Source: Candidatus Eiseniibacteriota bacterium (GTDB lineage: Bacteria; Eisenbacteria; RBG-16-71-46; CAIMUX01; VGJL01). Taken from it: a DNA stretch of 28,101 nucleotides. The stretch lies in assembly GCA_041946735.1 (NCBI GenBank), contig JBHGAY010000043.1:1-28101 (forward strand), given 5' to 3'. Shown here piece after piece: positions 1 through 28,101 of this stretch; the first letter of the stretch is position 1; each line of letters begins with the position of its first letter. The position numbers were made by a program, and so were the translations under genes. The notes beneath the pieces are model-generated. The model was not told where the DNA came from. It ran no database searches and was given only the letters and a program-made list of their open reading frames with translations.

Positions 1-59
1 CGGGCGTCTACCTCTACGGCATGGATGGACGGAGCGGGCGCTTCCTGCTGCTCCGCTGA
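1..59 (+). CDS. Partial CDS (3' end) of a secreted protein with a T9SS-A/FlgD-like C-terminal sorting domain
   Basis: The frame starting at base 3 reads GVYLYGMDGRSGRFLLLR-TGA(57-59). This has the 'GVY...(K/R)hhhhR-stop' ending typical of these C-terminal domains, the same pattern that ends the next gene. Confidence 0.65.
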   Translation, partial: GVYLYGMDGRSGRFLLLR

Positions 60-124
60 TTCGCGTCCTGCCGGGACGCACGATTGGAACGTTTCGGGGC
101 AACCCCCGAGGAGGAAGGGAACCG

Positions 125-2065
125 ATGAAGCTTTGGCCGCAGCTCGCCCTCGCCTTCGCCCTCGCTCTCCTGCTCATGGCTGCCGCCCCCGCGCAGACGC
201 AGGCGCTTCAGCTCGTCGAGAACGGAGACTTCGAGCAGCCGTTCGACGCCGGGTGGAAGCAGCAGCTGGGGGGACTGGGGAGCATCGATCGCGGAACCAC
301 CTACGAAGCCGATCCCGACTACGAGGCGCACGTCTCGAAGATGGAGACCACCGGATCGAACCGCCTCTACCAGGTCATCCCGATTCCCTCGCTCGACGTC
401 CGCCTCTCGTTCCGGGCGCGGATGAATGTCCTCGCCGGCAGCGAGGCATGGGCCGCCGCGATGATCGGAATCGTCTATCTCGATGCCGAAGGCTCCATCC
501 TCGGCGAGACGCGCGCCCTCGCTCGCGCCGGCGCCTGCCCCTTCACCGACCGGCCCGACCTCCATCTGATCGCGGCGCCGGGCGACGATGCCTGGCACGA
601 GACGGTCGTTCAGCTTTCCGACGAGATGGCCTGGCTGCCCGCCGTCGATCCGATGCAGATCCGCTCGGTCCGGCTGCAGATCTGGGCCACGACGGTCGGC
701 TGCTGAGGAGAGTCTCCGGTGGCGGAGGTCTCCGCCGACGACGTGCGACTCGACTACGACTCCGACGAACCAGCGCTGCAGCCGATCGCGACCGCCTTCG
801 ACGACAACCTGGGAAACGGCGACGGCCGATGGGACGCCGGCGAGACGGCCGGCGTGCTACTGACCTTGAAGAACTTCGGAAGCGACGCCTCCGGCGTGGA
901 GGCGACCTTGGCGTGCAGCGATCCGCTCGTCACGATCCTCGACGGCGCCGCTTCCTTCGGGGACATCCCGCGCGGCGGGACGGCCGGCGGGACGGCGCCG
1001 AGCTTCACCGTCCGCGCCTCTCCGCACGCTCCCGCCGGTCACGTGGCCTCGTGCACGCTGCGCATCGTGCACGACTCGGGAGAATCGGTCTCGGCTCTCG
1101 GCTTGACGATCGGACGCCACGCCGTCTTCGTCTGGGATCCGACGTTCCTGCAGTCGACCGGGCGCGCGCTCCGGGAGATCCTGCCCTCCCTCGGCACGCC
1201 GTTCACGTTCAGCGATCTGCTGCCGCCGAATCTCGAGGATCACACGCTCCTCTTCGCGCTGCTCGGCGTCTACCCCGACAACTTCGTCGTCCGGCAGGTG
1301 TCGAGCGAGGCGACCGCGATCGAGCCGTTCTTCGGCGACGGCCATGGCGTCTACCTGGAAGGCGGGGACGTCTGGTACTTCGATCCGATCAGTATGAGCG
1401 GCTACCCGTTCGCAGCGCGCTTCGGGCTGCAGGCCGTCGAGGACGGCATGGCCGACGCCGGGATGGTGATCGGCGAGACGGGCCGGTTCACCGAAGGGAT
1501 GGCGTTCTCCTATGTGGGGGACAACGCGTATCTCGACCGCCTGCGGCCGCTCACCGCAAGCTTCACGATCCTGTCGAACGTCGCGCCCGTCTACGTCTGC
1601 GGCGTCGCTCACGACGGCGGAGACTACCGGACGGTCGGCGCGTCGATCGAGCTGGGCGGCCTCGCCGACGACGAGCCGCCGTCGACGAAGGCGGACCTGA
1701 CCGCGGCGATCCTGGTCTTCCTTCGCAACCGTGAGCCGCAGTCCGGCGCGGGCGACGCGGGCTCCGCCTCGCTCGACTTCCTCGGCCTGCCGCGCCCGAA
1801 CCCGGCGGCGCGCCGCACGACGATCTCCTATTCCCTCTCGGAGTCGAAGCGCGTCTCGATCTCGCTCGTCGACGCCGCCGGGCGGCGAGTGGCGATGGTG
1901 GTCGACGGCGCGCAGGAGGCGGGAGCGCACGTCGCGACGATCGACACCGGCCGGCTGCCGGCCGGCGTGTACTTCCTGCGATCGAACCTTGGCGAGGGTG
2001 CGGGAGCAGGCGCGGGCCGAGGCGAAGGCGCGGGAGGACAGCGAAAGCTCATCGTGACGCGGTAG
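125..2065 (+). CDS. Secreted multidomain protein, predicted selenoprotein (Sec at TGA 704-706): signal peptide, CBM-like jelly-roll, Ig-like domain, alpha/beta domain, T9SS-A/FlgD-like CTD
   Basis: SD (GAGGAGG) precedes ATG125, followed by signal peptide MKLWPQLALAFALALLLMAAAPAQTQA. ORFs 125-706 and 719-2065 are in the same frame, separated by one TGA plus 4 sense codons. The jelly-roll-like domain opens with LVENGDFE and its expected closing strand (AEVSADDVRL) lies after the TGA. A SECIS-like hairpin follows the TGA. The C-terminus reads PRPNP...ISYSL...LPAGVYFLR...KLIVTR. Confidence 0.75.
718..739 (+). promoter_or_regulatory. Putative bacterial SECIS element
   Basis: TGA, 11 nt, then GGT-GGCGG-AGGTCT-CCGCC-GAC. 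Stem 721-725/732-736 is capped by AGGUCU, the same apex as the E. coli fdhF SECIS, at a similar distance from the UGA. Confidence 0.75.
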
Positions 2066-2099
2066 CGGCAGGCCGAGCCGCCGCCTCCGCGTCCCGAAC

Positions 2100-2152
2100 G
2101 ATCCTTCAGGATCTTCTGGATCCTTTCTTCAGGATCCTTCCGGATGATCTTC
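2100..2152. repeat. Imperfect GATC(C)TTC direct repeats (5 GATC sites)
   Basis: GATCCTTCAG-GATCTTCTG-GATCCTTTCTTCAG-GATCCTTCCG-GATGATCTTC, with GATC at 2100, 2110, 2119, 2133 and 2146. Confidence 0.75.
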
Positions 2153-2159
2153 ATATGGG

Positions 2160-2203
2160 AACCGGGGCCGCCGAGAAATGCGTTCGGCGGCCCCGGTTTT
2201 ATT
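2160..2203 (+). terminator. Intrinsic (rho-independent) terminator
   Basis: Perfect 15-bp stem AACCGGGGCCGCCGA (2160-2174) / TCGGCGGCCCCGGTT (2184-2198) with a 9-nt loop, running into TTTTATT. Confidence 0.8.
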
Positions 2204-2306
2204 GACTTCCCTGGGGGCCCGATGCCAACCTTCGACGTCGCGCCCGAACCGATCGTCGCGCATTCCGTGTGGCAGGGCTCGACGGCGTTTTCGAGGAGAG
2301 GCTCTC

Positions 2307-3254
2307 ATGGACCGGTCCGACCCGCGCCCACCCGAGCCCGAGGAGATCGACTCGGTCGATTCCTATCGGCAGGTGCTCGATCATCTCGACGAAGGGGTCT
2401 ACATGGTCGCCCCGGATCGCCGGATCGTCTACTGGAACGCGGGCGCCGAGCGGATCACCGGATACGCGCGGGCGGCGGTCCTCGGACGCTCCTGCAAGGA
2501 CGACACCCTCCGGGTGCACGTGGACGAGCGCGGCGATCCTTTGTGCCTCGCGGGCGCCTGCCCGATCGACGAGGCGATGAGGGGCGGCGCGCCGGCGGAG
2601 CAGACGCTCTACATGCGGCACGCCGACGGCCATCGCATCCCGGTGCGCGTCCGCGCGGCGCCGGTGTTCTCTCCCTCCGGCGGGATCGTGGGCGCGGTGG
2701 AGATCTTCACAGACAGCACCACGATCCTCGCCGCGAACCGGCGCCTCGACGAGCTGAACCAGCAGGCGTTCCTCGATCCCGTGACCGGCGTGGGCAATCG
2801 CCGCTACGTCGAGATGGAGATGCGCGCGATCCTCGAGGCGCACGCGCGCCACGCGATCCCGTGCGGATTCCTCTTCCTCGACATCGACCACTTCAAGCGG
2901 ATCAACGACTCCCACGGCCACGCGGTCGGCGACGGGGTGCTGCGCATGGTGGCGACGACCGTTCGCGAGGGACTGCGCGCGGGCGATTCGCTGGGACGAT
3001 GGGGGGGCGACGAGTTCCTCGTCATCCTCTCGCCGATCGGACCGAGCAGCTTGCAGGCGACCGCCGAGAAGCTGCGCGCCCTCGTCGAAGCCTCGTCGAT
3101 CAAGGAGAGGGGCAAGCCGATCCGCGTGACGATCTCGATCGGCGGGACGGCCGCGCGCGCCGGCGACACGCCGGAGATGGTGCAGGAGCGCGCCGACGTC
3201 CTGCTCTACCAGAGCAAGCAGTCGGGCCGCAACCGCGTGACGCTCGACGCCTGA
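2307..3254 (+). CDS. PAS-GGDEF diguanylate cyclase
   Basis: SD GAGGAG precedes ATG2307. PAS domain (YWNAGAERITGY). DPVTGVGNRR, DIDHFKRINDSHGHAVGD, an intact GGDEF motif and the RxxD I-site (RAGD) five residues upstream of it. Confidence 0.93.
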   Translation: MDRSDPRPPEPEEIDSVDSYRQVLDHLDEGVYMVAPDRRIVYWNAGAERITGYARAAVLGRSCKDDTLRVHVDERGDPLCLAGACPIDEAMRGGAPAEQTLYMRHADGHRIPVRVRAAPVFSPSGGIVGAVEIFTDSTTILAANRRLDELNQQAFLDPVTGVGNRRYVEMEMRAILEAHARHAIPCGFLFLDIDHFKRINDSHGHAVGDGVLRMVATTVREGLRAGDSLGRWGGDEFLVILSPIGPSSLQATAEKLRALVEASSIKERGKPIRVTISIGGTAARAGDTPEMVQERADVLLYQSKQSGRNRVTLDA

Positions 3255-3284
3255 GTCGCCGGCGCTCGCTGGACGCCTGAGCGG

Positions 3285-4751
3285 CTACCACCCCGCCATC
3301 GGCGCGCCCATCCCCATCGCTCCGCTCGCCAGCGCGATCAGCGGCGCCGGGTAGATCCCGAAGAAGAGGACGACGAGCGCCAGCGCGAGGATCGCCGCCC
3401 ATGCCCACGGCGAGGACGGACGCTGCGCGAGCGCCGCCGGGGCCGCCGCGCCGGCTTCCCGCGTCGCGTACAGCGTGACGAGCACCCGCACGTAGTAGTA
3501 GGCAGAGATCCCGCTCGCCACGACCGCCAGGAGGACGAGCGTCCAGAGTCCCGCCCGGACTCCGGCGCCGAAGATGTAGAACTTCGCGACGAAGCCGGCC
3601 GTGAGCGGGATCCCGACCAGCGAAACCATCGCCAGCGCGAGGACGAAACCGGCCAGCGGCCGCTCGCGCCCGAGGCCGCGCAGGTCTTCGATCTCCTGCA
3701 CCTCGCGTCCCGGCGTGGAGAGGACCGCGATCACGCCGAACGCGGCGAGGATGGTCGCGAAGTAGGAGACGAGATAGAAGCCGAACGCCCCGAAGCCCAC
3801 CTCGCCGCCCGCGAGGAGCGGGATCGTCAGGTAGCCCATGTGCGCGATCGAGGAGTAGGCGAGCAGCCGCCGGAGGTTGCGCTGGCGCAGCGCGAGCAGG
3901 TTCCCCCCGAACATCGTCGCGACGCACAGCGCCGTCAACAGCAGGCGCGCCGGCGGGTCGGAGGCGAGGTCGAGGTCGGAGGCGAGGCGGAAGAGGAGGG
4001 CAAAGATCGCGCCCTTCGATCCGCTCGCGATGAGCGCGGTCGCGGGCGGCGGCGCCCCTTGATAGACGTCGGGCGACCACATGTGGAACGGGACGAACGC
4101 GAGCTTGAATCCGAAGCCGACGATCACGAGGGCGAGGCCGATGCGCGCCAGGCCGTTCATTCCCCCCGCCTCCTCGAACGAGCGCCCGAGGCCGGCGAAG
4201 TCGAGGTGGCCGGAGCCGGCGTAGAGCAGAGCGATGCCGTAGAGCAGAAACGCCGACGAGGCGGCCGCGAGCACCAGGTACTTGATCGCCGCCTCCAGCG
4301 ACGCGCGGCGCAGGCGGGTGAAGCCGACCAGCCCGTAGAGCGAGACGGTGAGCGTCTCGAGCCCCAGGAAAAACGTGGCGAAGTGCATGCTCGCCGCGGC
4401 GACCGCCATCCCGAGGACGGCGAAGAGGACGAGAATGTGGAAGCGGTCCTCACGTTCCGCGCGACCACGGAAGTAGTCGCGAGCGATCAGGATCGTCGCG
4501 AAGCCGGCCGCGAAGAGGAGCCCCATCCAGAAGAGCGATACGCCGTCGATCGCGAGGAGCCCCGCGACCTCGCGGGGGGCCTCGGCACGCGCGGCGAAGA
4601 TCGAGACGAACGCGGCGGCGAGCGTGGCGAGCGAAAGCGCGGCGATCGCCGCCGGGCGCCGCAGGAACGCGGAGACGACGAGAAGGACGGTCGCCCCATA
4701 GCCCAGGATCAGCAGCGGGAGCAGCGCGCGGGCATCGACGGAGCCGATCAT
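3285..4751 (-). CDS. nuoN: NADH-quinone oxidoreductase subunit N
   Basis: EAAIKYLVL, GFKLAFVPFHMWSPDVYQGAP, RLLAYSSIAHMGY. The ATG at 4751 overlaps the nuoM stop (ATGA). Confidence 0.95.
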   Translation of the reverse strand: MIGSVDARALLPLLILGYGATVLLVVSAFLRRPAAIAALSLATLAAAFVSIFAARAEAPREVAGLLAIDGVSLFWMGLLFAAGFATILIARDYFRGRAEREDRFHILVLFAVLGMAVAAASMHFATFFLGLETLTVSLYGLVGFTRLRRASLEAAIKYLVLAAASSAFLLYGIALLYAGSGHLDFAGLGRSFEEAGGMNGLARIGLALVIVGFGFKLAFVPFHMWSPDVYQGAPPPATALIASGSKGAIFALLFRLASDLDLASDPPARLLLTALCVATMFGGNLLALRQRNLRRLLAYSSIAHMGYLTIPLLAGGEVGFGAFGFYLVSYFATILAAFGVIAVLSTPGREVQEIEDLRGLGRERPLAGFVLALAMVSLVGIPLTAGFVAKFYIFGAGVRAGLWTLVLLAVVASGISAYYYVRVLVTLYATREAGAAAPAALAQRPSSPWAWAAILALALVVLFFGIYPAPLIALASGAMGMGAPMAGW

Positions 4752-6271
4752 CGCCCCTCCTCCCCCGCCTCCGCCTCGACGCGCCAGATCGTCGCCGGCT
4801 CGCCGCCGCCGCGCAGCATGCGGCCGACCGCGTCCACCGGCTCGCCCGATGCCCGCAGGACCGGGGCCGGATGGAGGCCGAGCCAGATCAGGAGCGCCGC
4901 GAGCACGCCGAGCATCGCGACCTCGCGCGCGCCGAGGTCGGGAATCTTCCATCCCTCCCGGTTGGGACCGAAGAACGCCGCGTGCACGAGCCGCAGCGAG
5001 TAGATGACCGAGACGACGAAGCCCAGGGTGCCGAGCGCCGCGGCGAGCGGGCTCACCTGGAAGGTCCCGAGGAGGACGAGCAACTCCGCGACGAAGTTCG
5101 CGAGGCCCGGCAGCCCGAGCGAGGCGAGAGCGAAGAAGAGGCTGAAGCCGCCCAGGCGGGGCGCGACGGTCCACAGTCCCCCGAGGCGCGAAAAGTCCCT
5201 CGTGCCGCATCGTTCCTGCACGATCCCGGCGACGACGAACAGGGCGCCGGTCGAGAGGCCGTGGGCGATCATCTCCATCACCGCTCCGCGGAGCGCGAGC
5301 GGCGTGCCGGCGAACACGCCGAGCAGGACGAACCCGAGGTGGCTCACACTCGTGTAGGCGACGAGCCGCTTCAAGTCCGACTGGGGATAGGAAAGGAGCG
5401 CGCCGTAGAGGATCCCCGCCACGCCGAGCGCCATCGCGACCGGAGCGAACTGGGCCGCGGCGTCGGGGAACAGCGGGACGAGGAACCGCAGGAAGCCGTA
5501 GCCGCCGGTCTTCAGCATGATCCCGGCCAGGATGACGCTGCCGGCCGTGGGGGCCTGCGTGTGCGCGTCGGGCAGCCACGAGTGGATCGGCACGGCGGGG
5601 AGCTTGACCGCGAGTCCGACGAAGAAGCCGAGCATCAGGCCGAACGCGAGGCCCGGCGGCAGAGGGGTGCCGATCAGCTCCGGGAGGTCGAAGGTGAGCG
5701 CCCCGGTCGCGCGCCAGTGGGCGATCGCGATCCCGAGGATCGCGGCGAGCATGAACAATCCGCCGAGGAATGTGAAGACGAAGAACTTGATCGCCGCCTT
5801 CACGCGGTCGCCGTACCCCCACAGCCCGATCAGGAAGTACATCGGGACGAGCATCAGCTCCCAGAAGAAGTAGAAGAGGAAGAGGTCGAGGGCGAGAAAG
5901 ACTCCCGCGATGCCGGCGAGGAGGAGCAGGAGGGAACCGTGGAACGCTCCGGCCCGCTCGTGCACCTGGTGCCAGCTCGCCGCCGAAGCGATCGCGCCGA
6001 GCAGCCCCGTCAGGAGGACCAAGAGAAGCGAGAGCCCGTCCATCCCGAGGTGGTAGCTGATCCCGAACGGCGCGACCCACGCGGCGCGCTCGTCGATCGT
6101 GAAAGGGATCCGCCCGCCGGCGGCCCCGAGCCACGCGGCGAGGGCGAGGACGACGACCGCCGAGGAGGCGGCCAAGGAGATCCAGGAGGCGGCGCGCGGC
6201 GAGCGCCGCCCGGCGATCCAGGCGAAGGGCGCCGCGAGGGCGGGAACGGCGTAGATCAGGGTCAGCGTCAT
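4748..6271 (-). CDS. nuoM: NADH-quinone oxidoreductase subunit M
   Basis: FYFFWELMLVPMY, VKLPAVPIHSWLPDAHTQAP, LKTGGYG. ATGA overlap with nuoL. Confidence 0.95.
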   Translation of the reverse strand: MTLTLIYAVPALAAPFAWIAGRRSPRAASWISLAASSAVVVLALAAWLGAAGGRIPFTIDERAAWVAPFGISYHLGMDGLSLLLVLLTGLLGAIASAASWHQVHERAGAFHGSLLLLLAGIAGVFLALDLFLFYFFWELMLVPMYFLIGLWGYGDRVKAAIKFFVFTFLGGLFMLAAILGIAIAHWRATGALTFDLPELIGTPLPPGLAFGLMLGFFVGLAVKLPAVPIHSWLPDAHTQAPTAGSVILAGIMLKTGGYGFLRFLVPLFPDAAAQFAPVAMALGVAGILYGALLSYPQSDLKRLVAYTSVSHLGFVLLGVFAGTPLALRGAVMEMIAHGLSTGALFVVAGIVQERCGTRDFSRLGGLWTVAPRLGGFSLFFALASLGLPGLANFVAELLVLLGTFQVSPLAAALGTLGFVVSVIYSLRLVHAAFFGPNREGWKIPDLGAREVAMLGVLAALLIWLGLHPAPVLRASGEPVDAVGRMLRGGGEPATIWRVEAEAGEEGR

Positions 6272-8202
6272 CGTGCCGCCCCTCCTGCGTGGAGCAGCAG
6301 GACGGCGGCGCAGACGATCGCCCCGATCAGGAGCCCGGTGGCGTAGGCCCGCACGCGGCCGTTCTGCGTCCAGGAGAGGAAGCCGTTCAGCCCGGCAGCG
6401 ACGCGGGCGAGCCCCGTGAAGACGGCGTCGATCGCGTCGCCGCGGATCGCGTAGGCGAGCGCGCGATACGGGACGACGAACAGCGCGCCGTAGATGGCGT
6501 CGAAGCCGAGCCCGCCGCCGAGGAAGCGCCCGAGCGGCCCGCGCGCCGCCGGCGAGGCGAGGGCGCCGGGACGCTCGCGCTGCCATCGCCACGCGATCGC
6601 CACGCCGGCGAGCGCGACGACCGCCGAGAAGAGCAGGCCGAGGACGGCCGCCCCTCCCGCCTCCTCGTGGGCCGCCGCCGGGAAGACCGCGGCCAGCAGG
6701 CGGCCGATCGGATCGAAGCCGCCCAGCGGCGCCGGCATGCCGAGGAAGCCGGAGAAGATCGCGAAGAACGCGAGCACCGCCATCGAGCCGATCATGAGCG
6801 GCGCGGGGAGCGCCGGCGCGTGGTGCGGATCGTGCTCGACTGGGGCTCGCTCCTCGCCGTGGAACACGGCGAAGACGGCCCGGAAGATGTAGATCGCCGT
6901 CAGAAGCGCCGTCAAAAGCCCGACCAGGTAGAAGCCGATTCCGCCGGCCGGCGACGTCCAGGCCGCCTCGAGGATCCGGTCCTTGCTGTAGAAGCCCGCG
7001 GTCACGAGCGGCAGGGCGGCGAGCGACGCCGCACCGATCAGGAACAGCGCGTAGACCTTCGGCAGGCGGTGGCGCAGGCCTCCCATGCGGAAGATGTCGT
7101 GCTCCCCTCCCGTCGCGTCGATCACCGCTCCGGCGGCGAGGAAGAGCAGCGCCTTGAAGAAGGCGTGCGTCACGAGGTGGAAGATCGCCGCCGTCCACGC
7201 GCCGACGCCGAGCGCCAAGAACATGTAGCCGATCTGCGAGATCGTCGAGTACGCGAGGATCCGCTTGATGTCCGCCTGGCCGAACGCGGCGATCGAGCCG
7301 TAGAGGGCCGTGGCCGCGCCGATCACGGCGACGGCGAAGAGAACGGCGGGGGCCAGCGCGAAGAGCAGGTGCATCCGCGCGATCAGGTAGACCCCCGCGG
7401 TCACCATCGTGGCAGCGTGGATCAGCGCGGAGACCGGGGTCGGGCCGGCCATCGCGTCGGGAAGCCAGACCTGGAGCGGGATCTGCCCGGACTTGCCCAG
7501 CGCGCCGCCGAGCAGGAGCGCGGCGGCGAGCGCGGCGCGCCCGTCTCCCGGGCCCCAGGCGGCGGCCGCCCGCTCGAGCACCTCGGGGATCCGCAGGCTT
7601 CCGAGATCCGCGAAGAGCAGGAAGAGGCCGATCGCCATCGCCGCGTCCCCGATGCGCGTCACGAGGAACGCCTTTTGCGCCGCCGTGCCGTTCTCCGGCT
7701 CGCGGTACCAGAATCCGATCAGGAGATAGGAGCAGAGGCCGACCCCCTCCCAGCCGAGGAAGAGCAGGAGCAGGTCGTCGGCCAAGACGAGCGCCAGCAT
7801 CGAGCCGACGAAGAGGTTCATGTAGGCGAAGAAGCGGGAGAAGCCGTCCTCCCGCTCCATCGAGCGCGTCGCGTAGAGGTGGATCAGCAAGCCGACGAAC
7901 GTGACGGCCAGGATCATCACGAGCGAGAGCGCGTCGAGCCGGAGGTCGAAGCCGGCGCGGAGGCCGGCCGTGTCGATCCAGGCGCCGAGCGAGGCGACGC
8001 GCGCGCCGGGGTCGCCCGCGTAGAGGAGGCTCGCGCCGAGCGCCGCGGCGAAGGAGAGGCCGATCGAGCCGGCACCGGCGATCCGCACGGCGTTGCGGCC
8101 GATCCGTCCCCCGAAGAGGACGAGGAACGCGAAGCCGGCGAACGGCAGGAGCACGACCGCGGCGAAGAGGCTCGCCATCGCCTGCGACGCCGCGCTAGCC
8201 AC
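6268..8202 (-). CDS. nuoL: NADH-quinone oxidoreductase subunit L (alternative start ATG 8178)
   Basis: GWEGVGLCSYLLIGFW, GKSGQIPLQVWLPDAMAGPTPVSALIHAATMV, HAFFKALLFL. Confidence 0.95.
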   Translation of the reverse strand: MASAASQAMASLFAAVVLLPFAGFAFLVLFGGRIGRNAVRIAGAGSIGLSFAAALGASLLYAGDPGARVASLGAWIDTAGLRAGFDLRLDALSLVMILAVTFVGLLIHLYATRSMEREDGFSRFFAYMNLFVGSMLALVLADDLLLLFLGWEGVGLCSYLLIGFWYREPENGTAAQKAFLVTRIGDAAMAIGLFLLFADLGSLRIPEVLERAAAAWGPGDGRAALAAALLLGGALGKSGQIPLQVWLPDAMAGPTPVSALIHAATMVTAGVYLIARMHLLFALAPAVLFAVAVIGAATALYGSIAAFGQADIKRILAYSTISQIGYMFLALGVGAWTAAIFHLVTHAFFKALLFLAAGAVIDATGGEHDIFRMGGLRHRLPKVYALFLIGAASLAALPLVTAGFYSKDRILEAAWTSPAGGIGFYLVGLLTALLTAIYIFRAVFAVFHGEERAPVEHDPHHAPALPAPLMIGSMAVLAFFAIFSGFLGMPAPLGGFDPIGRLLAAVFPAAAHEEAGGAAVLGLLFSAVVALAGVAIAWRWQRERPGALASPAARGPLGRFLGGGLGFDAIYGALFVVPYRALAYAIRGDAIDAVFTGLARVAAGLNGFLSWTQNGRVRAYATGLLIGAIVCAAVLLLHAGGAAR

Positions 8203-8506
8203 GGAGCCCGCTCACGTCGTCGCCGTCGACCGTCCCGAACCGGCCGGAGATCCGGAGCAGGAGCGGCAAGCCGACCGACACCTCGGCCGCGGCGGTCGCG
8301 AGAAGGAAGAGGATCATCACCTGCCCGTCCGGCTGGCCCCAGCGGGAGCCTGCGGCGGCGAAGGCGAGGACCGCGGCGTTCAACATCATCTCGAGCGACA
8401 TCAGGACGAAGACCAGGTTGCGCCGCGCGAGGAGGCCGATCAGGCCGATCCCGAAGAGGATGCCCGAGAGGATCAGGACGTGCGCCACCGGGACGTGCGC
8501 GATCAT
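8195..8506 (-). CDS. nuoK: NADH-quinone oxidoreductase subunit K
   Basis: RRNLVFVLMSLEMMLNA and AAAEVSVGL. ATGA overlap with nuoJ. Confidence 0.93.
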   Translation of the reverse strand: MIAHVPVAHVLILSGILFGIGLIGLLARRNLVFVLMSLEMMLNAAVLAFAAAGSRWGQPDGQVMILFLLATAAAEVSVGLPLLLRISGRFGTVDGDDVSGLRG

Positions 8507-9033
8507 TGGCCGCCTCCCGTTCGCTCGCCGGGCTCCTCCGGACGCCTTCCGCCGGCGGCGCCGAAGTGGTAGGCCGCGAGCAGTCCCGCCAGCAGCAGGA
8601 ACGAGGCGATTTCGACCCCGGCGACGTAGTCGGAGAAGAGGGAGCGGCCGACCGCGCGGGGAGAGACCGCGGTGACGGTGCGGCCGCGGTCTCCGGCGCC
8701 GATGCCGAAGGCGGCGAGGCCGAGCAGCACGACGACGAGGATCGCAGGGACGATCCAGCCCGCCGGCGAGCCGGGCTCCTCGATCGCCCTCCGGTCGCCA
8801 CGGTCCGCGTTGAGGAGCATCACGGCGAAGACGAACAGCACGAGGATCGCGCCGGCGTAGACGATGATCTCGAGCGCGGCGACGAACGCGGCGCCGATCG
8901 TCCACAGGAGAAGCGCGGTCGAGAGGAAGACCCCGGCGAGCGCGACGAGCCCGTTCATCGCGCTCTTGCGCGTGACGGCGATCGCTCCGCAGGCGATCGC
9001 GGCAAGGGCGGCGGCGTAGAAGAGGATCGTCAC
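8503..9033 (-). CDS. nuoJ: NADH-quinone oxidoreductase subunit J
   Basis: [23 protein letters not shown]. The GTG start overlaps the nuoI stop (GTGA). Confidence 0.93.
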
Positions 9034-9545
9034 GGCAAGAGGCTCCGCACGTCCGACGGCTCCTCGTCCTCGAGCCCCTCCCCCTTCGCCTTGCCCCGGA
9101 TCGGCACGCCCGCCACCCGCCAGAAGTTGTACTCGTGATACTTCCCCGGCCCGTCGATCAGGAGGTCCTCCTTCTCGTAGACGAGGTCGGGACGGCGATA
9201 GTCGCTCATCTCGAAGTCGGGGGTGAGCTGGATCGCGTAGGTCGGGCAGGCGTCCTCGCAGTATCCGCAGAAGATGCAGCGCGAGAAGTTGATCCGGAAC
9301 CACGCGGGGTAGCGGCGACCCGCGCCGTCGTCGGTCGCCTGGAGCGCGATGCAGTCGACCGGGCAGGCGACCGCGCAGAGGTAGCAGGCGACGCAACGCT
9401 CCTCTCCGTCCGGGTCGCGCGAGAGGATGATCCGCCCGCGCCAGCGCGGCGGCACGTACGGCATCTGCTCCGGATAGGAGACCGTCACCGGCTTGCGGAA
9501 CAGGTGGGTGAAGGCGACCCACATCGTGCGGAGGTTCGAGAACAC
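9030..9545 (-). CDS. nuoI: NADH-quinone oxidoreductase subunit I
   Basis: Two 4Fe-4S motifs: [12 protein letters not shown] and [12 protein letters not shown]. Confidence 0.96.
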
Positions 9546-9549
9546 GGGA

Positions 9550-10512
9550 CTACCTCCCTCCCTGCGCCAGCGACAGCGCGATCGCTCCGGTCGCGAGCAC
9601 GTTGACGAGCGCGAGCGGGAGCATCCACTTCCACCCGAGCGCCATCAGCTGGTCGAACCGGTAGCGCGGCAGGATCGAGCGGACCCAGATGAAGACCGAG
9701 ATCAGGATCCCCATCTTCAGCAGGAACCAGACGACGCCGGGAAGGCCCGGCCCCAGCCATCCGCCGAGGAAGAGCAGCGTCGCGAAGGAGCTGAGGAGCG
9801 TCACGTCGAGATACTCCCCCATGAAGAAGAGCGCGAACTTCATCGCCGAGTACTCGGTGTGATAGCCGGCGACGAGTTCGTTCTCCGCCTCCGGAAGGTC
9901 GAACGGGATCCGGCGGGACTCGGCGATCCCCGCCACGAGGAAGAGGGCGAAGCCGACCGGCTGGACGATGGCGAAGGGGACGGCGCGCTGCGCCTCGACG
10001 ATGTCGGTGAGGCGGAACGATCCGGCCAGCAGGACGACGCCGAGCAGGGAGAGCCCGAGCGGCAGCTCGTAGCTGATCATCTGCGCCGCGGCGCGCATCC
10101 CGCCGATCAGCGCGTACTTGCTGTTCGAGGACCACCCGCCGAGCGTCACGCTGTAGACGCCGAGCGAGAGCATCCCGAGGACGAAGAGCAGGCCGACGTT
10201 CGAGTCGGCGACGACGATGCGATCGGTGAACGGCACGACCGCGAACGCGAAGAGGACCGTGACGACCACGATCGTTGGCGCGAGGACGAAGAGGAAGCGG
10301 TCGGCGAACGGCGGGACCCAGTCCTCCTTCGCGAGGAGCTTCAGGACGTCGGCGAGCGGCTGCAGCAGCCCGAACGGGCCGACGCGGTTCGGCCCGAGGC
10401 GGTCCTGGAAGCGCGCGAGGAGGCGCCTCTCGTACCAGATCAGCCCGGCGGCGATCGAGAGCAGGACGGCGAGGATCGCCACGACCATCACGACGCGCAG
10501 CAAGGGGCTCAT
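9550..10512 (-). CDS. nuoH: NADH-quinone oxidoreductase subunit H
   Basis: [51 protein letters not shown] overlap with nuoG. Confidence 0.96.
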
Positions 10513-13313
10513 GCTCGCACCCCCGGGAGGGTGACGCGCGTGACGCTCGTCCAGCCGAGCGTCTCCGGCCGGCCATACGGGACGGCGAGCACGCGGCGGG
10601 GCAGGAGAGGCTCGAGCCGCGCCGGCAGCGCGCGCGTCGCCGATCCGCCGATCGGGATCGCCAACCGGTCGCCTGCGGAGATCGAAGCGGCGGCGGCATC
10701 CTCGGGATGGATCCACACCTCCGCCGGGGCGGCGCCCCGCTCGCGGATCGAGGGGGCGAGGCTCGACAGTTCCTCGCTTCCGAAGATCCGGAAGAGCGGG
10801 ACGAGCCAGAACTCCCCCTCGCCGAGCGGGCGGGCGTCGAGCGGCTCGGGCGCCGGCAGGCGTGAGGGAATCCCGGCGGGATCGAGAAGCCGCTTGCCCG
10901 CGCTGCCGCCTTCCAGCGGGCCGTGCACCTCGTCCTGGAAGCGGGTGAGCGCCTGGACCGAGTTCCACCCGGGCGCCCAGAAGCGCGGCACGAGAGCGGC
11001 CGGCGCGCCGTGCGCGTCGTGCCCCTCCATCGTGTAGGCGAGCGGCGTCTCGGCATCCTCGGGCGGCTGCGGCTCGAAGACCGAGCGGCTCGCGTAGACC
11101 GCCGTGCGGCCGCTCGCGCGCTTCGGCTCGCGCGCGATGCGCTGGCCGCCGGGCATCCGGAAGGAGGCGGGCGGCGCCGCTTCGATCACGCCGGCGAGCG
11201 GGGCGATCCGGCTCGCGATCTCGCGCGTCACGTCCTCGTAGCCGCTCCAGGCGGGGGCGGGCGGACGGAGCGCCGCCGAGAGGCTCGCGATCGACTCCCA
11301 CGCGGGCGGGACGCCGTCCTCGGGCGGCAGCACCGCGTAGAAGCGCTGGGCCCTTCCTTCCTGATTGACGAACGTTCCGCTCGACTCCGCCCAGGTCGCG
11401 ACCGGCAGGACGATGCCGGCGATCGCGGTCGTCGGCGTCTCGATCTCCTCGAGGACGACGAGCCGCCCGGCGACCCGCGCGCACATCGCTTCGACGAGGC
11501 CCGGGGGCGCGATGCGGAAGAGATCGTTCTGCAGGACGATCAGGCCGTCCGCTTCGCCGCTCGCCACGCGCTCGAGCAAGGCTTCCACGCCGGCGCCGCC
11601 GAGCAGCAGGCCGCCGATCGTGTTTGCGTGCGGGACGATCAGGGAGAGGAGCGGCGGCTCCTCGCCGGCTCCCTCTTCGCCGGCAGCGGCGCGCCGGGCT
11701 GTGGCGAGGGCGCGGGCGATGTCGAAGGCCGCCTGCACGACCGCCTCCCCCGCGGCCGCGCTCGTCACGATTACCGGACGCTTCGCCCCGCGGAGCGCGC
11801 CCGCCACGCGCGCTGCCGCATTCCCGGCCGCTCCGTGCCCGTCCGCGCCTCCGTCGCCGCCTGCGCCTCCGTCGCCGCTCCCCACGCCCGCCCCCGCGCC
11901 GATCTCGCGCGCGATCGCCTGCGCGTGCGCGAGCAGTCCGGGAGGATCGAGACGCACCGGGCCGGCCGCGAGCGCGTCGAGCTTGATCGGCACGCTCGTC
12001 GCCGTCTCCAAGATCCCGCGCGCCCCGCCCGCGGCGACGCGCGTCGCGTTGTCGTCCCAGGCGGGGATCTTCATCCGCTTCGCGATCTCGCCCATCTCGT
12101 TGTCGAGCGCGCGGCGGATCGCGAGATCGAGCAGCGGAGCCTCGTTCGTCGGGTCGGCGCCGAGGATCAGCACGCAGTCGCAGGAGCGCACGTCCTCGAG
12201 GGAGGCGGACCGTGCGACCCCTTCGCGGAAGAGCGCGATCCCGCGCCGGGCCGCGCGGTCGATCGACGGCGCGACGCCTGGGGAGAAGCTCTCCTCGCCC
12301 CCGACGAGCAAGCGGAGCGCGTAGTTCGACTCGAGGCTCGCCCGCGGGGAGCCGATCCCGACGATCCGGCGCGCGCCTTGCAGGCGCCGCACGGCCTCTG
12401 CGATCGCCGCTCCCACCTCGGCGCCTTCGCTCGGCGCCGCCCGGACGACCGGCTCGCGCACCCGCTCCGGCCCGTTGACGAACTCGTAGCCGTAGCGGCC
12501 GCGGTCGCACAGGTAGTAGGCGTTCACGTCCCGGTGGTAGCGATTGCGGACGCGCCGGAGGGTCCCGTAGCGGGCGCCCGGGATCGTGTTGCATCCGATC
12601 GAGCAGTGGGGACAGATCGACGGCGCGCTCTGCAGGTCCCACTTGCGCGTGTAATGGCTCGCCAGCGGCTTGTCGGTGAACACCCCGGTCGGGCAGACCT
12701 CGACTAAGTTTCCGCTGAACTCCGATTCCAGGACCCCGTCCTCGTGGCGGCCGAAGAAGAGGCGGTCGCGCGAGCCGAAGACGTCGAGGTCCCGCCCGCC
12801 CGCGACGTTCCTGTAGTACCGGACGCAGCGGTAGCACTGGATGCAGCGGTTCATCTCGTGGGCGACGAACGGACCGAGGTCCTGGTTGCGGAAGGTCCGC
12901 TTCTTCCCCTGGAAGCGGCGGTAGACGTGCCCGGTCATCACCGTCATGTCCTGGAGGTGGCACTCGCCCCCCTCGTCGCAGACCGGGCAATCGTGGGGAT
13001 GGTTGATCATCAGCCACTCGATCACCGCCGCGCGGAACTCCGCCGCCGCCGGATCGTCGATCGAGGCGCGCGTCCCGGGGGCCGCCGGGGTCATGCAGGC
13101 CATGACGATCCGGCCCGCCTTGTCGTTCTCGTCCTTGAAGACCTTGACCGCGCACTGCCGGCAGGCGCCGACCGAGCCCATGTCGGGGTGCCAGCAGAAA
13201 TACGGAAGATCGCGCTTGGCGTCGAGGGCCGCCTCGAGCAGGTTCCGGCCGGCGCGCACCCGGTACGCCACGCCGTCGAAGAAGACGTCGACGAACTCGC
13301 CGCCGCCGCTCAC
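10509..13313 (-). CDS. nuoG: NADH-quinone oxidoreductase subunit G (long form with N7 cluster motif)
   Basis: FCWHP...GACRQC...MAC, NHPHDCPVCDEGGECHLQ, CIQCYRC, CPHCSIGC...LCDRG. GTGA overlap with nuoF. Confidence 0.95.
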   Translation of the reverse strand: MSGGGEFVDVFFDGVAYRVRAGRNLLEAALDAKRDLPYFCWHPDMGSVGACRQCAVKVFKDENDKAGRIVMACMTPAAPGTRASIDDPAAAEFRAAVIEWLMINHPHDCPVCDEGGECHLQDMTVMTGHVYRRFQGKKRTFRNQDLGPFVAHEMNRCIQCYRCVRYYRNVAGGRDLDVFGSRDRLFFGRHEDGVLESEFSGNLVEVCPTGVFTDKPLASHYTRKWDLQSAPSICPHCSIGCNTIPGARYGTLRRVRNRYHRDVNAYYLCDRGRYGYEFVNGPERVREPVVRAAPSEGAEVGAAIAEAVRRLQGARRIVGIGSPRASLESNYALRLLVGGEESFSPGVAPSIDRAARRGIALFREGVARSASLEDVRSCDCVLILGADPTNEAPLLDLAIRRALDNEMGEIAKRMKIPAWDDNATRVAAGGARGILETATSVPIKLDALAAGPVRLDPPGLLAHAQAIAREIGAGAGVGSGDGGAGGDGGADGHGAAGNAAARVAGALRGAKRPVIVTSAAAGEAVVQAAFDIARALATARRAAAGEEGAGEEPPLLSLIVPHANTIGGLLLGGAGVEALLERVASGEADGLIVLQNDLFRIAPPGLVEAMCARVAGRLVVLEEIETPTTAIAGIVLPVATWAESSGTFVNQEGRAQRFYAVLPPEDGVPPAWESIASLSAALRPPAPAWSGYEDVTREIASRIAPLAGVIEAAPPASFRMPGGQRIAREPKRASGRTAVYASRSVFEPQPPEDAETPLAYTMEGHDAHGAPAALVPRFWAPGWNSVQALTRFQDEVHGPLEGGSAGKRLLDPAGIPSRLPAPEPLDARPLGEGEFWLVPLFRIFGSEELSSLAPSIRERGAAPAEVWIHPEDAAAASISAGDRLAIPIGGSATRALPARLEPLLPRRVLAVPYGRPETLGWTSVTRVTLPGVRA

Positions 13314-14593
13314 GCCCGACTCCCGCGCCGGCGGCAGGTGCCGGTGCGCACGTGCTCCTCGAACTCCTCGCGGAACATCTCCATCCCGCTCTGCAGCGGC
13401 AGCGTCGCGCCCAGCGCCAGCGCGCAGAACGCGTAGGGACCGACGAGCCGCGCCTGCTGCTCGAGCAGCGGGATCTCCTCCGGTCCGGCGACGCCCCCCT
13501 CGATCCGCTCGAGGATCTCCCGGATCCACGGGAGCCCCTCGCGGCACGGCGTGCACCATCCGCACGATTCCCGCGCGAAGAACGTCTCGAGATTGCGCAA
13601 CGCGTCGACGATGCAGGCGGAATCGTCGAAGACGACCGCCGTTCCGGTGCCGAAGAACGCGCGGATCTCCTTCAGCGACTCGAACTCCAGGGGGACGTCG
13701 AGCTGCTCCGGGCCGAGAAAGCGGGTGGACGCTCCGCCGGGCAGCGCGGCCCGGAACTCGTAGCCCTCCGCCATCCCCCCCATCTCGCCGAAGAGGAGCT
13801 CGCGCAGCGTCGTCCCCATCGGAAGCTCGACGCAGTGGGGATGCTTCACGCGCCCGCTCGCGCCGTAGATCTTCGTCCCGGCGTCCTTCGCCTTGCCGAG
13901 CGACTGGAACCACTCGGCCCCGTTGCGAACGATGTGCGGCAGGTTGCAGAGCGTCTCGACGTTCTGGATCACGGTCGGCTTGCCCCACGCGCCGCTGGTC
14001 GGCGGGTAGGGAGGCTTCGCGCGCGGGTTCGCCCGCTTTCCCTCGAGGGCGTTCAGCAGCCCGGTCTCCTCCCCGCACATGTAGCGGCCCCCGCTCAGAT
14101 GGACGTGAAGGTCGAAGTCCCAGCCCGACCCGAGGATGTTCTTGCCGAGCAGCCCCGCCCCGCGCGCAGCGGCGACCGCCTGCTCGAGCAGCCGCTCCGC
14201 CCTCGCGTACTCGTACCGCGTGAAGATGTAGCCGGCGTCGCAGCGGCAGGCGTAAGCGGCGATCAGGCATCCCTCGATCAGCTGGTGCGGATCCCCTTCG
14301 ACCAGGAAGCGGTCCTTGAACGTCCCCGGCTCCATCTCGTCGAAGTTGCAGGCGAGGATGCGAGGGCGCGCGCTCCCCTCGAACGGCGGCATCGCCTTCC
14401 ACTTGAGCCCGGTCGGAAAGCCGGCGCCTCCGCGCCCGCGCAGCTTCGAGTCGAAGACCAGCTGCACGATCTCCTCCGGGGACTTCCTCCCGGCGATCGA
14501 TCGGAACGCCTCGTAGCCTCCCGCCCGCTGGTACCCCTCGATGTCGAGCGCTTCGGCTCCGGGGCGGATGTTCCTCGTCAGGACCTTTTCCAT
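13310..14593 (-). CDS. nuoF: NADH-quinone oxidoreductase subunit F
   Basis: GRGGAGFPTG, DEMEPGTFKD, YMCGEETGLL, SCGWCTPCREG. SD GGAGGAG precedes ATG 14593. Confidence 0.96.
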   Translation of the reverse strand: MEKVLTRNIRPGAEALDIEGYQRAGGYEAFRSIAGRKSPEEIVQLVFDSKLRGRGGAGFPTGLKWKAMPPFEGSARPRILACNFDEMEPGTFKDRFLVEGDPHQLIEGCLIAAYACRCDAGYIFTRYEYARAERLLEQAVAAARGAGLLGKNILGSGWDFDLHVHLSGGRYMCGEETGLLNALEGKRANPRAKPPYPPTSGAWGKPTVIQNVETLCNLPHIVRNGAEWFQSLGKAKDAGTKIYGASGRVKHPHCVELPMGTTLRELLFGEMGGMAEGYEFRAALPGGASTRFLGPEQLDVPLEFESLKEIRAFFGTGTAVVFDDSACIVDALRNLETFFARESCGWCTPCREGLPWIREILERIEGGVAGPEEIPLLEQQARLVGPYAFCALALGATLPLQSGMEMFREEFEEHVRTGTCRRRGSRA

Positions 14594-15081
14594 CCCCGCT
14601 CCTCCAGGATCGCGTCGATCCGCTCCTCGGTGAGGTTCCCGAACACTTCCCGGTTGGCGAGCATCACGGGCGCCTGCTCGCAATGGCCGAGGCAGACGTT
14701 CGGGATCAGGCTGAAGAGGCCGTCGGGGGTCGTCTCCCCCATCCGGATCCCGAGCCGCTTCTCCAGATGCCCGCGGAGGGAGTCGGCGCCGAGCAGGTAG
14801 CAGCTGATGCTGTCGCAGATCGACAGGACGGTCCGGCCGGTCGGCTTGCGGAAGATCCGGTTGTAGAAGGTGGCGATCGAGTCCAGCTCGGAGGCGGTCA
14901 TCCCGAGCAGGCCGGCGAGGTCGGCGAGCGCTTCGTCGGACACCCAGCCGCGACGGCGCTGGACGACCAGCAGCCCGTCGATGGCGGCGGCCGAACGGCT
15001 CGGATAGCGGCTGGCGAGATCGAGGATCTCCATCCGCTCCTCGGAACTCAGCGATGTCGTCGCGGTCTGTCGATCGGCCAA
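14578..15081 (-). CDS. nuoE: NADH-quinone oxidoreductase subunit E
   Basis: IATFY, CDSISC and CLGHCEQAP 2Fe-2S motifs. TTG start preceded by a strong SD (AAGGAGGAGG). Confidence 0.93.
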   Translation of the reverse strand: MADRQTATTSLSSEERMEILDLASRYPSRSAAAIDGLLVVQRRRGWVSDEALADLAGLLGMTASELDSIATFYNRIFRKPTGRTVLSICDSISCYLLGADSLRGHLEKRLGIRMGETTPDGLFSLIPNVCLGHCEQAPVMLANREVFGNLTEERIDAILEERGWKRS

Positions 15082-15100
15082 ATCGTTCTCCTCCTCCTTC

Positions 15101-15136
15101 GTTCCCACCTTCCCGCCGGTTCCCACCTTCCCGCCA
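15101..15136. repeat. 18-bp tandem duplication in the nuoCD-nuoE spacer
   Basis: GTTCCCACCTTCCCGCC(G/A) twice in tandem. Confidence 0.85.
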
Positions 15137-15143
15137 GCGCCCG

Positions 15144-16964
15144 CTAGCGGTCGACGTCCCCCATGACGTAGTCGATGCTTCCCAGGATCGCGATCACGTC
15201 GGAGACGAGGAACCCGCGGCAGAGCCACGGCACGGTCTGCAGGATCGGGAAGGTCGGGGTGCGGATCCGCGTGCGATACGAGCAGACGTCGCCGTCGCTC
15301 ATCACGAGGAACGACATGTTCCCCTTCGGCGCCTCGGTGATCATCTGCGCCTCGCCGACCGGCATCGGCTTTCCCCAGCTCACCGACAGGAAGTGATGGA
15401 TCAACGTCTCGATGTCTTCCATCGTGCGCGCCTTGCGCGGAGGCATCGCGAGGGGGGAGTCGCTCTTGTACGGTCCCTCCGGCATGTTCGCGGCCGCCTG
15501 CGCGACGATCGAGAGGCTCTGGCGCATCTCCTCGACGCGCACGACGGCCCGCGCGTAGGAATCCCCTTCCGTCGCCGTCGGCACCTCGAAGTCGAAGTTC
15601 TCGTACATCGAGTAGGGACGGAGCTTGCGGAGGTCCCAGGCGAGCCCCGTCGCCCGCAGGTTCGGCCCCGTGACGCCCCACTCCAGCGCGTTGCCGGTCG
15701 TGTAGACGCCGACCCCCTTCGTCCGCCTCTTCAACGTGCCGTTCTTCATCAGCGCGCGGCGGTACTCGTCGAGCCGGCGCGGGAAGTAGGCGACGAAGTC
15801 GTCGACCAACGCCTTCCAGCCCTTCGGGAGGTCCTCGGCGACGCCGCCGATCCGGAACCAGCCCGGGTGCATCCGGAAGCCGGAGACCGCCTCGACGATG
15901 TCGAAGACGCGCTCGCGGTCGTTGAACGTGTAGAAGACCGGCGACATCGAGCCCAGGTCGGCGCCGAACGTCCCGAACCAGACGAGGTGGCTCGCGATCC
16001 GGAACAGCTCGGCGAGCATCACGCGGATCACCTGCGCGCGCGGCGGGACGTCGATCCTCCCCAGCCGCTCGACGGCGAGCGCGTAGGGAAACTCGTTCTG
16101 GTAGCCGGCCAGGTAGTCGATCCGGTCGGTGTACGGCAGGTAGGTATGGAAGGTCTGCCGCTCGGCGATCTTCTCCTGCCCGCGGTGGTGGAAGCCTATC
16201 TGGATCCCGATGTCGCGGATCACCTCGCCGTCCAGGTCGAGCAGGAAGCGGACGACCCCGTGCGTCCCGGGATGGTGGGGGCCGAGGTTCAGGAACATCC
16301 GGGATGAGGGATCCGTCCCGCCGCTCAGCCCGAACTCCTCCGGCACAACATCGAGGGACTCCACGCGCGCCTGCTCCGGCGTCGCTCCCAGCCGGTACGG
16401 CTCCATGTCGGTGCGGCGCGCCGGGTGCTCCTTGCGCAGCGGGTGCCCGTTCCAGTACGCGGGCATCAGGATCCGCCGGAGGAGCGGATGCCCGTCGAAG
16501 CGGATCCCGAACATGTCGTACGCCTCGCGCTCGTACCAGTTGGCGCACGGCCAGAGGCCGGTGATGCTCGGGACCGACGGGTACTCGCCCTCGAGCGGGA
16601 CGCGCAGGCGCAGGTCGGCGTTGCCGTCGATCGAGAGGAGCTGGTAGAGGAGCGAGAAGTCGCAACCGGGCTGCCCGGGCGGCGCCGCCCGCCGTGTCCG
16701 CTCGTCGACCGCCGACAGGTCGAAGAGAACCGGCCATGCCGGACGCGCCTCCCGCTTCAGCCACCCGAGAATCGCCGGGAGCGCGGCGGGGCTCACCCAG
16801 ACGACGGCGGCGCCGTCCGCGCTCGCTTGGGTCACGATCCCCGCATCGGGGAAGCGCTCCTCCAGCTCGCCCACGACGCCCGCAGCCGCTCCCGCTGCCG
16901 CAGCCGCAGCCTGTCCGGCTGCCGCTCCCCCTGCCGCAGCCTGTCCGGCCACCTCCCCCGTCAT
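15144..16964 (-). CDS. nuoCD: Fused NADH-quinone oxidoreductase subunit C/D
   Basis: The NuoC motif ([12 protein letters not shown]...GHPLRK) is followed in one frame by NuoD motifs ([31 protein letters not shown]). ATGA overlap with nuoB. Confidence 0.95.
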
Positions 16965-17563
16965 ACGTGGTCCGGCGGCCGCAGCAGCCGCTCGCGGCTT
17001 CGCTCGGCATGCTTGAGCACGCGCTGCGAGGGGCGCGCAGGCCGCACGACCCCTTGAGGCCCGGCGATCCAGCTCAGCGGGCGTTCCTCCGTCCCCACGA
17101 CATTCTGCAGGAGGAGCAGCGCCTCGAGCACCATGTCGGGCCGGGGCGGACAGGCGGGAATGTACACGTCGACCGGCAGGAAGGAGTCGACGCCCTGGAC
17201 CACGCTGTACACGTCGAACATTCCGCCGGAGTTCGCGCACGATCCCATCGAGACCACCCAGCGCGGGGCCATCATCTGCTCGTAGAGGCGCTGGATGACC
17301 GGGGCGATCTTGATGAATACCGTGCCCGCGATCACCATCAGGTCCGCCTCGCGCGGCGTGGCCCGGATCACCTCCGAGCCGAAGCGCGAGATGTCGTAGA
17401 CGCTCGTGAACGCGGTCGAGAACTCGACGAAGCAGCACGAAGTCCCGAAGCCGAACGGCCAGATCGAATTCTTGCGACCCCAGGAGACGAGATCGTCGAG
17501 CCGCGTGAGCAGGAACCCGTGCTGCGACTGATACGCGGCCGGGGCCGTCTCGGCGGGCTTCAC
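16961..17563 (-). CDS. nuoB: NADH-quinone oxidoreductase subunit B
   Basis: [26 protein letters not shown]. Confidence 0.96.
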
Positions 17564-17973
17564 GGCGTTTCCTCACCGGGCTCGAGGGCACGTTCGGGAT
17601 TGCGCCAGCGCTCCGGCCGGTTCCAGTCGAGCGCCCCCTCCTTCCAGACGAAGACGAGCCCCGCGGCGAGCGTCGCGAGGAACAGGGCGGCCGCGGCATA
17701 GCCGCTCCACCCGAGATCCCGGAAGGCGACCGCCCAGGCGAGCAGGAACGCCCCTTCGAGGTCGAACAGGAGGAAGAGGACGGCGACCAGGTAATAGTGC
17801 GCCTGGAAATGGACCCGCCCGCCTCCCGCGGGCTCCGCCCCCGACTCGTACGGGATGTTTCGCGACGGGCCGCGATGCCGTTCCCCCAGCAGCCACGAGA
17901 GGCCGAGGAGGGCGGCGACGAGGAGGAGGGCAAGGCCGGCGTAGAGGACGGCCGGCCAGACCGGACTTTCCAT
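17560..17973 (-). CDS. nuoA: NADH-quinone oxidoreductase subunit A
   Basis: [24 protein letters not shown]. First gene of the operon. Confidence 0.94.
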
Positions 17974-18076
17974 TCTCGACGCACTCCCTTCCACGTTCTT
18001 GCACGTTTCGAAGATCGGTGCCGCCGTTGGATCCGTGCGGGGCCGGTTCGCCGCCTCGCGAACCCAAGCTTTTCGT

Positions 18077-18105
18077 ACATTAGCAACTGGCCGCCGCCCT
18101 GTCAT
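18077..18105 (-). promoter_or_regulatory. Putative sigma70 promoter of the nuo operon
   Basis: Minus strand ATGACA-N17-TAATGT with an extended -10 TG, about 100 bp upstream of nuoA. Confidence 0.55.
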
Positions 18106-18436
18106 CCGAACTGGGCCATGGCGCCCGCCGTTCGAACGCAACGAAGGCACGAGGCGAACGCTCGGCCGACGAACACAATCGTGCGACACGCAGCCGCCGC
18201 GACCTGCCCCGGCGCCACCAAATCGCGGGCATCTCCCACTTCCAAATGGAAATGTGACATCCGTTGTTGCGCGAGAAGCGTCTTCCTAGCGTCGTCCCTA
18301 GGGCGGCCGCGGTCTTCTTCGCGAGGACAGGCGCTCGTTCCGTGCGCCCCCTCGCCCGGAAAGGACCGTACCCTTTTCATTTCGTGACAGTGAGGCAACG
18401 ACAATTCAACCACGAGATAGAGAGGAGCCAACGGCA

Positions 18437-18910
18437 ATGAAGATTCGCGCTCTGACCTTGTCTCTGCTTCTGTGCGTCGGCATCGTGGCCGCCGCCAGCG
18501 CCGTCACCTACTACTCCTCGGACCTCAACGGCGGGAACGTCGTGCCGCCCAACAACTCCGGCGGTATCGGGTATGCGTTCCTCTCGATGAACGACACCAA
18601 CGACCTGCTCACCTTCACCCTGAACTACCAGGGGATGGACGGCCAGGTCACCGGCGCGGAGATCCGCCGCGGCGGCGTGGGTCAGAACGGCGACCTGGTC
18701 CTGAGGCTCTCCGATCAGGGCTTCCCGAACGGCTACCAGGGGAATCTTCCGTGGAACGCCAACGACGTGAACGACCTGAACAACGGCAACCTCTACATCG
18801 TGTTCAACACCGACCAGTACCCGGACGGTGAGATCCGCGGCCAGATCCAGAGCGTCGCGGTTCCGACGAACGACACGACGTGGGGCGAGATCCGGGCCCT
18901 CTACCGCTAG
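18437..18910 (+). CDS. Secreted CHRD-domain protein with C-terminal TWGxIxALY tail
   Basis: SD GAGGAG and a signal peptide. CHRD pattern: L.G..VVP...S.G.G, G..GQNG, LYI...T..YPDGEIRGQI. Tail VPTNDTTWGEIRALYR. Confidence 0.88.
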   Translation: MKIRALTLSLLLCVGIVAAASAVTYYSSDLNGGNVVPPNNSGGIGYAFLSMNDTNDLLTFTLNYQGMDGQVTGAEIRRGGVGQNGDLVLRLSDQGFPNGYQGNLPWNANDVNDLNNGNLYIVFNTDQYPDGEIRGQIQSVAVPTNDTTWGEIRALYR

Positions 18911-18958
18911 CGGACGCCCTCGTTCCCAGCCGCGGGGAATCGAGGACCGGCGTGGCGA

Positions 18959-18988
18959 GCCGTCCGGGATCCGGCGATCCCGGGCGGC
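18959..18988. terminator. GC-rich hairpin between convergent genes (possible terminator)
   Basis: GCCGTCCGGGATC-cggc-GATCCCGGGCGGC, a 13-bp stem with one wobble pair and no U-tract. Confidence 0.45.
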
Positions 18989-18992
18989 CGCT

Positions 18993-19412
18993 TCAGCGAC
19001 CCTCTCGCGAGCGCCAATCGAGGATCAGCTGCCGGATCCGCGCGGGATCGACCGGCTTCAGGAGGTAGTGATCGAACGAGGCGCTCTCCTCGCGATCCGC
19101 CTGCTTTCCGTACCCGGTGAGCGCGATCACCAGGACCCGGTCGAACCCTTCGATCTCCCGCAGCTTCTGGGCGACTTCGTAGCCGTCCATTCCGGGAAGC
19201 CCGATGTCGAGCAGGACGACGTCGGGAACGGCTCGCTTGGCGGCCGCGATCGCAGCCGGCCCGTCGTGGGCGATCTCCACCCGATGCCCGTCGAGGGAGA
19301 GCAGGCGCGAGAGCATCTGCGCCGCGTCGCCGTAATCGTCGACGACGAGTATCGAGAGACCGGTCCCCTCCAGTCCCTTCGCATCGCCGGTTTTCCCTTC
19401 GTCTTTGAACAT
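18993..19412 (-). CDS. Single-domain response regulator (receiver)
   Basis: ILVVDD, VLLDIGLPGMDG (phosphoacceptor Asp), IALTGYG, LLKPV. No output domain. Confidence 0.9.
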   Translation of the reverse strand: MFKDEGKTGDAKGLEGTGLSILVVDDYGDAAQMLSRLLSLDGHRVEIAHDGPAAIAAAKRAVPDVVLLDIGLPGMDGYEVAQKLREIEGFDRVLVIALTGYGKQADREESASFDHYLLKPVDPARIRQLILDWRSREGR

Positions 19413-19531
19413 TGCTTCATGACCTTTCTGAATGGCGCGGGGTGGCGGCGCCCCGGCAGCCCGCCTTCCATAACCGGCAATTCCTCATCTGGTGCTCCTT
19501 GACGGACCGCGCAGAATGTTAGGGTCGAACC

Positions 19532-20614
19532 ATGAAGCGGTTGCGCGATCGAGAAGGGCTCCCGATTCCGCCTCCGGATCCTGCGCGGGCGGCCCGCGCG
19601 GCGGGGCTTCGTCACGTGTCGGATTCCGCGCCCGGCATCCGCCGGATCCGCGCGGCAAAAGGATTCCGTTACGTCGATCCCCAGGGCCGGAGCATACGCG
19701 ATCCCGACGTGCTGGCGCGAATTCGCTCGCTCGCGATTCCGCCCGCCTGGACGGACGTCTGGATCTGCCCGCTCGCGAACGGGCACATCCAGGCGACCGC
19801 CCGGGACGCGCGCGGCCGGAAGCAGTATCGATACCACTCGCGATGGCGGGCGTTTCGTGACGAGACGAAGTTTCATCGGATGGCGGCGTTCGGCGCCGCC
19901 CTGCCCGCCATCCGCCGTCGCGTGGAGGCGGATCTCGAGCTCCCCGGCCTGCCGCGCCGAAAGGTCCTCGCCGCCGTCGTCCGCCTACTCGAGACGACGT
20001 TGATCCGGGTCGGCAACGAGGAGTATGCGCGGGGCAACGGCTCCTACGGCCTCACCACGCTCCGCGACCCTCACGTCCGCGTCACCGGATCGCGCGTTCG
20101 ATTCCGCTTCCGCGCCAAGAGCGGAAAGCTTCTCGATCTCGGAATCGAGGACGGGCGGCTGGCGCGCATCGTCCGGCGGTGCCGCGACCTTCCGGGCGAG
20201 CAGCTCTTCCAGTACGTCGACGAGACGGGCCAGCCGCTCGCGGTCGACTCGGGCGACGTCAACGACTACCTGCGGGAAATCTCCGGGGAGGAGTTCACCG
20301 CGAAGGAGATCCGTACGTGGGCCGGGTGCGTGCACGCCTTCGTGCGCTTGCGCGAGACCGGCCGCGCTTCCTCCAGAACGACCGCCCGGCGGCGGATCGT
20401 CGAGGTGCTGCGGGCCGTCGCGCAACAGCTCGGCAATACGGTGGCGGTCTGCCGCAAATACTACGTGGATCCCCGGCTGCTCGAAGCCTACGAGGACGGG
20501 ACGCTCTTCGACGGGCCAGCGGCCCGGCGCGCCTCGTCACGCCGGCGCCTGCGCAGAGAGGAGGAGGAGTTCCTCGCATTCCTGCTGCAGGCGATCACAC
20601 GAAGGGCCGCTTGA
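19532..20614 (+). CDS. Bacterial (poxvirus-like) DNA topoisomerase IB
   Basis: IPPAWTDVWIC and GRKQYRYH. Catalytic set: RVGNEEY (R), AKSGK (K), KEIRTW (R), LGNT (N), CRKYY (Y). Confidence 0.93.
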   Translation: MKRLRDREGLPIPPPDPARAARAAGLRHVSDSAPGIRRIRAAKGFRYVDPQGRSIRDPDVLARIRSLAIPPAWTDVWICPLANGHIQATARDARGRKQYRYHSRWRAFRDETKFHRMAAFGAALPAIRRRVEADLELPGLPRRKVLAAVVRLLETTLIRVGNEEYARGNGSYGLTTLRDPHVRVTGSRVRFRFRAKSGKLLDLGIEDGRLARIVRRCRDLPGEQLFQYVDETGQPLAVDSGDVNDYLREISGEEFTAKEIRTWAGCVHAFVRLRETGRASSRTTARRRIVEVLRAVAQQLGNTVAVCRKYYVDPRLLEAYEDGTLFDGPAARRASSRRRLRREEEEFLAFLLQAITRRAA

Positions 20615-20649
20615 GGATGTCCGAACGTTCACAACATGAGGAGGAGACC

Positions 20650-21282
20650 ATGAGACAAACTGCGAAACTCGTGCTCCTGACCGGCCTGCTCCTCGCGGCT
20701 CTCGCCGCGCTCGCGCCGCGGGAAGCGCAGGCCTTGACGTTCGAGGAACGGATCGGCGACTACGGTGTGCAGGCCGGCTATGCGAAGGCGCAGGACGCCG
20801 ATTCGGGCGATCTGCTTCTCGGTGGCCACCTGGAGCTTCAGCCGCTCCCCTGGCTCGGAATCCAGGGCGAGGTGGACTATCGCTCCGGTGAGGACATCAG
20901 CCTCTCCACGGTCGAAGGAGCGCGAGGCAACCTGAACGTGAAGACGGTGCCGATGCTCCTCTCCGCGCACCTGTATCTCCCCTCCCCGCGCGGATTCGAG
21001 CCGTATGCGCTGGCGGGGGCGGGATGGTACCGGCAGATCTACGACTTCTCGGAGAATATGGAGACCGCCTTCGGGATCCAGGACAAGACCAAGACGACCT
21101 TCGGCTGGCACGCGGGAGCCGGTGCGCGCATCTCCGTAGCGCCGCGCGTCTCGGTGTTCGGCGAAGGACGTCTGGTCTTCCTCGATCCCAACCGGGACTT
21201 CGGAGGCGAGGTTCGACAGGAGATCGAGAACATCGACTACGACTCGACCTATCTGGTCGGGGGCGTGAGCATGCACTTCTGA
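20650..21282 (+). CDS. Outer-membrane beta-barrel protein (OmpA/OmpW-like, about 8 strands)
   Basis: SD GAGGAG, signal peptide ending AQA, amphipathic strands (PYALAGAGWY, FGWHAGAG) and a C-terminal Phe (GVSMHF). Confidence 0.85.
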   Translation: MRQTAKLVLLTGLLLAALAALAPREAQALTFEERIGDYGVQAGYAKAQDADSGDLLLGGHLELQPLPWLGIQGEVDYRSGEDISLSTVEGARGNLNVKTVPMLLSAHLYLPSPRGFEPYALAGAGWYRQIYDFSENMETAFGIQDKTKTTFGWHAGAGARISVAPRVSVFGEGRLVFLDPNRDFGGEVRQEIENIDYDSTYLVGGVSMHF

Positions 21283-21391
21283 TCGATTGCGGCTCCAGAC
21301 ACGGCAACACGGCCCTTGCCGCAGTCGGGCGGTCGGACGACAAGACCGAGAGGGCGGGAGGATCCGGCGGGCCGCCGCCGGCCGGTGCGCT

Positions 21392-24013
21392 TCAGCGGCC
21401 GAGGACGGCCCGCGCGGCCGTCACGAGTTGCTCGAGGTGGACCGGCTTCGTCAGGTGCGCCTGGAACCCGGCTTCGCTCGCCCTCCGGCGGTCCGCCTCC
21501 TGGCCGAACCCGGTGAGCGCGATCGCGGGAGCGGTCGCGTTTCGCTTGCCCGCGCGGAGCCGCTCGAGCATCTGGTAGCCATCCATGCCGGGCATCGAGA
21601 TGTCGCAGACGACCAGATCGAAATCCTCAGCATCCAGGCGGCGAAGCGCCTCCTCTCCGCCCGTCGCCGTCTCGACCCGTGCCCCTTCGAGCCGCAGCAA
21701 CCGGCCGAGCATCGCCACCGTGTCTCGCGAGTCGTCGACGGCGAGGACGCGCAGGTCGCGCAGGATGGTCGCCGGCTCCTCGCCGTCGCCGCCCGCTGCG
21801 CCCGCGCGCTCTGCGGCCGGCTCGATGGGAAGCCGCACGGTGAAACGGGACCCCTTGTTCATCCCGTCCGACTCGGCCCAGATCGTCCCGCCATGGAGAT
21901 CGACGAGCTGGCGGACGAGCGCGAGTCCGATCCCGAGCCCTCCATGACGGCGGACGCTGCTCGAATCCGCCTGGCGGAACATGCGGAAGACCTCGGGGAG
22001 GAAGGACGGCTCGATCCCCTCCCCCGTGTCCTCGACGATCAGCTCCAGCCAGCCGTCCGCCGAGCGCAGCGCGATGCTCACCTTGCCGCCCGGAGGCGTG
22101 AACTCGATCGCGTTCGTCAGCAGGTTCCAGACGATCTGCTGAATGCGGATCGGATCGGCCTGGACCGACTCGCCGCTGTTCTGGAGGTCGGTCGCGAGCC
22201 GGACCCGCTTCTCCTCCGCCTCCGCGCGCACCGTCTCGATGGCGTCGCGGACGATCGAGTAGATCCGGATCGGGTGCTTCTGGAGGACCAGCTTGCCGGT
22301 CTGCAGGCGGGACAGATCGAGCAGATCGGACACGAGGCGCGCTTGCGCCATCGCGTTGCGGAAGATCGATTGCGCCGGCTCGAGGATCGCCGGCGAGGAC
22401 TGCGCCTCGGGCGTCCGGGCGAGAAGATCGGCGTAGCCGACGATGACGTTCAGCGGATTGCGCAGTTCATGGGAGAGCGTCGCGAGGAACTCGTCCTTCA
22501 AGCGGTTCGCGCGCGATAGCTCCTCGACGAGCCTCGAGGCTTCGAGGGTCGCCGCGACCTGGTTCGCGATCACCTGGCCGACGTGGAGCACCCAGGGTTG
22601 CGCCGCGACACCCCGGTCCCGCCAGTAGAGGCTGACGACGCCGAGCAGACGGCCGCGCGCGCGCAGCGGAAGGGCGAGCACGGATCGCACCTGATGGGGG
22701 AGCAGCGGCGCCAGGGCGCGGAGCCAGACCATCTCCTCGCGGACGTCGTCGACGACCACGGAGTTGCGGGTCCTGGCAGCGATCGAAATCGGCCGATCCT
22801 CCTCCAGCCCGGCGCGGCTCAAGAAGCGTCCGATCTCGCTCCCCTCCCTCAGGCTCGACTCCTCGAGGTCGAGGCCGTACCACCAGCGTGAGCGCAGGAT
22901 GGGCTCCTCGCCGGCTCTTTCGTCGAGGAGCCAGAACACTCCGATCGGTGCGCCGACCACACGGCAGATCCGTTCGATGACCGCGCTGTAGAGCGAAGCG
23001 CGTTCCTCCCGGGTCAGCTCGGCACTCACCTCCTGCAAGCGGACCAGCGCCTCCGTCCGCCTCTCCGCCGTCGTCCGCGCCTCGCGCATCTGCTCGTAAA
23101 GGCGCGCATTGACGACGGCGATCGCGGCCGCGTCGGCTAGCGCGATCAGCACCTCGATCTCCGTCGAGGTAGCGCGGCGCGGCACCGCCCAGTAAATGGC
23201 GAGCGCGCCGAGAGGATCCTCCGGCCGGATCGGCGCCAAGGCCGCGCTGCGCACGAAGGTCGCCCGGTACTCCTCGATCGGTATCCGGGGGTCGGATTCG
23301 ATGTCGGTCACGATCGCCGTCGTGCCGTGGCGGATCACCCACCCCGAGACGCACGCGTCGATCGGGAAGCTGCGTCCCTTCCAAAGCCTGCTCGGCGAAT
23401 CCTCCGCCGCGTAGCGAACGGTGTCCCCCTCTCGCAGGACGAAGCTGGCGGCATCGCAGCCGGTCAGCTCGCGCGCCGCGCGGCAGACGACCCCCATGAT
23501 CGACTCCAGATCGAGGAGGGCCGAGAGGCGGCGGGAGACCTCGGCCAGGCGCACGCTGCGGATCCAGTGCTCGCGAACCTGACCCTCGTGCCGGCGCGCA
23601 TGGGCGAGGATGACCGCCGCCTGCTCTGCGAAGACGCCGAGCGCCCATCGCTCCTCGGCCGACAGGTCCCCCTCGACTCCGAGAACGAGGAGTCCGCGAC
23701 ATCCCTCCTCCTCGGGAAGAGGGACCGACTCGATAGGGGATGCGTCGAGCAAGGGCAGCCGCTTGCGGAGCTTCGGGAGAACCGGCTCGTGGAGGATCTC
23801 GTGGCGCAGCAGCCCTTCGTCGCCGAGCAGACCCTGCGTCGCCTCGATCCGGTATCCGCCTTCCGCGCGAAGGAGCAGGAGAAGCCCGGCGCGAGCGCCG
23901 GCGAGCTCGCAGGCTCCGGCGACGATGCGTCGCTTGACGTCGGCCGGGTCCTGGCTCCTCACGAGATCCTGCGTCAGCTTGTGCAGCCGAGAGACGTTCT
24001 CCGTGGCTCGCAT
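21392..24013 (-). CDS. Cytoplasmic hybrid histidine kinase (2-3 GAF domains, HisKA, HATPase, receiver); alternative start ATG 24202
   Basis: FLATLSHELRNPL, NLLTNAIEFT, DTGEGI, GGLGIGL, and receiver CDISMPGMDG. N-terminal GAF-like segments and no obvious TM helix. Confidence 0.92.
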   Translation of the reverse strand: MRATENVSRLHKLTQDLVRSQDPADVKRRIVAGACELAGARAGLLLLLRAEGGYRIEATQGLLGDEGLLRHEILHEPVLPKLRKRLPLLDASPIESVPLPEEEGCRGLLVLGVEGDLSAEERWALGVFAEQAAVILAHARRHEGQVREHWIRSVRLAEVSRRLSALLDLESIMGVVCRAARELTGCDAASFVLREGDTVRYAAEDSPSRLWKGRSFPIDACVSGWVIRHGTTAIVTDIESDPRIPIEEYRATFVRSAALAPIRPEDPLGALAIYWAVPRRATSTEIEVLIALADAAAIAVVNARLYEQMREARTTAERRTEALVRLQEVSAELTREERASLYSAVIERICRVVGAPIGVFWLLDERAGEEPILRSRWWYGLDLEESSLREGSEIGRFLSRAGLEEDRPISIAARTRNSVVVDDVREEMVWLRALAPLLPHQVRSVLALPLRARGRLLGVVSLYWRDRGVAAQPWVLHVGQVIANQVAATLEASRLVEELSRANRLKDEFLATLSHELRNPLNVIVGYADLLARTPEAQSSPAILEPAQSIFRNAMAQARLVSDLLDLSRLQTGKLVLQKHPIRIYSIVRDAIETVRAEAEEKRVRLATDLQNSGESVQADPIRIQQIVWNLLTNAIEFTPPGGKVSIALRSADGWLELIVEDTGEGIEPSFLPEVFRMFRQADSSSVRRHGGLGIGLALVRQLVDLHGGTIWAESDGMNKGSRFTVRLPIEPAAERAGAAGGDGEEPATILRDLRVLAVDDSRDTVAMLGRLLRLEGARVETATGGEEALRRLDAEDFDLVVCDISMPGMDGYQMLERLRAGKRNATAPAIALTGFGQEADRRRASEAGFQAHLTKPVHLEQLVTAARAVLGR

Positions 24014-24343
24014 CACAGAGATCCCCTGAGGACGCCGGCCCCTCGCGTCCGTGTCGTGCGGTGCCGGCTCCTCCTCGCTTCTCGGCGACGCTGTGCGAGG
24101 CGTGCGACCGAGACGATCGTTGGAATGGGACGGAGCATCACCCCCCATAGAACACCCGCACGGGCTCGTCCCGGGACGCCTTTCGCGTGACGTTTGATTC
24201 ATCTCCCCTTCTTGGGGGTCGATTGGGCGCCGGGCGATCTCTTGAGCCCGCACGGGGATCCCGCTACTCTCGCGGCGCGGCGGCGCGGCTCGCAGCAGCA
24301 TGCCAGGGCCGGCCAAGCAGGCGGACAGAGAGACGGAGGGCGA

Positions 24344-25540
24344 TTGAACGAAAAGCTGGCGATCGAGGGGGGGCGGCCCGTCCGCGACGAGTTTCTGATC
24401 TTCGGCAGCCCCGACATCCGCGAACCGGAGATCGCCGAGGTGGTCGAAGCCCTTCGCTCCGGATGGCCGGGGACCGGACCCCGGGTCGCCCGTTTCGAGG
24501 AGGCGTTCCGAGCCTACGTCGGCGCGCGCTACTCCGTCGCCCTCGGGTCCTGCACGGCCGGACTCCACCTCTCCCTGATCGCCCTGGGCCTGAAGCCTGG
24601 CGACGAGGTCGTCACGACCCCGCTCACCTTCGTCGCCACCGTGAACTCGATCCTCCACGTCGGCGCCCGCCCCGTCTTCGCCGACTGCGACCGCCGCACG
24701 ATGAACATCGACCCCGACCGCATCGCCTCCGCCGTCACCGCCCGCACGAAGGTGATCCTGCCGGTGCACTTCGCGGGACGGCCGGCCGACATGACCCGGA
24801 TCGAGTCGATCGCCAGCCCGCGCGGCATCCGCATCCTCGAAGATGCGGCGCACGCGATCGAATCGGTCCACCGCGGGCGCAAGGTCGGGACGATCGGCGA
24901 CTGCACCGTCTTCAGCTTCTACGTGACGAAGAACGTGATCACCGTCGAAGGCGGAATGGTGACGACCGAGGACGAGGCGATCGCGTCGTGGGTGAAGGTG
25001 GCCGGGCTCCACGGGATGTCGAAGGACGCATGGAAGCGGTTCGGCGACGAGGGCTTCAAGCACTACTGGGTCCACTTCCCGGGCTTCAAGTACAACATGA
25101 TGGACATCCAGGCGGCGATCGGCCTCCATCAGCTCCCTCGCGTCGAGGAAGGATGGCTGCGGCGGCGAGAGATCTGGCAGCGCTACATGGAGGCGTTCTC
25201 CGATCTGCCCGCCTTCCTTCCCGCGCCGGTCCCGGAGGGCGATCGACACGCGTTCCATCTCTTCACGCTGCTGGTCGACACCGACAACCTCACCGTCGAC
25301 CGCGACCGGGTACTGAGCGCTCTGCAGGCGGAGAACATCGGCGTCGGGGTGCACTACACGGCGGTCCACTTCCATCCCTACTACCGGGAGACCTTCGGCT
25401 TCGCGCGCGGCGACTTCCCGGAGGCGGAGTTCGTATCGGACCGCACCGTCTCGATCCCGCTGTCCACCCGCCTGACCGACGCCGACGTCGACGACGTGAT
25501 CCGTGGGGTGCGGAAGGTGCTCCGGGCGTACGCGCGATGA
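24344..25540 (+). CDS. DegT/DnrJ/EryC1/StrS PLP-dependent sugar aminotransferase
   Basis: TTG start after SD GGAGGG. KLAIEGG, PVHFAG, EDAAHA, FSFYVTKN...EGG (PLP Lys), GFKYNM, GVHY. Confidence 0.93.
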   Translation: MNEKLAIEGGRPVRDEFLIFGSPDIREPEIAEVVEALRSGWPGTGPRVARFEEAFRAYVGARYSVALGSCTAGLHLSLIALGLKPGDEVVTTPLTFVATVNSILHVGARPVFADCDRRTMNIDPDRIASAVTARTKVILPVHFAGRPADMTRIESIASPRGIRILEDAAHAIESVHRGRKVGTIGDCTVFSFYVTKNVITVEGGMVTTEDEAIASWVKVAGLHGMSKDAWKRFGDEGFKHYWVHFPGFKYNMMDIQAAIGLHQLPRVEEGWLRRREIWQRYMEAFSDLPAFLPAPVPEGDRHAFHLFTLLVDTDNLTVDRDRVLSALQAENIGVGVHYTAVHFHPYYRETFGFARGDFPEAEFVSDRTVSIPLSTRLTDADVDDVIRGVRKVLRAYAR

Positions 25541-26568
25541 CGCCGGTCCTCGAGAAGAGCCTGCGCCGCGGGCGCCTGCTCTTCGCCTGGGCCTCGGGCG
25601 GCGCGAGCCGGTTCGTCCCGCCGCCGCGGATGGCGCAGATCGAGGTGACCAACCGCTGCAATCTCGCCTGCCGCACCTGCACCCGCCTGAAGCTGCCGCT
25701 CCTGGGCGACATGAGCTACGAGGACTTCTGCACGATCCTCGACCGGATCGGGAGGGTGCGCTTGCTCTGGCTGTCGGGACAGGGGGAGCCGCTGCTCCAT
25801 CCCGAGCTGCCGCGGATGATCCGCGCCTGCGCCGACCGGGGAATCCGCAACACGATCCTGCATACCAACGCGACGCTGCTCCGGGGGGAGATGGCGCGGG
25901 ATATTGCGGCGAGCGGCCTCGGCGAGATGCGCGTCTCGATCGACGGAGGCAGCGCGGAGGAGATGGAGTACCTGAGGGTCGGCGCCTCGTTCCGGGAGGT
26001 CCTCGAGAACGTCCGCGCCTTCGTGCAGCTCGCCGGCCGCGGCGGCGGCGGCGGCCCCGGCGTCGCGGTCGCCTTCTACACGCTCCTCAACCGGCGCTGC
26101 GCCGGCTCCGTCGCGCAGCTTCCGGGAATCGCGGCGGAGGTGGGCGTGGGCCGCATCTATGCGGCCGAGACGGTGCCCTTCCGCGACGAGTCCTCGGAAC
26201 GCGAGATCTACGATCGCCGCAGCTACCAGTTCGCCTCCTTGCCGGAAGAGGTTCGCCGTGCGACTCTGAGGAAGCTCCGGATCGAGGGGCTGCGGCACGG
26301 CGTCGACGTGCAGGTCGATCTGAAATGGAACCGGAAGCGATGCTTCGAGCCGTTCCAGAAGATCTACGTCGACCGGCAGGGACAGGTCACCCCGTGCTGC
26401 CGGATCCACAACGAGGTCGTCGTGGGCAACATCCTCCGCGACGGGCTGGAAGGATCCTGGCGCAGCCGGGCGATGGAACGATGGCGCGGTGACCTTCTTC
26501 GCAAGGACCGCCACCGGCGCATCTGCGTGGAACGGTGCGGGCTGGGGATCGCGCAAGCGGATCGGTAG
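25537..26568 (+). CDS. Radical SAM protein with SPASM/twitch domain
   Basis: CNLACRTC, GQGEPLLHP, SIDG, and C-terminal CFEPF...G.V.PCC...CVERC. ATGA overlap with the aminotransferase. Confidence 0.92.
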   Translation: MTPVLEKSLRRGRLLFAWASGGASRFVPPPRMAQIEVTNRCNLACRTCTRLKLPLLGDMSYEDFCTILDRIGRVRLLWLSGQGEPLLHPELPRMIRACADRGIRNTILHTNATLLRGEMARDIAASGLGEMRVSIDGGSAEEMEYLRVGASFREVLENVRAFVQLAGRGGGGGPGVAVAFYTLLNRRCAGSVAQLPGIAAEVGVGRIYAAETVPFRDESSEREIYDRRSYQFASLPEEVRRATLRKLRIEGLRHGVDVQVDLKWNRKRCFEPFQKIYVDRQGQVTPCCRIHNEVVVGNILRDGLEGSWRSRAMERWRGDLLRKDRHRRICVERCGLGIAQADR

Positions 26569-26583
26569 GGATCGGAGAGGCGG

Positions 26584-27258
26584 ATGGGGGATCCGTTCGG
26601 GCTCTTCTCGAAGAACTGGCTCGTCTGGAGAATCGGCCGGAAGCACGTGTCGAGCGTTTCGCACCTGGCGCACGGCCTTCTGCTCGACATCGGGTGCGGG
26701 GAGCAACCGCACCGGCGGCTGTTCGAGAAGCGTGTCGACCGGATCATCGGCGTCGACCATCTCCATACGCTCCACCCGAACGAAACGATCGACGTCTACG
26801 GCACAGCGCTCGACCTTCCGTTCCGGACCGGCAGCTTCGACACCGCGATCTGCTTCCAGGTGCTGGAGCACGTCCCTGAGCCGCTGCGGCTCCTCGAGGA
26901 GGCGAAGCGGATCCTGAAACCGGGAGGGCATCTGATCGTGACCGCCCCGCACATCTGGAACGTGCACGAGAGCCCGCACGACTACTTCCGCTACACGGGG
27001 TACGGTCTCGAGCATCTGTTCCGCAAGGCGGGCCTGGAGGTGGTGGAGGTGCGGCCGATGGCCGGCTACTTCGTCACGGCCGCCGCGAGATTCTGCTATT
27101 TCCTCGCGCACTTCGACCGCTGGGGCCTGCAGGTCCTGGTGAAGCCGGCCTACCTCGTCGTCCAGGCGGTCGGCGGGGCGCTCGACCGGCTCTACTGCGA
27201 CACGAGCGAGACATGGAACTACCTGGCCGTCGGCAAGAACCCGGACCTCCCGCTCTAG
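26584..27258 (+). CDS. Class I SAM-dependent methyltransferase (type 11-like)
   Basis: LLDIGCG, LPFRTGSFD, QVLEHV, LKPGG, PHDYFRYT. Confidence 0.92.
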   Translation: MGDPFGLFSKNWLVWRIGRKHVSSVSHLAHGLLLDIGCGEQPHRRLFEKRVDRIIGVDHLHTLHPNETIDVYGTALDLPFRTGSFDTAICFQVLEHVPEPLRLLEEAKRILKPGGHLIVTAPHIWNVHESPHDYFRYTGYGLEHLFRKAGLEVVEVRPMAGYFVTAAARFCYFLAHFDRWGLQVLVKPAYLVVQAVGGALDRLYCDTSETWNYLAVGKNPDLPL

Positions 27259-27288
27259 GGACGGAAGGCGGGACGGAAGGCGGGACGG
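27259..27288. repeat. 12-bp tandem repeat (2.5 copies)
   Basis: GGACGGAAGGCG GGACGGAAGGCG GGACGG directly after the methyltransferase stop. Confidence 0.85.
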
Positions 27289-27326
27289 CCCGAGCCGGCC
27301 GTGCCCCGTCCGGAGCCCCGTCGGTC

Positions 27327-28101
27327 GTGCTCGGCGGCCGGGGCTCGTCGATTGCGCTCGCCGCCGGCATCCTGCTCCACCTCCTCTTCGTCGCCTCGCT
27401 CTTCGGGCAGTTCCTGAACCCGCTCTTCCTCGAGGCGGAGCACTGTCCCGGACAGGCGGCGGACTACTTCGGGATCTGGCAGGCAGGGGACAATCTGCTG
27501 CACGGCGTCTCGATCTACGACTCGCAGGACTGGAAGAACGAGGCCGTGCGCCGGGTGCCCTATTTCTACTTCTACCGCTACCTGCCGCCGACCGCCTACG
27601 TGGCGGCGGTGGGCGCGTGGCTGCTCGATCCCTGGACCAGCTACGTCCTCTGGGCCGCGCTGATCGAGGCGCTGCTCGTCGCGATCGTCGTCTGGATCCT
27701 CAGGATGCGCGCGTTCCCGCTCGCGGAACGGCGGTGGCAGGCGGCCGTCTGGCTCGGGTTCACGCCGTTCTACCTCGAGCAATGGATGGGGCAGTTCTCC
27801 TTCCTCATGGCGGCGCTGCTCTGGATCGTCCTGCGTCCGACCCTCCCCGACCGGCCACGGCAGGCGCGTGAGGACACGCCGCGCGGAGCGGCGTTCGTCT
27901 CGTGGGCGGCGTCGATCGCGATCAAGAGCTATCCTGCACTCTTCGCGCTGCCGTACCTGCGGCGGGGACGCTGGCGTCCGGTCGCGCTGTGCGCCGCGGC
28001 CGTCGTCCTCGTCTCCGCGCCGTACTACCTCGCGCGACCCGACGATGTCGGCCAGTTCCTGCGGCTGAACTTCCATGGATTGCCGCCGAGGATCCTCGGC
28101 G
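27327..28101 (+). CDS. GT87/DUF2029-like membrane glycosyltransferase (GT-C), runs off the window end; alternative start ATG 27213
   Basis: Not in the ORF track because there is no stop in the window. My translation gives a first TM helix, then ADYFGIWQAGDNLLHGVSIYD, YRYLPP, MGQFS and IKSYP with several TM segments, matching the GT87 pattern. Confidence 0.8.
   Translation, partial: MLGGRGSSIALAAGILLHLLFVASLFGQFLNPLFLEAEHCPGQAADYFGIWQAGDNLLHGVSIYDSQDWKNEAVRRVPYFYFYRYLPPTAYVAAVGAWLLDPWTSYVLWAALIEALLVAIVVWILRMRAFPLAERRWQAAVWLGFTPFYLEQWMGQFSFLMAALLWIVLRPTLPDRPRQAREDTPRGAAFVSWAASIAIKSYPALFALPYLRRGRWRPVALCAAAVVLVSAPYYLARPDDVGQFLRLNFHGLPPRILG

Follow-up and report, generated by a model that had tools for sequence, protein, structure and literature searches.

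A split gene pair in a Candidatus Eiseniibacteriota contig most likely encodes one exported selenoprotein with selenocysteine in a carbohydrate-binding-type fold

The contig analysed here, a 28,101-nucleotide stretch of Candidatus Eiseniibacteriota DNA referred to as the window, carries two neighbouring open reading frames (ORFs) at 125-706 (193 aa) and 719-2065 (448 aa), and the question is whether they are two genes or the halves of one. ORF reading placed both in the same frame and found a single stop between them, a TGA at 704-706, as a preliminary description of the locus had stated. When this codon is read through, positions 125-2065 form one coding sequence on the forward strand (as do all features given below) of 646 codons followed by a TAG stop. 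The 646-residue product runs ...ATTVGC-U-GESPVAEVSADDVRL..., with the TGA read as selenocysteine (Sec) at codon 194; the peptide around residue 194 is ATTVGC-U-GESPVAEVSADDVR. Cys193 (701-703) directly precedes it, giving a GCUG motif in the window protein. Most likely, the annotation of two neighbouring genes conceals one exported protein of 646 residues in which the internal TGA encodes selenocysteine.

The codon was read base by base in 80 homologous sites drawn from the window's phylum, the candidate division WOR-3 and metagenomes. TGA occupied the identical alignment column in 80/80, a pattern far beyond chance, and no site showed TAA or TAG at that column or a change of frame. The homologs read through this same column. 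The earlier expectation of a TGA or Cys at codon 194 with conservation on both sides was thus answered by TGA throughout, with both flanks conserved. A Gly codon follows immediately in 74 of the sites, with all four Gly codons in use. The residue before Sec is Cys in 47 sites, Gly in 24 and Thr in 9; the Cys-Sec pair of the window protein therefore stands as described, but it is not universal in the family (Gly or Thr in 33/80). Across 25 aligned sequences, C193, G195, A200, V202, A204 and D205 were invariant. To judge from these alignments, protein-level selection carries on across the TGA.

Genome scans extended this picture. In the window's own phylum, 13 of 206 genomes have family members, at 29 places that each show exactly one in-frame TGA; in WOR-3, 107 of 272 genomes have them, at 264 places. 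A search for related loci used a six-row WOR-3 alignment, the 25-row set having no stretch that was conserved enough. Among the 150 WOR-3 places listed, one TGA was present in 148, two in one and none in one. Several genomes hold five to nine copies.

The assembly behind the window is a draft in 72 contigs, and the TGA might for this reason be a sequencing or assembly error, or else a nonsense mutation peculiar to this strain in a gene that is decaying. However, positions 125-1051 are also present on a contig from an independent study, which shows two differences, both outside 704-706, and has the TGA unchanged, and the relatives carry the same codon without exception. The probability that we assign to an error or to gene decay is negligible.

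The TGA could also be a true stop that separates a gene for a small secreted protein of 193 residues from a gene for a 448-residue tail protein. Gene callers split the family at this codon, and every member that we saw is annotated as two 'hypothetical' ORFs; the database has 33 clusters, 183-199 residues long, that correspond to N-terminal fragments, and 27 of the 32 read finish precisely with the Cys that precedes the stop. The second ORF has a possible start codon, a GTG at 719. Against two genes stand the kept frame and the unvarying TGA, the Gly codon behind it that is under protein-level selection, and the homologs, in which no start codon is conserved from the TGA to the AEV codons. Two separate genes would moreover leave the part with the secretion tail without a signal peptide, and the fold of the upstream part, described below, needs a strand that lies beyond the TGA. 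We regard a pair of genes as extremely improbable.

Decoding of a bacterial UGA as Sec would call for a SECIS hairpin, and a candidate lies at 720-737 inside the AEVSA codons, where 721-726 pair with 731-736, U720 pairs with G737 and the apical loop is GGUC (727-730). The six pairs are kept in all 80 sites, 79 of which have a GGUC loop; the distance from UGA to loop is 17 or 20 nt, and 20 nt in the window. RNAalifold recovered the hairpin on its own. The six inner pairs were paired in 324/324 cells, against 21-63% of cells in slid controls. Three stem pairs showed compensatory changes (GC45/CG8/UG1, GC49/AU5 and GC32/AU18/GU4), and the covariation score of 0.308, compared with 0.145 in shuffles, was reached by none of 500. 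Third codon positions of GCG GAG GTC TCC were 100% invariant in 39 sequences, as against 33-62% for most other codons. Folding of single sequences was not significant (z -0.41 to -1.78), and the SECIS assignment is for this reason drawn from comparative data only. The preliminary description had pointed to a SECIS-like hairpin behind the TGA. A hairpin is indeed present, but the conserved one is this small GGUC-loop element rather than the longer minimum-energy hairpin that starts 1 nt past the UGA, which is specific to the window and is overlapped by the conserved element. The window gave no match in Rfam; we know of no bacterial SECIS model there, so this null result says little.

The closest known counterpart is the E. 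coli fdhF SECIS, the model SelB-dependent element, in which an in-frame UGA is likewise followed by a hairpin within the coding sequence with GGUC as its apical loop. The spacing there is 18 nt, compared with 17 or 20 nt in the new family; the top of the stem is GCA/UGC, compared with GCGGA/UCCGC, and the fdhF SECIS has a bulged U. The protein that hosts the new hairpin is unrelated to E. coli formate dehydrogenase H. That 125-2065 is one selenoprotein gene with a GGUC-loop SECIS seems to us highly probable.

The preliminary description had proposed a search of the genome for selA, selB, selC and selD, and all four were found in the window's genome. The matches to selA (479 bits), selB (349 bits) and tRNA-Sec (72 bits) are above curated cut-offs, as is selD, which is of the Sec type and has an in-frame TGA of its own. 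Across the window's phylum selB is nearly universal and many matches cover the GTPase part only, so its presence there is non-discriminating. Full-length selB was found in 5/5 WOR-3 genomes tested. In WOR-3, selA was found in 122 of the 272 genomes, and 101 of these carry the family, as do 6 of the 150 in which selA was not found; this association is overstated, since the genomes are related and not independent. The absence of selA in these six was judged at E 1e-40; they are G333, G338, G350, G365, G427 and G429, the first five of which were examined in more detail. Two (G350 and G427) have a tRNA-Sec over the cut-off and pieces of selA at contig ends. A third, G338, with a contig of 2.38 Mb, has a full selB but only residues 330-447 of selA, and no tRNA-Sec match in it rose above the cut-off; it nevertheless retains two genes of the family, each with the TGA.

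These data bear on the idea that the UGA is decoded as an amino acid other than Sec, either by hairpin-stimulated read-through in which a near-cognate tRNA inserts Trp, Cys, Gly or Arg, or by reassignment in the lineage. The idea has precedents in other systems, where read-through can be promoted by a hairpin downstream, and the selenium in the protein is deduced. Yet the GGUC loop and its spacing match the SelB-dependent fdhF element, and the family tracks selA in WOR-3. Nor is UGA reassigned globally, since the selA and selB matches are free of internal stops and UGA still terminates family genes: of ten WOR-3 loci read (GC 38-44%), eight end at TAA or TAG and two at UGA, and in several high-GC loci the family gene also terminates at UGA. 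Recoding to another amino acid is, in our estimate, very improbable.

A further possibility would add to the selenoprotein reading rather than replace it: UGA decoding might be partial, with selenium supply setting the ratio of the 193-residue protein to the full-length one. Sec insertion in bacteria competes with release factor 2, and the site lies between the signal-bearing and the tail-bearing parts. The truncated form, however, would be missing the last sandwich strand and is therefore unlikely to be stable and functional; we consider regulated production of both forms unlikely.

The Sec-bearing domain spans residues ~28-212 (206-760), from LVENGDFE to the last strand AEVSADDVRLDYD. AlphaFold2 modelled it with a pLDDT of 95 and a pTM of 0.89, and in the model the strand AEVSADDVRLDYD completes a beta-sandwich from beyond the Sec, in keeping with the earlier proposal that this strand is gained only by read-through. 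The VIA structure matches, over model residues 2-189, were carbohydrate-binding modules (CBMs), with Z scores from 15.2 down to 11.4, 133-145 residues aligned, rmsd 2.3-3.2 and sequence identities of 13-22%. The matched modules comprise CBM16 (2zew, Z 13.5), CBM4 (4bj0, CBM4-2, Z 11.4), CBM61, a porphyran-binding CBM (8xmz, Z 14.8) and the C-terminal module of a phage tailspike (5w6h, Z 15.2), which share a galactose-binding-domain-like beta-sandwich. To our knowledge, none of the matched CBMs carries Sec. CBM_4_9 modules typically start with NGDFE and have ...DDV.L in the last strand, and the Sec domain has both. No member of the new family reaches the Pfam cut-off: the window protein gave no match to PF02018 (CBM_4_9) at E up to 1, and a WOR-3 member (L051) matched weakly, with 18.3 bits against a cut-off of 25.9. 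Cys138 (536-538), in a CPF/CPW motif, is invariant in the 25-sequence alignment, and a 'CWP' Cys is a feature of the other subfamily. According to the model, a check of the kind suggested earlier, the fold of the Sec domain is a CBM-like sandwich; sugar binding is putative.

Residues 1-27 (125-205) form a putative signal peptide, recognised by eye, in which ...APAQTQA is followed by LQLVENG; the N-terminus MKLWPQLALAFALALLLMAAAPAQTQA resembles a signal peptide, and a similar hydrophobic N-terminus is found in 25/25 aligned homologs. Downstream of the Sec domain, the model places an Ig-like beta-sandwich at residues ~218-328 (776-1108; model strands 4-114, with model residue 1 corresponding to protein residue 215). 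It is followed at residues ~332-536 (1118-1732; model residues 118-322) by an alpha/beta domain with a class-I glutamine-amidotransferase (GATase1)/ThuA-like fold (Z 17.8 to 2gk3 and 16.6 to 3rht). The sorting tail that had been noted on the downstream ORF is a type IX secretion system (T9SS) type A C-terminal sorting domain at residues 558-623 (1796-1993), which scores above the cut-offs of both PF18962 (31.3 bits, cut-off 27) and TIGR04183 (30.5 bits, cut-off 23). An N-terminal signal peptide, putative in the window protein, and a C-terminal PF18962/FlgD_ig-type domain are also the layout of T9SS type A cargo in FCB-group bacteria, and the block of Ig-like and GATase1-like domains is seen again after S8 subtilases and one C25 peptidase. 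Unlike such cargo, the new protein has no recognised catalytic domain and its N-terminal module carries Sec. Of six close WOR-3 copies, five have an Omp28-like protein, itself T9SS-tailed, upstream and four have a BNR/Sortilin-like protein downstream, and no redox partner gene was seen nearby; the six loci are too closely related for this synteny to mean much. The conserved TGA, the SECIS, the machinery and the model support the proposal of an exported selenoprotein with Sec in a loop of a CBM-like fold.

Has the family been described before? A word-index search with the whole protein gave a single match, to the tail only. Against representative sequences the C-terminal domains dominated, and the window's own fragment was the only N-domain relative; a profile of the N-domain found one match among longer proteins. 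Pfam and NCBIfam have no model for the Sec domain, and the NCBIfam matches of the protein at E up to 1 were models related to the T9SS tail and one weak peptidase model. Selenoproteins usually have homologs with Cys in place of Sec, but such homologs are very rare in this family, and only two one-piece homologs were seen. One, L067, has Cys opposite the stop of its closest fragment, P0180. A metagenome scan for P0180 DNA gave relatives at most 45% identical and did not recover P0180 itself; its stop is accordingly a putative TGA, and the Sec-Cys pairing of the two a candidate one. The other, P0153, has Ala opposite Sec and a Cys five residues further on. A catalogue of prokaryotic selenoproteins from 2026, with 119 families, has no row that matches the new family (PMC13188914). 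Literature searches returned, among the matches listed, nothing relevant on selenoproteins of WOR-3, on selenoproteins with type IX secretion or on selenocysteine in a carbohydrate-binding module. The initial impression that this was not a described family fits these results: the family is large, spans at least two bacterial phyla and is apparently uncatalogued.

What the selenium might do can be approached by comparison. Thioredoxin reductase has a C-terminal Gly-Cys-Sec-Gly redox centre; the window protein likewise reads G-C-U-G, and its vicinal Cys-Sec could form a selenenylsulfide. The reductase motif, however, sits in the flexible C-terminal tail of a flavoenzyme, while the new one is internal, in a beta-sandwich loop of an exported protein. 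We rejected a centre of the thioredoxin-reductase type on the grounds of the internal motif, the lack of a flavoenzyme domain and the absence of the Cys in the 33 sites noted above. Adjacent Cys and Sec are also found in the catalogued CU-motif selenoproteins SaoC, SaoL, HgcA, MbdU, KCU-star and the Csac_0668-type 2Fe-2S protein, which have different domain types (PMC13188914). Several of these handle metals or metalloids, a possible role in the new family as well. The NCBIfam CU-motif models (NF040734, NF040728, NF040863, NF045648, NF033934 and others) gave no match at E up to 1.

In the mechanism that we propose, SelB with Sec-tRNA(Sec) would bind the GGUC hairpin and insert selenocysteine at the UGA (704-706). 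The product would consist, in order, of the signal peptide, the Sec-bearing CBM-like sandwich, the Ig-like domain, the GATase1/ThuA-like domain and the T9SS tail, an architecture from which delivery to the cell surface or medium is predicted. The Sec would lie in the loop just before the last sandwich strand, with Gly after it and a Cys either as the residue in front or at another place in the domain, and would be the working residue of the module. Its role would most probably be that of a selenol/selenenylsulfide redox centre, or alternatively that of a soft-metal or chalcogen ligand whose substrate is extracellular; we put forward a redox or ligand role only tentatively. Similarly speculative, and somewhat short of an even chance, is the broader idea that the N-terminal module represents a novel type of domain that depends on selenium and acts outside the cell. 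In this view, the Sec in its loop would have converted a sandwich of the sugar-binding type into a redox or chalcogen/metal-handling site, and the module would have spread as a portable unit at the head of many surface proteins sorted by the T9SS, with a maximum of nine copies in one genome.

Thioredoxin-like folds with a redox motif are found in most of the prokaryotic selenoproteins characterised so far (PMC13188914). The protein described here differs from most of them in being exported, by way of a putative signal peptide, with a surface-sorting tail, and its Sec is placed in a type of fold that is known to bind polysaccharides; the large size of its family is a third difference. As members are split into two ORFs, gene counts, secretome predictions and the sizes of selenoproteomes are wrong for these phyla. 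The SECIS is unusually uniform, and a pattern of UGA, 17 or 20 nt, a GGUC loop and six closing pairs would find the family. Because its loop matches that of fdhF, the hairpin may work in E. coli, where function would make the Sec prediction directly testable. If the idea of a selenium-dependent extracellular domain is true, these little-known phyla would use their selenium for the most part extracellularly, and catalogues would greatly understate the size of their selenoproteomes.

ORF 125-706 and ORF 719-2065 lie in one frame, in which the TGA at 704-706 is the sole intervening stop. The ORF map and the translation confirm this point of the preliminary description, which had proposed a single 646-residue selenoprotein with UGA read as selenocysteine (Sec). 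Read-through yields 646 residues with the junction ...ATTVGC-U-GESPVAEVSADDVRL..., Sec being residue 194. As had been claimed for the two parts, the upstream one begins with a sequence that, judged by eye, resembles a signal peptide, and the downstream one carries a T9SS sorting domain (residues 558-623; PF18962, 31.3 bits; TIGR04183, 30.5 bits; both above cut-off), the only family match of the protein in Pfam and NCBIfam model scans. A single 1025-nt Logan contig from a run of a different study spans 125-1051 and differs from the window only at 474 and 516, with zero differences at 704-706; the TGA is therefore not a sequencing artefact. Run X1, which may be the window's own source, was left out as support for the TGA. 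The next ORF downstream (2178-3254, + strand) reads, by eye from its translation, like a PAS-GGDEF diguanylate cyclase (…RWGGDEFLV…). A long ORF at 3285-6134 on the - strand has a very hydrophobic C-terminal half and by eye resembles an antiporter-like subunit of proton-pumping NADH dehydrogenase; its 949 residues probably overstate the true length, owing to an upstream start in the GC-rich DNA.

Queried in six frames with the read-through protein, 40 relatives gave 24 further places covering the N-terminal domain at 35-44% identity, each with exactly one in-frame TGA. In the aligned N-terminal domains of 25 extracted genes the TGA forms a single column. Invariant in all 25 are N33, E37, W44, R56, D63, D65, E67, G77, L81, Q83 and W109, together with C138 (the Cys of the CPF/CPW motif), W157, C193, U194, G195, A200, V202, A204 and D205; invariant residues on both sides of the TGA indicate that conservation runs on past the stop. 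A profile scan of 206 genomes of the window's phylum, including one flagged as unpublished and without a match, found 29 places in 13 genomes, with one TGA in all 29 and no one-piece form at E 1e-8. In the protein database the family is present as split pieces only, in 33 clusters of 183-199 residues, several annotated as hypothetical proteins of candidate division WOR-3; 27 of the 32 clusters examined terminate at the Cys preceding the stop. At ten WOR-3 loci of 38-44% GC the column is TGA throughout (HTC-U-GASQLAKVFADD); these loci read through to 636-655 residues with the architecture of the window protein, and use TAA or TAG as the genuine stop in eight cases. Scanning of 272 WOR-3 genomes gave 264 places in 107 of them; among the 150 places listed, 148 contained one TGA, one contained two and one none. 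The metagenome loci examined have the TGA in 26 of 26. Base-by-base reading across all sources found TGA at 80 of 80 sites, preceded by Cys (47), Gly (24) or Thr (9), so that homologs with TGA at codon 194 and conservation on both sides, proposed earlier as a check, do exist. A Gly codon directly follows in 74 of the 80, with GGG, GGC, GGT and GGA all in use, which points to protein-level selection immediately past the 'stop'. One genome that lacks the Sec module has a C-terminal-only match (locus L046, G009:C14:163000-166500; query residues 394-639), likewise with one in-frame TGA.

An AlphaFold2 model of residues 25-225, built on a 44-row alignment, is an all-beta sandwich (pLDDT 95, pTM 0.89). 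Sec is model residue 170, and the final long predicted strand (model 175-187, protein 199-211) comes after it. The best structural matches of this Sec module are carbohydrate-binding modules (5w6h, Z 15.2; 8xmz, Z 14.8; CBM16 2zew, Z 13.5; 4d0q, Z 13.2; CBM61, Z 11.7; CBM4-2, Z 11.4); these alignments extend to model residue 188-193 and thus include the post-Sec strand. The model agrees with the earlier proposal of a carbohydrate-binding-like fold whose last strand requires read-through. By sequence, CBM_4_9 gave a sub-threshold match in one WOR-3 member only. Residues 215-545 (pLDDT 90) comprise an Ig-like sandwich and a class-I glutamine-amidotransferase (GATase1)/ThuA-like alpha/beta domain (Z 17.8 to 2gk3, 16.6 to 3rht). 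No Cys occupies the customary nucleophile position among the invariant alignment columns, and this domain is therefore probably not an amidotransferase. In other T9SS cargo the Ig and GATase1-like block follows S8 subtilases and, in one case, a C25 peptidase. Several architectures begin with the Sec module, always combined with a sorting tail: that of the window protein (about 630-650 residues), one that adds a MAM/Reelin-B-like domain and two Ig-like repeats (about 735 residues) and a minimal one in which the tail directly accompanies the module (317 residues); further architectures also exist. Copies are often in tandem, with five to nine in some genomes. Two divergent loci, L077 (G399:C1:486183-489731) and L076 (G388:C27:1-3487), encode about 220-240 residues ending soon after the Sec module (...GSGTATC-U-GLFLEAEVS...), and the stretch read shows no sorting tail.

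The bases downstream of the TGA are conserved as TGA, four or five codons, then GCG GAG GUC UCC GCC. Third positions of the four central codons show zero variation in 39 sequences, against 33-62% conservation at those of most other codons. RNAalifold, unprompted, returned a seven-pair hairpin with loop GGUC, which family-wide comparative pairing places at 720-737 (+ strand; loop 727-730). Its six inner pairs are intact in 324 of 324 cells (54 sequences), with compensatory double changes at three of them (GC45/CG8/UG1, GC49/AU5 and GC32/AU18/GU4). The covariation score was 0.308 versus 0.145 for shuffled alignments, and 0 of 500 shuffles reached 0.308; in a control with the partner columns slid, pairing fell to 21-63%. 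Ten stem variants occur among the 80 sites, every one fully paired; 79 sites have the apical loop GGUC and one has AGUU, and the loop starts 20 nt downstream of the UGA in 48 sites and 17 nt in 32. As amino acids, the covariation appears as E..S, E..F, K..F and R..L within AEVSA, AKVFA and ARVLA, and the near-invariance of the AEVSA strand reflects a double constraint by protein and RNA hairpin. A SECIS-like hairpin after the TGA had been described; a covarying one is present family-wide, but the conserved element is that at 720-737 and not a longer, window-specific hairpin that overlaps it and is favoured by the minimum-energy fold. The longer one is probably what had been seen. Within 707-733, the post-UGA bases GGAGAGUCUCCG can pair with the SECIS 3' half CGGAGGUCUCC to give an alternative hairpin, mutually exclusive with the conserved element; the WOR-3 copy L051 also folds into a comparable alternative pairing. 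In E. coli fdhF (K-12 record) the TGA is followed by 15 nt and GCA-GGUC-UGC, the loop lying 18 nt after the UGA, and the family's GGUC is identical to this loop. The loop G and U of the fdhF-type GGUC are SelB contacts. Sec insertion in the family would follow the standard bacterial mechanism.

The draft genome comprises 72 contigs (4.89 Mb, 94.8% complete), the window being contig 38, and contains selA (479 bits), selB (349 bits, model positions 2-575), tRNA-Sec (72 bits) and selD (388 bits), the last with its own in-frame TGA in the motif AACAGUASK; the suggested search for selA, selB, selC and selD thus found them all. All five WOR-3 genomes tested have a full-length selB. Of the 272 WOR-3 genomes, 122 are selA-positive, and 101 of these contain the family, versus 6 of the 150 selA-negative ones; we give no weight to the p-value of this association, because relatedness makes the genomes non-independent. 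We looked at five of these six exceptions, all except G429. Assembly gaps are suggested for G350 and G427, in which tRNA-Sec scores strongly (75 and 72 bits, respectively) and pieces of selA sit at contig ends; in G333 the tRNA-Sec is borderline and located at a contig end, and G365 has none above cut-off. G338, a near-complete genome with a 2.38-Mb contig, retains two family genes with TGA and an intact selB (L108, G338:C1:1640000-1652000), but of selA just the final 118 residues (330-447), and it gave no tRNA-Sec above cut-off; this lineage may be in the course of losing the Sec trait, or the assembly may be faulty. A family gene is located ~0.3-10 kb from selA in six WOR-3 genomes, a weak linkage to the Sec-insertion genes: G336:C137:7843-10114 (same strand, gap 314 nt), G338:C1:1643022-1647900 (adjoining selA-selB), G323:C48:44475-52598, G367:C37:1380-8638, G364:C59:75237-85200 and G352:C233:4818-16665. 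The preliminary description was right in both observation and interpretation: this is one gene, its in-frame UGA is conserved and followed by a covarying SECIS with an fdhF-type loop, its genome encodes the Sec machinery, and the fold requires read-through. We are highly confident in reading it as a single selenoprotein gene with its SECIS at 720-737.

The CPW Cys (C138) is present wherever Cys precedes Sec. Members of the subfamily with GGU, SGU or GTU often lack a Cys at this position, although P0182, L061, L062, L063, L065 and L071 keep it as YCNW or YCTW; the subfamily has a different Cys, in the motif S-T-C-W-P adjoining the invariant Trp109. Nearly every member read accordingly retains at least one Cys as a candidate Sec partner, less clearly so L077 and L076. 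One-piece locus L067 reads ...DTAETS-C-PPPF..., and its nearest fragment, P0180 (57% identical), ends ...DTAGAS before the stop; the stop of P0180, read as protein only, thus aligns with the L067 Cys. A metagenome scan did not recover the P0180 DNA. Similarly, one-piece P0153 has ...DTTDGC-A-EGHC... and fragment P0177 ends ...DTTDGC before its stop.

No model in Pfam or NCBIfam (release 20.0) covers the Sec domain. Table 1 of a May 2026 review (PMC13188914) lists 119 prokaryotic selenoprotein families or subfamilies; no family in the whole table has the Sec-module fold, a T9SS tail or the motif context, and the models of its CU-motif families (SaoC, SaoL, HgcA, MbdU, KCU-star and the Csac_0668 type) do not match the window protein. 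The passages searched in deep-Sep (PMC12013277) and BSepDB (PMC13326102) mention nothing secreted or carbohydrate-related; their supplements could list more families. Literature searches found no relevant earlier account of such a protein. Within open-access text, we therefore rate the window protein a member of a new selenoprotein family, in line with the earlier remark that it was not recognised as a described family. SelB-dependent insertion would place Sec at the UGA at 704-706, and the product would be exported and then sorted to the surface by a T9SS-type route. Tentatively, and as one possibility among others, Sec might there serve as a redox centre (selenol or selenenylsulfide, with a nearby Cys) or as a soft-metal or chalcogen ligand, for an extracellular substrate held by the sandwich.

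Follow-up and report, generated by a model that had tools for sequence, protein, structure and literature searches.

The question at this locus is whether the TGA at 704-706 ends a gene or is read as selenocysteine (Sec). The window is a 28,101-nucleotide stretch of contig JBHGAY010000043.1 from a Candidatus Eiseniibacteriota bacterium. An open frame of 125-2065 includes this TGA in frame and directly after a Cys codon (TGC 701-703), which agrees with what the sequence-only reading had described. Automatic gene calls gave two ORFs, 125-706 and 719-2065, and in the public protein sets the two parts exist only separately, as P0004 and P0003. GC3 was 0.85-0.88 throughout and did not change across TGA 704. 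The signal peptide was present in the upstream part only and the T9SS sorting domain in the downstream part only, and the predicted fold spans the UGA. Computationally, ORFs 125-706 and 719-2065 are a single gene. We consider it very probable that the hairpin at 720-737 is a bacterial SECIS element and that UGA 704-706 is decoded as Sec, giving one protein of 646 residues (Table 1).

Table 1. Features of the proposed selenoprotein gene in the window
Feature	Position	Strand	Remarks
Proposed selenoprotein gene, 646 residues, Sec = residue 194, stop TAG 2063-2065	125..2065	+	Reading frame unchanged across the TGA
Predicted N-terminal signal peptide MKLWPQLALAFALALLLMAAAPAQTQA	125..205	+	Judged by eye: hydrophobic core and AQA-type end
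Predicted galactose-binding/CBM-like β-sandwich containing the Sec codon	206..796	+	AlphaFold2 pLDDT 93.6
Invariant Cys138 (C-P-W/F motif), candidate partner of the Cys-Sec pair	536..538	+	25/25 aligned members
Cys193 codon (TGC) directly before Sec	701..703	+	Invariant in the 25-member subfamily
UGA very probably read as Sec, residue 194	704..706	+	TGA kept in homologs; tRNA-Sec is the sole UGA reader
Proposed SECIS hairpin, encodes ...V-A-E-V-S-A-D	720..737	+	5' arm 720-726, loop GGUC 727-730, 3' arm 731-737
Predicted α/β domain, class-I glutamine-amidotransferase/ThuA-like fold	1091..1768	+	AlphaFold2 pLDDT 91.5
T9SS type A C-terminal sorting domain, residues 558-623	1796..1993	+	Pfam PF18962 and TIGR04183

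The locus could also be explained by two genes, with TGA 704 as a true stop, GGAG (707-710) as Shine-Dalgarno sequence, GTG 719 as start codon and the hairpin serving for translational coupling or mRNA stability. GGAG with a GTG eight nucleotides downstream does resemble a ribosome-binding site and start, the callers yielded exactly P0004 and P0003, and public calls start many homologs just past the TGA. However, neither the SD-like element nor the start codon was conserved among homologs, the four codons after GGN varied freely, and the frame was continuous across the TGA in 77/77 distinct members. Two genes would also give an upstream product that is a β-sandwich without its last strand, and a downstream product that has a sorting domain for T9SS but no signal peptide. 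We regard two genes as very improbable.

The hairpin had been read as TGA 704-706, GGAGAGTCTCC (707-717), GGT, GGCGG (721-725), AGGTCT (726-731), CCGCC (732-736) and GAC, and these letters are in the sequence as described. Because A726 and U731 also pair, and are G-C in some relatives, the loop proper is the GGUC tetraloop (727-730) and not six bases. With U720-G737 included, the helix has seven contiguous pairs and a free energy of -10.6 kcal/mol. The small palindrome at 707-717 was conserved in none of the relatives compared, and Rfam had no family matching 600-900.

In PMC13188914 (section 5), the published bSECIS model is a stem-loop directly 3' of an in-frame UGA with a loop of 3-9 nt and an upper stem of 4-16 bp, G at loop position 1 or 2 usually followed by G or U, a distance of 16-37 nt from UGA to apical loop and a free energy of -7.5 kcal/mol or lower. 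The hairpin at 720-737 agrees with this model in all four constraints, with a GGUC (or AGGUCU) loop on pairs 720-726/731-737, loop residues G727, G728 and U729 that are invariant in 77/77 members, a spacing of 20 nt (707-726; 17, 20, 23 and 26 nt across the family) and an energy below the limit. The family hairpin is far more uniform than this model requires: every member has a GGUC loop, always in one codon phase, with G|GUC made up of the last base of the E/K/R codon and the Val codon.

The hairpin alone would be weak evidence. Folding of 695-770 against shuffled sequences gave z = -1.24, a stability that is ordinary for DNA of 68% GC; the minimum free energy fold had a competing pairing, and the hairpin appeared in the centroid only. 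The genome contained 584 hairpins of the form N-GGTC-N with 5 bp or more, and 188 of 1086 genuine TGA stops passed our own implementation of the bSECIS model. Only 2/1086 TGA stops had at least 5 bp, -10 kcal/mol or lower and GGU in the loop, a criterion that was picked after the fact. The earlier claim that such a match is unlikely to be chance is therefore weak from one sequence. The significance of the hairpin comes from conservation and covariation, and these decide the case.

Escherichia coli fdhF (NC_000913.3) reads TGA-CACGGCCCATC-GGTTGC-AGGTCT-GCACC, as the sequence-only reading had it. The six apex bases AGGUCU are identical in both. Measured from the A of the UGA, the apex begins at a distance of 20 nt here and 18 nt in fdhF, so the loop here is 2 nt farther from the UGA. 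In both genes the element lies immediately 3' of an in-frame UGA within the coding region, with a short G+C-rich upper stem and a similar loop distance. In fdhF, E. coli SelB contacts a bulged U plus G23/U24 of the loop. In contrast, the stem here is a perfect helix of 5-7 bp with no bulged U, lacking a counterpart of the unpaired U in fdhF (GGUUGC/GCACC); it has no conserved lower stem back to the UGA, and the host proteins are unrelated. From the shared fdhF apex, the element may be directly testable in E. coli.

The UGA is conserved. The TGA was kept in 24/24 spanning matches from 40 related genomes, 29/29 matches from 206 genomes of the same phylum and 10/10 full-length matches from four genomes of other phyla. 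For another phylum, sampled with 151 genomes, 79/82 matches had the TGA, and two of the three exceptions were fragments ending before the site. Protein profile searches, which are blind to RNA, collected 77 distinct homologs with the TGA, and all of them had the GGUC hairpin, with at least 6 bp in 76. The first loop G was located at +20 (17 members), +23 (56), +26 (3) or +29 (1) relative to the UGA, and the stem was fully paired in all members but one (L213), which had an A·C mismatch. The residue before Sec in the wider family was C in 55, G in 16, S in 3, T in 2 and Y in 1. A pattern scan gave 86 loci, but most stem bases are fixed by the pattern, and covariation was for this reason recounted on the members found by profile only. 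Two chance regular-expression hits in L026 and L043, which lacked the family context, were left out.

Absence of conservation or covariation in homologs had been named as a ground for rejecting the hairpin. In fact, four of the six stem pairs covary, two of them solely at synonymous third positions. Counted outward from the loop (n = 77), pair 1 was A-U in 72 and G-C in 5, pair 2 was G-C in 38, A-U in 32 and G-U in 7, pair 3 was G-C in 74 and A-U in 3, and pair 4 was C-G in all 77. Pair 5 was G-C in 76 with one A·C, and pair 6 was G-C in 66 (one of these beyond the A·C), C-G in 8, U-G in 1 and G-U in 2. Changes in pairs 3 and 6 are synonymous because both pairs join codon third positions. In alignment A1, 100% of cells were paired and the covariation score was reached by 0/500 shuffles. 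The non-pair A·C, which the pattern permits, was seen 0 times in 83 distinct pattern hits, against about 15.6 expected from marginal frequencies. A tree was computed from the upstream residues alone (6/87 rows with fewer than 120 such residues were excluded), and it requires at least 10 state changes in the inner pair and at least 3 in the outer pair.

These data also bear on the possibility of a pseudogene or assembly error, in which the hairpin would be a by-product of the conserved peptide AEVSADD in GC-rich DNA. AEVSADD is indeed a conserved β-strand, and the abundance of such hairpins in the genome and the z value given above fit with a by-product. But the same TGA occurs in dozens of genomes of several phyla, and the synonymous third positions are invariant or show compensatory double changes (GCG/TCC to GCA/TTT or GCA/TCT). 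The amino-acid pairs vary only as E/S, E/F, K/F and R/L, and never as K/S. The hairpin also persists at loci of 36-74% GC, including genomes of 36-45% GC. We consider a pseudogene, error or by-product extremely improbable. The proposed SECIS is itself translated and therefore fixes the peptide A-(E/K/R)-V-(S/F/L)-A, in which amino-acid changes are limited to combinations that preserve base pairs.

The genome has the complete Sec machinery (selA, selB, selC and selD). The tRNA-Sec (72 bits) has anticodon UCA and is the sole UGA reader among 47 tRNAs; selA scored 479 bits, selB (C20:25587-27452 of the genome) 349 bits and selD 388 bits, and selD is of Sec type with its own in-frame TGA. Comparison with hairpins behind the UGA in other Sec genes of this genome had been proposed, and GG at +23/+24 was also found in selD, in a TIGR01926 CxxU protein and in two further candidates. 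The conserved and covarying hairpin, the similarly placed GG in other Sec genes of the genome, the complete machinery and the identical fdhF apex together support the SECIS interpretation, and all computational checks that had been proposed turned out in its favour. In the proposed mechanism, SelB·GTP·Sec-tRNA(Sec) would bind the hairpin with its GGUC cap, some 14 nt 3' of the UGA, and this hairpin-bound complex would deliver Sec at UGA 704-706 instead of termination, so that ORFs 125-706 and 719-2065 would make one 646-residue protein. Both SelB binding and actual Sec insertion are inferred. In the phylum, selB was detected in 191/206 genomes and in 12/13 family-bearing genomes (a tally that includes the unpublished genome G072 and carries no other claim made here); as selB is near-universal, the co-occurrence test is uninformative. 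Against the Sec reading, the family-bearing genome G016 (92% complete) had no selB at E<=1e-50.

Reading through the UGA could in principle occur without Sec, by a near-cognate tRNA (Trp or Cys) stimulated by the hairpin or by use of UGA as a sense codon. Computation cannot tell the inserted residue, and the public gene call P0153 has W at the Sec position. Against this, 1086 long coding ORFs of the genome end in TGA, the anticodon of tRNA-Trp is CCA, and UCA is carried by tRNA-Sec only. The loop is also of SelB type (G-G-U) at a SelB-type distance, as in selD of this genome and fdhF of E. coli, and the W of P0153 is most simply attributed to gene calling under a TGA=Trp table. Read-through by anything other than Sec is in our view very improbable.

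Two Sec-less relatives, L221 and P0155, had a remodelled loop at the Sec position and other residues in place of A-E-V-S-A, and both keep Cys138. The DNA of L221 had no GGUC hairpin at the corresponding site, while P0155 was compared at the protein level only. Cys-for-Sec homologs are the usual supporting criterion for selenoprotein discovery, and, as a point against the Sec reading, a search of limited depth found no homolog with Cys exactly aligned to Sec.

The predicted protein has, in order, a signal peptide, a CBM-like β-sandwich with Sec194 (C-U-G) in the loop of the last β-hairpin, an uncharacterised β-rich segment, a GATase1/ThuA-like domain and a T9SS domain. From this domain order it would be exported and is probably displayed on the cell surface. 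Equivalent N-terminal leaders are carried by homologs, and the sorting domain scored 31.3 bits with PF18962 (cut-off 27) and 30.5 bits with TIGR04183 (cut-off 23), so that a type A sorting domain above both cut-offs is combined with the signal peptide judged by eye, as in T9SS cargo. A word-index search with the full protein matched the sorting domain only, and Pfam and NCBIfam had no model matching the N-domain (residues 1-215). In the AlphaFold2 model, the loop with C166-U167 lies between strands 154-164 and 172-184, the last two strands of the β-sandwich. Foldseek matched the β-sandwich with CBM11/16/61, the Fbs1 sugar-binding domain and MAM (E about 1e-6), and the α/β domain with the GH42 trimerisation domain, ThuA-like proteins and GATase1 (E 1e-5 to 1e-7). 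As a guess, Cys138, Cys193 and Sec194 might form a selenenylsulfide redox centre or a centre binding soft metal or chalcogen.

Mammalian thioredoxin reductase has a C-terminal Gly-Cys-Sec-Gly, and by analogy the local motif G/D-C-U-G hints at either a ligand pair for a soft metal or a vicinal selenenylsulfide. Adjacent Cys-Sec is also the common point with the 'CU'-motif selenoproteins in Table 1 of PMC13188914 (HgcA, SaoL, SaoC, MbdU, KCU-star and the Csac_0668 family). There is no sequence relationship with these families, whose models are in NCBIfam and give no match to the N-domain here. Unlike in them, the motif here would be in a loop of an extracellular β-sandwich, and a sizeable subfamily has G/S-U-G without Cys.

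Known bacterial selenoproteins are mostly cytoplasmic redox enzymes, and to our knowledge those outside the cytoplasm are hardly known. Family loci of the pattern scan (86) were distributed in WOR-3, Stahlbacteria, Eisenbacteria, Cloacimonadota, Krumholzibacteriota and Thermoanaerobaculales MAGs. No such family was present in the portion covered of Table 1 of PMC13188914, the 2026 catalogue of 119 prokaryotic selenoprotein families, and term searches in PMC12013277 and PMC13326102 returned no secreted or T9SS selenoprotein family. Literature on selenoproteins with T9SS, secretion, Eisenbacteria or WOR-3 gave nothing relevant. Thus a large selenoprotein family of uncultured bacteria seems to be missing from the covered parts of the catalogues checked, and Haft & Tolstoy 2025 may bear on its novelty. 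We propose tentatively, at somewhat less than even probability, an uncatalogued extracellular T9SS-displayed selenoprotein family in at least six candidate or little-studied phyla, in which Sec in an exposed CBM-like loop forms, with the invariant Cys138, a near-invariant His147 and often Cys193, a new cell-surface selenium centre (redox-active selenenylsulfide or soft-metal/chalcogen site).

If this is true, Sec chemistry would take place outside the cytoplasm, and a large exported, surface-anchored family would imply extracellular selenium chemistry in uncultured anaerobes. The SECIS is unusually uniform and has the E. coli fdhF apex, and amino-acid covariation here would be driven by RNA pairing; A-(E/K/R)-V-(S/F/L)-A would then be a clean natural case of mRNA structure dictating a protein motif. 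For annotation, public calls split every member into a "hypothetical protein" of about 190 residues and a leaderless T9SS cargo (P0003-P0005, P0017, P0022, P0028, P0040), and reading the UGA as Sec repairs all recovered members (86 pattern loci; 77 distinct).

The screen for other in-frame TGA codons in the genome gave 953 candidates by GC3 only, which were mostly spurious, and 47 with GC1/GC2 criteria. One of them, C54 (L177), was rejected as a Sec gene: its methyltransferase domain stops short of the TGA, the hairpin is weak, and the locus looks like a pair of genes. The genome also has two candidate Omp28-related selenoproteins with T9SS-type tails (L172 and L173), and L173 scored 47.5 bits against NF045500 (cut-off 200). 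The Omp28-related selenoprotein (NF045500, 'hypothetical protein GOS_C') is likewise an exported cell-envelope selenoprotein of the same kinds of bacteria, but its redox motif is UxxC, placed in a thioredoxin-like region, and it shares no homology with the CBM-like domain described here.

The gene is read in one frame with the in-frame TGA as its single interruption, and the sequence of 704-739, quoted in the sequence-only reading, matched the window exactly. The helix is longer than that reading stated, forming a hairpin of 7 pairs closing a GGUC tetraloop (-10.6 kcal/mol). The match to fdhF in both apex and position was called unlikely to be chance; from the single sequence it is barely significant. 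The fold of 695-770 has z = -1.24, its minimum free energy structure is a competing pairing, with the hairpin in the centroid only, and the genome (68% GC) holds 584 N-GGTC-N hairpins with 5 bp or more. The published bSECIS model, in our own implementation, was passed by 188 of 1086 genuine TGA stops of the genome, and a stricter criterion, chosen post hoc, by 2 of them. The significance from single sequence is slight, therefore the case depends on comparative data.

Positions of the features (window coordinates, or genome:contig:range for other loci; G000 is the source genome)
Feature	Position	Remark
Predicted selenoprotein gene	125-2065 (+)	ATG 125, TAG 2063-2065
In-frame TGA	704-706	follows Cys codon TGC, as the sequence-only reading had it
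Small palindrome	707-717	no conservation among relatives
Hairpin	720-737	U720·G737 and A726-U731 also paired
Direct repeats	2098-2200	CAGGATC(C)TT-like units; range includes the inverted repeat
Inverted repeat	about 2162-2196	G+C-rich, TTTT at end (by eye)
Next ORF	2178-3254 (+)	GGDEF motif …RWGGDEFLVIL… (by eye)
L221, Sec-less relative	G249:C3:200600-202400	
L172	G000:C18:15226-16263	one in-frame TGA
L173	G000:C24:3-2015	one in-frame TGA
L174	G000:C5:129091-130875	one in-frame TGA
L178	G000:C45:126673-128994	one in-frame TGA
L179	G000:C45:59552-60331	in-frame TGA, then GGUC hairpin
L180	G000:C18:56653-57522	in-frame TGA, then GGUC hairpin

Six-frame searches reading through stops showed TGA in 24 of 24 site-spanning matches from 40 related genomes, in 29 of 29 from the window's phylum (206 genomes, family in 13), in 10 of 10 full-length matches from four other-phylum genomes, and in 79 of 82 matches from a 151-genome sample of another phylum (family in 36), where two of the three exceptions were fragments ending before the site. 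In a whole-library HMMER search, five short "homologs" among public entries (P0005, P0017, P0022, P0028, P0040) started exactly at the AEVSADDV strand, and are gene calls cut short by this TGA. The exact pattern TGY-TGA-GG-N13-GCGRAGGTCTYCGCSGA was found at 86 loci with local GC of 0.36-0.74, in MAGs titled Eisenbacteria, WOR-3, Stahlbacteria, Krumholzibacteriota, Cloacimonadota and Thermoanaerobaculales, and in one titled Desulfuromonadaceae.

The family is patchy: none of the window's five family-level relatives (G001-G005) had a match, 10 of 15 sister-family genomes had 1-5 copies each, and the window's copy clusters with sister-family copies in the tree. This distribution could reflect transfer or loss.

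The hairpin is conserved and covarying in homologs; a lack of both would have refuted the sequence-only reading. In an alignment of 25 homologs all cells of the five-pair helix are paired, with double changes at two pairs and a covariation score reached by 0 of 500 shuffles. The cleanest set was 77 distinct members that came from protein-profile searches alone; all have the GGUC hairpin (at least 6 bp in 76), with compensating pair changes. Their first loop G stands at +20, +23, +26 or +29, and is therefore always in codon phase. Numbered from the loop outward, pair 1 is AU in 72 members and GC in 5; pair 2 is GC in 38, AU in 32 and GU in 7; pair 3 is GC in 74 and AU in 3; pair 4 is CG in 77; pair 5 is GC in 76, with one A·C mismatch; and pair 6 is GC in 66 (one beyond the A·C mismatch), CG in 8, UG in 1 and GU in 2. 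Pairs 3 and 6 link third codon positions (e.g. GCG/TCC to GCA/TTT), and their changes are synonymous and cannot be due to selection on the protein. At pairs 1 and 2 the encoded residues vary in matching sets only (E-V-S, E-V-F, K-V-F, R-V-L). Among 83 distinct pattern hits, A with C, the sole non-pairing combination permitted by the pattern, was observed 0 times versus about 15.6 expected by our own arithmetic from the marginals. On an ML tree of upstream residues only, leaving out six rows with short upstream sequence, at least 10 state changes were counted for the inner pair and at least 3 for the outer pair.

Two Sec-less relatives, locus L221 and public protein P0155, have a remodelled last loop, have other residues instead of A-E-V-S-A, and retain the Cys of C-P-W/C-S-N; L221 DNA has no GGUC hairpin at the corresponding site (P0155 was examined as protein only). 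No direct Cys-for-Sec form was seen among the recovered relatives of the domain. In a sizeable subfamily Gly or Ser replaces Cys193, and the UGA-hairpin gap is shorter by one codon. Its members (L205, L206, L210, L211, L214-L220, L222-L224), mostly from WOR-3-side genomes, have Gly, Ser or Thr before Sec (S-G-U-G-T-P-W/V-A-E-V-S-A) and GGUC at +20.

The genome has tRNA-Sec (72 bits against RF01852; anticodon UCA by ARAGORN), selB (349 bits), selA (479 bits) and selD (388 bits), the last of which also contains an in-frame TGA. Of the 47 assembly tRNAs only tRNA-Sec reads UGA; the anticodon of tRNA-Trp is CCA. Further selenoprotein genes with family domains spanning the TGA are TIGR01926 (CxxU), TIGR02187 (UxxC) and a Trx-like UxxC protein. 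Comparison among the genome's Sec genes, as the sequence-only reading proposed, showed that selD, the TIGR01926 gene and two more candidates have a loop that begins with GG at +23/+24, counted from the U of UGA, exactly the position in the window hairpin.

The fetched E. coli K-12 fdhF reads TGA-CACGGCCCATC-GGTTGC-AGGTCT-GCACC, therefore the sequence given in the sequence-only reading, the identical six-base apex and the offsets from UGA (18 nt in fdhF versus 20 nt in the window) were correct. E. coli SelB contacts the bulged U and the loop G/U of the fdhF SECIS. The window element shares the apex AGGTCT, but it is without the bulged U and the conserved lower stem, and its loop is 2 nt farther from UGA. 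It fits the consensus bSECIS model, as described in section 5 of PMC13188914, in all four of its constraints.

Conservation, covariation, bSECIS constraints and Sec machinery agree with the SECIS interpretation, and we consider it highly probable that the hairpin and TGA are a genuine SECIS and Sec codon. Most likely, UGA 704 would be recoded to Sec194 by the canonical SelB/SECIS mechanism.

GC3 is 0.85-0.88 in the same frame on either side of the TGA. A signal-peptide-like leader (by eye) is present upstream of the TGA, where there is no sorting signal; downstream of it there is no leader, but a T9SS type A sorting domain scoring above Pfam and TIGRFAM cut-offs. It is one gene, not two, and its product is predicted to be exported as a T9SS cargo of several domains, the N-terminal one CBM-like. 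In the AlphaFold2 model of residues 28-224 (pLDDT 93.6; U read as C, 25-sequence alignment), the Cys-Sec dipeptide is in the loop joining strands 154-164 and 172-184, the final pair in a single β-sandwich that is similar to CBM11/16/61, the Fbs1 sugar-binding domain and MAM domains. Residues 323-548 form a GATase1/ThuA-like α/β domain (model pLDDT 91.5). In the N-domain N33, E37 and D205 are invariant and by analogy may resemble a structural Ca site. Cys138 is invariant too, His147 nearly so, and the domain also contains the Cys193-Sec194-Gly motif. Tentatively, the Sec site may act at the surface either in redox chemistry (selenenylsulfide) or in binding a soft metal or chalcogen.

The family appears to be uncatalogued, and its predicted extracellular location is unusual. 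The N-domain is not covered by any Pfam or NCBIfam (release 20.0) model, and Rfam had no match for the hairpin region. A 2026 review (PMC13188914) puts the total of its Table 1 at 119 families, and parts 1-2 of 3 of its section 7 contain no such family. The portions consulted of the deep-Sep and BSepDB papers, and literature searches, gave nothing on secreted or T9SS selenoproteins.

In the same genome, L172, L173, L174 and L178 are coding-like in composition on both TGA flanks and have C-termini of T9SS/FlgD-Ig type. The motifs around U are G-U-PPC and W-U-GYC, with a weak Omp28_seleno (NF045500) match, T-U-PYC opening a β-helix protein, and GCVG-U-GHG within a β-propeller protein; the organism may export several selenoproteins. 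L179 and L180 are small secreted-looking ORFs of no Pfam or NCBIfam family, with the hairpin at +23 or +26, and one is a Cys-rich CCFxDGSC-repeat protein where U stands at a repeat Cys position.

Just past the gene's stop, short direct repeats are followed by the inverted repeat, which looks like an intrinsic terminator. The next ORF probably encodes a diguanylate cyclase with N-terminal sensor region.
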